A stretch of DNA of 61,091 nt from Stramenopiles sp. TOSAG23-3 (Eukaryota): the NCBI GenBank assembly GCA_900128585.1, contig LT642155.1, positions 1 to 61,091 on the forward strand. The letters are read 5' to 3'. The notes under the pieces were generated by a model. The model saw nothing but the letters and a program-made list of their open reading frames with translations. It searched no databases and was not told the origin of the DNA. A program made the position numbers and the translations under genes. Positions 1 to 61,091 of the stretch are shown here, one piece after another (position 1 is the stretch's first letter; the number at the start of each line of letters is the position of its first letter).

Positions 1-454
1 TCGTTTGAAATAGTTAGCACAAAGTTGTTTACCATTTTTCAATTCCGCGCCAAAGATACTTGCATCCTTGCTCTCGTCGAAACGTCTCCCTTGAAAAAAT
101 AATAGAATCATAGAATAGTATACTAATAAATGTACTTGTTTTACCTATATAATAATTTATTCCTAAAAACGACACCTCGTACTATTCGTAGATGATTGGG
201 AGTTCTTAAAAAATATTTTCATAAATTTTTTTAATTCGCACGCCATAAACATATTACTATCTTACGTGTTACGGATTAAAAGGGTATACGTACACACACG
301 TAACGTGTAATAAAAAACTAGAAAGCATAAGAATGTTTAAATTTTAACGTTTCCCCCTCAGCAACAAATATTTGTGCGTGTAGTATGCCACCACCATGCG
401 GCATTTCATAATTCTTTAAGTTTACATAAAACATACATGGGTGCGGGTTTCTTA

Positions 455-1726
455 TTAATTTTCCGACTGGAGGACGGCCCGTATCCCTTTGGCAAGGGCT
501 TCCTGGCTTACGGCATGCCGCTGGCCATTGCGTTCGTCCCAAGAGTTGTGCATGCCGACGACGTGGGCAGTTTTAGCGTCCATGATGGGAGCCCCACTGG
601 TTCCCCAGTACGTCCAGCAGGAATGTTTCAGTGCGCCAAACTCGCTGGCGTCCGTTCGGTCCTTGACTCGACGGTACCCGTCGACCTTGCCCGTGTTGGT
701 GGTGAACGGGATATAACCGTTTCTCCGGGGCCGCCCACTATGCTCTAAGTCCCAGTCGAACGGGTTGTGGATCGTAAAGACGGGCGCACCCTTTCGGGGC
801 GAGGCGCTTGCCACGGTAGCACAGGGCACCCCGTCGGGGACCTGGTGGGGCGTCGGCGGCCGTTCGTCGCCGCCTGGGCCGCTGTAGCAGAGGATCTCGC
901 ACACGGCAACGTCCATCCGTTCGGAGCTGTATATACACTTTACAAGACCCCACGCCCCATTTCCCCATACGATAATCTTGTGTCGGCCCACGCGCTCGAT
1001 GGGGCGCGCGTGGCCGTCTCCTTGGCCCCTCTCCTTCTCGTCGTCGTCGTCGTCGTCGGCCGCAATGCAATGGGCGCAGGTCAGCACGTGGTACCCTTGC
1101 CCGTCCCCCTTCGCCTGGATGACGCAGCCGCTCCCGCTCGGCACGATGTGAATGCAGGCATCGTACGCTTTCTGAACCATGGCTTTGTCCCGGCTTATTT
1201 TCAGCGCGTCCCGGTTCGCTTTTATTTTAGTGTCCAGAACGCTCTGCCGAAACACGTGAGCTTCCTTCTTTGAATTCTCAAGGGCCGCTTCCAGGTCTCC
1301 GCGGTGCTGGCTCCGAACGTCCTGCCACGCCCGCTCGTAGTTGAAAAACCTTGCGAACCGTTTCAGCTGGCTTAACGGGGGCTTTCGGCGGCGCTGCCCC
1401 CCCTTCTTCCGCTTTTTCTGTAGCTGTTCACTGTCGTCTGCTTCTCCCCCGGTCACGAACTTCCAAAATTCCAAGGCGTCCTTGCTGGCTTTTTCAACGC
1501 ATTTGTTGGGGGGGGCGCGGTTCGACGCCGCCGTAGCGTCGTTCCGCCCCGCCGTCAGCAGCCTCGCTTTCTTGGCCGTTCTCTCCTCCTGATGCCTTGG
1601 GGATGGCGGGCCATTGCATACAATAACTCGGCCCAACTTCTTTTCCATCCGTTGTTTCAATGTCAGGTTTAAGTTCAACGGGGAGGACATTTTTCTTTCA
1701 ATCCCGTCGTCCAAACTTCGTTTCAT
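455..1726 (-). CDS. Trypsin-like serine peptidase with a basic N-terminal extension, no signal peptide
   Basis: 423-aa ORF with triad-like motifs VLTCAHC (His), MDVAV (Asp) and TYWGTSGAPI (Ser). Basic NLS-like tract KKRKKGGQRRRK. Confidence 0.75.
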   Translation of the reverse strand: MKRSLDDGIERKMSSPLNLNLTLKQRMEKKLGRVIVCNGPPSPRHQEERTAKKARLLTAGRNDATAASNRAPPNKCVEKASKDALEFWKFVTGGEADDSEQLQKKRKKGGQRRRKPPLSQLKRFARFFNYERAWQDVRSQHRGDLEAALENSKKEAHVFRQSVLDTKIKANRDALKISRDKAMVQKAYDACIHIVPSGSGCVIQAKGDGQGYHVLTCAHCIAADDDDDDEKERGQGDGHARPIERVGRHKIIVWGNGAWGLVKCIYSSERMDVAVCEILCYSGPGGDERPPTPHQVPDGVPCATVASASPRKGAPVFTIHNPFDWDLEHSGRPRRNGYIPFTTNTGKVDGYRRVKDRTDASEFGALKHSCWTYWGTSGAPIMDAKTAHVVGMHNSWDERNGQRHAVSQEALAKGIRAVLQSEN

Positions 1727-2751
1727 AGTTTTAAGTATACAAAGGGGGGCAGGGGGGGGGGACGGAGTCTTTCCCTGATGCGTGTTCTTCCTGTATTATC
1801 TTATCGCACGATGCGAGGACGGACAAACCGAAAAGAAAAGAACAATATAGAAAACAGGTAGGAGGGTAGATAAATAAAATATGTAAACTCTTTCTTTCTT
1901 TCTTCCACATCTCTACTTGAAATGTGAAAGATAAAATTCATTTCAAATAAAAAAAGAAGCTTGAGTTGAGTTTGCTTTATTTAAGATAGAATATACCGGC
2001 GGAGAAGAACGGAGCGAGACAGAGGAGTACTTGTCTTCTTCTTCTTCTTTTTTTTTATTAAAAAAAAAACAACAACTATAAATACCACCCAATGCACCTA
2101 TTTGTATAGGTATATTAATTCGAACTTATAAGTACAACTTGTTCCCTTCTTCTTCTCTTATCCTTCTCCAATTCCATAGTTTTGGTTTGATTTCCTTTTT
2201 TTCCCTCCACATTTCAATTTATAATATTTTTTTCTAATAATCTCTCCTTTGATTTCCATAGTAGTACGAGGCGAGGTGCTCCATTGATTTGTTTACTTAA
2301 AGTCTATTTAAATATAGTATTCTAATTAAGTATATAAAATCATTAATATTATTATTATTATTGAGCTTTGTTTGTATTTTCAAATTTGTTTTTCTTTTTT
2401 CTTCTATTCTATTCCTATATATAATGTACGAAGAAAGATACGGAGAATGGAAAGGAAGAAAGTAAAAAGAAGAAAGAAAGTAAAAGAAAGAAAGTATAAT
2501 AAAGAGGAGATAGAAAAAAAGGCTAAAATATAAATAAATAATTAGAAAGAAGAAAAGGAATAGAGAATAGAAATCGAAATAAAGAATAGGAAATTGAATT
2601 TGAAAGAATTTGGTAGTTCCTTTCTTTAGTTCTTTTCTTTAGTTCTTTATTGTTTCTATAGTTTAGTATAGTAGGAAGAAGGTTGAATTCGTTTGTTTTG
2701 TTAGGTACCACCCCATCACTACGCTTTGTTCGCCACACACGACGGCGACAT

Positions 2752-5025
2752 ATGGACATTGAACAATTGCTTGGGGACGGTCCTGGCCGTAACCTTGGGA
2801 AGGTCGTGTCGTACGATGACGACAAGGCCAAGTGCATGCGGTTTATAGAAGATTTTGTCACCTCCGACACGCACGTCCACAAGTACATGGTCAAGCTCCA
2901 GGAGATCGCCAACCGGACGACGACGAGGATGAAGATCTCCCTGGACGACGTCATGAACTTCGAAGGGGACGCCGACTTTGTGGAGAGCATCGCGAGCAAT
3001 ACAGTACGCTACCTGGAAGTATTTTCGCAGGCCATCGACGAGGTCATGCCGGAGCCGAGCGACGGGGTAGAGATCACAGAGGACGTCCTCGACACCCTCC
3101 AGGCGCAGCGGATGCACACGGAGGCCACGATGGAGGCCCAGTCGCGGGACCACGGGGCGGACGGGGGGGCGGCGGGGGGGCCGGGGGGGGTCGACCCGAA
3201 CAGCATTCGGGACCGGTTCCCCCCGGCGCTCCTGCGCCGGTACGAGCTGAGCCTCCTCCCCCTCGTCAAGGTGACCGCCTCCTCCCTCCGGGGCCTGTCC
3301 GCGACCCAGATCGGGGGGAGCGTCCGGATCCAGGGGATCGTCACCCGGGTCTCCGGCGTCAAGCCCATGGTCAGCATCGCGACCTACTCCTGCGACACCT
3401 GCGGGTTCGAGATCTACCAGGAGGTCAAGACCCGGACCTTCATGCCGCTGACCATGTGCCCGTCCCAGGACTGCCAGCAGAACAACTCGGCCGGGAAGCT
3501 CTACATGCATACCCGCGGGTCCAAGTTCGTCAAGTACCAGGAGATGAAAATCCAGGAGCTCCCCAACCAGGTCCCCGTCGGTCACATCCCGAGGAGCATG
3601 ACCGTCATCGCCCGGGGGAGCCTGACCCGGGAGGTCACCGCGGGGGAGATCGTCACCATCACCGGCGTCTTCCTCCCGACCCCCTTCGTCGGCTTCCGCG
3701 CCATCCGGGCCGGGCTGATCGCCGACACGTACGTCGAGGCCATGGACCTCGAGCTGGCGAAGAAGAACTACGACGATTACGAGATCTCCGAGGAGATGCA
3801 GGAGCTCGTCGAGGCCGCCGCGGAGGACCCGAACATCTACTCCAAGCTGTCGCGCTCCATCGCCCCCGAAATTTTTGGACACGACGACGTGAAGAAGGCC
3901 ATGCTCCTCCAGCTCGTCGGCGGGGTCACCCGGCAGATGACGGACGGGCTGCGGATCCGCGGGGATATCAACATCCTCCTCATGGGGGACCCCGGGGTCG
4001 CCAAGTCCCAGCTCCTCAAGCACATCTGCCAGATCGCCCCGCGGTGCGTGTACACGACCGGGAAAGGGAGCAGTGGCGTCGGCCTTACCGCGGCCATCAT
4101 GAAGGACCCCGTGACCGGGGAAATGGCCCTCGAGGGCGGGGCCCTCGTCCTCGCGGACATGGGAATCTGCTGCATCGACGAGTTCGACAAGATGGAGGAC
4201 GGGGACCGGACCGCGATCCACGAGGTCATGGAACAGCAGACCGTTTCGATCGCGAAGGCCGGGATCACCACCACCCTGAACGCCCGGACGGCGATCCTCG
4301 CGGCCGCGAACCCCCTCTACGGCCGCTACAACCGCCGGAAGACCCCGACCGAGAACGTCAACCTCCCGGCCGCGCTCCTCTCCCGTTTCGACCTCCTCTT
4401 TTTGATCTTGGACAAGGCCGACATCGACGCGGACACGTCCCTGGCCCGGCACGTCACCTTTGTACATCAAAACAACCGGCACCCGGAGCTCGACTTCGAG
4501 CCCCTCAGTCCGAAATTCATCCGCGCGTATATTAGTCAAGTTAGGCAGCTGGAACCCTGCGTCCCGCCCGAGCTAACCTCCTACATCGTCCAGGCGTACG
4601 TCGACATGCGGGCCCGGGACGCGGAGAACGCCCGGGACGCGGGTCAGCAGAGCGTCATGACCGCCCGGCAGCTCCTGTCCATCCTTCGCCTATCCCAAGC
4701 GCTCGCGCGGCTCCGCTTCAGCCGAAAGGTCCGCCACGAGGACGTCGAGGAGGCGATCCGCTTGGTTCACATGTGCAAGGCCGCGCTCATGGAGGAGGAA
4801 GAGTTCACCGGGGAGGATGCCACCACGCGCGTCTACTCCATCATACGGGACTACGCGACGGAGCGCGGGGAAACCACCATCAACTACGCCGCGGTAGAAA
4901 GGACATTGCTCACGAAAGGGTTCACGCAGGACCAGATCGAGAGCTGCCTCGACGAGTACGAGAGCATTGACGTCTGGAAAGTCAATGCCAGTCGCACCCA
5001 GATAGCCTTTGTCAACGCAATGTAG
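2752..5025 (+). CDS. MCM7: DNA replication licensing factor MCM7
   Basis: Zinc finger CDTC...CPSQDC, Walker A GDPGVAKSQ, Walker B IDEFDK and arginine finger SRFD. MCM7-typical QVPVGHIPRSM and SIAPEIFGH. First ATG at 2752. Confidence 0.95.
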   Translation: MDIEQLLGDGPGRNLGKVVSYDDDKAKCMRFIEDFVTSDTHVHKYMVKLQEIANRTTTRMKISLDDVMNFEGDADFVESIASNTVRYLEVFSQAIDEVMPEPSDGVEITEDVLDTLQAQRMHTEATMEAQSRDHGADGGAAGGPGGVDPNSIRDRFPPALLRRYELSLLPLVKVTASSLRGLSATQIGGSVRIQGIVTRVSGVKPMVSIATYSCDTCGFEIYQEVKTRTFMPLTMCPSQDCQQNNSAGKLYMHTRGSKFVKYQEMKIQELPNQVPVGHIPRSMTVIARGSLTREVTAGEIVTITGVFLPTPFVGFRAIRAGLIADTYVEAMDLELAKKNYDDYEISEEMQELVEAAAEDPNIYSKLSRSIAPEIFGHDDVKKAMLLQLVGGVTRQMTDGLRIRGDINILLMGDPGVAKSQLLKHICQIAPRCVYTTGKGSSGVGLTAAIMKDPVTGEMALEGGALVLADMGICCIDEFDKMEDGDRTAIHEVMEQQTVSIAKAGITTTLNARTAILAAANPLYGRYNRRKTPTENVNLPAALLSRFDLLFLILDKADIDADTSLARHVTFVHQNNRHPELDFEPLSPKFIRAYISQVRQLEPCVPPELTSYIVQAYVDMRARDAENARDAGQQSVMTARQLLSILRLSQALARLRFSRKVRHEDVEEAIRLVHMCKAALMEEEEFTGEDATTRVYSIIRDYATERGETTINYAAVERTLLTKGFTQDQIESCLDEYESIDVWKVNASRTQIAFVNAM

Positions 5026-5043
5026 GGGGCACACACACATTTT

Positions 5044-5193
5044 TTAAAAACAAAAAATTTGCTGTAATTTAAGTAATGAGAAAAGATAAGTTCGCAGTAC
5101 ATGAAGGAATGTAAACAATGTCTAAATCTAGAGTTCAGCTCGCAGTACATTAATTTTAATTACTTAAATAACAGCCAATTTTCTTGTTTTTAA
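5044..5193. mobile_element. ~150-bp MITE-like element with ~32-bp imperfect terminal inverted repeats
   Basis: 5046-5077 AAAAACAAAAAATTTGCTGTAATTTAAGTAAT matches the reverse complement of 5159-5191 (AAAAACAAGAAAATTGGCTGTTATTTAAGTAAT) with 1 gap and 2 mismatches. TTAA overlaps both ends. The body recurs inverted at ~15077-15192. Confidence 0.65.
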
Positions 5194-5645
5194 TTATATT
5201 TTTAATTTGTGTTCCTTGACTCTTGACCTACCTTGGTACTTTACAAAAAAGGGTAACGTACACACCCTTTTCGTCCTTAATGTTGACCCCGCCCGCCCGC
5301 CGCATGGATGGTGTGTTGGTATTTAGGCTATATAACATAAAATAATAATATATAAAAATTTCAATTTTTTTTTTTTTGTCTTCTAATTATTATATCCTTG
5401 GTATAATAAATAAAAAAATGCATCGCAGGATGTATGTGTGCACATAAACAGAAGCCCATCATAAAAGATCTAAAAGCAGACGAACGTGGCATGCATTCAA
5501 ATGCCTTCGTCAGTAGGAATTAAACTACACTTCTGGTCGCGCTGTTCGTTCAAGGCTGGCAAAAGCGCTCGAGGTGAAAAGGCCAGGGCAAAGGCGAACG
5601 TTGCCTGGGACGTTGGTTGAGAAGAGTAATTAGTTCCCTGCCGCC

Positions 5646-6812
5646 ATGTCTGCGATAGCAAGGAGCAACAGTATCTCCGAGTTGGGCGAAAACCTTGGGT
5701 TCGACCAATCGGTCGTTCGGGAAGCGGAGGAGGTATGCAATGGAAACCCCTCGTACGACGTTTGTGGCACTCTGATATTTTTCAACAACATGAAAGGCCT
5801 GTTTCAGCGCGGAGAGATTACGAGCGATACGTGCGACGTCGTCAAGCATTTAATGAAAGTCGGCGCAAACGCAGATGCGAACAACTATCTGACGTCGACG
5901 GTGGAGAGATCAGACCGAAACCGTGGGGGTAGGGGCGGGGGAGTGGCCACAAGCATGGACGTGGACGACCGCCTTCAGACCGACGCGATGATTGCCAGTT
6001 TGCTGAGCAAACAATCGGGGGAGGAAGTTGGCGGCGGTGGTGGCCGCAGTATCAGCGACCGTGCGCCACAGCGAAGGGATCGGAGACATGCCCAAATCAC
6101 GTCCGACGCCGAGCTAGCTCGGCGGCTGTCTGAGCAGCCGCCAACACCAGAACCGGTGGCGGGGCGCCGGGCAAGCTCGCGGGGCGGCGTACAAGAAGTG
6201 CAGCCAAGCAAATTTCTCCGTGTGGGCGATGGCACTGGGGGTGGCAATCGCCGGGCGGCCCGGCAGGCGAGGGGGTTCGGCTCGGGCAGTTCCCGTTTCG
6301 TCGGATCAGAATCGCGCCCCGCCCGTCGTATTGGCAATGCAGACAAGGAACGACAGCGGGGCGGGCGTTCAAGGCGTGTACAACGGCGAGCTGCAGCTGT
6401 TGCAGGGTTGGCCGGACGAAGGCAAAGAGAAGGGCGTTCTCAGCGCTTCGATCCAAGGCGAAACCGTGGGGGCGTGGCAATGGAAGGGGACGATGGGATC
6501 GACCTGAACAATTACGAACAGCTCCTTGCATTGGACGAGAATCGGGTGAAAGTCCCATTAGGGGTAGAGTCCGTTAGTCGTTTTCCGGTGGTAAAGTACA
6601 GTGCACGGGGCTCGGAAAAAGAAACCGATGGACCAAACAAAACCTCTGATGAAGATAAGAATTGTCCCATATGCATGTGTGATTTTGAGGAAGGGGATGA
6701 ACTTCGCATTCTTCCATGCTTTCATAAATTTCATACCAATTGTATTGATCAATGGTTGTGTAATGAATCCAAAGTTTGTCCAATCTGTCGTGCAACTCTC
6801 AACGTGGTGTAA
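5646..6812 (+). CDS. RING-H2 E3 ubiquitin ligase-like protein
   Basis: C-terminal CPIC...LPCFHKFHTNCIDQWL...CPIC RING-H2 preceded by the YEQLLAL motif. UIM-like SDAELARRL; RG-rich disordered middle. Confidence 0.85.
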   Translation: MSAIARSNSISELGENLGFDQSVVREAEEVCNGNPSYDVCGTLIFFNNMKGLFQRGEITSDTCDVVKHLMKVGANADANNYLTSTVERSDRNRGGRGGGVATSMDVDDRLQTDAMIASLLSKQSGEEVGGGGGRSISDRAPQRRDRRHAQITSDAELARRLSEQPPTPEPVAGRRASSRGGVQEVQPSKFLRVGDGTGGGNRRAARQARGFGSGSSRFVGSESRPARRIGNADKERQRGGRSRRVQRRAAAVAGLAGRRQREGRSQRFDPRRNRGGVAMEGDDGIDLNNYEQLLALDENRVKVPLGVESVSRFPVVKYSARGSEKETDGPNKTSDEDKNCPICMCDFEEGDELRILPCFHKFHTNCIDQWLCNESKVCPICRATLNVV

Positions 6813-6939
6813 ATAAAATAAAAACAATAGATACCTAAAAATTGATATTATCATTACATTATTAATAGAATTAATTGAATTCATTCAATAAGGATTATAA
6901 TATTCATAAATTGAAAATGTTGGCGCAGCACGATTTTAC

Positions 6940-7235
6940 TTCTTCTTTCTTTGTTTCTTTCTTCTTTCTTTCTTTGTTTCTTTGTTTCTTTGTTTCTTTC
7001 TTCTTTCTTCTTTCTTCTTTCTTCTTTCTTCTTTCTTCTTTCTTTGTTTCTTTCTTCTTTCTTTCTTTGTTTCTTTGTTTCTTTCTTCTTTCTTCTTTCT
7101 TCTTTCTTCTTTCTTCTTTCTTCTTTCTTCTTTCTTCTTTCTTCTTTCTTCTTTCTTTCTTTCTTCTTTCTTCTTTCTTCTTTCTTCTTTCTTCTTTCTT
7201 CTTTCTTCTTTCTTCTTTTTCTTCTTTCTTCTTCT
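6940..7235. repeat. Polypyrimidine (TTC/TTTC) low-complexity microsatellite
   Basis: ~300 bp made almost entirely of TTC/TTTC units. Confidence 0.95.
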
Positions 7236-7423
7236 GTGGTGGTTTAAACGATGATGAAGCGCTCATTTATTATTTGTTCGTCCCGTGGTGGTTAAAATGA
7301 ACACTGTTTTGATTTCTTGTGGAATAATGGGAAGGAAGGCTTGCTTGATTCATTTTGTGTGTTTTGGCTTGTTTGTTTTGTTTCGTTGATTTATATCCTT
7401 TCGGTTCTACATACAACGACGGC

Positions 7424-7831
7424 ATGTTGAAGAGTGGCAGTACGGTACGAACGGTGCTCGGCGCAGCCCGGTCCATGGGCCGACGTGGTCCTTCCGTGAA
7501 GACGCAGTTCCGTTGCTTTGGTCGAGTTAGTAAATTAGAAGGAGGCGATCGTGATGCTAAGATTTCTCCGTTGGTTGATCAAGGTTGGAAGGTTCAGGGC
7601 GATCGCGATGCGATACAAAAAACGTTTGAGTTTGTTAACTTTTCGCAAGCGTGGGCGTTCATGTCCCGGTCCGCGCTCTTGGCCGAGCAGATGGACCACC
7701 ACCCGGAGTGGTTCAACGTGTACAACCGCGTCGAGGTGACGCTGTCGACGCACGACTGCGGTGGCCTTAGTGACAACGATGTGAACATGGCGACGGAGAT
7801 GGAGGCGTTTGCAAAGGCCACGTTCCATTGA
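7424..7831 (+). CDS. PCBD: Pterin-4-alpha-carbinolamine dehydratase, probably mitochondrial
   Basis: Signature [28 protein letters not shown]-rich, acid-poor N-terminus from ATG 7424. Confidence 0.92.
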
Positions 7832-8086
7832 TGGGAGGAAGGAAGGAACGGAGGGGCGGCGGGACGAAACGCTACGTGGTACGCAGAGACAGCGTGGGTT
7901 GACGCTGTGTGGTGCGCGCGAGGGAACTTGCAAAGTTTCTTGTGTTCTTCTATTTTGATAAAACGCCAATTTCCAATTTTAACTTTAAAAAAAAAGACTA
8001 TGTATTCTATTATGTTACTGTTCTACGTACGCGTTTGTATGTGAAAAGCCATGCCACTAGCGTTCAAGTGTAGTGAGCATACAAAC

Positions 8087-8428
8087 TTAGGCGCTGGTGA
8101 ATTTGGTGACGGCTTTGGTACCCTCGGAAACGGCGTGCTTGGCCAATTCCCCTGGAAGTACAAGTCGTACGGCGGTTTGGATTTCGCGCGAGGAAAGGGT
8201 GGCTTTTTTGTTGTACCGTACAAGTTTGCCCGCTTCTTCGGAGATCTTTCCAAAGATGTCGTTGATGAAGGAGTTCATGATGGACATTCCTTTCTTGGAC
8301 ATACCGGTGTCTGGGTGGACTTGTTTCAAAACTTTGTAGATGTAGATGGAGAAGCTCTCGGTCCTGCGGCGGCGGCGTTTGGGGGCGCTTCCTTTCTTTG
8401 CGGATTTCTTGCGTGCTACTTTGGCCAT
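8087..8428 (-). CDS. H2B: Histone H2B
   Basis: [19 protein letters not shown]...[30 protein letters not shown]. Confidence 0.98.
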
Positions 8429-9430
8429 ATTGATTTGTTTTTGTTTTGTTTTATATTAGTTTGTTTTTGTTTTCGTTTTGTTGCGTTTTTGTTTTTGTTT
8501 TCCTTTCTTTCCATTCTTTCTTTTCGTTTTTGAAACCATATCAACATCTCATTCAAAGAAACCCATTTCATATAGTTCTCTGCAGAGGAGTACAACACAC
8601 CACCCAGCAGAACCCAGAGGAGGAGGAGGAGGAGTGGTGCTTTTCTTTTTATTAAGAAAAAAGTGTTGTGGGTTAGAATTACATCAGCATAGCATAGGAA
8701 ATGAGTAAAACGAGAAGAAGAAATGAATGAAGGTTTAAAAAGTAAATCAAATTAAAAATAGGATGGGGATAGTATTGAAAAAAAAGTTATATATTAAATA
8801 TAATATTAAGTATATATTTACTATATAAATAAAATAAAAAAACGACTACATTATATAAGATTATATTTATATATAAAATAAATACTAAGTATAGTATTTT
8901 AATAAATATTATACCTATGTAAATAAATACTTATTATATTAATACTATACAAATTATGTTGATTACATATATTAATTTGTTTATATAAATAGGTATTAGA
9001 ATACAAAATAGTACGTAAACGTTTATGATTGGTGTAATTCTAATCTTATTTAAAATACATAGTAATAATATTAATACTATTTATATATTATTGTATTTAT
9101 ATGTTATATTTTTTATTTAATGAATGTATATTACTTTTTTATGGATATAACTTTGAAACCGTTCTTCTTCTTCCTAAATTCAATTATTTCTTCTTCTTTT
9201 CTTTCTTCTTGCTTCTTTCTTGCTTCTTTGCTTCTTCTTCACCCATCACGTAAAAAGGGGGACTCTACAGATGTACTGTAAGAATGAACGAACGATGTGT
9301 GTAATACTACACGAGGAATGGAAAAAGAAAAGAAAAGTATTGGAGAAAGAAAGAAAAGGAATTAACGAAAAAGTAATAGTAGTTAATATATATTATCAAA
9401 CGATATAAACAAAAACCAAAAACAATCATC

Positions 9431-9808
9431 ATGTCAGGAAAAGGAAAAGGAGGACGCGGAAAGAAGAAGAGCAAGAGCACGAGCCGAAGTGCCAAAGCCG
9501 GTTTGCAATTCCCAGTAGGGCGTGTTGCCCGTTACCTTCGCCAAGGCCGGGTTGCTGCCCGTATCGGTGCCGGTGCCCCAGTGTACATGGCCGCTGTATT
9601 AGAATACTTGTGCGCTGAAATATTGGAACTTGCAGGAAACGCCGCACGTGACAACAAGAAGTCTCGCATCGTGCCACGCCACATCCAACTTGCCGTCCGC
9701 AACGACGAGGAACTGAACAAACTGATGGGTGGTGTAACCATCGCATCGGGTGGTGTTCTACCCAACATCCACGCCGTTCTTCTCCCAAAAAAGAAAGGAA
9801 AGCAATAA
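9431..9808 (+). CDS. H2A: Histone H2A, canonical type with no SQ(E/D)-hydrophobic tail; divergent from H2B
   Basis: [14 protein letters not shown]...[23 protein letters not shown]...GGVLPNIH. Confidence 0.98.
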
Positions 9809-10231
9809 ACACGCACATACAATAATATACATACATACACACATATATCGATATACAAACAGAGCAAACATTTTGAATTTACTCCTTAGATTTGTTTCAT
9901 GCCGGTCGCCGACGTCGGCGGTGGTCGGGTTGTATACAAATTTATATAGGGAAAAAGATAATATTATTTTCCCTTCTTCTCGTTCGTTGTTGTTGTTGTT
10001 GTTCTTCTTCTCCTCGCCACCATCTTCAACTTTCAAAAAAACTAATTAATGGTTTTTCGCTCGTTCTTCTCACTTTTTATTTATCGCTCTTTGAAAACAC
10101 AACGATAAAAAATCTCCTTCGTATTGCTCGGCGGTGTACACGACTGTACACGTGATGTGTGCTGGTATTGTTGCGGCGTCTTGCTTTTGTTTTGTTGCGT
10201 GTGAGTTCAAAATACACTACCATTGAATCCC

Positions 10232-11518
10232 ATGTCGGCGACGCGTGCGAAGCGAAAGCTTCAAGAGAAATGGTTAAAGGCGTTGACGGGGTTGGGGAAA
10301 AAGAAGGATGAGGAGAGGATGGCATCCCCTGGCCTTCAAGCCCTCAGGAGTAGGACAGGGGTGTTAAGTACCCGAAAAAGCATGCTTTTTGATCGGTACG
10401 AGCATCGGTACATTGTGTCCTCCAAGTGGGACTGGATCACCGTGGCCGTGACCCTGTTCACCGCGATCGTTTCCCTTGGGATCGAACTAATGTACTGCTC
10501 TTCGGAGGATTTTTATCACGTGGACCCCGGCCTGAAGTACTCTTACCTCGTTTGTACATATATTTTTTCCGCCGTACCGTACGTCATGATGATCCTGAAA
10601 TCCCTGGAGGACGGTGGCGGGAGGAAGGCGGGGGCGCCGCCGCGCCGCCGCTCCCTCCTTGCCCCGCGGCGAACGGGGGTGCCCGTCCTTGGAGCGGCGT
10701 TGGTCGCCCTGGAAACACTCTTCGTCGTGCTGCTCGTCCTCCCTGTCTGGTTCTTCGTTGGGCTGGGCCTGTACGGGTCCAAGCTGATCGTCGTTACGGC
10801 CGTCGCAAAGGCGTGGTGGGGCGTCCTGTCCAAGTTCATCGGGGTACGGTACAAGTCCATAAACGATGACCTGGCCGGGCGCACCGCCCGGTTGAATACG
10901 AACGACGTCGACAACATGATGCCGATACGGGCCAGCGCAAGGAAGCCGCGGCAGCGGGGGGGGCAGCGGTCCATTGTCGACCAGATCAAGCGAAAGGCAA
11001 GCGCGCGGCAGAAACGAATGGCCGGTGGGCTCGAGCTAGCGCTGCCACGGCAAGACTTGGCCGTAGACGTCGCCCTGCTGAGCAAAATCGTCCTGGTCGA
11101 ACTGTTTGTAAAGTACGTGCCGCAGTACGCCTTGTTCTTTGTCATCAACAGCCGGTCCCTCTTCGGGGAGACCAAAGAGACGCTCACCGTGCTCAGCGCG
11201 GTGTCCCAGACCGTCATCATGGTGGGCAGCATCGTTGCGAACTGGAAGGTGTTTCGGGACAGGAAATGGGCGAGCAACTTTCAGAACATCAACTCGACAC
11301 TCGGGGGTTTGTTCGGTTCCCCGAAACCCGCCACCACGTCGTCGCGCGCGCGCATCGCAAAGACCCCGAGCCCGAAAAAGCGACGGGGAGGGGGGCGTAG
11401 AAGCCCGTCCAAGCCAAGGGCACGGATGGCGGTGAGCAGTCGCGGGGAAGCCCCGGCGACGCCGCGGACGAACGTTGTTGCACAGTCCCCAAGCCCTACA
11501 AGGAAGAAGAAGCAATAA
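10232..11518 (+). CDS. Hypothetical multi-pass membrane protein
   Basis: Long GC3-rich ORF with about 5-6 hydrophobic segments and a basic S/P-rich tail. Confidence 0.7.
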   Translation: MSATRAKRKLQEKWLKALTGLGKKKDEERMASPGLQALRSRTGVLSTRKSMLFDRYEHRYIVSSKWDWITVAVTLFTAIVSLGIELMYCSSEDFYHVDPGLKYSYLVCTYIFSAVPYVMMILKSLEDGGGRKAGAPPRRRSLLAPRRTGVPVLGAALVALETLFVVLLVLPVWFFVGLGLYGSKLIVVTAVAKAWWGVLSKFIGVRYKSINDDLAGRTARLNTNDVDNMMPIRASARKPRQRGGQRSIVDQIKRKASARQKRMAGGLELALPRQDLAVDVALLSKIVLVELFVKYVPQYALFFVINSRSLFGETKETLTVLSAVSQTVIMVGSIVANWKVFRDRKWASNFQNINSTLGGLFGSPKPATTSSRARIAKTPSPKKRRGGGRRSPSKPRARMAVSSRGEAPATPRTNVVAQSPSPTRKKKQ

Positions 11519-11655
11519 ATACATTTTTAAAAGGAAGGAGCGAGAATGTGTTCATTTTTGAAGGCTACATACTGCGCGTTCCTGTTTCTTTAGAGTCTAA
11601 TTCTAAAAAACAAATTCTTCAGTTTTAATAAAAAATGTGAGGGAACAGGGAAGAA

Positions 11656-11698
11656 GATAAATTTTAATTACTTAAATAACAGCCAATTTTTTGTTTTT
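11656..11698 (+). repeat. Copy of the dispersed 33-bp TIR-like element
   Basis: GATAAATTTTAATTACTTAAATAACAGCCAATTTTTTGTTTTT matches 5159-5191. Confidence 0.8.
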
Positions 11699-11806
11699 AC
11701 TACCTTTATGTACATGTGTGTGCTTTTATTTATGATAAATAATAATCGATCATCTTACCGCGCTCGTTTCTACACACCCCAACACTCAAATGCATTTGCT
11801 CCACCG

Positions 11807-12963
11807 TCACCGTCTCATCTCTTCAGGGGTTTTGCCCTCCCCGTTCTTCAAAATCTTCGATGCGTTGTTATCCAGGAGAAATTGGACCATCTCTTCGTCC
11901 CCCTCGTCGTAGGCGAGGTGCAGTGCCGTGTTTCCGCTCCGGTCTCGCTCGTTGACGCTTCCGCCCGCAGCAACGAGCATCTTGACCACACGAAGGTTAC
12001 CGCCGATGATGCTCTTGAGCAACGGCGTGCTCTTTGCGTTCGTCGCCTTCACATTGATGTCCTCGGTTTTCTCCAAGAGCATCCCAGTCATTTCTTCGCT
12101 CTTCTTTACGTAGTGGAGGGCAATCTGCCCCGCGTCGTTCCTGAGGCTAGTGTCGGCGCCTTTCTCTAATAACATTTGTACAACTTTTACATGCCCTGCC
12201 GACACGCTGGACATTAATGGGCTCCAACCGCCCTCGTCTTGCCGGTTGATCGTTTTAACCATTTTCGCCTCCGACGGGAACGAATCGAACATATACTGCA
12301 CAAGTTCGGCTAGAAGATAAAACCAGGGTGGGTTAGTTCGCCTGTCGATCGGTCGACAACAGGGGAGGGAAGGAGGGAGAGAAAAGTTTAAAAAGAAAGG
12401 GAACAAAATGTCGAGCAAGGACGGGGCGCTTTAGAAGTGGGAACCAACTAAAAACGCACGAAACCCTGCCCCAGTACTGCTATCAAACCAATACCGGCAA
12501 TTAATTTTGCGGCTTTAGAACGACTCTAAGTTTTGCACCACGACCCCGCAGTCGGCACACGAAAAGGGGGGGGGGGGCGTCGCCGTGCGTTCAGAGCGCT
12601 TTCGCGCTGTATACTAACACAAGCACTGCTCCCCACAGATCTTTTCAAGGCTTTACGGGAAGGCGGTATAGTAACACCCAGGACGATTCAAGTTCTACCG
12701 CGTCGGTCAGGAGAAAGAAAGGGGTGAGAGAGAACGAAGGAGAACGCCTCAGTCATCGGACACGTTCAAAATATTTACTTACCATGACCACCGGCGCATG
12801 CCCAATGCAACGGTGTCCGCCCATCTTCATCCTTGGACCCAGCTGTCCCACCACCACTATTGAAAAACATGCAAACCCTGGCCTTGTTTCCAGCATAAGC
12901 CGCAGCGTGCAGCGTTTCGTCCTCACCCTCTGGGACGTGAAACGCTGCTTTGGACGACGCCAT
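11807..12963 (-). CDS. PSMD10: Gankyrin/Nas6-like ankyrin-repeat proteasome assembly chaperone; exons 12963-12783 and 12309-11807
   Basis: Phase-1 intron 12782-12310 (GTAAGT...CTAAC...TTCTAG) joins DEDGRTPLHWACAGGH to AELVQY...DEGGWSPL...GNTALHLAYDE...GKTP, collinear with gankyrin. Confidence 0.85.
12406..12550 (-). ncRNA. Intronic box H/ACA snoRNA-like RNA; putative guide for the 18S pseudouridine equivalent to human U406
   Basis: Minus-strand 3' hairpin with lower stem GCAGGG/CCUUGC, pocket UUUCGU + CCCGU and upper stem GCGUUUUUAG/CUAAAGCGC. ACA lies 14 nt after the upper stem; H-box-like AAAUUA at 12507-12502. 5' end uncertain. Confidence 0.65.
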
Positions 12964-13920
12964 TCTATGTACCGTACTGGACCGTAACGCCAACCCTTCT
13001 ACGTTAATCTATCAGTCTACAACTGTTACAAATGACGACTGGCCCGTGCAATTCGACCGTTTCTCTCTGAACGTCAATCGTTCATTGCATCCATTGCTTC
13101 TTCTTTTTAATTCCTTTTCATTTTTTAGTACAAGCAAAACAGAGTCAAAAACACAAAGTATCTTCGAATTGAATTTATACTTTAAGTAAACTTATTTATA
13201 GAAATCCTATATAATAGTCCATGGTTAATATTATACAATCTATATTTATTAATCCATTTCACTATCTATAAATAGTATTATAAATACCATTTAAGTACAT
13301 TTTAAAACGAGGACATGCCACACCACCCAATTCATCCATTTCAACATGTACATAACATATACACAGCATTAAATGAAGTCGACAACCACTCATTCCAAGG
13401 ACAGCTTTCTTTTCTAAATTGAATGTACTTGATTGAATAAATTCCATATTAATTCCTTGTTTAATAATAACTATTTATAATGTATTATTGATGTCTTGTT
13501 TTGTATGATTATTATTGTATTTTTAGGAAGAAAAAGAAATAATCAAAGAAAAAGAAAGAAGCCGGAGAAGAAAGGAAGAAAGAAGCCGAAGGAAGGAAGG
13601 AAGGAAAGAAGGAGAAGGAGAAGGAAGGAGAGGTCGGGATCGGCTTTTCATTTCATTTTATTTCATTCAAATGTGATCTAATAACTAATCTGATCTAATG
13701 TAATCTAATCTTGTACGACGTTTGAATGGATACATGTGACGTGATGACTAACTCACATGTAGAATGAATAATTTCATATTTTTTTCTTTCTCGGAGGTGG
13801 GAAATCCTTTTTTTTAGTAATTAATTACAAAAAAACATTTAGAGAAAACGTTAAATTGATTTGCAGACTCGAGCTCAAGTCCCGTCTTCTCACGAAACCC
13901 AAAACCACACTACATATACA

Positions 13921-14745
13921 ATGCCTGCCCGTGAATACTCCGCCCGCAAGATCGAATACTTCGAACGCTTGACCGGTTACTTCGCAAACTACTGCCGATG
14001 CCTTATGGTTACCGCCGACAATGTCGGGTCCTTCCAGATGCAGCAAGTACGCAAAGCCCTTCGTGGCCGCGCCGTCGTTTGCTTCGGTAAGAACACCATG
14101 ATGCGCACCGTGCTCAAGAAGTTCCTTGCCGAAAACCCAGACAGCCAGTACGTAAAGATCCTTCCCCATATGACGGGCAACACTGGTCTTATCTTCACCA
14201 ACGAGAAAGACCTTGGTGCCATCAAGGACACCATCATCGACAACGTTGTACCGGCCCCAGCGAAGCAAGGAACCGTCGCCCCAGTCGACGTCTTCGTACC
14301 ACCTGGGTTGACCGGTATGGACCCGGGACAAACCGCTTTCTTCCAGGTCTTGTCCATCCCAACGAAAATTGCTCGTGGTCAAATCGAAATCATCAACGAA
14401 GTTCACCTTGTAAAGAAGGGTGAAGTGGTAACCGCTGGTGACGCCGCATTGTTGCAAAAGTTGGACATCACTCCGTTCTCGTACGGTTTGCTCGTAGCGC
14501 AAGTATACGACGACGGTGCGTTCTACTCCGCCGCAGTCCTTGACTTGTCCATGGACAACATGCGCGCCAAGTTGCACAACGCTGCCCGCCACATTGCCGC
14601 GGTCAGTTACTCCATTGCCTACCCAAGCAAGGCCTCCATCGGCCACCACATCACCAACGCGTACCAAAAGTTGTGCTGCTTGGCGTTGGAGCTTGGCGTG
14701 GAGGACTCGTTCCCCAACATGTGCAAGACCCTTGGAAAGAAGTAA
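13921..14745 (+). CDS. RPLP0: 60S acidic ribosomal protein P0 (uL10), lacking the C-terminal acidic tail
   Basis: ADNVGSFQMQQVRKALRG, GKNTMMR, TGMDPGQTAFFQ and LLQKLDITPFSYGL. Strong codon bias; 274 aa. Confidence 0.95.
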   Translation: MPAREYSARKIEYFERLTGYFANYCRCLMVTADNVGSFQMQQVRKALRGRAVVCFGKNTMMRTVLKKFLAENPDSQYVKILPHMTGNTGLIFTNEKDLGAIKDTIIDNVVPAPAKQGTVAPVDVFVPPGLTGMDPGQTAFFQVLSIPTKIARGQIEIINEVHLVKKGEVVTAGDAALLQKLDITPFSYGLLVAQVYDDGAFYSAAVLDLSMDNMRAKLHNAARHIAAVSYSIAYPSKASIGHHITNAYQKLCCLALELGVEDSFPNMCKTLGKK

Positions 14746-15076
14746 GTGCGCCCGGGCGTGGATTGTGTGTGTGCGAGGAAACTTGGCGCAGCAAGGGGGG
14801 GGGGGGTGCTGTTGTCCCTCCTTGCCCCCCAGTGCAAGATTTTGTTTTGTTTTAAAATGTTTTAAATATGGAAAAATACGTACACATTTTTACTTTTCAT
14901 GAAGGAGTACCGGAATCTGAACGCAACGCATCGATTTACAAAAGTCATCACGTTGCGACACCAAACGCTTACAAAGCTTTTACTTCATTAACTTTTCTCC
15001 ACTCTCCGGCAAGAATCGCCGCGAGCTTCCCCCACGGGAGAAACTTTTTCATTTTTTACGAATAGAAGAGGGTACA

Positions 15077-15192
15077 TAAAACAAGAAAATTGGCTGTGTT
15101 GTTTAAGTAATCAAAATTAATGTACTGCGAACTGAAATCTAGATCTAGACATTCTAGGTTTGCATTCCTTCATGAACAGCGAACTTGTCTTT
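15077..15192 (-). repeat. Inverted, diverged copy of ~110 bp of the 5044-5193 element
   Basis: Reverse complement AAAGACAAGTTCGCTGTTCATGAAGGAATGCAAAC...TCGCAGTACATTAATTTTGATTACTTAAACAACACAGCCAATTTTCTTGTTTT aligns with ~5082-5190. Confidence 0.8.
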
Positions 15193-15393
15193 GCATATAG
15201 CTCAGCATTTTTTGAATTTTCGAGTTTACCGGCGTACACAAGAAAATAAAAAAATGCATGTTGCAGGGTAGCGCCTAAAAAATATATATATAAAATACTT
15301 TTGTTTACTCTTCGGCTCACAGGACAAATCAGCCTCTGTACCTTTACTTTTTCAAAAAAAATGTTTTACAGTCTCTAACACATCTCAACGCGT

Positions 15394-16638
15394 TCAGAGT
15401 GGGCCGTCACTGTCGGAGGGGTTCTCCATTGGTTCGTTGGCGTCCGCGTCCATCACCAGCTTGATGCAGTACCGCACCGTTTTTGAACGAAAACGAGAGT
15501 AACTGTTGTCAAATTTTATCACTAGCCGGCCGGGCAATGGCGCTTTCCACGTTCCTACAAGGGTCCCCTCCGTCGCCTCTACCTTCCGGCGATCAAACAA
15601 AGTGATTGGTTCGCCGTTTTCGTTATGGAGCTGGGCGTTTACCATCACGTTCCTATCCTGGACACAGATCAAGTAGGCAATCATCGCGCCTGCCTCCGTA
15701 ACATTCAGTTGGCACTCGTTGCAAGTCCGGGCGGGGATTGTCACCGTCACGGACTCGTCGTTTTTTTTGTCCTTCGTCTTATTCAAATTTAATGTACTAG
15801 TGTCTACCTTGCCGTTTAGAAAGTCCGGTAGCCCTGCGGGGTCCACTTTTATGTAGTCCTGTATGTTCCCCGACGTCCCCGGCTCCCCATGGCCGCAGAT
15901 GGGCAGGAACGAAATCTTGCTAAAGGTCCGTTCCGACATGAATAGCTTGATCAAACGGATGCACCAATTGATGAACGTGGGGGTGTTGCATACTATTGTT
16001 TTCCCCAAAAGTTGAGGGTAAAGGTCCGTCGACACGTTCGACGACCGGCCGAGCGCCTTCGCGAAGCGGCGGTCGGACCCACCACGGAACATTCCGTAGT
16101 CATACATGTCGATTATGCTGATCATTTTCACTAGCTTGCGGCTCTCCCGGGTCTTGGCGTCGCAGATGACGTAGTCCTCCTCTTTCGTCATGAGCAAGTA
16201 CTCTTCGACCTGGTCAAAGCTCGCGTTGTCCATCAGCGAGCCTGGGCTACTGCCGTTCAGGCAGACAATGTTTATGGGGCCGCCGTCGTCCCCAAAAAGG
16301 CGAAACACGGCAATGAACTCTTTGAACTTTGCGTCGAACGGCACCGGCTTCCCCTCCAAAATATCCTTCAGGGTGGCCGCGTTCTTCCGCCTCCAGCTAA
16401 TGCTTTTCCGTATGGAGTCTTCCGCGCGCTTCAAGCCTTTGTCCGACTTGGGGTCCGCGCAGTTCGATAAAACGTAGCGCAGGATCCATATGTCGTCGTA
16501 CTTTGTGCCAGATTCAGTCTCCGGGTTACTCACCAACAGGTCTTTCAAGTTTGACTTTAAGGCTTCTATGTGCTGTTCATGGAACTCCAAGAGCTGCCCC
16601 AATTCGTCGGGTGCTTCGGTGGCGGCTAACGATGCCAT
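15394..16638 (-). CDS. Sec14/CRAL-TRIO lipid-binding protein with C-terminal GOLD domain
   Basis: DDIWILRYV...SISWRR, YPQLLGKTIVCNTP and LPDFLNG. GOLD motif PGRLVIKFDNSYSRFRSKTVRY. Confidence 0.88.
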   Translation of the reverse strand: MASLAATEAPDELGQLLEFHEQHIEALKSNLKDLLVSNPETESGTKYDDIWILRYVLSNCADPKSDKGLKRAEDSIRKSISWRRKNAATLKDILEGKPVPFDAKFKEFIAVFRLFGDDGGPINIVCLNGSSPGSLMDNASFDQVEEYLLMTKEEDYVICDAKTRESRKLVKMISIIDMYDYGMFRGGSDRRFAKALGRSSNVSTDLYPQLLGKTIVCNTPTFINWCIRLIKLFMSERTFSKISFLPICGHGEPGTSGNIQDYIKVDPAGLPDFLNGKVDTSTLNLNKTKDKKNDESVTVTIPARTCNECQLNVTEAGAMIAYLICVQDRNVMVNAQLHNENGEPITLFDRRKVEATEGTLVGTWKAPLPGRLVIKFDNSYSRFRSKTVRYCIKLVMDADANEPMENPSDSDGPL

Positions 16639-17618
16639 GGCACTTGCGTGGGTGACGTGAAACTGTTAACTAGAATACCAACTGGTCTAATCCCACGTTC
16701 GTTTCATTTCCAAATTGTTTATAATAGGGAATGCCAAAGGAGGGAATGGGTTGCCCGAACTAACGTTAGTATTCTGGTAAGAAATAAATTACACACAATC
16801 TCTGTGTTTAAATTTTGGGGGGGGGTGGTGGATGAGGAAGAATTATGAACAGGAGAATACAATGGAAGAGTGTTATAGGAACATGGAAATACAAGGAGGA
16901 AAATTATACAACAAAATTTGCATCAGCAGCCCCCTTCGTACTGGTATTCCTATCTACGAAGGCTGTTGTTGTGGAAGTCATTTGAACGTAGTCTTCGAGG
17001 AGTATAGTCTTCAAATGATGATGCTCTTCTTCTGGAAGGAAGAGTATTATATCTACTAATAAAGTAGAACGACTAACCAAATCCAATTGTTGTTGTTGGC
17101 CACTTTGACACTCACTCAACTCAACGAAGGAAGGGGCCGATGCTTTTTTCCGACTGCTTGCTGTGAGTTAGTTTTAAAATTTCATAATTTTCCGTTTCTT
17201 CTTTCCTTCATTTTTATACTTAATTCACTATATTATATTTTCCTTTTTATTCTCTTATGTACATTATTTATATATTATATAATACCTATTAATTTTGTAT
17301 ATACTAAAAAATATTTATATACAAATACCCGGTTACCGTTACCAACCAAGACCGAAATAAATTCAATGCTCTGTTTATATATTAATACTAACATACAAAT
17401 ACCATTGTAAACAAAAAAAATTGGTGAAACAATTGAAGTAGTAAGCTTTTTTGTAAAGAAGAGCTGTTTGTTTTATTCATTATTCGTTTACCAAGTTTAA
17501 GAAATGCATTCATTTACCGAGGATGATGGCGAGAAGCTTACAATCAAGAATATTTGTGTTCACTTGGAGAACGATTCAGTTTTTGTTCTGTTTTTGTGTC
17601 GTTTGGATTATTAGAAGA

Positions 17619-20600
17619 ATGCCGAAAGATAGTTCGTTCGTGCCACCGTCTCCGTCGGCGAGAGGAGGCGGCAAGAAAGGGGCAGGGGTTCGCTTGGAGC
17701 CGCTGCCACCGGGAAAGACTTCCCATGCAAAGAAGAAGAAGCCCGGGAGCTCTAGCCCGCGTGCGTTGCGCAGTTTTTTGAGAAATTTTTTGAGTGATGA
17801 TTTGGGTAGTTTTAAGACTGAGGTGGATTTGCGGGAGCATGCGAAGGATAGCGGGACCGTCATTCGAGACGTGACCGTGCAGGAAGTTGCGGATATGAAC
17901 CCGGACTTGAAGAGTTTGAGCTTGACGGGCTGCGTGGAAGTCACGGACGTGGGCATTTGGGCCTTGGCTCGGACCTGCTTTGATTTGAGGGAGTTGTTCT
18001 TGCAGGGCCTGCCGCTCGTAACGCACGTTGGCCTTCGGTCTTTGTCTTTGCGCTGCCGGGCGCTAGAGTTGATCGACTTGACGGACTGCGAGAGGGTGGA
18101 CGACATGGGGCTGCGGGTGTTGGCGGCTGGGTGCTGGAATTTGCACACCCTGAAGCTTACGAACTGTGAGCGGTGCACGGACACTGGTCTCATGGAAATA
18201 GCGCGCATGTGCCCGCAGCTGAGGGACGTTGATTTAAGAGGGTGCTACAGGGTATGCGAGTACGGGGACAAGACATTGGTAGAAATGGGCAAGAATTGTC
18301 CAGAATTAGTAAGTTTAAATTTAGACGGATGCCGGCATGTTGGAGACGGCGGCATACGTGCGCTGGCCCGTGGTTGTCAAAAGCTTCAAATTTTGACGCT
18401 GTCGGGCTGCGAACGGCTCAGTTCTCCCGCCGTTCGGGCCCTGGCCCGAGGGTGCCCGAAACTGAAAAAGCTGTATTTAAACGGCTGCAAGAACATTATG
18501 AATGGGGACCTTTGGTTTTTGATGCAAGCTTGCAAGCGCCTTCGAAAACTGGAGCTTCGGGATTGCATCAACCTGCACGCCAATGGCATGCACGCGCTGT
18601 CCGAGTGGGGGGGGAAGCTCACGGACCTGAGCTTAAGGGGGTGCGCGAGAATAGATGGCCCCGCGATAGACGCCCTGTCGGCGGGCTGCACAGCACTACT
18701 TTCATTGGACCTTTCGAACTGCCCGCGCGTTGGGCAGGAAGCGATCTCCGTCCTGACCGAGCACTGCACGCGATTGATCACCCTGAACTTGACGCGCTGC
18801 CCGAAAATAGGAGAAACTTTCTTGCGCCAAAAAGCCAACGAGCTCCCATTCGTGCAGCTGTCGCAGACTTTTCGAGGTTTCACCGGACTTCCTGATGCAC
18901 TGGAGAAGATGAAACAGGCGGAACGCTTCCGTCTGGAGACGGCGGCCGCCCTTCGGATCCAATCGGCCTGGCGCGCCTGCCTTGCCCGAGGCGGCGTTGC
19001 AGAGCTGAGGCGGTTGACAAAAATTGCCTGGGTCGTGCCACGGTTCCAGGCTGTGTTTAGGGGGTATATCACCCGCAAACACTTGAAACGGCAGCGAGAG
19101 TTGGAGGAAGAGGAGAAGGCGACTCGTTTTGTGCAGCGCATATGGCGAGGCTCCAGGGCGCGCATCGTTTTTCACGACATGAAAGTGCAGCGTGAGGTAT
19201 GGGTGTTCAGGAACCAGCAAGCTGTCCTGATGCAGAAAGTGTACCGTGGGCACAGGGGCCGGATCTACGCTGCCAGGCGCCTACACGAGCACATGGAGGG
19301 AATTCTGCGTGTCATTCGGATGAACCGCATCAAGGAGGTCGCCGCAGGGCGCATCCAGGCCTGGATGCGTGGGATATTCGGGAGGAAAGAGTACATGCGG
19401 GTCTACGAAGCACGGAAGTTGGCCATTGCGGCAGAAATTCTTCGCCAGAAGTCTTCCATCAAAATACAAACGCTGTGGCGCGGGAAAATGGCCAAGGAAG
19501 AAGCCGAGCTGCGCCGGGAGCGACTGCGGCAGCTGGCTAGGGAGGAGGCGGCTGCCCGCCAAATACAGCGCATCTACCGTGGTTTTGTGGGTCGCCAGGA
19601 GGCTGCGTACGCACGTCGTGCACGAGAGTACGAAAAGCAGATCGAGGCCGTCCTGAAGATACAGCGCGTCTGGAGGGGCGAGCGAGGCCGTCACTTGTTC
19701 GCGGTACTCAAAAGTGTGGCCATGCTAAGAGCCCATGAAAAGAAAAATTCGGAAAAGCTCCAATCTTGGTGGCGTGGAATAATGGGGCGCCGCAATTTTG
19801 CCAAGTACAAAGAGTTCGTCATGACAAAACGGTTGCGCTTGCAAGCAGTTGCGGATTTTCAACGCGTCTACCGCGGCCACAAGGGCAGGGAAGAGGCCGA
19901 GGTAAAGCAAGCGCTAAAGGCGATCGACAACCAAACGAGGCCTATGTTCGAAAAGATAAAGATGCTGGAGAAAGATTTGGGCATGGTCTCACGGGACCGA
20001 AATCGCATGGAGTCGTTCTTGAAAACGTCTGAGTCCACTATCACAGCCATTGAAGAAGAGCTGAGGGAAGTTATGCAAGTGAAGGGGGCGTTTTATGACA
20101 GTGCGAAGGTGACAGGGACGCTGCAGCGTTTTAAAACGTCGTACTTGCAATCTGCGCTGAAGGCCACCCTCGACAACATCAAAGCCAGGGCAGAAGTCGA
20201 AGCCAGGGCGCTCACACAAGTTGAGCGTTCTCAACACGAGCTGGAAAAGGCTATTCGAATCCAGGAACGCAAGCTTAAACCGTTGCTGCGTAATGTTGAG
20301 TTCGACGTCCGCGAGCATCGCCACGTACGACTACGCAAGCAAGTGCGAGACAGGCAGCGCGGGGCGACGATGCTGCAGAAACTGTTCAGAGGGCACCGCG
20401 TTCGCGGCGCCATCGGCCGCTGTGGAGGTGTCAACTATTGGATCGAGGCGGTTGACGACGATGGGTTGCCGTACTTCTTTAACACGTGGTCACAAGAGCG
20501 TGAGGACACGATGCCTTTCGAAATGGTGTTGTTCGGAGATATCGGTGGGAAAGGGAGCAAGGCGGCCGGCACGCGGTCCACGAAGCCAGCTGTGGACGGT

Positions 20601-22361
20601 ACGGACTGGGTCGAAGTATTTGATGAAGAAAGTGGGGCTCCGTATTACGTCAACATTATTACGAACGAGTACCAATGGAACTCTCCGACTGGGTTCGATG
20701 ACAGTAAGCACAATGATCGGCAAAAACTCTGGCTCGAGCAAGAGCACATGTCGCAGCTTTCCAGCCGGGGGGGGCAGGGCAAGGTCCGTGTTGCTGGCCC
20801 ATGGCGCGAGCTTACGGATGAAGAGTCCGGTGCGTCGTACTACCAAAACATGCAGTCGGGAGATTACACATGGGAAAAGCCCCATGGGTTCGACCAAGAG
20901 TGGCTTGTTTCTCAAGATCAAATGTCGATGTCCGCTCGATCTGATAGGGGTCGAAAAGCAGGACCATGGACTGAGCTTCACGACATGGAAACGGACACGG
21001 TCTACTACTTCAACGACAGGTCGGGCGAAGCCGTTTGGGAGAAGCCAGCAGGCTTTGATCAACGTTGGTTGGACCAACAAGATCAAGCTGCACTTATCCA
21101 AAGCTCGCGGCATTTGCGAGATGTCCAAGTGTGGCAAGAATACACGGACGACACCACTGGCGCAGTCTACTACTACAACAACCAGACGGGAGAAACGCAG
21201 TGGGACAAACCGCGGGGCTTTGACAAGAACTGGCTGGCTATCGAAGACGCTGTACAATTGTCTGCTCGCTCCATTCGAAAAGTGGACGCTGGGCAATGGG
21301 GCAAATACGCGGATGAAGAAAGCGGTGCAACGTACTACTACAATTCTGTTACGGGGGAAAAAAGTGATACGAAACCGACCCGATTTCTGCAAGACTGGCT
21401 CGACACCCACGAGGTGGATGAATTGGAGGAGGTGTCCACTGCGGGCCGCGTAGGCGGGCCCTGGACAGAAATGAAACACGATGAAACGGAAACTGTATTC
21501 TACATCCACTTCAAGACTAGAGATGCCATTGTTGAAGCTCCAGAAAATTTTGAAGATCAACATCGTATGGGAACCCTTCGCTCCGGTGGCCGTGTTATGT
21601 CCAGAAGAATGTCTGGTAAAGGCTGGACCGAGCTCATGGATACACGTACGGGAAACGCGTACTACCATGATCGCGAAACCAGGACGTACACGTGGGACAA
21701 ACCAGCCTCTTTTGATTCGGATTGGTTGGAGACGCAAGACATAAAGAAACTGGTGAAGAGGTCGAAACAGGGAGACTCGATCGGTAACCGTGGGTGGCAC
21801 ATTATGAGCGACCCGGACACTGACACCGTGTACTACTTTAACGAAGGAAAGGAAGAAGCGCGAGCGTCTCTGTCCCCCCGTACGGCACATGAAATGGACG
21901 ATCCCCCAAGCGCTCTCGGGGAAGCCGGAACCGCGCTGGCCAAGGGTGAAATACTCGATAAGGGAGGAAACACGGCCCGAAAACTTGCGGAACAAGAGAC
22001 GAAAGGCGGGAAATCTATTGACGGAGATTCTGATGATGATGAGGCAGAATTGCTGCAGTCGGTGCCCCAAGGAGAAGAGGTTCCAGAATTCTTGCGGAAG
22101 AAGCTCAAGCAAATCGCAGACGAACGCGAAGTATACAACGATCGGGCAGAGCACGTTTCGTGGATGGAAAACTTCATCGCGAAAGGAGAGTTTCTAAATG
22201 CGTCCAGTGTTGCGGATCAAATCCTCGTTGTTCAATCTGAAACGCGCACAAAACTGGGCAAGCATCTCACCGAGGACGGCAAAGCGCCCCCGGAAGAAAA
22301 AACGGAAGAACAATTGTGGCAAGAACAAGCGTATGCGGCTATGTTGGAAGAAGAAGACTGA
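17619..22361 (+). CDS. Large FBXL-type LRR + IQ-repeat + coiled-coil + tandem WW protein
   Basis: Cys-containing LRRs (LxxLxLxGCxxVTD), about 10 IQxxxRGxxxR-type motifs and about 9 WW-like units (W..xYYxN..TGExxWxKP). The alternative start at 17523 is less likely. Confidence 0.85.
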   Translation: MPKDSSFVPPSPSARGGGKKGAGVRLEPLPPGKTSHAKKKKPGSSSPRALRSFLRNFLSDDLGSFKTEVDLREHAKDSGTVIRDVTVQEVADMNPDLKSLSLTGCVEVTDVGIWALARTCFDLRELFLQGLPLVTHVGLRSLSLRCRALELIDLTDCERVDDMGLRVLAAGCWNLHTLKLTNCERCTDTGLMEIARMCPQLRDVDLRGCYRVCEYGDKTLVEMGKNCPELVSLNLDGCRHVGDGGIRALARGCQKLQILTLSGCERLSSPAVRALARGCPKLKKLYLNGCKNIMNGDLWFLMQACKRLRKLELRDCINLHANGMHALSEWGGKLTDLSLRGCARIDGPAIDALSAGCTALLSLDLSNCPRVGQEAISVLTEHCTRLITLNLTRCPKIGETFLRQKANELPFVQLSQTFRGFTGLPDALEKMKQAERFRLETAAALRIQSAWRACLARGGVAELRRLTKIAWVVPRFQAVFRGYITRKHLKRQRELEEEEKATRFVQRIWRGSRARIVFHDMKVQREVWVFRNQQAVLMQKVYRGHRGRIYAARRLHEHMEGILRVIRMNRIKEVAAGRIQAWMRGIFGRKEYMRVYEARKLAIAAEILRQKSSIKIQTLWRGKMAKEEAELRRERLRQLAREEAAARQIQRIYRGFVGRQEAAYARRAREYEKQIEAVLKIQRVWRGERGRHLFAVLKSVAMLRAHEKKNSEKLQSWWRGIMGRRNFAKYKEFVMTKRLRLQAVADFQRVYRGHKGREEAEVKQALKAIDNQTRPMFEKIKMLEKDLGMVSRDRNRMESFLKTSESTITAIEEELREVMQVKGAFYDSAKVTGTLQRFKTSYLQSALKATLDNIKARAEVEARALTQVERSQHELEKAIRIQERKLKPLLRNVEFDVREHRHVRLRKQVRDRQRGATMLQKLFRGHRVRGAIGRCGGVNYWIEAVDDDGLPYFFNTWSQEREDTMPFEMVLFGDIGGKGSKAAGTRSTKPAVDGTDWVEVFDEESGAPYYVNIITNEYQWNSPTGFDDSKHNDRQKLWLEQEHMSQLSSRGGQGKVRVAGPWRELTDEESGASYYQNMQSGDYTWEKPHGFDQEWLVSQDQMSMSARSDRGRKAGPWTELHDMETDTVYYFNDRSGEAVWEKPAGFDQRWLDQQDQAALIQSSRHLRDVQVWQEYTDDTTGAVYYYNNQTGETQWDKPRGFDKNWLAIEDAVQLSARSIRKVDAGQWGKYADEESGATYYYNSVTGEKSDTKPTRFLQDWLDTHEVDELEEVSTAGRVGGPWTEMKHDETETVFYIHFKTRDAIVEAPENFEDQHRMGTLRSGGRVMSRRMSGKGWTELMDTRTGNAYYHDRETRTYTWDKPASFDSDWLETQDIKKLVKRSKQGDSIGNRGWHIMSDPDTDTVYYFNEGKEEARASLSPRTAHEMDDPPSALGEAGTALAKGEILDKGGNTARKLAEQETKGGKSIDGDSDDDEAELLQSVPQGEEVPEFLRKKLKQIADEREVYNDRAEHVSWMENFIAKGEFLNASSVADQILVVQSETRTKLGKHLTEDGKAPPEEKTEEQLWQEQAYAAMLEEED

Positions 22362-22794
22362 CTCTTAAATTTAAATTATTGTTTTTTTAAAATTATACAA
22401 TTAGGTCATAATTATTTCGTATTTGTAAAAAATAATAAGTATTCATTGGAACCTATCAAGTATTTTCCAGATGATCTCCTCGTCGTAATACCTCGTACTA
22501 TATCCGTTACACACCACCTCCATCAACTTCTTCTTCTTTTGTTGTTGGAAGAATGGGGTTGTTAGACCTACGTAGTTTTATTCATATTATTATTAATTAA
22601 AATAATAATTTTATAAAAACTTTAAAATGATTTCACTCACTGACATTTACATTATTATTAATGTGAGAAAAAGGATAGTAGGTATTTCGGTCCTTTGGAA
22701 AAGAGAGTTTCGTGAAAATGAGGGATGGCGATCAAAGCTTTACGTCGAGCTCATTGGATTGTTTTTCCCTAGCGAGTACAAAAAAACAAAAAAA

Positions 22795-24105
22795 ATGGGT
22801 GACGTCGAGACATTTGGTGTGGAACTTTATTTTTACTTGGAGCGACAAATCAAGAGGATTTGGGGGATTCTTGACGTTCATAAAATTGGTCTTGTCAGTG
22901 AAGAACAGTATATTCATGCGTTGAAGAAGTTGGATGGATCATGGTCGCGTGATATTAAAGAATTGGTATCGTGGGAAATGGAATGGAGGAGTGTAATGAA
23001 ATTGATGCATGAGCGAACAACCGAACAATGTACCTCTCCGCCGGAGATCGAATCCAACAAAATTGACGAGAACATGATCACCTTTGAAGAATTTTACACC
23101 AATATCATGGAGTTGGCTGCAAAAATAGGCAGTAACAACGTAAAACGATGCTTTAATCGATGGCTAGCCATTGTTGAAAAAAGAATCCCAGATTCGGTGC
23201 TTGTTTCGCCAATTCGAACGGGAAATGCAACGCCCAAAACCATTAGAAACAAGGAAAGAGAACAAATCACCATTCCCAAGTCCATTGCATCCTCGAAAAT
23301 CATAAGTCTGCACCCAGTTTTACCCCCAGGTAACAAGCAAAAGTACAGAGTGAGGGTGATTACTAGAAAGGATATGACAGCAATACAAGTCTTTCAAAAT
23401 TGGCAAAAACAGAAGTCTCCACGTCCAACTAAACACGGTCTGATGGCGTACGATAATCGAATGGAGTACTATACATACGGCAACGCCCAAGGGCAATCAC
23501 GGAAGGAAGATACCGAGACGAGAGATTGGGGACGCTACGCATCGTCATATAGAACCCACAACGACACACGCATTACGACCCCAAGCCCTAGGACGCGCCG
23601 CGCCAAGCGTGCAGTATCCGAACTGCGACGATCCCACAAGAAATGTCATCAGCACAAAAGGCCCCAAACAGTCGGTGCCGTAAGGCAGCGGAGCCCCCGC
23701 TATTTTCTTGGCAATCCCGAACGTCCGACAACCTCTATGCCAGACCGACCGCTGTCGCCTCAGAAATTGCCAGCACGCCCGAAGATAGCACAACCGGAGT
23801 TCCAGATTGATGAAAATGTTGTTCGAGTGTCACGCTTGAAGTGTAAAAATGAGCGCCCTCTGCCTCGTAGTCCGTGGCATTTTGCTACCGACCATAGACG
23901 GTCTGGGAAAATAGTAAAGTCAACGCCCCGGGTGAGATCTCCGCGCCAGCCAACACTGAGAGACGGCATCAATGATGAAGTATTCATAGTGAAATGCCTG
24001 AGCAATATAAGGCCCAATACATGCCCCAACAGTACCCAAATTGGAAAAGTCAAATTTCGTCGGTCACCAGGGACAAGCAGAGCCAGGCAAGTAAAGGGAG
24101 AGTGA
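22795..24105 (+). CDS. Hypothetical protein with a degenerate EF-hand-like N-terminus and basic SPR-rich disordered tail
   Basis: Long ORF. IWGILDVHKIGLVSEEQY and ITFEEF resemble EF-hand loops. Confidence 0.6.
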   Translation: MGDVETFGVELYFYLERQIKRIWGILDVHKIGLVSEEQYIHALKKLDGSWSRDIKELVSWEMEWRSVMKLMHERTTEQCTSPPEIESNKIDENMITFEEFYTNIMELAAKIGSNNVKRCFNRWLAIVEKRIPDSVLVSPIRTGNATPKTIRNKEREQITIPKSIASSKIISLHPVLPPGNKQKYRVRVITRKDMTAIQVFQNWQKQKSPRPTKHGLMAYDNRMEYYTYGNAQGQSRKEDTETRDWGRYASSYRTHNDTRITTPSPRTRRAKRAVSELRRSHKKCHQHKRPQTVGAVRQRSPRYFLGNPERPTTSMPDRPLSPQKLPARPKIAQPEFQIDENVVRVSRLKCKNERPLPRSPWHFATDHRRSGKIVKSTPRVRSPRQPTLRDGINDEVFIVKCLSNIRPNTCPNSTQIGKVKFRRSPGTSRARQVKGE

Positions 24106-24470
24106 TTTAAAAAAGTAAAAATATTACATACACTCTCTCGTAATTTAAAAAAAAAAAAAGATACGTCTTACTGAATCTCAGATACATTAATTAAATGAAC
24201 AAAAGGAGTAGATTCATTTTCGCGGGGTATAGGAGGAAGATAAATTTTAATTACTTTTTTGGATACACTCTTGTTTTATGATGATGTGTACACATAAAAA
24301 ATAGAAAAACCAAAACGCAATATCATTAATACATAAACTGGATTAGGCAAGATCAGTTTAAGTTTAAGAAAGTTTACGACCCCCTGTGAGGGGGAGGGAC
24401 GAGAAACTCTGCTTTTTAAGAGGAAAAATACACTAAGCAGTAATTGCTAGGGGGGGCACCCTAGTCCTCT

Positions 24471-25247
24471 TTAATTGTATGTCACCTTTTCTGGGGGAAA
24501 ATGACCAGAGTTTCCCAAATCCGACACGTTCACTCGCCCCTCCGAATTTATGCTCATAGTCGTAATCGAGCCATTCGCAACGGAAAGGCGAAGCCAAGCA
24601 CTTGGCGGCAACTGTAAGGCTCGCATAAAAAAGTAGCGGATGACATTCCCATGACACACGAATAATGTAGTAGTATTCTGGTCCTCCCCAACACCCGCCC
24701 GATGCACGTTCTCTTTGAAACAACCTTCGATCCGTTCCCCATCTTCTTCGAATTCTTCAGCAGAGGGTCGCCAAGTTGGATGGATGGGGACAGGCGGGTA
24801 AACAGCGCCCTCTCGAATCGATTCGGAAGGATCCGCGGGAATCCCTGTCGGCAGCTCTTCCCGTATAATATTGCTAGTCTCCGTGGCTCGTGTCATTGTA
24901 CTGTAGATTATATTGTCGATTTTGTTTCCCGGGATTATGCTATTAGAACCATATATTTCATTTAAACGGCGGCCCGTAATTCTCGCTTGCTCGCGTCCAA
25001 GCGGTGTCAAGACTTTTCCCAGATCCGTCTTCGCGTGCACGTATTGTCCATGACGCACAAAGATCAAAGTCCGCGTTCCTTTACCATGACTATTCTGTCT
25101 ATTGTCCCAATTCCAAGCCCAACTATTTCCGGGAAACTGCTTTGTCTGGAATTCGTTGTGCGACCCAGCCCAGTGGTGCAGAAAATACGAGGCGGCACCC
25201 GCACCACCCAGCAGTCCAGGCAATGGACGTAGAAAGGCACGAGACAT
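24471..25247 (-). CDS. PGAM5: Mitochondrial Ser/Thr phosphatase PGAM5-like
   Basis: WDxNWD-like WAWNWD, LIFVRHGQY, LTPLGREQA, STMTRATET and VCHGNVIRYF..RALQLP..AWLRL. Confidence 0.92.
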   Translation of the reverse strand: MSRAFLRPLPGLLGGAGAASYFLHHWAGSHNEFQTKQFPGNSWAWNWDNRQNSHGKGTRTLIFVRHGQYVHAKTDLGKVLTPLGREQARITGRRLNEIYGSNSIIPGNKIDNIIYSTMTRATETSNIIREELPTGIPADPSESIREGAVYPPVPIHPTWRPSAEEFEEDGERIEGCFKENVHRAGVGEDQNTTTLFVCHGNVIRYFFMRALQLPPSAWLRLSVANGSITTMSINSEGRVNVSDLGNSGHFPPEKVTYN

Positions 25248-26285
25248 CTCTCCGTAAAATCTAACGAACGAAGTTTTCTTCGGTCAAAAAGATGCGCTAC
25301 TATTATAAAAATAGGTATAAAATGTTACCTGATCTTCATCTTCGACTACATTGTCAAAAACTTAGCTGCAACTCTTTAAAACATTTAAGTTCATTATATA
25401 TATAGAAATTCATTAATGCACGGTCGTTTGTTTTACCAACACAAACAATTCTTCTCTCTCTCTATTATAGCTATATATATACTCTAATAAAAAAAAATCT
25501 TTTTTTTTAATTTAAATTTTTTAAAATTATAATATATAATATTATGATGATGCTGTCTTTATGTTAATAGCCGTTTTTTTTCCTCCTCTTCTTCTTTTTT
25601 CTTCTTCTATTTTCTATTTAACTTTTCTCAAACAAAAATAACATTACACAGCATCGAATAAAATATTCAAAAAAAATAAATAAATAATAAATATATTTTC
25701 AAATAGTTATAATTAGGGTTTCATGTTTTTTCAGAGTTCTGCCTAAAAAAATAAATAAAAAATGATTCCCGTAATTTTTTTGAGATAAGTTAAAAACAAA
25801 TTTAAAGAGACGTCCTACTTTCTATGCTATTTCCCTATAGTTTGTGATTATTTTTTTATTAAAATATAGTCTGGAATGAAATTACAGAAGTCTGTATTTG
25901 TTTTACCCAAAGGTTTTTCTTTTCATTCTTAATAGGTAAATAGCACTGATATTTAACATTTGTCGAAGTCTTCTTCACGCCATCATCGTCATCATTTTCT
26001 TCCTTCAATAGTATCATCACACCACACCACACACCACATTCGTCGTTGCATTTTATAAAGTTGTTGCGCCATCCATGTATGCGCGGTCACTATGTGTTTA
26101 CAAGTATACTCTATCTATCCCTCCAACACGTTGACGAGGTAATGTAAATTTAAAGTTTTGAATAATGAAAGATTTAAAATAGAGATAAGATTAGCAATAA
26201 ATTATAGAATAATTTATTAACAATTACATTCAAGCATTAACAAACAAACGAACACCACCCACGAAACAAAAACACTACAAACGCC

Positions 26286-28232
26286 ATGCCGAAGATAAAG
26301 CTTTCCGCCATTGTCCTCATGGGCGTTGCTTGCGCCTTGCTGTTGGCCCAAGACGTATCCGCCGAAGCCTCCTTTAACTTTGAAATAAGTAAAAGAACTG
26401 AGAATACGATCAGACAATTTATGTCTGTGCCGCACATTCCCAATACAATGACTAAAAGCAGCATGTCTGTCGGGTTGCTGAGCGAATCCCGCCCCAGCGA
26501 ACTGCGACAGAACTTCTTTGCCCAGCTAAAGTCATTCCCAACTATTTATATGATTTACGCAGGGTTCGAGACCGGTTACTTTTCCGGTTACTTTCGCAAA
26601 ACCGACAATCCCGTGACGTACCAGTACACCTGGCGTGGCGCAGGAACGAACGACACCCGCCTGTACTGGTGGGCAGACGGAAACAACGGAGACGTCGAGT
26701 ACAACCAAGGTATACAGAGGAGTCGCCAGTATGATCCCAGACTCCGCGGTTGGTACATGCAAACCAAGGAGGCCGAAAAACAACTATGGAGTTCCATTTA
26801 CATATTTGCTTCGTCAAATCAACTGGGGCTAACCGCCTGCGAGCCACTGATCGATTCAAACGGAAATCTCGAAGGGGTTCTTGCCGTTGACTACACCCTC
26901 GGCGACATCGACAAGTTCCTCACGTCGGAGTTCAGCGCGGAGGGTCGTGCCGTTTTCCTCGTGGAGAAGAACACCGGCTACCTCGTGGGAAGCTCAACAT
27001 TGGACCCAATCCTGCGAGTCGTGAAAGATGGCGAAGATCCGCAGCGTGTCAAAGCGGTAGACAGCCGCGATGAACTCGTAAAGACAACGTCCGTGTATCT
27101 CGAGAGCATTAGCTGGCCAGAAGGGCTTCGAGTCCACGCCGGTCGGTACATTCAAGTGCGTGAGTACAGTGATCCCGGAGGTCTGTCCTGGTACATTGTC
27201 GTCGTTATGCCCTCCTCCGAGGCGGACGATTACGTACAGGTCGGAAGTCCATTTGAAGCAGCCATACTGGCCATGGTTGTCCTTGGACTCTTGTTTCCTG
27301 TTTCCGCGGGGATATTCGTCTTCATTGGAAGAAAGAAAGTCATCTGGAAGGCCGCGCAGCCCCCTTTCTTGATATTGTTTGCGTTCGCATCCGCGCTTAT
27401 TCCCCTGTTCCAGCTAGCCTTCTTGGGGCCGAACACAGCAGAACTGTGCAACATTCGTCCGTGGCTGTTTAACTTGGGGTTCACGCTGATGTTCTCTGTG
27501 CTCTTTGTAAAAGTTCACCGGGTGTCGCTGATCTTCAACAACTCATCTATGAAAAAAGTCAAAATGGGACCGCAGCAAATGCTGATGCGGGTGGCAATAA
27601 TGGTTTTCGTGGAAATGCTGATCCAAATGTGCTGGAGCCTTGTGGATCCAAACCGACCGACCATCGTGACTTCAACGGGAGCCCAAGGAGAGTACGTCGA
27701 AAGAACTCTATGCGCTTCGTCCACCAGTACATTTAGCATTCTTGCAATCTTGTACAAAGGCATCATTGTCGTGTGGGGATGTGTGCTAGCATGGAAAACC
27801 CGAAACATTCATGGCGCATTCGCGGAATCCAAGGCGCTGATGCTTACCATGTACAACATTGCCTTCGTCGGGGTTGTCGTGCTATGCCTGTACAATCTGT
27901 TGGACGTGAACGGGCCCACCAAAGTCCTCGTTCAATCGTTTGGTGTGTTGTGGGTCACTCTTATCAGCACAATCCTTGTGTACGGCCCAAGGACATTCCA
28001 GCTTATCATGAAAGGAGACATCGACATGAAAGAAGTCATGCGCCAACAAACCATGATGACGTCGTCGGGACTAACAACAAGCGGTGAGTCGGACACAGCA
28101 AAGGACCACACGATTCAAAACCAGCTAAGGCAAATCCAAAGCATGAAAGAGGAAGTCTCCTCTCTGCAAGAGAAGCTCAGAGAAGCTAAAAACGTCGTTA
28201 AAAATATGGACATTGAACAAGGCCGTAACTAG
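26286..28232 (+). CDS. Signal peptide + dCache sensor domain + class C (GABA-B-like) GPCR 7TM + coiled-coil tail
   Basis: N-terminal hydrophobic leader; YDPRLRGWY...WSSIY...GVLAVD dCache motif. 7tm_3 hallmarks KAAQPPFL, LCNIRPWLFNLGFTLMFSVLFVKVHRV, LAWKTRNI..AFAESK and YGPR. Confidence 0.85.
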   Translation: MPKIKLSAIVLMGVACALLLAQDVSAEASFNFEISKRTENTIRQFMSVPHIPNTMTKSSMSVGLLSESRPSELRQNFFAQLKSFPTIYMIYAGFETGYFSGYFRKTDNPVTYQYTWRGAGTNDTRLYWWADGNNGDVEYNQGIQRSRQYDPRLRGWYMQTKEAEKQLWSSIYIFASSNQLGLTACEPLIDSNGNLEGVLAVDYTLGDIDKFLTSEFSAEGRAVFLVEKNTGYLVGSSTLDPILRVVKDGEDPQRVKAVDSRDELVKTTSVYLESISWPEGLRVHAGRYIQVREYSDPGGLSWYIVVVMPSSEADDYVQVGSPFEAAILAMVVLGLLFPVSAGIFVFIGRKKVIWKAAQPPFLILFAFASALIPLFQLAFLGPNTAELCNIRPWLFNLGFTLMFSVLFVKVHRVSLIFNNSSMKKVKMGPQQMLMRVAIMVFVEMLIQMCWSLVDPNRPTIVTSTGAQGEYVERTLCASSTSTFSILAILYKGIIVVWGCVLAWKTRNIHGAFAESKALMLTMYNIAFVGVVVLCLYNLLDVNGPTKVLVQSFGVLWVTLISTILVYGPRTFQLIMKGDIDMKEVMRQQTMMTSSGLTTSGESDTAKDHTIQNQLRQIQSMKEEVSSLQEKLREAKNVVKNMDIEQGRN

Positions 28233-28677
28233 CTTCTGAAACTGTAAATTACAGCAAACGTTGCCCTACGCGAGGCGCTGAAAACATTACGATAGTAACT
28301 TGCGCCAAAACGCAATCCGAAAAAACAAAAACAAAAACCTGAGGAGAAAATTATTAAACTAAGCAACTCAAATGCAAAAATGTGCTCGTTGTAAAGTTTT
28401 AAGAATGACCGAGAAGATTTTTTAAAAGACTTTTTTGGCACAAAGAACGTTTACAAAAAGTAATTACTTTCAGGGGGGAAAATAATACACACATAAATTT
28501 AAAAATAGCTATTTTTTTCCGTTTACAAAACAAGTTTACCTCACTTTTTGGTACTTTCGTGTGTGTACATAATCAGCCTCCTGGCGAGGTTTTGAAACCT
28601 CCTTTTTGCTCTAAATCTAGCCCCCCGTCCACTCTCTTCGTTGTATGTTCGCGTGAACATCACACCTTTTGAGTAAT

Positions 28678-30225
28678 CTATGTCAAAAATGGGAAGTATC
28701 GACGAAAATTTGTAAGAGCAGAAAACACACTAAAAGAGCTCCCAGCAAGCGCCAACGAACCGATCCATTTTGAACTGGGGAACAAAGAAAACGAGCGGTA
28801 AAAGGCTACGGCATGCACCAGTTTGACGAACGTTTCTGCGACTTTGGAAGCCATGGCATTCCTGATGTAAAGCGGGTGCCTTTGAAGGCTCAACTGCTTC
28901 ATCAGGCGCTCTATACTTTTAAAAAAAACTATCAGCTGTCCAGAATGCCAATAATTGAGCAATGCTTCGTACTGGCCACTGTAAAGCACATACAGGATTG
29001 CGCCGATGCTTCCTGCGCTGTTTAGACCAAAAAGAGTCGAGAGTGCGCCCCTCTTCGTTCGGTCCATCGTTTCCATTGCAACATACGCCAAGGAAATGGA
29101 GTTGAATAAAGTTGAAAAGGGAACCTCCCCGGTCATTAGTCGTCCCATCGCTTTTCGATTCCAGATTGATGAAGTAATGAAAAAAGCGCTCATTATGAAC
29201 GAATGAATTGCGCTCCCGATCCTACTTATCAAAGCATGCTGCCCGTTCACATTTAGGATGTTAAACGGCAGGAATCGAGCCGAAAGCTGGGCCTCCGCGA
29301 TCGAACGAACCCACATCAAGACGGCAGTAGAGAGGCCGGTGAAGAGAAGCGCCGTTCGACGCTTCCTTCGTAACTTTCCCGTATAAAATAAACCTTCTAA
29401 CACCGTTAAAGGGGCGTAAGATTCCTCCGTAGACACATACCAACTGTGTGGAATATTTTCAAACCGGCTCAGATCGCCGCAGGAAAAAACGTACAAGCTT
29501 CCTCCCCCCGAAGCGTGAAGCTCCCCCAACGATTCTGGCAAGCTGATGACGTTTGGCGTGCCGTCCATTAAAAGCTCTTGCAGCATTTTTAACTTTCCAA
29601 TATCCTCTGGGATGTTTGCAAGTGCTGGTAAATCGTACATGTACAAGCACCTCAACGACGTTAAATTTCCTATTGAGGAAGGAAGGCTTGAGAAGATGTT
29701 GTTTTCGAGCCTCAGGATCCTCAACTCGGTGCACTGGCCAATTTCATACGGGATTGATCGAAGCTCGTTATTTTGCAAGTACAAACTTCTCAAGTTGTTC
29801 ATTCGACCGATCGAGTTGGTCAAACACTTCAAACAATTATTGCTGGCATCGAAAAACTCTAACGAAACCAGATTGGAACCAAAATACTTTGGCAGTTCCC
29901 GCAGGCTGTTCTCGCTCAGGTCGAGGTGTACTAAACGGGCGTAGTCAAGCCCGTCCGAGCCGGAGGCACCGAACCCGTTCGGCAACTTTGACAGCTTCAG
30001 GTTTCGAAGGCAGAGTCGTCCCCGCAAAATAACATTACCTATGTCTTGAACATCCCTCATTACAGATGCTACACGCTTTGCAGCAGAGCCTTCCTCCCCT
30101 GCTTTATTGTCCAATGCCCCGCTTCCTGCAGCGACACCATCATGCGGTTCCCGAGGAGGAGTCCTTGCCCGTAGCAAGAGCGCACGCGTGTCCTCGGCAT
30201 TCCCAAGAGTGCTTCTACGCCTCAT
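28678..30225 (-). CDS. Leucine-rich repeat protein (LxxLP type) with a C-terminal multi-pass membrane domain
   Basis: About 6-7 LRRs (LDLSENSLRELP, LYLQNNELRSIP) followed by several hydrophobic helices. First ATG at 30225. Confidence 0.8.
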   Translation of the reverse strand: MRRRSTLGNAEDTRALLLRARTPPREPHDGVAAGSGALDNKAGEEGSAAKRVASVMRDVQDIGNVILRGRLCLRNLKLSKLPNGFGASGSDGLDYARLVHLDLSENSLRELPKYFGSNLVSLEFFDASNNCLKCLTNSIGRMNNLRSLYLQNNELRSIPYEIGQCTELRILRLENNIFSSLPSSIGNLTSLRCLYMYDLPALANIPEDIGKLKMLQELLMDGTPNVISLPESLGELHASGGGSLYVFSCGDLSRFENIPHSWYVSTEESYAPLTVLEGLFYTGKLRRKRRTALLFTGLSTAVLMWVRSIAEAQLSARFLPFNILNVNGQHALISRIGSAIHSFIMSAFFITSSIWNRKAMGRLMTGEVPFSTLFNSISLAYVAMETMDRTKRGALSTLFGLNSAGSIGAILYVLYSGQYEALLNYWHSGQLIVFFKSIERLMKQLSLQRHPLYIRNAMASKVAETFVKLVHAVAFYRSFSLFPSSKWIGSLALAGSSFSVFSALTNFRRYFPFLT

Positions 30226-31363
30226 TTCAACAAGGGGGTCTAAACAAACAAAAACCAAAAGTACACCACAAGTCCTCTTTAAAATTCTATTTCAGACCTA
30301 AAACGAAGAGAGAATGTTTATCATGTATAGTTGGAAAACATGACTTTCATTACTTAGGAACATAATTTTGATTTCATACATTACTGTACCGATATATATA
30401 TATATTAATTCTGGGAACCACCCTCAAATTCTCAACAAATTCAAAAAACAAACAAACAATAATAATATAATTATTTTATAACCCCCTTTTTTTTAAAATT
30501 TTTTTAGAGTTAGTTAGTCTTATAATTGTTTGGTTTAGTGAAATATTCCGATTTTCTATTTTCCCCCTGCTATGTGATGTATCTCGCGGTGCACCAATTT
30601 CAGAATTTGATAGTCTACCTATGGTATAAAATTCTTGGTGCACCAATTTCAGAATTACATAAAGACAGTACTGCAAACGATTCGCGAAATTGATATTTGG
30701 ATTTGCAGCTCACTCTTAGACTATTTTTTGATTCTCCTCGTACTCTATTAAATTTTATCTCTTTACGTAATATTTAAATTATATTCTCTGGGCTAGCAGT
30801 TTCACCCCTTTCCAAAATTTAGTTTAATCTTTATGTTATTTCTATATTACACTAGTCCTATTAATATTATATTTGTGCCTCCCATTCCTTTTGTTGGTTC
30901 GGTTTCAATTCATCCTACCTCCTTGTTGAGTCTTCCTTGCATGCGGTCGTCTTAAAATTGTTTTGAGTAATAGTAGACTATTATACTTCCATAGTTAGCC
31001 TGTACAGTTTAAATAGGACTAGTGTAGTGACCAGAGCTGTACGTGCCGTGAGTACGTAGTTTGTTTTTGTAGTCGTTGATAGTTAGTTACAAAATTTTAG
31101 ATTCTTTTTTTGGCAATACTCATAATTATATTACCTCCCTGTGTGTGCCTTTTGAGTTCGTTGTTCTTCTTTTTATCTTTGGTGTTGTTTTTTGTTTTGC
31201 GAGAAGAAGAGGTTTGGTTGGATTATTAGATTTTGATCCTCTCACGAATACATTTCTTGTTAAATTACTTTTCAAGTGAAATTTCTTCCATCTTAATCAT
31301 TCGCAAAGAAATATATCGCCTAGAGGGTGGTTCAGAAATAGCAGACTTCGAGCATAAAAAGCG

Positions 31364-33259
31364 ATGGCTACTTCAAGCTATGCGCTTCCAAAGGGGCGTA
31401 TGATTGCCCCTGTGACCAAATTTGCCATGGCTCCCACGGTGTATCAGAAGCAGCTACCCCATGCAATTCAGAAAGGGTTGAAGGGTAATTTGGGGCCATT
31501 TTATGGGGCTCAACAAGCGGAAGAATGGCGCCAAGAGTTAAAAAAGAAAGAAGACGACCGAAAAAATGCGTTCGATGTGTACGATCTAGAAAAGCATCCT
31601 GAACTGTATTCCAACGAAGACCGGGCAATGAACAAAGGCAGGCACAAAATGCAAAAAGAATACGAACGGACAGTTCCCGGTGGTTACAACGAACTAGGTC
31701 CCACAGACGATAAAATGCGGGTTTACGCAAGTGCACTTTCAGGGACAATTCACCAACATTCTCCGCGTTTTTTAGAAACATTGGTTGAAACCCCAGCGCA
31801 CCGTGACAACAAGTTTACAAAAGGGGGAGCGAACGTGTTGCTTTTGGGGTTTCTGGACCCTAAGAAGAAAAACCCAGACCTGAATACAACGGACCTGGGC
31901 TACAACCCTCTGCTGCACAAATACAGGGCACAGCCACCGAAACATACCGCGTTGCAGCGCAGAACTACAAGAGAGAGGACAGGATACGTTTCCGTGGCAG
32001 GGGGCAAAAAAGCCAAGTCTGAATTTGGTGACAAACCGTCTGCTATGAAGATGCACATGGAAAATGGCTATAGCAACGTGCCACCTGAAATTTACCTGGA
32101 AGATGAAAACGCCTGTTTGAACAACAAATTGCGCAATGTTCCAACAAAACACGGGAACGGGGAAGAGGTAAAAAAACTACTAGAGCATGACCAGCACAAG
32201 TTTGTCGACAAGCAGGCAGAAATGGATAAGTACGGAAAACACGCTGAGAAACTTATGAGTTCTTATGAAGCCGATCGCCAACGACAAAAGCAAATCAACT
32301 TGAACAGAATGAAGCACCAGTACACTTTCTTGGATCCGTACACAGGCAGCCCCCGTGGGATCAATTATGGGCGAAAGGCGAACCCCCTCGATGGGTATAA
32401 CCCGATCATGGACCGCCCAAATCGTCTAGAAGAGGAATATTTGCTGCAGCAGAAAGAGAAGGAGAAAATGTTGGTGAAAATTAAAGATGGGTGGGATAGG
32501 CAAATGAAAGCAGAGTCGACTTGGAATGTGATTACAAATTGCGACAAATTGACAGGAAAAGAGCATATGACACCCCACGATGCTAAGCAGGTGTCCACAA
32601 ATGAAAGAAAACGAATAGACGCGTCGACGAAAAATGCCCAGGCGTTGACAAAGCTGATTCAACACGGGCACGGTCCTAAGCACGTAGACCAGAACGAATA
32701 CCCAAAGATAGGAGCTGAATCGAGCGAAGGCAAGACGCGCCAGCAACAGTTTATTCCACAGAAGCCGAAAAAGAAAGTGGAGCTGTCTAGTGGGCAGTTG
32801 ATATTCGGAAAGTTTGATCAAATCCAGAAACCCGAGGTGGTCACGCCGAGAAAACCAAGCATCTTTGACCCCATGGTCGATGAGAATTTAAAAATTGAAA
32901 ATCGACGGGCAGCGCCATTTACACATAAATATTACTATAAAGGTCAGGCAAACCCAAAAAAACATATTGAATATGATTTGTCCCAGAAGATTGGGGGAAA
33001 ATTGGGCGATAAGCCAAAGGAATTTATATTGCAGCGACCGAAAGGTTCCATGCCCCTTACTTTGAAAGTCACTCCTCTTAGGCATCGCAAGACCGGTGAA
33101 CTTTGCCAGGTGAAACAACCTCCCCGCACCAATGCGAATGAAAATATATCTGCCTTTGGCGTTGTAGTTCCTAGCACTAGAGTAGAATATGACAGACGAT
33201 GGACGTACAAACCTTTCGGAAAATTTAGTGCCCAAGCGAACAGTTCGCAGTGGAACTAA
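31364..33259 (+). CDS. Hypothetical hydrophilic protein, 631 aa
   Basis: Long uninterrupted ORF. Short repeated motifs GYNPL, GYNPI and WNVIT; no recognised domain. Confidence 0.75.
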   Translation: MATSSYALPKGRMIAPVTKFAMAPTVYQKQLPHAIQKGLKGNLGPFYGAQQAEEWRQELKKKEDDRKNAFDVYDLEKHPELYSNEDRAMNKGRHKMQKEYERTVPGGYNELGPTDDKMRVYASALSGTIHQHSPRFLETLVETPAHRDNKFTKGGANVLLLGFLDPKKKNPDLNTTDLGYNPLLHKYRAQPPKHTALQRRTTRERTGYVSVAGGKKAKSEFGDKPSAMKMHMENGYSNVPPEIYLEDENACLNNKLRNVPTKHGNGEEVKKLLEHDQHKFVDKQAEMDKYGKHAEKLMSSYEADRQRQKQINLNRMKHQYTFLDPYTGSPRGINYGRKANPLDGYNPIMDRPNRLEEEYLLQQKEKEKMLVKIKDGWDRQMKAESTWNVITNCDKLTGKEHMTPHDAKQVSTNERKRIDASTKNAQALTKLIQHGHGPKHVDQNEYPKIGAESSEGKTRQQQFIPQKPKKKVELSSGQLIFGKFDQIQKPEVVTPRKPSIFDPMVDENLKIENRRAAPFTHKYYYKGQANPKKHIEYDLSQKIGGKLGDKPKEFILQRPKGSMPLTLKVTPLRHRKTGELCQVKQPPRTNANENISAFGVVVPSTRVEYDRRWTYKPFGKFSAQANSSQWN

Positions 33260-34112
33260 TGACAATGTTTCTTGAAGTAAAATTTGAGATTGGATACTTT
33301 ATAACTACCGGTATTTTTACCAATTGCGAGTATACTCGAACTACTTTGGGTTCCCGTACCACGGTGTTCTTGTTTTTTTATATAAGTATTATATTATAAT
33401 AGGCAACGAAACAGTGACAACGAAGAGTCAACGAGTGGAAAGAAAAAAAAGCCTCGTACTAAAATCCTAGAAGAATACGAAAAAAGGAAGAAGCCAACGT
33501 TCAACCTGCACATCAGTAATAAAACCACAACCCAAAATACCTTGATGTGCGTTGCTATTACTCTATTAATACCAGGTACGGTACAGGTATAATTCTACGA
33601 GGACGTAAATATCTATGCAAAAAAACGCGAGGTTCCACCACCACTTCGAACTACCAAGGGGTACGGCAGGTATAAAACAGGTATTATAACCGGTATACCT
33701 GGGTACTGGTATTATTTTAATTATTCTAGCTGTAATAGGTGGTATAATACCTGGTACAGGTACAGGTACCGTTCCAGCCGTTCCACCACCTTGGTTTTAT
33801 TTCGTTTGTTGTTGTTGTTGTTGTTGATATTTCTTCTTATTATTATTTTTATTAATCGGCGCGGTACACGCATACTTCGCCGCCCAATGATAAACCGACG
33901 GGAAAGTCTTTACTAACTAACCTGTCAATATGTTTTCTAGATCAATAAACAGATGAGGTATAGAATATTTTGTTGATTACAGGGCTACGGTTCGTTAAAC
34001 TTTGACCTTTAAAATATCTGACAGAGTAAAGCAGTGCCCTTCACTCATTTCCAGGATCGTGAAGCGTTAGAGTTGCGTCCAAAACGTTTTGTATTATGCG
34101 AAGGGAGACAAC

Positions 34113-35369
34113 ATGAAAGTAGTGGTCCAGAAACGAGAAGAGAAACGCCCTTTGGAGGAACAAAGGGGGAGTGCTGTGGCAAAAGTTTTGCTATCGTTAA
34201 ATATAATTCCTGATATTTTTTCTTCTGATGAAGACGCGAGGGCTGATCAGCTGTTTGTGGGCGATACAGTATGTGTCAAACCGGGGTATATGGAACACCC
34301 AGCCTTCTTGAGGAAAACTACAATGAAAACAGAGAGCTTGTTGTCTAGTGATGAACTTGAAAAATACAAAATTGGAATAGTGACATCCCTGCTTCGCGGA
34401 GACCGTGTAGAGATACGCACAGCCACTGTTGCTAACCAAGGCGAGATCCTCAGTGTATTAGCATCATCTGTTATTAAACTATCTGATTACCCGTGCGAGC
34501 AGGTCCAATCGAAACGGCAATTTTACCCACACAACAAGCTTAGAGGAAACACCATCAGTTGCGCCTCTTTGCCCGCACTACTAAATACCACCTCGGTGGG
34601 AACTAGATTAGAAAAAAATAAATGCAGTCTTTCGACGGAGGCTCTAAAAGGCAGTTATCAGTTTCACCATCCTGTCGAGGCAAAACTAATTTTACATGGT
34701 ATGACACAAGCGAGCAGAAGCAGTACAGGGGTATGGCGGAAAAGTCGGTCAAGTCCCAGGGTATCTCTTGATGCGGAAACTAACCCAAATAAAAATACGA
34801 CGTTGCGGGATGATGTAAAGCCATTAGCTTCCCAAAGAAGACCGAAGCTAAAGTCTAAATTTTTCAAAGACTCGTTTAAAAACAAAGAAGTTTTTACAGT
34901 TGGAAGTATGAAAATGCCAAAATTCGACTACCCAAAACCAAAGTCAATGAAAAAGGGGAAGCACAAAAAATATAGGAAACGTTCAGTTACACAACAAAGT
35001 TATGGGACTCCCATCGAGATAGTGGGCGACCTTGAACACATCAAGAGAGATCGAAGGTCCATTTTGAAATCGATTTATGGAAAATATACCCCAGATAACC
35101 TGAATGAACATAGGAATAATGAAAGATCATCTCTAGACATGATCGAATGTAGAGAAGACATGAACACTCAGAATATAATTAACCCTGTGCAGCCGGCGGG
35201 TGACACAGCTCCCGTAAAAAAGTGTTCCTTTATTAGTAGCCGGTACAATGACAGACTTGATGCAGATGATTATCCAAATCTTTCTGGTAAAGGGTTGCGT
35301 AGTAGGTTTCTTAATGCCAGAACTAGATATTTTGAAGTCAATGCGCGTCGAAACAAAGTGTTGTCGTAG
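34113..35369 (+). CDS. Hypothetical basic protein; 5' structure uncertain
   Basis: ORF of ~418 aa from the first ATG. Upstream TACTAAC...TTCTAG (33911-33940) suggests 5' introns. Confidence 0.55.
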   Translation: MKVVVQKREEKRPLEEQRGSAVAKVLLSLNIIPDIFSSDEDARADQLFVGDTVCVKPGYMEHPAFLRKTTMKTESLLSSDELEKYKIGIVTSLLRGDRVEIRTATVANQGEILSVLASSVIKLSDYPCEQVQSKRQFYPHNKLRGNTISCASLPALLNTTSVGTRLEKNKCSLSTEALKGSYQFHHPVEAKLILHGMTQASRSSTGVWRKSRSSPRVSLDAETNPNKNTTLRDDVKPLASQRRPKLKSKFFKDSFKNKEVFTVGSMKMPKFDYPKPKSMKKGKHKKYRKRSVTQQSYGTPIEIVGDLEHIKRDRRSILKSIYGKYTPDNLNEHRNNERSSLDMIECREDMNTQNIINPVQPAGDTAPVKKCSFISSRYNDRLDADDYPNLSGKGLRSRFLNARTRYFEVNARRNKVLS

Positions 35370-35762
35370 ATTTACTTCGAAAGGGTGCAAGGGAGTAACT
35401 TACAGGGCAAACGATGACTCTAGTGTTCTCAAGAAAAATAATTAATGACTGTGACCAATGTTCTTTTAAATTAATGGCTGTTATTTAGGTATATTGAAAA
35501 TCATAAGTAGTAAAGAAGGGATTTCTGGCAAATTTTTCGACTACCAAAGTCAAAGCTTTATTCGTTTTCCTTTTTATTTGTCATTCTTCATAAAAACACA
35601 CTTGAGCTTTCCTTCTTCTTTCTTTGTTGTTGTTGTCGCGCCGAGCTAAGAAAATATTACTCTCATATGCTATTCTTCCTATAGATAATATAAATCCTTA
35701 ATTAAGAAAAGAAACGTCATATAAATATGTTTTTTTTATTAATATTTTTTTTATATCTTATT

Positions 35763-35828
35763 AAAACAAGAAAATTGGCTGTTATTTAAGTAATAATTAA
35801 ATTTAGCTTCCTCATACCCTAATCCTAA
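35763..35828 (-). repeat. Copy of the dispersed element with a telomere-like CCCTAATCCTAA extension
   Basis: AAAACAAGAAAATTGGCTGTTATTTAAGTAATAATTAAATTTAGCTTCCTCATACCCTAATCCTAA, near-identical to 41117-41179. Confidence 0.85.
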
Positions 35829-35896
35829 ATATTAAATTATATTATATTGTTTTGGATTAAGGCATATATTCATCATCAATAGATTTTTCCCATCAT

Positions 35897-38800
35897 TTAT
35901 GACAGCAAAGGTGAAGGGTTCTTCTGTATTGCTGCTAAGATCGTCTCGACGAGATTGATTTGCGTGAAAACGTTCACGTTGGCATCGATTGCCTGTCTCC
36001 TCAAACGCTGGGAGAACTGCCCTTGCTCCGTTTCCATGCTGCCAACAGAAGACAAGGATGAAAATTCCAGCAGCAGTTCCACTCGCTTCAGCGACAGGTC
36101 TTCGATCGAGCAGGAGCGCTTGACTTCGTAGCCCATCTGCTCCATTCTTAACGCAAGGTTTTGGGTGCGGGCGTCGCCAGAAAATTCCTTCGCGTGCAGG
36201 CAGACAGCCGTCGCCCCGGACTGTCCGTGAGGTGCCGGAAAGTTGCGCCCTGCGCTGTTTATGGCACAAAGAAGTGCCTTGTAAACATCCTTGTGAAAAC
36301 AGGCTACTTCACCCGTGGCTTTCATAGTCACACCCAGCAAAATGTCCGCCCCGGGCAAGCGGTCGAAGGAGAACACTGGAGTTTTTACGCCGTAAACCTT
36401 TTCCGACGCCCCCGCCCTAGTGTCCAACGCCATGGCAGGGTCGTACCCCATAATTGAAACAGTGGCGACTCTAGCAAAGTCAACGCCACTGGCACGGGAT
36501 ACAAATGGCATGCTTCTGCTTGCTCGTAAATTTGTCTCAATTACTTTCAGCTCGTTGGTTTCTCGAGTGTAAATTATTTGCAAATTGAACGGGCCAGATA
36601 TCTGCAGCCTCCGGCCTATCTTACCGGCAATCACTTTGCACGCGTCGATCGTGCGCTTCGGGAGAGAATGCGGGGGGTGGATCATTGTGGCATCACCAGA
36701 GTGAACACCGGCTGCCTCGATGTGTTCCGACACAGCGAACGCCACCAATTTCCCATCTCGGCACACCGCATCGATGTCTATCTCCTCTCCATTCTCTTCG
36801 TACTTTGACAACACGACTGGGTAGTCCGGGCTCACCCGAGTGGCTTCCTGCACGTACGTGTCCAGGGCAGCACGGTCCCTGACAACTTTCATTGCAGCCC
36901 CTGCAAGGACAAATGAGGGCCGGACCAGTACCGGGAAATGTTTGGAGGCAAAAGCTGCGAGCTCTGAAAATTTTGCAGAGCTTGTCCACAGGGCTTGGTG
37001 GACGCCAATGTCGTCCAACATCTGCGAGTGCATGTGTCTGTCTTCCGCCATGCGAATGTTGGACGGCGAGGTCCCAAGAATGTTCACCTTTGACTTGGGC
37101 TCTCGTTCCAAGCTTGGAACCAAATTCTGCGCCGTTTGCCCACCCATGCTAACGATGACGTTTGGGGTTCCTTCTGCATCCAAGATATCAAGGACCCGTT
37201 CGACCGAAATTTCTTCAAAGTACAGCGCATCCACTTCGTCATAATCCGTGGAGACTGTTTCGGGGTTGTGGTTCAACACCACCGTCCTTCGCCCCGGCTG
37301 CACGCTTTTGATCGTCCGGCTGCACGAAACGACAGAGTGGTCGAATTCAACGCTGCTGCCAATCCGGTACACCCCGCTACCAATGATCAAGATGGGCGCC
37401 AGCGGGGAGTCCCTGTTCAACGGTGAGTAGTCCGATTCTGCGCTCCCTGAGGCTCCGTACGTCATGTAAAAGTACGCGGACGCCGCGGGAAACTCTCCCG
37501 CGGTAGTGTCGATTTGTTTAATTATCGGTGTAATGCCCATTCGCACGCGAGCGTTCCTTACCTCTGGCTCCATGGCCACGGCAGCGCCGGCACCAAAAAT
37601 GTTTCGTGAGATTTGTAAGTCTGAATAACCAAACATTTTTGCCTCTCGCATCAGCCTGGTTGGAACGTCTTGGAGGCTATGAAACACTTTCAACCGAAGG
37701 GACACTTGAAAGCAGTCGTAGAGCTGCCCCAGAAACCAGTAGCCCACCCCCGACGCATCGGCGACTTCTTTCGCCGTCCACCCTTCTTCAAATGCGGCGG
37801 CAATTTGAAACGGTCGCTTCGGGCTTGGGGTTGCCAACAATTCTTTCAAGTTTCTGCCCGGTGACTGGCACTGCTGAGTCTCGTTAAGACCGCTGTCGCA
37901 CGACTGCCCGGGACGCCCCCCCCCGAAGCCCTGTACGTGTTCCCCTGCCCCTACCATGCGCAAAGCTTTTTGAAAGGCTTCTGGAAAGGTCCGACCAATC
38001 CCCATAACTTCCCCTATCGACTTCATCCCTGTGTTCAGTGTTGTGTCCAAATCCCCGTCGAACATTTGAAAATCCCAGTGAGGAATTTTTACCACAACGT
38101 AGTCTAACGCTGGTTCCATCAGTGCCGGGGAAGTTTTAGTCATCAGGTTATTGATCTCCGCCAACGATTTTCCCGCCGCCAGCTGGGCTGCGACGTGGGC
38201 GATGGGATACCCCGTGGCTTTCGACGCTAGCGCACTCGATCGAGAGAGCCTTGGATTTACTTCAACGACAACGTACTCAAACTCGTTTGGGTTCACGGCG
38301 TACTGGACGTTGCATTCGCCCACTATTCCCAACCGGTTTGCTATTGCGATGGACGCTTCTCGCAGTGTTTGGTACTCGAAATCGCTCAACGTTTGGCTGG
38401 GGGCGACTACAATGCTCTCTCCCGTGTGCACGCCTAACGGGTCAAAGTTTTCCATGTTGCAGATGGTGAAGCAGTTTCCGTACCGATCCCGCATGACTTC
38501 GTACTCGACTTCTTTCCAGCCTTTCAGGCTCTTGTCTATAATCATCTGTGCCGGCTTGCCGCCAGGGTCTCGACGGGCCATCGCTTTGGACACCAAATTG
38601 CCCAGTTCCTCTTCATTCTTCGCAAACCCACTCCCGTAACCGCCGAGAGCAAACGCTCGGCGCAATAGCACCGGGTAGCCTATGCTTCTCTTTGCTGCGC
38701 TGAGAATTTCTTCCTTTGTCGAGGCGGTTATGCTCGGTGCTATGGGCTGGCGGATGGAGAGCAGCATGCCCCGAAACTTTTCGCGGTCTTCCGTCAAAAG

Positions 38801-40510
38801 TATCCCTTCCGTTGCCGTTCCCATAATCTTCACGTTGAAATCTCGCAAAAAACCTTTCCACTCCAACTCCAGTCCCAGGTTGAGCGCGGTCTGTCCGCCG
38901 AATGACAGCAAGAGGCCATCTATTGGTGGATCGATCGTAGAATTGAAGATACGCACGACGCTGGCAACGCTTAGTGGGGCGAACACTGTATCGTCCGCCG
39001 TGCCTACTATGGTCTGAACGGAAGCAACATTCGGGTTCAGCAAAACAGTCTTGATGCCCAGCGCCTTCAACGCTTTCAGTGCCTGGGCCCCACTGTAATC
39101 AAACTCCCCTGCTTGCCCAATTTGAAGCCCCCCGCTGCCAAGTACAAGCACCCTCTTGAATTTGCACTCTTCCGTTGAACGAGCGCCCCTTCTTAAATGT
39201 TCGTCGCCGGGGGGCCAGCTGGCATTGACACGGCCGGAGGCGGCATACTCTTTAACAGAATTGAAAAACGCCTTGAAAATTCCGACCTCTTTCGGTCCAC
39301 CGCCGCCTTCGGGGTGCCACTGGGAGCTCATGATGGGCCTTGACCTGTGGTATATTCCAGCGCTTGTGTTGTCGTTAAGGTTCGTGTACAAAGGAGCCCA
39401 ATCGCGTAAAAAATCGAACGTGGTAAAAAACCCGTGGTTCTGGGAAGAAATAAAGCCCAGTTTGGTGTCTTTGGAAAAAACCACGGGGTGGTTGTGCCCG
39501 CGGTGACCAAATTTTAACTTGGAGGACCCGCCCCCGGCCGCCAAGGAAATCAATTGGTGCCCAAGGCATATCCCAAGGATTGGCAAAAATTCTGACAACG
39601 TGCTGGGACCGGAAAAAAGCTTTTGCAACTGTGCAATAGCAAACCTCTGGTTTTTGGGATCTCCGGGGCCATTGGAAAGCAGTAGCCCGTGAAACGGTTT
39701 CTTCTTCATTTCTGCTTCTAACTCTGTGGTCGATCCTGGTGAAATGGAAATCTCAATCTGGGAGTTGTTCGATAAATCTAGCAGTTTTGATACAATGCCG
39801 TGCTTTAGCCCGAAATCGAGAACGAGGATACGAATGCACCCTCCAGGCAAGCCCTCGCAGTTTCCGCACGACCATTGCGCTGGTCCGTACTGTTTTGGCT
39901 GCTGGTTCCAATGTACTTTTTGCTTAACCGCGGCGGGCGACGTTGAAATCGCGCCCACCATGGCCGATTCCTGCTGTCGTATGCGTTTCACCAGCCTCCT
40001 CGTGTCCACTCCATATATCCCTGGAATATTTTCGGAGGCCATCCAATCGGATAAGCTCATGATGCTCTCCCAGTGACTAGTATCACCCGATATGCTCGAG
40101 ACGACGAGCCCTGCCACTTGAATTCGAAAACTCTGGTGGCCATTTTTCGCCGTATGTTTGCAAGCCGTATGCTGTGTGTTTCTGCGTGATAAGGATTTGT
40201 TCGATGGTACCCCGTAGTTGCCAATGAGGGGGTAAGACAACAATAAAATTTGCCCCGCGTACGATGGGTCGGTCATGCTCTCCACGTAGCCCGTCATTGC
40301 TGTGCTAAAAACGATTTCTCCGCCACCAATGTCCTCGTCGGCAAGGGGAAGCCTACCAAACGATTTCCCCGTAATTGTTTCTACCAACGTGGCCGGGTCT
40401 TCTTTTTCGGAATATATGTGGATTTGTACAACGTCCCCATGCGTACCATGGCAGTATACCGCCCTTAGCAGCAAGAAACACGCGAGCAGACAGCACACTG
40501 ACTTGGCCAT
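35897..40510 (-). CDS. Glutamine-dependent carbamoyl-phosphate synthetase, fused small and large subunits, with a hydrophobic N-terminal leader
   Basis: GEIVFSTAMTGY.ESMTDPSY, LSNGPGDP, GICLGHQ (catalytic Cys), SQNHGF, QWHPE and GQAGEFDYSG. Two ATP-grasp halves (EVNPRLSRSS; ETNLRASRS). No DHOase or ATCase domains. Confidence 0.95.
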   Translation of the reverse strand: MAKSVCCLLACFLLLRAVYCHGTHGDVVQIHIYSEKEDPATLVETITGKSFGRLPLADEDIGGGEIVFSTAMTGYVESMTDPSYAGQILLLSYPLIGNYGVPSNKSLSRRNTQHTACKHTAKNGHQSFRIQVAGLVVSSISGDTSHWESIMSLSDWMASENIPGIYGVDTRRLVKRIRQQESAMVGAISTSPAAVKQKVHWNQQPKQYGPAQWSCGNCEGLPGGCIRILVLDFGLKHGIVSKLLDLSNNSQIEISISPGSTTELEAEMKKKPFHGLLLSNGPGDPKNQRFAIAQLQKLFSGPSTLSEFLPILGICLGHQLISLAAGGGSSKLKFGHRGHNHPVVFSKDTKLGFISSQNHGFFTTFDFLRDWAPLYTNLNDNTSAGIYHRSRPIMSSQWHPEGGGGPKEVGIFKAFFNSVKEYAASGRVNASWPPGDEHLRRGARSTEECKFKRVLVLGSGGLQIGQAGEFDYSGAQALKALKALGIKTVLLNPNVASVQTIVGTADDTVFAPLSVASVVRIFNSTIDPPIDGLLLSFGGQTALNLGLELEWKGFLRDFNVKIMGTATEGILLTEDREKFRGMLLSIRQPIAPSITASTKEEILSAAKRSIGYPVLLRRAFALGGYGSGFAKNEEELGNLVSKAMARRDPGGKPAQMIIDKSLKGWKEVEYEVMRDRYGNCFTICNMENFDPLGVHTGESIVVAPSQTLSDFEYQTLREASIAIANRLGIVGECNVQYAVNPNEFEYVVVEVNPRLSRSSALASKATGYPIAHVAAQLAAGKSLAEINNLMTKTSPALMEPALDYVVVKIPHWDFQMFDGDLDTTLNTGMKSIGEVMGIGRTFPEAFQKALRMVGAGEHVQGFGGGRPGQSCDSGLNETQQCQSPGRNLKELLATPSPKRPFQIAAAFEEGWTAKEVADASGVGYWFLGQLYDCFQVSLRLKVFHSLQDVPTRLMREAKMFGYSDLQISRNIFGAGAAVAMEPEVRNARVRMGITPIIKQIDTTAGEFPAASAYFYMTYGASGSAESDYSPLNRDSPLAPILIIGSGVYRIGSSVEFDHSVVSCSRTIKSVQPGRRTVVLNHNPETVSTDYDEVDALYFEEISVERVLDILDAEGTPNVIVSMGGQTAQNLVPSLEREPKSKVNILGTSPSNIRMAEDRHMHSQMLDDIGVHQALWTSSAKFSELAAFASKHFPVLVRPSFVLAGAAMKVVRDRAALDTYVQEATRVSPDYPVVLSKYEENGEEIDIDAVCRDGKLVAFAVSEHIEAAGVHSGDATMIHPPHSLPKRTIDACKVIAGKIGRRLQISGPFNLQIIYTRETNELKVIETNLRASRSMPFVSRASGVDFARVATVSIMGYDPAMALDTRAGASEKVYGVKTPVFSFDRLPGADILLGVTMKATGEVACFHKDVYKALLCAINSAGRNFPAPHGQSGATAVCLHAKEFSGDARTQNLALRMEQMGYEVKRSCSIEDLSLKRVELLLEFSSLSSVGSMETEQGQFSQRLRRQAIDANVNVFTQINLVETILAAIQKNPSPLLS

Positions 40511-41116
40511 GTCGTTTTAAGCAAACAAAAGTAATTAGGGCGTTTCTCGTTGAATGAAAAATATTACTGCACGCCAGAAGTCAAAACATGGGCCAACCGT
40601 TTCGTTTTTTGTCTTTTAAGTTGACCGTATGTACTATATCACTCTGTTCGGATACTTTCTACACCTAAATGTAGTTTAGATTATTATTTGCGTGAAAAGG
40701 AAGGAATGAACGTTTCTTTTCGTTCGCGTGTGTATAAGGATTTATCTTTTTTTTTTTAGCCTCGATGTAAAATATACTGGTACAACTAACTAACTGTGAA
40801 ACAAGTGAAAAAGCAACGAACAAACAACAAAACGACGACGAACAGGACGGACGGACAGGGAAAGAAAGGAAGCAAGAAGAGAAGACTCAACTAGAAGAAA
40901 AAAGAAGAGGGAAAAAAAAGATCATACTGGTTAATGTACACTATATAGCTAATAATACATAAAAACCAGGTGGTGGTGGTCACATCGCTTTCTACATATT
41001 CTTAGAGTTTTACCAGTTACCAGTATATCTATTGTAGCCGTCGTATTACAATACCACTTCCGTAAACTCGAGCAACTTCCGATTCTCACACACTAATTAC
41101 TTAATCTATTAAAAAA

Positions 41117-41179
41117 AAAACAAGAAAATTGGCTGTTATTTAAGTAATTAAATTTAGCTTCATCATACCCTAATCCTAA
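41117..41179 (-). repeat. Copy of the dispersed element; direct repeat of 35763-35828
   Basis: AAAACAAGAAAATTGGCTGTTATTTAAGTAATTAAATTTAGCTTCATCATACCCTAATCCTAA. Confidence 0.85.
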
Positions 41180-41302
41180 CTTGATTATGTAATTTTGTTT
41201 CGTTGTTGGTTGTCAATCACCGAGGGGATGATATAAATATAAATTCCAATGAACAATTTAATTCCTGTTGTCCATTAACGTCCTCATCCGATATCTCACT
41301 TT

Positions 41303-41333
41303 AAAAACAAGAAAATTGGCTGTTATTTAAGTA
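41303..41333 (-). repeat. Copy of the dispersed element core
   Basis: AAAAACAAGAAAATTGGCTGTTATTTAAGTA. Confidence 0.85.
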
Positions 41334-41417
41334 TGAATAATTAAAATTATTATTATATGCTGTTATATTTATTTAGAGATGATAAGAGTAATTTACAAAA
41401 ACACCAAATAACTGAGT

Positions 41418-43568
41418 TCAAAGTGCATCTTCTTCAAATCTGTAAAACAGATATTCGTCCCTGAGCGTGTTGTGTTGATCTAGTACATGCTTGAACACGC
41501 CGTCGGACATAATATCGTTTAGTACATCCAACACACCCTGTTTGGATTTGAAAAATTTACTGAATTTTTCTGCAACAAATTTTACTGCCTCGCTCCCGAT
41601 GAAACATCTCCTGTAAGAGAACGTATTGTGATACCGGTCTCTCACCAACCCATTCTTGGGATCAGCTATTGCAACAAGCACGTCCGTTTTTATCACTTTG
41701 TATTTTTCGTCTTCCCTCTCCAGCATTTGGAAAAGCAATTGCATTATCTCTTCACAAGTAATCCGTTCGATTGGACTGCTAGTCCAAGTAGCTTTCAAAA
41801 TCTGTTCAACTCTTGGGTCCATACCGTCTGGAATCTCTGGCCTTCCCCCACGCTGAACAAACTCTATGACCTGGGATGGAAACCGGATGTGTTCATAAGG
41901 TGATCTGCCTGTGTAGATTTCCCAAAGAACGACTCCCAAAGAATAGACGTCCGCCGCTGTCGTTGGTATTGCCCCATCGTTCTCCAAAAGCTCTGGGGCA
42001 GCCCATTGCGCAGTTCCCACGTACGATGTGCTCTGGCGCCCATACTGGTCGTAACTAACCATTCGAGAGGGCGATCCTTGCAACGCCCCGTATTGGGAAG
42101 CATCACGGCTTAAAGACCTTTGCCTGTCTTCGAAAGCCTTTGTCATGCCCATATCTGCTAACTTGACAAAATTTCCTTTCAACAAAAAGTTCAGGCTCTT
42201 CACGTCGCAATGGCAAAGAGGTGGGCTCCGATTGTGCAAATAAAGCAGCGAACGAGTGCATTGGATCGCCCGATCTAGAAAGTTGGACAAGCTAGAAACG
42301 GCCCCCTGCCTTTGCTGGATCTCATCGTACAGGCTCCCATCGCAAAGCTCTAATACCATCCCCAGCGCTGGTGGGGCCACACAAACCCCTCTCAGGCTGA
42401 CAATGTTCGGGTGGGAACCACTGACCATTTCCAATATTTTAGCTTCGCTAAAGAATTCTTTGACCAATTCACGGGTCAGCTCAATGCAGTAGATCAACTT
42501 TACAGCAACAGGCTTAGCATTGTAGGACCCCTTGTAGACTCGTGCCGAGCCACCAACGCCAAGGATTGACATGTCGCGAAGTGATAGATCTCGATAGTCA
42601 ATCAACAAATTCTGTTTCGAATACAAATCGTTTACTTCTTTAATAACGGCGTTGGCGGATTTCGCAGGCCAGGACTGGCCAACCAGAGGTGCCCGAATGT
42701 TTTCCAATTCACCAGCAGACAAGACAGAATTCGGGATTCGGGAAGACCGACCACTTCCAAAACTGCGAATGCTGCTTCTGGGCGTTCGTATCTCGTCTTC
42801 TCCCCGCCAGTAAGCGGAGTCTGTCGTAAACGTTGTGTACAGTACGATTGGTTGAAGCAAAGTAAACAAAACCGTCTCAACTGCAAACTTAAAATTATTT
42901 GTAATGTCACTGTCTACCCTCGCGAGCGTCATGATCGATGCTATAACACCGCACCCCCGGATGACGGTGTAAAACAGACTATACTTGAACGTCGCTGGCC
43001 TTCGAAATATTGGAAACATGCTGTCTGGCAAAAGATACACCGAACCGTAGAAAAACAGCATGATTAAGTTCCATAGCCCACTAATAGCAGCGCTCGCGAG
43101 TGGTAGGTTTAAAATATTTAAGGTAACGCGGCTTCCAAAAATGCAACAAAAGGTAAATAATGAAGACAGGAGCGTCAGGCAAAGTCCTGCTTTGAACGAC
43201 TTCATCCCTATTCCCTGCTTCAATAGCATGATGGCAACGCCATCGATTAAAAAATGCCAGGAAGCCCAAATCAAGGCAATGGATACGATTTCAACTAAGT
43301 CTCCCGTACCGGAGGAGTCCCAGTAATCTAAACATTTGCCAGCAAGATAAAACACAACCAACAGCGCCGCGGTTATAAACGACAAAACAATATTTATCCA
43401 TACAAACAAAATGTACGGAGGAAGCACGGAGCTCTTTTCCATTTGAAAGTATTGTACAGGTAACAAGTGCCCATACTTGTGCCTAGCAAGGATAAATAAA
43501 CTACCAACAAGCTGCAACGAATTCCAAACGAATTGCGACTGAAAACTGAAAATGCAAGTTTGGTTCAT
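41418..43568 (-). CDS. 7TM receptor-like domain + TKL protein kinase + DEP domain (GPCR-TKL type)
   Basis: Seven hydrophobic segments. Kinase motifs GVGGSARV, VAVK, HCDVKSLNFL, DMG and GTAQWAAPE. C-terminal DEP-like RRCFIGSEAV...GVFKHV...YLFYRF. Confidence 0.85.
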   Translation of the reverse strand: MNQTCIFSFQSQFVWNSLQLVGSLFILARHKYGHLLPVQYFQMEKSSVLPPYILFVWINIVLSFITAALLVVFYLAGKCLDYWDSSGTGDLVEIVSIALIWASWHFLIDGVAIMLLKQGIGMKSFKAGLCLTLLSSLFTFCCIFGSRVTLNILNLPLASAAISGLWNLIMLFFYGSVYLLPDSMFPIFRRPATFKYSLFYTVIRGCGVIASIMTLARVDSDITNNFKFAVETVLFTLLQPIVLYTTFTTDSAYWRGEDEIRTPRSSIRSFGSGRSSRIPNSVLSAGELENIRAPLVGQSWPAKSANAVIKEVNDLYSKQNLLIDYRDLSLRDMSILGVGGSARVYKGSYNAKPVAVKLIYCIELTRELVKEFFSEAKILEMVSGSHPNIVSLRGVCVAPPALGMVLELCDGSLYDEIQQRQGAVSSLSNFLDRAIQCTRSLLYLHNRSPPLCHCDVKSLNFLLKGNFVKLADMGMTKAFEDRQRSLSRDASQYGALQGSPSRMVSYDQYGRQSTSYVGTAQWAAPELLENDGAIPTTAADVYSLGVVLWEIYTGRSPYEHIRFPSQVIEFVQRGGRPEIPDGMDPRVEQILKATWTSSPIERITCEEIMQLLFQMLEREDEKYKVIKTDVLVAIADPKNGLVRDRYHNTFSYRRCFIGSEAVKFVAEKFSKFFKSKQGVLDVLNDIMSDGVFKHVLDQHNTLRDEYLFYRFEEDAL

Positions 43569-43946
43569 CTTTTCTAAGAACGTGTATGGCCAGGGCCTAA
43601 AAAATATTTTTTATTAATAATTATTAAATGCACCTGCCTCAATGACCACGTTCGCCTGTCAGTTTGCCTTTATCGCAGCTTTTGTTACTTTTTCTAGTTT
43701 CTCCTATTTGTTTATTATTCCGTTTCTTTCTCCCCTTTTTAATCAGATAAATTATAGTTATAAGATAAATACCATAAATTATGTCGTCATCATACCCCGG
43801 AGAACGACGAAGTGTCGAGAGAGGAGCGGCCACCAAGCAAGGCGAGGAGGAGGAAGGACGAAGGACGATGGGTGGTGTTGCGGCGGCAAAAAATAAACAA
43901 CATTATTTTAATTTAAAAAATATAAAAAAATATGAGAATAGTCGTC

Positions 43947-44010
43947 TACAGTTCTTGACCGCACTTCCTAGACTACAGAGAGAGTCTAGGAAGTGCGGTC
44001 AAGAACTGTA
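43947..44010. mobile_element. 60-bp Tc1/mariner-like mini-element (TIR pair only) with a TA target duplication
   Basis: TA-CAGTTCTTGACCGCACTTCCTAGACT-acagagag-AGTCTAGGAAGTGCGGTCAAGAACTG-TA: perfect 26-bp TIRs beginning CAGT. Confidence 0.6.
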
Positions 44011-44146
44011 CAGGTACCGTACCGGTATCTATCTTAGGAATACGAAGACGACTAATAATAATACCTTGGTAAACTAATAGGACTTGATGGATAAAATATG
44101 TTTCGTACTACGGGTACGGTAGTAGAGAGACGCGATGATCGTTTTT

Positions 44147-45172
44147 TTATTCTCCATTCAAATTCCAATTGTAATCTAAATATTGTATGTCCCATTTCGT
44201 GGTATCGTCCGCCCCGTATTTATCCAAAAACGTTTTGATGTTGTTTTTTGGGGATTCATAGTCTTTCAAAAATGTTGCGACGTTCCCATTACTAAAGTCG
44301 TCCTTGAACCAGAGAAATATTTTCGACAATTTAATTTTGTTGGAGCCAGTGGGGTCTTCGATAAAAAGGCCTTTGGCAATGTTTTCAAGGAATAGCTTTG
44401 TCTGCTGGGAAAGAGCGCTTTGCACATTCCATGGCTCATACGCTCTGTTGAGAAGGTCGGGGCAAGAAATCGACGCGCAGTTGACGGCAGCATGGATCCG
44501 TGCATCGTTGTAATTTGGGCGCAAGATCCCATGCTCAATGCCATCCAAGCTCATCACGATACCGCCCACGTTAAAACGCTGCCACTTCCAGACTGTATTT
44601 GGAAACGGAACATTTGGAACGTCCCGAATGCTTTGACAAAAGACATCCCCTGGGCATAGATTGGAAATCACCATGTCCACTGCAAATACATTGTAAGCGT
44701 TCAAAAACAAAGGCAGCCTGTCTTCGTGTGTCACTTTCTTCAAATCAATGTTCTTCAAAAAATTAAGGTAGGCATCAAACCCATTGGTGCGCCGATTGGA
44801 ACGAATTTCCGTGTACTCCACTAGGCTTCCCGGGACACCTTGTTTCGCCCCTCCGACCACCACGTGTGCTTGCAAGAGCTGAGTCCATTGGGAGTGGCTG
44901 TAGTTCGTACAACCGTGTTTACAGGCAGTAGGAAGATCTACGTAATTGCTCTGAGTCTCAACGTACATCGCCAAAATTATCCCCCCCGCGCTTAGAAGAA
45001 TTAACACAAACAGCCCAACAAGAACGTCACGCCTTGAACATCTCTTCGACCCTTTGCTCCTAGTCGGTAACAAGAAAGAGTGCTTTGTTGCGTTTTCGTC
45101 CAGGTCCTTCATTGTCTCATAATCACATAAAATTTCAGTAAAATGTTCTACGTCTGCCTTTTGAAAAATCAT
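44147..45172 (-). CDS. Membrane-anchored DUF547-family protein
   Basis: Single TM segment, then LNAYN, SLDGIEHGILR, DARIHAAVNCASISCPDL, LSKIFLWFKDDF and YLDYNWNLN. Confidence 0.85.
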   Translation of the reverse strand: MIFQKADVEHFTEILCDYETMKDLDENATKHSFLLPTRSKGSKRCSRRDVLVGLFVLILLSAGGIILAMYVETQSNYVDLPTACKHGCTNYSHSQWTQLLQAHVVVGGAKQGVPGSLVEYTEIRSNRRTNGFDAYLNFLKNIDLKKVTHEDRLPLFLNAYNVFAVDMVISNLCPGDVFCQSIRDVPNVPFPNTVWKWQRFNVGGIVMSLDGIEHGILRPNYNDARIHAAVNCASISCPDLLNRAYEPWNVQSALSQQTKLFLENIAKGLFIEDPTGSNKIKLSKIFLWFKDDFSNGNVATFLKDYESPKNNIKTFLDKYGADDTTKWDIQYLDYNWNLNGE

Positions 45173-45529
45173 TCTCTTGCATCTTTCGTGAAAGAACTAA
45201 AAAAGAATCAGGCACAACGACTTCATTCTACTATTCTTCAGATTGTTGAGAAGAGTGCGCCAAGTTCAAGTTCTTCTTCTTCCTCCTCCTCCTCCCTCCT
45301 TCCTTCGTCGTCGTCCTTTTTTTGTTGTAGAGTACATAGTAAGCTGTAGTAAGTAGTAGTAAATAATAATTAAAAAAAAAAATATTATTTATTATTATTA
45401 AAAAAAAAATAATATACTCTGGTAATATACAATACGTAGACGACTTACTATCATCGTATTATTATCTCGTCGCGACTTTTTTGTCTTATTTATATACTTT
45501 CTTTTTTATAAAATTGTTTTACAACTTCT

Positions 45530-45829
45530 TCACTCACCCCTAGATTTTTTCCACTCTTGAAAAGCATCTTCGTTCGTGTAAGACTGCAAACATTTATTCA
45601 TTGCCGTGTTCTGCTTGCGGCACGCCACTACAACCATTAACCCTTTCTCTTTTGCACAGTCGGCAAACGCCTTGAGTGTATCCTTGCAAAGACCCAGTGC
45701 GCGCTCGTTGTTTATCTCCCGAAGAAGGTTGTCCTTCCGTTCATCTTCACCTGCCCTTCTCTTCGGGGCAAATGGATTTTTCATTCTCGAACCCCGGTCG
45801 TTCCCTTTTTGTTCCTCTTTTGAAGCCAT
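45530..45829 (-). CDS. CMC1: Twin CX9C mitochondrial COX assembly protein (Cmc1-like)
   Basis: C-KDTLKAFAD-C ... C-RKQNTAMNK-C twin CX9C pattern in a 99-aa ORF. Confidence 0.75.
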   Translation of the reverse strand: MASKEEQKGNDRGSRMKNPFAPKRRAGEDERKDNLLREINNERALGLCKDTLKAFADCAKEKGLMVVVACRKQNTAMNKCLQSYTNEDAFQEWKKSRGE

Positions 45830-46126
45830 GCTTTACCTATCACTATGCAACGCCGAAGCCAACACAAACCAAAATCACAAAACCAACTACTGTTCGTTGA
45901 TATTCAAACGCCGTTGAAAACAACAGACAAGTATTTATGTAAACTGGTAGTTAAATCAACTAAAACCTTTGCCTGGTCAATGCCAATCTTTAGTTTCATC
46001 CAATGTACATTCACGCAATCAATAACTTAGATTCGAAATCACTATCTTAATAAATAATAAAAATAATATTAATGGAATTATACAGTAGTGGTTAAAAAAA
46101 TATTAATTATATAATAATAATAATAT

Positions 46127-46424
46127 TTTTTCTTTTTTTTTTTCTCGCTTCTTCTTCTTCTTTCTTCTTTCTTTCTTCTTCTTCTTCTTCTTCTTCTTCT
46201 TTCTTCTCTCTTCTTCTTTGCTTTCTTCTTCTTTCCTTTCTTCTTTCTTCTTTCTTCTTCTTTGCTTTCTTCTTTCTTCTTCTTCTTTGCTTTTTTCTTC
46301 TTTTTTCTTCTTTCTTCACTTTCTTCTTTGCTTTCTTCTTCTTCTTTTTTCTTCTCCTCCTTTTTTTGTTGTTGTTTTTTTGTAATTTTTTTTATTCCAT
46401 CATCGGCAGGGCGGCGGGTTCGAC

Positions 46425-46500
<76 letters not shown>
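46127..46500. repeat. (TTC)n tract and facing (GAAA)n tract
   Basis: TTC-rich 46127-46355; perfect GAAA run 46429-46500. Confidence 0.95.
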
Positions 46501-46504
<4 letters not shown>

Positions 46505-47446
46505 ATAATATAATTAATAAAATAAAAACACCTTGATGTTATTTATATGTTGTATAAAATATAAGTATACTAGTTAGTATACTAAATTATTATTATTAGG
46601 ATTTCTTCTTCTTCTTCCAAAGATGCGTTTCAACGTCCCGCGTCCCTTCCACATTCGATCTCACATTTTCTCTTTTCGTTGTTTTGTTGTCTTCTATATG
46701 TTCTTCTTCGTACAGTTATATACAAAACGACAGAAGAGAAAAGAGGCAGGTGGTAGTGCTGTGCATTGTTGAAGAATCCCACCCGCTGCACTTCATTTTT
46801 GGAATGGTTTTCGATGTATACCATACCATACCATCAATTTATACTTGTTTGTTCTCAACCCCAATCAAGCTTTCCAGACAAAAAGAAAGGAAACCGGGGA
46901 CGAGAAACCCCTTCCTCCTCTTTACAGTTCTCCCACTCGAGTGCAGCAGTATATTATACAGGTAACTAGTAGGTTGGCAACAGATAAAATTGACCCTGGT
47001 GCTTCGTAGCAATTGTATGTAGAGATATTTACATAAAAGATCTATGAGGAAAATTATATGATATGATCGTGGATAAATTGATTACATCAGTATATTTATA
47101 CGAATCGCCCTCCTCGTTTCAGGCATTATTGGCGAATAATTGTATAGTAACTTGCACATCTTCTATCTTCTCCTCGGCAGTACTAAATCAACAACATCAC
47201 AGCATACCATCATCACCACCAACAAAAAACTTCTTCTTCTCTGCCTTTTTTTAAATATTTAATTGCATATGGAAGCGAGCGTCCGTTTTGTGCACTAACA
47301 TTGGGGCGGTGGCCGGAGAGAATTTACAGACGCGTTGGCAACTTAGAAATGGAAAGGCTGAAAGGAGTGTGCAGCTTCTTCGAGAGTACAGACAGATAGA
47401 CTGTAGGAAGTGCCCAGAAGGTAAAAGAATTCATAGTTGTTCCATC

Positions 47447-49489
47447 ATGTCGGCGATAGAACAGAGGGCGTTCATATACAAGGCCCGGTTCCAGAACTCG
47501 CTGCACGTTAAGAACGCCGAGGCACGATACAAGAATGCTGGGCGTATGGCGGAGCAGATGAAACAGAAAAAGATAGATGACAATATTAAGATGCAGCGAA
47601 ACGCAAGGCAAAAGAAGGAAGATGAGAGCTCAGCTCAATACTTTGAAGTGTTTGGGGACACTGTAAAGAACGCTCGGATGACTCCCGAAATGCTTCAGTT
47701 GGTGAGCGTAAAGGCGGCAAACAACCGCCTGGCAAACGATATGAAGAAGAACAAGAAACAGATCGATCAGATCGACGCGCAGCTTGTAAAGCTGAACAGA
47801 GCTTTGACCAAGGCACAGTCGGACCACCACAAAGAAATCAAGATGACGCAAGGCGCAGGGTACCCTAGAAAGATCGAAAAGCTTCAAAGAAGCGTTGAGC
47901 AAACAAAAGCGAAGACAAGCTTAAAATCTCTGGAGAACAACGACTTCACGAGCGCGATTAATGAGCGCCGGGTAGCGCTGACCAACTTGAGGCGGGCGTT
48001 GGCCCTTGCCCGGGGAGAGTACCAGGAAAAGTCTTCGGCGACGCACGAGATGAGGCTGGATACGGACGCGGACTTATATGATATTCAAGATGCGGAAAAG
48101 CGTTCCGCAGAACTGTCCGCAAGCATTAAAGCCTTAAACAAAGGGTTTCGGGAACAGTATGAACAGAAGCTGGAAAAATTCGAGAAAGAGTACGCAAAGG
48201 AGGCCGCGCTGGAGAAAAAGATCGAAGACCTGCTTCTCGATAGTCCCACGAAGGCCAAGTCCCCGAATTCGTCGAAAGGGAAAAAACTGCCCGGGGGCGG
48301 ATTTCAAAAAGTCCAAAACAGATTCTTCGGAAAAGCCCACAATAAGTCTAGGTTTTTGGCGGCGGCGCGGCAGAACCGGCTGGACGAACTAAAGACACGG
48401 GTGACTTCCATGGAGGACGCGTTTGAAACGATGCGCCAGCAAACGGGCATCGACAGCGTCGAACAGTTGGCCGACATGATCATTGAGAGTGACCGTCAGA
48501 ATTTTAGGGTGTACAATCAGCTAAATGATTTAAATAGAGACATAGAAGAGTTAGAGGTTGCAAATAAGGGGGTCCGGCGGACGATTCGGGACATCAAGGT
48601 GCAACGTCGGGCGAGAAAGAGTGGGAAAGTGGTTCGGGTAGATCGCGTCAAGGAAAGGCTGGCAAATACGAAGAGCATGCTAGAGAGCACTATCAAAGAG
48701 GTGGCAGAGAAAAAGGTTCTGATGGCGAACCTCAGCCCAGGGCTGGGGGAGCTCTTCACCATTTTGGGGTGTGACCAGTTAAGTTCAGGGTTTGATAAAG
48801 GAATTGTTAGTGAACGGAACGTTATGGCGCTGCTCGGGACGATTGAGCAGCGGATTGTGGACCTGGCAAATATTGTCTCTCGCCTTCAAGGGTTTCGTGA
48901 CGTCAGGAACACGTCCGGGCAATTCAATAATAGGGGAAGAGGAAAGACGAACTTACCAGAAAGTGGGACGTTCTCTTTTTTTATGACCCAAGAAGATGGG
49001 GGGTCCGGCGGGGGGGTAGGGCGAACGTCTCCCCTCGGCAGCACGAGGCGCCCCCGAGAACTGCCCAGTGTCGACGCGCTGACGCAGATGGCAGAACAGG
49101 AAGGCCTCGGGCGTACAAAATCGCCGAGGCGTTCTGGCACCGCAATCTCTCCGATCATCTCCAAGAAAGAATTGTTGAAAGAGGCCGTGGCGATTGTGGA
49201 AAAACAGGAGGCAAATGCCAGGGCGGTCGCCTTGGCCATTGAGAATGCAGCACTGGAGAACACGGAGAGCGAAGAGAGCGACGAGGAAGATGGCGGTAGT
49301 GCCTTCAGGTACGACGGGGGCTCCCGGATGGTATCACCGGTGACTGGCAGCAGGCGGGGCAAGAAAAATTCGCCACGACGGCCAACGAAGAGCAATATTA
49401 AAAATAATCAAGGTAGAAGTGGTAAAGGGCTTAACCGGTCGAGGGGTAGAAACCGCCGCGCCAGGGTGAAGTTGGGCTCCCCCACCTAG
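47447..49489 (+). CDS. Outer dynein arm docking complex subunit DC2/ODAD1 (CCDC114/CCDC63)-like coiled-coil protein
   Basis: Long coiled coil with EDAFETMRQQTGIDSVEQL...DRQNFRVYNQLNDLN and VSERNVMALLGTIEQR, resembling the conserved DC2 blocks. Confidence 0.7.
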   Translation: MSAIEQRAFIYKARFQNSLHVKNAEARYKNAGRMAEQMKQKKIDDNIKMQRNARQKKEDESSAQYFEVFGDTVKNARMTPEMLQLVSVKAANNRLANDMKKNKKQIDQIDAQLVKLNRALTKAQSDHHKEIKMTQGAGYPRKIEKLQRSVEQTKAKTSLKSLENNDFTSAINERRVALTNLRRALALARGEYQEKSSATHEMRLDTDADLYDIQDAEKRSAELSASIKALNKGFREQYEQKLEKFEKEYAKEAALEKKIEDLLLDSPTKAKSPNSSKGKKLPGGGFQKVQNRFFGKAHNKSRFLAAARQNRLDELKTRVTSMEDAFETMRQQTGIDSVEQLADMIIESDRQNFRVYNQLNDLNRDIEELEVANKGVRRTIRDIKVQRRARKSGKVVRVDRVKERLANTKSMLESTIKEVAEKKVLMANLSPGLGELFTILGCDQLSSGFDKGIVSERNVMALLGTIEQRIVDLANIVSRLQGFRDVRNTSGQFNNRGRGKTNLPESGTFSFFMTQEDGGSGGGVGRTSPLGSTRRPRELPSVDALTQMAEQEGLGRTKSPRRSGTAISPIISKKELLKEAVAIVEKQEANARAVALAIENAALENTESEESDEEDGGSAFRYDGGSRMVSPVTGSRRGKKNSPRRPTKSNIKNNQGRSGKGLNRSRGRNRRARVKLGSPT

Positions 49490-49854
49490 GGAGGCGGGAG
49501 CTGCAGAAATACTACAATTATTATTATTTTTTGCTTTTCCAAAAATACTGAGAGAGGAGTCGGGGCGTTGTGCGAGCGAGGTAAATAAGTTCAGCTGTTT
49601 TTGTTGGAGTAGCGAATGTGTGGTCAGAGCAAGTGAATTTAAGAAAAGAGATTAAACAGTGTGAGTGTGTGATTGTCTATTTGTAGGGTTCTTTATTTAA
49701 TACTGACGGAGTACCGTGTAGGTTTATCAAATTACCACACCCGACTACACTCTTCCATCTCTTGACTCGTTGTCGAAACATTTCAAACCTGACAAATACG
49801 ACGAACTACAAATTTCAAAAATTCGAGGCCCAAGCAAAGCTTCGCTTCCTCGTC

Positions 49855-50960
49855 CTACGTTTCATCGGTGTAGCGGGAGCGTGGCCCGTCCCGTAAATCC
49901 ATAACTAAAACTGTAATGTTGTCCGTGGAACCTTTTGAATACGCTTCTTGGGCAAGTACTTCCGCGATTTCTTGCACACCGCGTTTATTGTTCATACCAA
50001 CACGGCTTGCTACCTGTCCGACGGTTCGATTATCGCACACGTCCCACAACCCATCGGTTGCAATCACGATGTACGCGTCATCTTTCGTGATCGTGCGCTC
50101 AATAAACTCTGGGTCCGCACACACGTAGTCTTTCAGCATGCGGTCTCCTATCGCCCGCGACACGGCCAAAATCCCTTCCACCCTCCACACGCCCCACAAG
50201 CTAACACTACCCCCCAACGCCTCTATGCGCTCGCGCTCGTCCTTCCGGTTCGGTTTGTGGTCGATGCTCAACGGCACGGTGTCGCCGTTGCGCAGCACCA
50301 AAATAGCCCTCGAATCACCGACGTTGGCGCACGTTATATCCCGCCCGTTCGCGTAGACGACCGTTGCGGTCGTCCCGTCGTCTCGGTTTTTTTGGTGCGC
50401 AAACCTAAGGTACTCCTCGTCCGTGTTTAACAACGCAGCCCGCAGTGCCCGCTTCGTCGATTTCTCTAACAAACCGCTGGTGACAATATTTCTATGCACA
50501 GCCTCGGTGCAGTACTCCGAAGCTGCCGGACCCCCGTGCCCATCAAAGACGGCGAACATGGCCGTCGAAGCGTCTGTTTTGTTTCGATTGAGTGTGTGTG
50601 TGAAAATAAAAGTTAGTTACTGGCCAGAAGCGAACGGACGAAGGGGTAAAGCAGAAGGAGTAAAAAGAACAGTGAGAGAAAAGACTTACCGCCCGCAACC
50701 TCGCCCCGGACTGTATAACGGTCTTCCATATACATCCGTCGACCCTGCATTTCATACACACCATATTTAAAGACAACGTGCTGCCCTAATGAGTCTTTCC
50801 CTTGTGGCAAAGAGTTGGTCCCGTGGGACCGATTTACATTGCTTCTTCGGTTAATTACAAAGTACAACAGAGCGCATCCAACAATTGAGAAAAACAAAAA
50901 ATTTACGAAATCAGAATGATAAATGTCCGGGAAAATCTGCAAAAGCACCCCAAGAGCCAT
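49855..50960 (-). CDS. Membrane-anchored PP2C/PPM phosphatase; exons 50960-50690 and 50573-49855
   Basis: Phase-1 intron 50689-50574 (GTAAGT...CTAAC...ACAG) joins QGRRMYMEDR to AVFDGHGG. ANVGDSRA, DHKP, LAVSRAIGD, ATDGLWD and DNIT present; N-terminal TM. Confidence 0.92.
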
Positions 50961-51663
50961 GGTAGACTGCCTGCTCTATACCTTCACGGTGAATGCCCCG
51001 CTGCCAATATACACCCAACGGTTCTGAAAGGTAAAACGAAGTCGCCCAAAACGTTTGTAAACAGAGGAGGAACCAACACCAAGAAACGGTCGGTCTTCTG
51101 TACTACTCAATGAAATTCCCTAGATCTTTCCGTTGGTCCAAACTGGAAGTAACAGGAGAACCGCGTGCTATAACAGAACAAGTGTTTAAAAATGAATTAA
51201 TTGTTTGCTTCTCCTAACATACCATAAAAAAATGCGTTTCGTTGATTCTTTAAAGAAACTAAGTCTTTCTTCCCTCGAAAACAGTAACAACTAAATATTT
51301 TGGGGCATAGTGTTTTCTCTAAGAGAAATTCATTACAAAAATTGGTTTTGTTGTTGAAGCTTTATTAAAAAAAAAAAAAAAGAAAGAAGAAGAAAAAAAG
51401 AGTTAGTTCAAAGGAAGTTTCTTTTTTCTTTGAAAGTATTAATGGTGTGTTCATCTTATTTTAAAAAAAATTAAATAAGTAATTATTATTGGAAATTCTT
51501 CTTCTTCTTTTTTTCTTCATCTCTTCTAAATCATCATCTTCTTTAATAAAATTGTTTTGGGGACCTTTCTTTTTTCCTCATTGTGTCTATGTTAAATATA
51601 AGAACGTTTTTTTAATAGAATAATTTCTAATTGTGGTATTACATAGTCTACATGAGGACCAAT

Positions 51664-51855
51664 AGAAGAAGAAGAAGAAGAAGAAGAAAGAAGAAGAAGA
51701 AGAAGAAGAAGAAGAAGAAGAAGAAGAAAGAAGAAGAATTAAAAGAAGAAGAAAGAAGAAGAAGAAGAAAGAAGAATAAGAAGAAAAAGAAGAAGAAGAA
51801 AAAGAAGAAAGAAGAAAAAGAAGAAGAAGGAAGACATAACAAGAAGGAAGGAAGA
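51664..51855. repeat. (GAA)n polypurine microsatellite
   Basis: ~190 bp of GAA/GAAA units. Confidence 0.95.
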
Positions 51856-52277
51856 AAATTCAAATGTGAAAGATCTATTACTCCAAACTAAAATAAAAAA
51901 AGGGAGGGAAAGAAAAGAAATTGGAAAAATGTTGGTCTTTTTTAAAACACTTATATTGTGTACCATTATTCCTTATTTATTATATAAGAGTACAACTGTA
52001 AGTTATTTTTATATATAGTTATATGCTTAAAATATTACCTTAAATAGATTTTTTAAAACGAGAAGAAGAAATGCACAGCTGTGGAGGATTCGATTGTTGC
52101 AGTCGTCCTCCTCTCCTTCAAACTGGACGTGAACTGATTTCTGCAATTCATTTTTTCTTCTTTTTTTCCCCCCTTCCTCTCCCCCGCTGAAATCGTTTTG
52201 AACAAAAGAATTGTGGTCGAGATTGTCTATTTTCTTCCACTGGGGCGAGAAAAAAACAGGAGAGATCGCGTGCCAAT

Positions 52278-54524
52278 ATGTCGTTGAACGACGGTGGTGG
52301 TAGAAGGCTGCCAGGTGGATACAAGAAAATGCCTATTACCTCCTCCAACCAGTCCAGACGTGAAGATTTGTCCAGTTCGTTTTCAAAGTCTTGGTTGGTT
52401 TTTACCGCTTTTCACGCCGTGTGCTTTCAAGGGCTGTCCCTGGTTGTACTCTCTGCCGAGCTCTGGAGCGAAATATTCGGTGGGAACATTTTTGCTCTGG
52501 TCCGACCCGCTGCTTTTCAACCGGTCTGTTTGATAGCCCTTTCCGTGTTCCTTCCGCTGGTTTTTGTGGCCTTTCGGACCAGCCTCGAGGTTAAAAAGCA
52601 CAACCCTTCGCTTCGCTGGGCTGTATATGCATTTGCGGTTGTTCAAGCACTAAGCCATGCGGCGTTGGGGAATTTTTTCGGCGCGCAGCTCATCGCGTCC
52701 ATCGTGCTGTCCACGTTTGCGGGGGCGGCGCTGCTTTTGCTGACGACGTCGTGCTGCGCTGGCAACGAGGGCATTTTGTACTTTTTCCAGTCGGCAACGT
52801 GGAACACAGTTCATTACACCGTGTACATTCTTCTTTCAATCGCCTCCATCGTCCTGTGCGGTGTGAAGCAGCCGAAGATGGGCGCAGTGGCGTTTCTTGC
52901 GGCGCTGTGGTGGTTTTCACGGTTTCTGTCTACTTTAGCGGCCGTCTACGAAGTAGAAATCTCTCACGAGGAGTTCGAGGCGGACTTTTCAGAGGACACC
53001 GTTGGGTGGCACCAGGTCGCTCTTGGGACATTTTACTTGGACGTTTACTTCATTCTCCCCGCCGAGTACGCCGTGTACATGACCCTGTCGTGCTGCTGTT
53101 CGAGAAAATGCATGAATAGAGTAGGGCGGGGCAAGAACTATTACCCCTACGCCGAGGAGGACGAGGGGGAAAGCACCCATGGCGAAGAAGAAGGCACACT
53201 CCACAACAGAGATCTTGAGGCGGGACACTACATTGGATCGAAAACCGAAGAGGGTCCGAACTCATTCGCAAGTGGAAATAGGAAGGAGGAGGAATCGGAG
53301 TCTTCTTCGTCAAGTTCGGGGGAGGACGACGCGGAGGAGAGCAGAAGCGAGGCCCAGGAAGACGAAAGCGACTCTCACACTGCGGAGGAAACCCAGAAGG
53401 TTTCCGACGAGAAGGAAGTCGGCAAGGAACCCGAAACGGAGGACAGCATTGACATCGCAGCAGAAGATTTGTTTGAAGGGGAAAGGGCGGAGGAGGGAGA
53501 GGCTGAGGTGCTTAGCGTGCAAGTAGACGAGCAAGTTGATGTGACCGTGTCCGGCGTGCTGAAAGAACTCAGGGAAACGGAGCGCTCCTTCGAGGCTTAC
53601 ATGTCCCAGTACGACCGCATAGAAACCACAGATTACTTGAGGCTTCTCCGTGGCCTGTACAAGCAGTGCCTCTGCTTTGGGGTGGCCAAGGAGGAGTTCA
53701 GCTCCCTCACATGGCGATCGTTCACCGCAGATTTAAAGAAATACGAAAACCCGACCAAGTCCCAGAAAAAGTCAAAGTCCAGCAAGAAAACTGAAAAAAG
53801 AATAAAGAGTCAATACCCTGGGATCCAAGACCTCGACTTAATTTTTCACGAGGTGGAGGCCAAAATACCGCACCACAACAAAAGGTTCAACGCCTTCGTG
53901 ATGGCTTGGCAGGAGCTGGCGTCCAAAACGCTGTTCAATGAAAAGGTGACCGTGTCAGAGATCACGTTTACGAAAGAGTTTGGAATTCCCATGGGAATGA
54001 AGTTGAGTGAAGAGTTTGAGAAAATGAATGAACGGGAACGGAGCATTCAGAGAATCATGACATCCAACGCGCTTGGAACGCTCCTCCAGAGGAACCGTTC
54101 GCTGCTCAAGTCCTTGTTTGTTTACTACAGCAAAACGGACAAACGGCATGCGAGTGCACGCCCCGTCCGCATGTCACTACTATCATTTCTGGCATTTTGC
54201 GAAGACATGAGCATCTCCCCGAACAAAATATCTATTCTGAAACTCCGTAAGATTTTCGAGCACCTGGGGCAAGCTGCCGATGGCGAAGACCAGCCAACCC
54301 TTGACTTGTCCGGTCGCGTGTTTGAGTTTGGGCAGTTCAAATTCTGTCTGTTTCGAATGGCCCTTGAAATGGATCGTAATTTGAAGTCAAAAAAGCGAGG
54401 GACGGTCAAAGCTGGGGAAAGCGCCCGTGCATTAAAGGTTTTGTTTCATAAAATTGAAAGAGATGGGGGGTTGGGCGTTGCAGCTCGCAAAGGTGCAAAC
54501 ATTCGCCATGGGTTCAACTTATAA
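52278..54524 (+). CDS. Hypothetical protein: N-terminal multi-pass membrane domain, acidic linker, helical C-terminal domain
   Basis: 748-aa ORF with about 6-7 hydrophobic segments, then an E/S-rich tract. Confidence 0.75.
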   Translation: MSLNDGGGRRLPGGYKKMPITSSNQSRREDLSSSFSKSWLVFTAFHAVCFQGLSLVVLSAELWSEIFGGNIFALVRPAAFQPVCLIALSVFLPLVFVAFRTSLEVKKHNPSLRWAVYAFAVVQALSHAALGNFFGAQLIASIVLSTFAGAALLLLTTSCCAGNEGILYFFQSATWNTVHYTVYILLSIASIVLCGVKQPKMGAVAFLAALWWFSRFLSTLAAVYEVEISHEEFEADFSEDTVGWHQVALGTFYLDVYFILPAEYAVYMTLSCCCSRKCMNRVGRGKNYYPYAEEDEGESTHGEEEGTLHNRDLEAGHYIGSKTEEGPNSFASGNRKEEESESSSSSSGEDDAEESRSEAQEDESDSHTAEETQKVSDEKEVGKEPETEDSIDIAAEDLFEGERAEEGEAEVLSVQVDEQVDVTVSGVLKELRETERSFEAYMSQYDRIETTDYLRLLRGLYKQCLCFGVAKEEFSSLTWRSFTADLKKYENPTKSQKKSKSSKKTEKRIKSQYPGIQDLDLIFHEVEAKIPHHNKRFNAFVMAWQELASKTLFNEKVTVSEITFTKEFGIPMGMKLSEEFEKMNERERSIQRIMTSNALGTLLQRNRSLLKSLFVYYSKTDKRHASARPVRMSLLSFLAFCEDMSISPNKISILKLRKIFEHLGQAADGEDQPTLDLSGRVFEFGQFKFCLFRMALEMDRNLKSKKRGTVKAGESARALKVLFHKIERDGGLGVAARKGANIRHGFNL

Positions 54525-55165
54525 AATACCACCAGATAGCTGCTGTGCTGCTGTCTGTAAATTGATTTTTCATCTTACTTGTATAGACTATATAGGCAAA
54601 TGTTTTATTATTAATACTATTATAAATGTACTTAAGTACAAATTTGAAATTCTTTTCTTCTTCTTCCTTCCTTCCTCCTTTCTTCTTAAAAAGAACAAAT
54701 CTTACAACAGATGATTAGTATAAAGATACGATTAAATATTTCAATTGGAATAACAACAAAGTAGTAGTAAAAAAAAGAAGAAGAGGTTGTTGTTTAATAA
54801 TCATCATATTTAAAGGCTTATTGATCGAATCCAGTAAAATTTTCAAATGGGTTTGTAAAGAATAGAAAAAGTAGAAAAAATGTTTTCATGTAGAAGGTCT
54901 GTCTTTTTTCTAATAGATTGCGTCGACTTGTTAAGATTAGATTTGCACGTTAAACGTTGGCATTTTTATCGCTTTTGATCAGCGAACCGTTGTTCCCAGC
55001 GAAAAGACACTGTCCTGTAGCATCCCGTAGCGTTGTAGACATCAGCGAAGAGTCGGGCAAGAAGACCACACGAAAGTCTTTTCGCGTTGGAGAACAGCTG
55101 TTGCGCGCCTGTGACGACCGTTGGTGTTTTTAGAATTAAAGGTGTATACAGAAAGGTACAAAGCG

Positions 55166-58100
55166 ATGAACATCTCCGAGCTAGGGTCGCTTCAGACGGC
55201 GTTCGTTACGCAACAGCCCGTGCCGTCACGGATAGAGAATACAAAGCGTGATTCAGCGGCCTTGGAGAATAGCCCGCAGTCGTCTTACACGAGTGGCCTG
55301 CCGCCCTGTTTGAAAAAGCAAAAGGTAAGCAGCGAAAGCGGGTGCTACGACGACGCTGGTGCGTTTCGGTCGAAAACGGAAGTGTCTGAACACGAGCCCG
55401 TGCGTGACGAGGCACCCAAAGGTTGCATAGAACACCATAGAATTGCAGCAACGGAAGATCCGAAGGAAGCTGCTGCACCAACAGCAAACGAATCAACCAC
55501 TTTAGATTTCTGGCAAACTGGGTCGGGCCAGCACCTAGGCAGGCAGGAGGGGTGGGCTAGGCTGAAGGCTCATGAGATGGTGAAGAGACGGCAGGAGCTT
55601 AATTTGATCAGGTGCTCGTATCGCAAAAATCGATCTTCAAAACGGGACCCGTTTCCGCTCAAAGCCCTGATAAAGCTCAAGAAAAAAGGCCGGGCCAAGG
55701 TGAAGAGCTCACTTCAAGTCTTTTTAGCGGAACGGGCGTGTGCATCTGCAAACTTAGATTACAAAATTTGCAACTCTTACGAAAAAGTGTCGAACATACC
55801 GCACAACCAAGCGCTAGAAGCGGCCAGGCTTGCCATCCAACCGATCCATATCCTGACTTTTCTGGTAGACCAATTTTGTTCCGCCAAGTCTGTACCGTCC
55901 GGGTTCATAGATAGGAACGCTCTGCTCAGCGGGTGCAAGACTTCCGAGCAGGTCGGTTCTGCCCTTTCTTCTCTTCGCAAGCACCTAGAGGCAGAGCTGG
56001 AAAAGATGAAGCAGAAAATTCAGAGTGCTGGCGGCGTCAAGAAAGCTAGCAGTTTCGACGTAGAAGCCATGCAAAATATAAAACAGCTTTGTGAAGCCGG
56101 TGAGGATGCGAAGATGGCAATCAGCGCCGCATGCAATTTTTCTCCAGATATGCTTCCGAATCAAAGCCTGATTGGAATTGGCTATGAGCGTTGCTTCACG
56201 GACTTGTTTCACAAAAAATGGTTATGGAAAACTTACCAGGACCACTTTTTTGTTAACGAAATGTCGTGGCACAAAGAACCGTACCCAAACCGATCGTTCG
56301 AAGTCATTCACGAGTACGAAGCGGCCGTCGAACCCGAGCGGTGCTTCAAAATGCTAGAGTCCTCGAAAACGGGGTGCGTCGCACCCCCAGACTTGACACA
56401 AGCTTCCCCCAACCTTCACCTTGACATGCACGGGCTGAAAGAGGGTCGCCCACTGCGCCTGGCACCAGTTGGCTTTGAGTTCCCCGCGCTTGGACCGGGT
56501 GCCTTCGATATCGTTCTTTCCAGCACTTGGGGGTTTGATTCTTCTACGCAGCGCAAGATCATTCGTGCCCTGCTCATGAACACCGTGCTGGAGGAATCCT
56601 ACTGCATCCAGTTCATTGAAAGAATATTGCTTCCAGCAATCAATCGGCAAAAAGACTCAGAGGCTTACGACATTGCCACTGCGCTTCATGACATCATTCG
56701 AAAGAGTCGCGCTGCTGGGAATGCGTTTGAAGTTCAAGCAGCGTCTACCGTACTGCAAGAAGTCCACAAAGATAGGGTGTTTGCGAAAAATACATCGTTT
56801 CGTGTACACCCAAAGGGCCAAGGGCTCCTTTGCAACCGACGGGTTGGGTTTCGCGCCGGGGCGTTCGTTGAGCAATACTTGGGCGAATTGTATTCGCCCT
56901 GGCGGTGGTTTGAGAAGACGGACGCAGTAAAAGTCGTGCAGAAGAAACTGGGCAAAAAGAGTGCGCTTCCAGACTTCTACAACATTGCGCTGGACCGGCA
57001 CAAGGACGATTTGGGAGGATACAATGTCATGTACGTCGATCCGATTGCAAGGGGCAACATAGCGAGTCGCCTAAGCCACAGCTGCACTCCAAACTGCGCG
57101 ACCGTCGTTGTGTCTATCGAGGGGCACTACAAGATTGCCGTCTTTGCTCTGCGTGACATTGCCTACGGGGAAGAACTGACTTTTGATTACGGGGCATTTA
57201 CCGAAGACAAACTCGAGCATGAACAAGCGACGTGCCTTTGCGGCAGCCACAACTGCCGGGGCGCGTTCCTGCAATACTCGAACGACAAGTACTTTCAAGT
57301 GATCATGTCCGCGCACCAAAATACCCTGGATCGGACCTCCCAAATTGTTCGTGCCAGCACGGAACCGTTTCTCGAAGAAGACCGCCTGTTGCTGGAGAAG
57401 CACAACCTGCGTGACTCTGTGCAAGACGGTGCGCCGGACTGGCTGTTGAAGTGGGGTGCGCTGATTCTCGAGTTTGCCGACTTTGAAAAGGAGCAGCTAA
57501 TTGCATACTTGCAAAGAAAGTACAAAGGTATTTACAACCTCCAGTCGGCCAGGGACGAGGGCCAGCACATCCATGCGACAAGGGTCCAAAACTTGGTTAT
57601 CACGCTGGAAAAGATAAAATACGTTCTTCGGCAGAAAGGCCAGAGCCAGGCCCCGCCCGTGCGCATATTATCAACATCAGAAGTAATCGACGCACTTTGG
57701 ACAAAGGGAAAGAATGGGGGCAAGGACGGCATCGTGAGGGACATTGCGCGATTGGGGCTAAAAAGCATGGACGCGAAACAGCCGGAACTGTCAATGAGGC
57801 TAAAAGAAATCCTGAAAATCAAAGTGCCCCGAACCGAAGAAGGCCTTCGCTATCTTCGCGAAAACATCATTTTAGAGATTCGTGACATGTTCTGGAAATT
57901 CAAACAAACGCCCTCGAAGCGGTTCGCCGCAGCCGGTGACTTGCTCACCCTGTACGCCCACACGAAGATGCACTTTACAAATACTTCATACATTGGTGTG
58001 AAATCACCTTCTATCAAACTGAGGCAATGCGATGTCGGTGAAACGATTCACCCCTTAAGTGAAAAATCAGAAGTTGTGAAAGGAAAAAATTATGGGCCTG

Positions 58101-58702
58101 GATATATATGGGGGCAAATGAATTTTTGGGAACGCCAAACCATCGCACAACCGGACTCTAGTCTTATGGCAGCAAGGTATGGGCCTGTTGTCCTTCCCGA
58201 TGCCACCTGCTGCTTCAGCACAACTTTGAACGACTACGGCCCTAGCCGCCGAAAAGACACCATTAATCGATGGGTGGAGAGGCCGCACGAGCAGATTCCC
58301 ACAAGGTTTCACTGGCGTTTCAAGAATCCGCACAGAATCTACGGCTCACCCATGCTCGATGAAGCGTTGCGCATTTCGGTTGAGGGGTACGACTGTCGAC
58401 CGAACCGAGAGTCCGATCGGGGAGACACTGGGCCAAACGCCGGCGGTTCCATAGCACCCTCTACTGACGGCGGCCCACCAAACGCAGAGGACGATTTGCC
58501 GTGCAACATCTGCGGTTTGACGGGTGACTCTGCTGCAAATCCAGCACTTTTGTGCGAAACTTGTGACCTAGGTTGTGCTCACATCCAATGTATTAACCTT
58601 CAGTCCGTTCCCAGTGGCGATTGGTTCTGCGCAATATGCGAAGCTAAGAAAAATGACCTCCCGCAATGGCTGTTAGAAATAAAAGGCCACAAACTCTTAT
58701 AG
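55166..58702 (+). CDS. ATXR3/SDG2-like SET-domain histone methyltransferase with a C-terminal PHD finger
   Basis: YLGELYSPWRWFEK, PDFYNI, ASRLSHSCTPNC, GEELTFDY and post-SET CLCGSHNCRG. SDG2-type C-terminal block YGSPMLD; PHD CNIC...LLCETC...HIQC...WFCAIC. Confidence 0.85.
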   Translation: MNISELGSLQTAFVTQQPVPSRIENTKRDSAALENSPQSSYTSGLPPCLKKQKVSSESGCYDDAGAFRSKTEVSEHEPVRDEAPKGCIEHHRIAATEDPKEAAAPTANESTTLDFWQTGSGQHLGRQEGWARLKAHEMVKRRQELNLIRCSYRKNRSSKRDPFPLKALIKLKKKGRAKVKSSLQVFLAERACASANLDYKICNSYEKVSNIPHNQALEAARLAIQPIHILTFLVDQFCSAKSVPSGFIDRNALLSGCKTSEQVGSALSSLRKHLEAELEKMKQKIQSAGGVKKASSFDVEAMQNIKQLCEAGEDAKMAISAACNFSPDMLPNQSLIGIGYERCFTDLFHKKWLWKTYQDHFFVNEMSWHKEPYPNRSFEVIHEYEAAVEPERCFKMLESSKTGCVAPPDLTQASPNLHLDMHGLKEGRPLRLAPVGFEFPALGPGAFDIVLSSTWGFDSSTQRKIIRALLMNTVLEESYCIQFIERILLPAINRQKDSEAYDIATALHDIIRKSRAAGNAFEVQAASTVLQEVHKDRVFAKNTSFRVHPKGQGLLCNRRVGFRAGAFVEQYLGELYSPWRWFEKTDAVKVVQKKLGKKSALPDFYNIALDRHKDDLGGYNVMYVDPIARGNIASRLSHSCTPNCATVVVSIEGHYKIAVFALRDIAYGEELTFDYGAFTEDKLEHEQATCLCGSHNCRGAFLQYSNDKYFQVIMSAHQNTLDRTSQIVRASTEPFLEEDRLLLEKHNLRDSVQDGAPDWLLKWGALILEFADFEKEQLIAYLQRKYKGIYNLQSARDEGQHIHATRVQNLVITLEKIKYVLRQKGQSQAPPVRILSTSEVIDALWTKGKNGGKDGIVRDIARLGLKSMDAKQPELSMRLKEILKIKVPRTEEGLRYLRENIILEIRDMFWKFKQTPSKRFAAAGDLLTLYAHTKMHFTNTSYIGVKSPSIKLRQCDVGETIHPLSEKSEVVKGKNYGPGYIWGQMNFWERQTIAQPDSSLMAARYGPVVLPDATCCFSTTLNDYGPSRRKDTINRWVERPHEQIPTRFHWRFKNPHRIYGSPMLDEALRISVEGYDCRPNRESDRGDTGPNAGGSIAPSTDGGPPNAEDDLPCNICGLTGDSAANPALLCETCDLGCAHIQCINLQSVPSGDWFCAICEAKKNDLPQWLLEIKGHKLL

Positions 58703-59185
58703 AAAAAGAAATGGCCGTGCGTGTGGAAAGTAGAAGATGGGGAAGAAGTCACGAAAAAAAGGTTTAAACGTGGCCACCGCGCTCTTTCAATCAAAGGTAG
58801 TATCATAAGCCTTATCACACACAAAAACCACTCAAGGCTAATTTGATGTTAAACCATTCAGGGTTTATTTTTCTTTTTATGATAGTTACTTTCTAAGATT
58901 ATACGTGCTTTGTTTGTTTTTCTTTCTTTTTTTCCCTCTTTCTTCTTTTTTCTTCTCTTCAACGATGCTTGCCTGTACGAGAAAACGCGAACAACCATGG
59001 GGATGGAGTTCAAGCTATTGCTCAGCAAGGAGTGCAACAAAGGCGACATCGAAATGGCGTTGGACGAGGCAGTCGGACGCTTCGGTCAAAAAAAAGGTTG
59101 CTGCACAGTTTATGTTTATCTACGCCAGGCACGGGGTCCGAAGAGGTCGGCACCACGCAAAAAATGTGGCAAGTTTTTCTTCGTT

Positions 59186-60778
59186 TTAGATCGACAGAAA
59201 GTACGATGATCCGCCAGTCCGCATCGAGTCCTGAATCTCAAGGTACAAATCGTTGGAGCCAGGTCCCATGTTATTGTGAACGGCTTCCATATCCTCTGGC
59301 TCTTTCGTGCCGTGGGCCAGTGATGTAGTAAAGCGGTAAATGCTGCCTAAGAAAGAGGAATAGAACAGCTTTCCTGTCTCGTCATCGTGCGCGACAAACC
59401 GAGGCCATATCTGCGAACCATCCATCCCGGCGACGGCTACCCGCCTGGACCCGTCCTTTCTTGCACGCATGATTAAATTTGAGTTCATTTCGGCCCAGAA
59501 AATCTTGTGGTTTCTTCGTGGGCCCCTCAAGTCCAAACTTATGGTGTCCATACGAATGTTGGAGGGGCCACTGTATATCAACCGTTTGAACAGTGGCTTT
59601 CGGCTCGCGACTCGCTTTTGCAGGTTCGAACCGTCCATGCTTGCCAGGTACACTTTTCCCGATTCCTCGACAAAATAGATAGTGTTTTCTGCCACGTCCA
59701 ACGCGATGCCCCTTGGGTCGCGGAGACCCTTCAACAGAGCCTTTGCAACATACTTTCCATCGTCTTGGTCCGTCAAGCGTAAGGAAACGCTGTAGAGCGC
59801 GCCACTGTTTGCATCAGAAAAAAACAGCCGACGGCCGGCCGTGTCGACGGCCAGACCGCAGACTTCGCCGGCCACCTGATCCCCTTGTACGATCAGTTCT
59901 ACTTTAGAACCGTCCAACTTGGACCTCCGTACCGTGCGTTCCGCCGTATCGCTCCAGTATATGTGCTCTCTCGCCGGGTCAATCGCCAAAGCCCGAGGGG
60001 AAAACGGTAGGTTTGTTTTCCTCGCGCTACTGACGATCGGGGCAGAGTACCCCTCCGTTTCTCGAATCCGGTAGTTCAACACGTGCCTTGACTCTGACGC
60101 TCCACCGCTTCGCGTGATCACAACGATGTCGTCCGGGAGGATTGCATCTGGGTGCTTTACTATACTTTTTAGCCCAGAAAAGCACACGAGCGATGTACTG
60201 TTCTTGTATTCCAAATTTGTACAAGGGGCGCCGAAAATCTGCACTTCCTGCATGTCTTGCTGGGACTTTCCCAAATTCACCCCACTAATGTCAATGCGGC
60301 AAACCCCATCGATGACGCTTTCGGCCGCAACTGTCTGTGGGGAGGCGTTGGCTGCCCCCATCAACCGCTTTCTCAAAATTCGATTCCCATCGCTAAAGTA
60401 GACTCCTTGCGACGAGGGGTACTCCGACAGCCATTGAACCGCCATTGCGGTCATTGAAATTTCGTTCATGCCGTGCGCCAACTCTTTGGGCGGATGGAAC
60501 GAAGTCGTGGCCCGGTCCCCTTCGTACCCGGAGCGGGACACCATTACACCCTTCACGAGATCGTTCGTTACCAACACGGTCTCCGGCGACGCGGCAATGA
60601 ACTTTTTTTCGTAGGTATGGTAGCCATTTTCTCGACTGGTCGCAGTGACATAGTGAAAGGACCCGTCTTTTTCCACGACGGTCGTTTTCGCAGTGTCGGT
60701 ATTACTAGGTGGGGCTTTGGCGACGGCAACGCACCAAACGAGAAAGGGGAACAGAGCAAGGAGGCCAGGCATAGGCAT
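59186..60778 (-). CDS. Secreted protein with an IPT/TIG-like domain and LDL-receptor class B (YWTD) beta-propeller
   Basis: Signal peptide; IDISGVNLG...C (IPT-like). YWTD-type repeats PRALAIDP...IYWSD...RSKLDGS and PRGIALD...IYFVE. Confidence 0.8.
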   Translation of the reverse strand: MPMPGLLALFPFLVWCVAVAKAPPSNTDTAKTTVVEKDGSFHYVTATSRENGYHTYEKKFIAASPETVLVTNDLVKGVMVSRSGYEGDRATTSFHPPKELAHGMNEISMTAMAVQWLSEYPSSQGVYFSDGNRILRKRLMGAANASPQTVAAESVIDGVCRIDISGVNLGKSQQDMQEVQIFGAPCTNLEYKNSTSLVCFSGLKSIVKHPDAILPDDIVVITRSGGASESRHVLNYRIRETEGYSAPIVSSARKTNLPFSPRALAIDPAREHIYWSDTAERTVRRSKLDGSKVELIVQGDQVAGEVCGLAVDTAGRRLFFSDANSGALYSVSLRLTDQDDGKYVAKALLKGLRDPRGIALDVAENTIYFVEESGKVYLASMDGSNLQKRVASRKPLFKRLIYSGPSNIRMDTISLDLRGPRRNHKIFWAEMNSNLIMRARKDGSRRVAVAGMDGSQIWPRFVAHDDETGKLFYSSFLGSIYRFTTSLAHGTKEPEDMEAVHNNMGPGSNDLYLEIQDSMRTGGSSYFLSI

Positions 60779-61091
60779 TCCTACCGTTTCGTGGGAGAAT
60801 TAACTGTTGTAAATCTATAAACTACCAGAAACCGTTGCGCAGACAAATTCAGAGTACTGTTTTGTTTTTTAAAAAGAATAATTTCATACAAACCACCACT
60901 AGCTTTAAAACATATTTTTCGATTGATTCAATGAAGGAATGGCACCATCTTTCTTTTTTTCTTGCTTACTTCTTATGGTACGGTGATAGCAATTCTCTAT
61001 GTTGTGTTGTAGTAAATATTTTTTATTATATATAATATATATAACGACTATTATATTATTATTTCGTTTGTTTTTTTAAAACTTTTTTATC

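Follow-up and report, generated by a model that had tools for sequence, protein, structure and literature searches.

Carbamoyl-phosphate synthetases (CPS) are described as cytosolic, mitochondrial or plastidial enzymes. Carbamoyl phosphate (CP) is labile, and the O-carbamoyltransferases (CTases) of the CmcH/NodU family require it together with ATP; bacterial members take CP from the housekeeping CPS, and NodU uses it to carbamoylate chito-oligosaccharides. The half-life of CP is about 5 min at 37 °C, and it decays to cyanate (PMC6022934). In stramenopiles two kinds of CPS have been described, which match a leaderless type and a type with a presequence (PMC7542463, PMC12614181). Our literature search, judged by titles and abstract openings, returned no publication that places a CPS in the ER lumen or the secretory pathway.

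Identification of a third CPS gene

The window (the whole 61,091-nt stretch of DNA that was analysed) carries a CPS gene on its minus strand at 35897..40510; the position, reading frame and N-terminus given for it in the preliminary description proved exact. It is a single-exon, uninterrupted frame of 1537 aa with an in-frame TAA 3 codons ahead of the ATG, and its product, P0001, is a fused glutamine amidotransferase and carbamoyl-phosphate synthetase. EukProt contains an identical protein, and near-identical full-length copies are present in JGI/ENA. Gene neighbours inside the window gave no pathway hint.

All domains below lie on the minus strand. The first domain of P0001 is a CPS small-chain N-terminal domain (aa 46-183, 39962..40375; PF00988), the model of which matches 1cs0_B/5dou, followed by a class I glutaminase domain (aa 229-416, 39263..39826; PF00117) with the triad C315-H399-E401, whose columns were identical in 8 aligned CPS. 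Pfam and alignments then placed the bicarbonate-phosphorylation half (38156..39163), made up of a pre-ATP-grasp part (aa 450-570) and an ATP-grasp part (aa 575-785) with a clade insert at aa 645-655, the oligomerisation domain (aa 891-969, 37604..37840; PF02787) and the carbamate-phosphorylation half (aa 1040-1357, 36440..37393), which was also found by structure match. The small-chain, glutaminase and oligomerisation domains and both ATP-grasp halves exceeded the curated Pfam cut-offs, and P0001 scored 1147.8 against TIGR01369 (cut-off 1027) and 309 against TIGR01368 (cut-off 307.35). At the 22 positions that we take, with their E. coli numbering, to be the catalytic ones, 22/22 columns were identical across 4 clade and 4 canonical CPS, including the triad and the ATP-, Mg- and bicarbonate-binding residues. 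The preliminary description had called the triad and both ATP-grasp halves intact, which these results confirm, and P0001 is predicted from its kept catalytic residues to be an active glutamine-dependent CPS.

The same description had called the C-terminal allosteric domain divergent, and we found this MGS-derived domain (aa 1425-1537, 35900..36238) to be remodelled and shortened. Pfam MGS (PF02142) gave no match in 4/4 full-length clade CPS but matched both paralogues of the genome. In the alignments the effector phosphate-binding loop is replaced by x-C-S in the clade, which also has Cys at 1437 and 1467, and the loose motif [AG][TS]xx[TS] occurs in 201/217 non-clade CPS tails versus 1/4 in the clade.

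Two more CPS genes are present in the genome, a leaderless one (L008:1734-6203) and a mitochondrial-type one with an Arg/Lys-rich presequence (L009:1022-5623), so P0001 is a third paralogue. Since both others are the two described stramenopile kinds, the standard CPS jobs are already filled, L008 occupying the cytosolic pyrimidine CPS II role. P0001 is 48-56% identical to the full-length members of its clade, 43% to L008 and 43% to L009. The clade is small and long-stemmed, its nearest named member coming from MAST-4, and it formed one branch with 100% local support in two trees, namely a FastTree tree of 55 rows (without 3 rows that have fused N-termini, and with the long CAD/URA2 rows truncated at 1520 aa) and a quick IQ-TREE LG+G4 tree of 31 of these rows; both were unrooted, with bacterial and plastid split-subunit CPS left out. 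The paralogue count and phylogeny proposed earlier as checks thus gave three CPS genes and a separate, fully supported branch for P0001. The clade branches apart from CPS II/CAD, the place of its long stem being otherwise unsettled in both trees, and a grouping of P0001 with its own CPS II was rejected (p-AU 0.008 under LG+G4, to be read with a long-branch caveat).

A clade-alignment profile search found no further full-length member among 8000 candidates scored (bits drop from 2392 to 1582). Motif scanning of metagenome contigs gave 67 loci, none of them with a carbamoyltransferase; L020 was the only clade member and the others were ordinary CPS/CarA or chance matches. The clade members are kin and not independent observations.

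Analysis of the N-terminal leader

The first 20/22 residues of P0001 (40445..40510, minus strand) form a predicted signal peptide. Lys3 is followed by a 12-residue uncharged stretch, and small residues stand at -3/-1 for a cleavage between V-Y-C and H or between C-H-G and T. We scored leaders by our own hydrophobicity measure (best 10-residue Kyte-Doolittle mean, KD), read together with charge and the -3/-1 pattern, which is not a trained predictor. P0001 reached 3.15, while 327 non-clade CPS/CarA N-termini had a median of 0.9, a 95th percentile of 1.68 and a maximum of 2.51, with only 2/327 at 2.2 or above; three proteins from this genome with apparent signal peptides scored 2.48-2.96. P0001 has no Arg/Ser-rich amphipathic presequence, and the leader of the genome's mitochondrial CPS scored 0.52. 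The hydrophobic, small-residue character first noted for this leader is borne out by this measure, and hydrophobicity, charge and the -3/-1 pattern predict a cleavable signal peptide with n, h and c regions.

Orthologues, which the preliminary description had named as a further check, agreed in most cases, since the leader is hydrophobic in 6/7 clade CPS, strongly so in 4 and more weakly in 2, and P0160 is the exception. The values of P0003 (1.71) and L020 (1.64) lie only at about the 95th percentile of ordinary CPS, the L020 leader starting at the first Met that follows an in-frame stop, and the leader of P0005 is visible only when read from Met33. The clade leaders are kept in kind and not in sequence. 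No KDEL or HDEL motif was present at the C-termini of 4 CPS and 7 CTases, so the default fate of a cleaved CPS would be secretion and separation from ATP; a C-terminal membrane anchor was not seen in P0001 either.

All 4 RNA runs examined (22 are listed) gave short contigs at a depth of about 2-7 over parts of 35917-38730, a signal read from contigs only in which DNA may be present. None of the contigs of these 4 runs reached 38812-41000, which includes the CPS 5' end.

Analysis of sequons and cysteines

Six sequons (N104, N248, N381, N429, N523 and N876) and 23 Cys are present in P0001. The sequon count is ordinary, the mean of 119 other CPS being 4.7 (SD 1.9, maximum 10) and the composition predicting 7.6, and other CPS have 24.8 Cys (SD 6.1). 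Because these totals are within the range of other CPS and of composition, they are no more than chance, and we dropped them as evidence for secretion. So the early view of sequons and Cys as secretory traits holds only in part: the six sequons are there, but the totals are not enriched, and what stands out above chance is one clade-specific loop. This loop (aa 99-127, 40130..40216, minus strand; N104 and C117), which is of low confidence in the model, has a sequon in 6/7 and a Cys in 7/7 clade members, whereas among 277 non-clade loops 14 have a sequon and 21 a Cys, and in the clade the sequon persists although its exact position shifts.

A clade-specific Cys insert (aa 213-226, 39833..39874, minus strand; C215, C218 and C225) offers candidate disulfides. 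C215 is invariant in 6/6 aligned clade CPS and C218/C225 are found in 3/4 full-length ones, the pair C871/C881 occurring only in 2/4. The model of the glutaminase part has a pLDDT of 85, and Cys-Cys distances are not readable from it. The sequon loop and the extra Cys, which are enough to pair, fit an oxidising lumen, where N-glycosylation and disulfides may be in use.

Identification of an O-carbamoyltransferase with a predicted signal peptide

A predicted signal peptide is also present in another enzyme of this genome, the CmcH/NodU O-carbamoyltransferase P0291 (G000:C6009, L013:2680-4839). Its leader has 19 uncharged residues and a KD of 3.21, the EukProt model starts at the same Met, and such leaders occur in 6/7 of the P0291 clade versus 0/37 more distant homologues. 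P0291 has Kae1-like and YrdC-like domains (PF02543, PF16861), the metal ligands H256, H260, D287 and D494 (HxxxH and two Asp) and the base His132, a pattern also described for GdmN, with two His, two Asp and a catalytic His (PMC9633730). It also carries an extra N-terminal domain of 60-70 residues with a conserved Cys pair, which was single copy in the genome by a one-protein search and had no Atlas match above 0.78; its model has a pLDDT of 67, and the best structural Z of 6.0 (PFU domains) is indistinguishable from background.

The genome has two carbamoyltransferase genes, of which only P0291 is complete; the second (C310) is cut at a contig end, lies outside the signal-peptide clade and could be cytosolic. 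The CPS and CTase genes are unlinked (C6004 and C6009). Their clades are equally narrow and similarly split (3 and the rest), and when homologues were paired by a GC proxy taken from amino acids, a single pair looked suggestive (0.79/0.76), which is not proof. Since homologues could not be matched by organism, the co-occurrence of CPS and CTase rests on one genome.

Our search for other CP consumers in the genome gave one leaderless ATC/OTC-family gene. No carbamate kinase was found among 3 PF00696 matches, which by eye we take to be glutamate 5-kinase/P5CS, aspartokinase-homoserine dehydrogenase and an isopentenyl-phosphate-kinase-like protein. Glutamine synthetase gave 0 matches in this incomplete genome, so another CP consumer may have been missed.

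Discussion

We favour, at somewhat better than even probability, the explanation that P0001 is an active CPS paralogue retargeted into the ER/Golgi lumen, where it would supply CP to the signal-peptide CTase, probably for O-carbamoylation of glycans, with a secreted small-molecule acceptor included in this estimate. Routing of a CPS paralogue into the endomembrane system had been suggested before, and its status as a third paralogue, the clade-wide leaders, the sequon loop and the extra Cys argue for it. The likely reason for the targeting, absent from the preliminary description, is the signal-peptide CTase elsewhere in the genome. The lumenal location, as judged from sequence features, is highly probable; given this location, coupling of CPS and CTase is likely, and given coupling, a glycan is a probable acceptor, with a secreted small molecule as the alternative. 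The lumenal CPS would make CP from glutamine, bicarbonate and 2 ATP, its remodelled allosteric domain freeing it from cytosolic or mitochondrial effectors. P0291 would then convert CP and ATP to carbamoyl-AMP and move the carbamoyl group onto a hydroxyl, most likely of a sugar in a secreted or surface glycoconjugate. That a lineage of abundant marine heterotrophic stramenopiles runs a two-enzyme lumenal module of CPS and NodU-type CTase, O-carbamoylating secreted or surface glycans in a eukaryotic modification with a donor made in the lumen and not imported, is a tentative proposal that falls somewhat short of even probability.

A secreted CPS could also serve a role apart from the CTase, such as delivery to food vacuoles or extrusomes with CP or cyanate acting on prey, or trapping of ammonia from digestion. 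P0001 is indeed without a retention signal, the named protein closest to it comes from MAST-4, phagotrophy is described for MASTs (PMC8163842), and CP decomposition yields cyanate (PMC6022934); but 2 ATP per turnover would be required in a lytic or extracellular space, ammonia trapping does not need the glutaminase triad that is kept, and the signal-peptide CTase would be left without a CP source, so we consider this role unlikely. Somewhat less likely still is that the leader is an uncleaved anchor which, like that of cytochrome P450, holds the CPS on the cytosolic face of the ER or another membrane and lets it supply CP there. The cytosol is rich in ATP, glutamine and bicarbonate, no retention motif would be required, and topology is not derivable from hydrophobicity alone, but the uncharged stretch is just 10-15 residues, with a basic residue before it and small-residue cleavage patterns after it, and the sequon loop and pairable Cys suit an oxidising lumen.

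That the leader is no targeting signal at all, owing to a wrong start, an upstream exon or an atypical mitochondrial presequence in a fast-evolving redundant paralogue, is improbable. A branch-point-like CTAAT and a pyrimidine tract stand just upstream of the ATG, the RNA contigs stop short of the 5' end, P0160 is leaderless and the branches are long. However, there is no AG between the tract and the ATG, splicing at the first downstream AG keeps the hydrophobic core, five other divergent genes (L020 among them) have like leaders, and the true mitochondrial leader scores far lower. A bipartite signal for a complex or cryptic plastid, a destination raised earlier as an alternative, is very improbable, although such signals do open with a signal peptide and plastid CPS is known in plants and algae (PMC7542463). 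His/Gly/Thr follow the predicted cleavage site, with neither a Phe-type motif nor a transit-peptide-like segment, and there is no room for one, the small-chain fold beginning at about aa 38-46, 15-25 residues further on, after an acidic stretch. In homology comparisons P0001 groups with eukaryotic fused CPS and not with cyanobacterial-type split subunits (plastid CPS being outside the trees), and IspG, the only plastid marker tried, was found in 0/1 for this incomplete genome versus 9/14 controls.

If true, a CPS in the lumen would place a core metabolic enzyme in a new compartment and would imply a supply of glutamine and ATP in the lumen, and we know of no lumenal glutamine supply. It would also point to an undescribed O-carbamoyl modification on the exports of widespread ocean bacterivores, for example in the surface coat, the capture of prey or defence against viruses. 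Because expression and assay are possible for both genes, this claim can be tested directly.

Among protists, the dinoflagellate saxitoxin pathway has an O-carbamoyltransferase candidate, SxtI, and an SxtA that is predicted to leave the cytosol through a signal peptide, with no transit peptide; it belongs to a different lineage, and the available part of that account reports no dedicated CPS (PMC3097229). The stramenopile cytosolic CPS II (here L008) shares with P0001 the stand-alone glutaminase and synthetase, the Cys-His-Glu triad and the synthetase residues, whereas P0001 differs by its signal-peptide leader, missing MGS match, extra Cys, sequon loop and only 43% identity. Mitochondrial CPS I/III has the same domain order and is likewise predicted to reach its organelle through an N-terminal leader, and human CPS1 (5dou/6uel) is the best solved-structure match to P0001 (1029 bits), but the P0001 leader is hydrophobic and not Arg/Lys-rich, and P0001 has retained a glutaminase Cys, which is missing from human CPS1. 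P0291 resembles TobZ (3ven), NovN (9s2t) and GdmN (7vyj) in its Kae1-like and YrdC-like domains, metal ligands and catalytic His, and differs from them in being eukaryotic and in having a predicted signal peptide and an extra N-terminal domain.

An intact glutamine-dependent CPS in the window

The host assembly is eukaryotic (28.4 Mb, 7088 contigs, with the window as contig C6004), and the ORF at 35897-40510 (minus strand; 1537 codons in one exon) is preceded by an in-frame stop three codons 5' of the start. The encoded fused glutaminase and carbamoyl-phosphate synthetase (CPS), P0001, is not an assembly artefact, because EukProt holds an identical protein and independent JGI and ENA assemblies contain full-length, near-identical copies. 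No contig of the RNA runs covered the 5' end of the gene. Pfam and NCBIfam matched the small-chain, glutaminase, two ATP-grasp and oligomerisation regions, and all 22 catalytic positions checked were identical across four clade members (see below) and four canonical CPS, so the glutaminase triad and ATP-grasp halves are intact, as the preliminary description had proposed. Its divergent C-terminal allosteric domain was also borne out: P0001 gave no MGS match in Pfam or NCBIfam, and the effector-binding loop is replaced in the clade. The modelled glutaminase region (pLDDT 85) matches E. coli CarA and human CPS1. By the sequence tests of the family P0001 is a glutamine-dependent CPS, whereas it lacks the defining traits of cytosolic CPS II/CAD, of mitochondrial CPS I/III and of plastid-targeted proteins. 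Arg618, right after the ATP-binding Arg617, is Arg in 4/4 clade members and Ala or Ser in canonical CPS, and a clade-only six-residue insert lies in the first ATP-grasp lid (aa 645-655); these two changes may alter nucleotide handling.

An AT-rich intergenic element of 28-35 nt lies at 35763-35797, 41117-41151 and 41304-41338, with weaker copies at 5046 and 15078. Exact 28-nt copies number 479 across the genome (271 in forward and 208 in reverse orientation; reversed control 0), and contigs of all four RNA runs stacked on the element to a depth of up to 827 with unrelated flanks. It may mark 3' ends, have a regulatory role or be a very small mobile repeat. The neighbour gene at 41418-43568 (minus strand) encodes a protein in which a multi-pass membrane N-terminal region is joined to a TKL-type protein kinase, with a DEP domain at the C-terminus, a predicted receptor-like architecture.

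P0001 belongs to a separate clade of putative secretory CPS

The genome has three CPS genes. L008 (1489 aa) is leaderless and L009 (1533 aa) carries an Arg/Lys-rich presequence; both have an MGS domain and are 56% identical to each other, while P0001 is 43% identical to each of them. A pair of one mitochondrial and one cytosolic CPS is described for the MAST-3 Incisomonas as well as for diatoms and other stramenopiles (PMC7542463, PMC12614181). Searches recovered seven distinct members of the P0001 clade (P0001, P0003, P0005, P0160, P0145, P0144 and L020). Five of them formed a single branch with 100% local support and a long stem in one tree; a second CPS tree held four, and P0144 and L020 were assigned from shared motifs. 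Grouping the clade with L008, the host's own cytosolic CPS, was rejected under LG+G4 (p-AU 0.008). The suggested paralogue count makes P0001 a third CPS of the genome, and the phylogeny gives its clade a branch of its own. P0003, a MAST-4 protein from EukProt, is the sole taxon-named member, and the host is probably a MAST-type stramenopile, since this is where the nearest named homologue of P0001 (53% identity) points.

The P0001 leader reached a Kyte-Doolittle value (KD, best 10-residue mean) of 3.15, against a median of 0.9 and a maximum of 2.51 in 327 non-clade CPS/CarA N-termini, so the hydrophobic leader first noticed by eye is indeed unusual for a CPS; similar values (2.48-2.96) were obtained for three other proteins of this genome that look secreted. 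Leaders of the same kind and different sequence were found in six of the seven members, strong in P0001, P0144, P0145 and, when read from Met33, P0005 (from Met1 its KD is only 1.57) and weaker in P0003 (1.71) and L020 (1.64), so the expectation that orthologues share the leader held except in P0160, which has none and whose N-terminus we infer to be mis-called. The six sequons and 23 Cys of P0001 taken earlier as secretory traits exist, but their numbers are ordinary (4.7 ± 1.9 and 24.8 ± 6.1 in 119 other CPS). The loop at aa 99-127 contained a sequon in 6/7 members vs 14/277 sequences outside the clade, and Cys in 7/7 vs 21/277, clade counts that are not independent events because the members are related; the sequon shifts within the loop between subclades. 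C215 is invariant in the six aligned members, and further clade Cys occur at 218, 225, 1437 and 1467.

P0144 (ENA, 621 aa) has a signal peptide and a glutaminase joined directly to the C-terminal CPS end, with both ATP-grasp halves absent; either it results from mis-assembly or wrong gene calling, or a glutaminase-only form exists in nature. Eleven AT-rich metagenome contigs (L023, L025, L028, L033, L035, L038, L056, L059, L067, L074 and L075; GC 0.24-0.27) carry fused CPS genes of 1430-1450 aa and are possibly giant-virus or reduced-genome sequences.

A carbamoyltransferase with a similar leader

CmcH/NodU enzymes make carbamoyl-AMP from carbamoyl phosphate (CP) and ATP and transfer the carbamoyl group to hydroxyls, either on sugars or on other acceptors. 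The genome has two such O-carbamoyltransferase (CTase) genes. P0291 (contig C6009, L013:2680-4839, plus strand; 719 aa, complete) starts at the same Met as its EukProt model and consists of an uncharged 19-residue leader (KD 3.21), a small Cys-paired domain, a Kae1-like and a YrdC-like domain. The metal ligands and the catalytic His described for GdmN (PMC9633730) are all present. Its clade (7 sequences, 99% support) had leaders in 6/7 members vs 0/37 more distant homologues, and splits 3 + 4, much like the CPS clade (3 + the rest). Directly upstream, L013:658-2118 (plus strand) encodes a Cys-rich, predicted secreted protein that starts with a signal peptide followed by His and has a weak LPMO_10 match (E 0.0095, below cut-off). 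The second CTase (C310, L010:405-1817, minus strand; 5' end cut at the contig end) falls outside the P0291 clade and groups loosely with eukaryotic homologues from Anneissia, Chromosphaera and Symbiodinium. Eukaryotic CmcH/NodU proteins occur more widely than the P0291 clade, and P0300, P0303 and P0304 have leader-like N-termini.

Among other CP consumers, one ATC/OTC-family gene without a leader was found in the genome, and none of its three PF00696 matches was a carbamate kinase. The genome has a mitochondrial-type CPS but a single ATC/OTC-family gene (ATC-like), and glutamine synthetase was not found in this incomplete assembly; both probably reflect incompleteness.

Proposed pathway and alternatives

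On balance we favour, from sequence, a lumenal CPS that feeds CP to a lumenal CTase, with a glycan as the most likely acceptor. P0001 would enter the ER co-translationally and lose its signal, the 99-127 loop would be N-glycosylated and disulfides would form; the residues seen predict glutamine hydrolysis and two ATP-dependent phosphorylations yielding CP. P0291 would be lumenal, where its longer leader possibly holds it in the manner of a type II anchor, and the secreted molecule that it carbamoylates would most likely be a glycan. Neither protein has a retention motif, a weak point of this reading. The half-life of CP is about 5 min at 37 °C (PMC6022934). The charged, labile donor of a lumenal CTase must be either imported or made on site; a signal-peptide CPS free of pyrimidine or urea-cycle control would be its simplest source. 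Further weak points are that the two genes are unlinked (C6004 and C6009) and that the pairing was seen in one genome only.

Use of the CP for some other lumenal or vacuolar purpose is distinctly less likely. The same hydrophobic leader could act as a membrane anchor with the CPS facing the cytosol, which we think rather unlikely, and a leader of no real targeting role is more doubtful still, with leaders of one kind in six of seven clade members. Targeting to a cryptic plastid is very improbable, as P0001 lacks a transit peptide and IspG was not found in the incomplete genome.

Relation to known CPS

A search of titles and abstract openings, with few subscription journals covered, returned no CPS linked to the ER lumen and secretory pathway, and the word "carbamoyl" is absent from the main text of PMC8163842 and of the MAST-4 genomics paper PMC8237690. 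A clade member may stand unremarked in the 171-taxon CPS tree of PMC7542463. Within this coverage, neither a secretory clade of CPS nor the pairing of such a CPS with a secretory CTase seems to have been described before; a familiar enzyme would here occupy a compartment new to it and serve a new pathway that can be tested.
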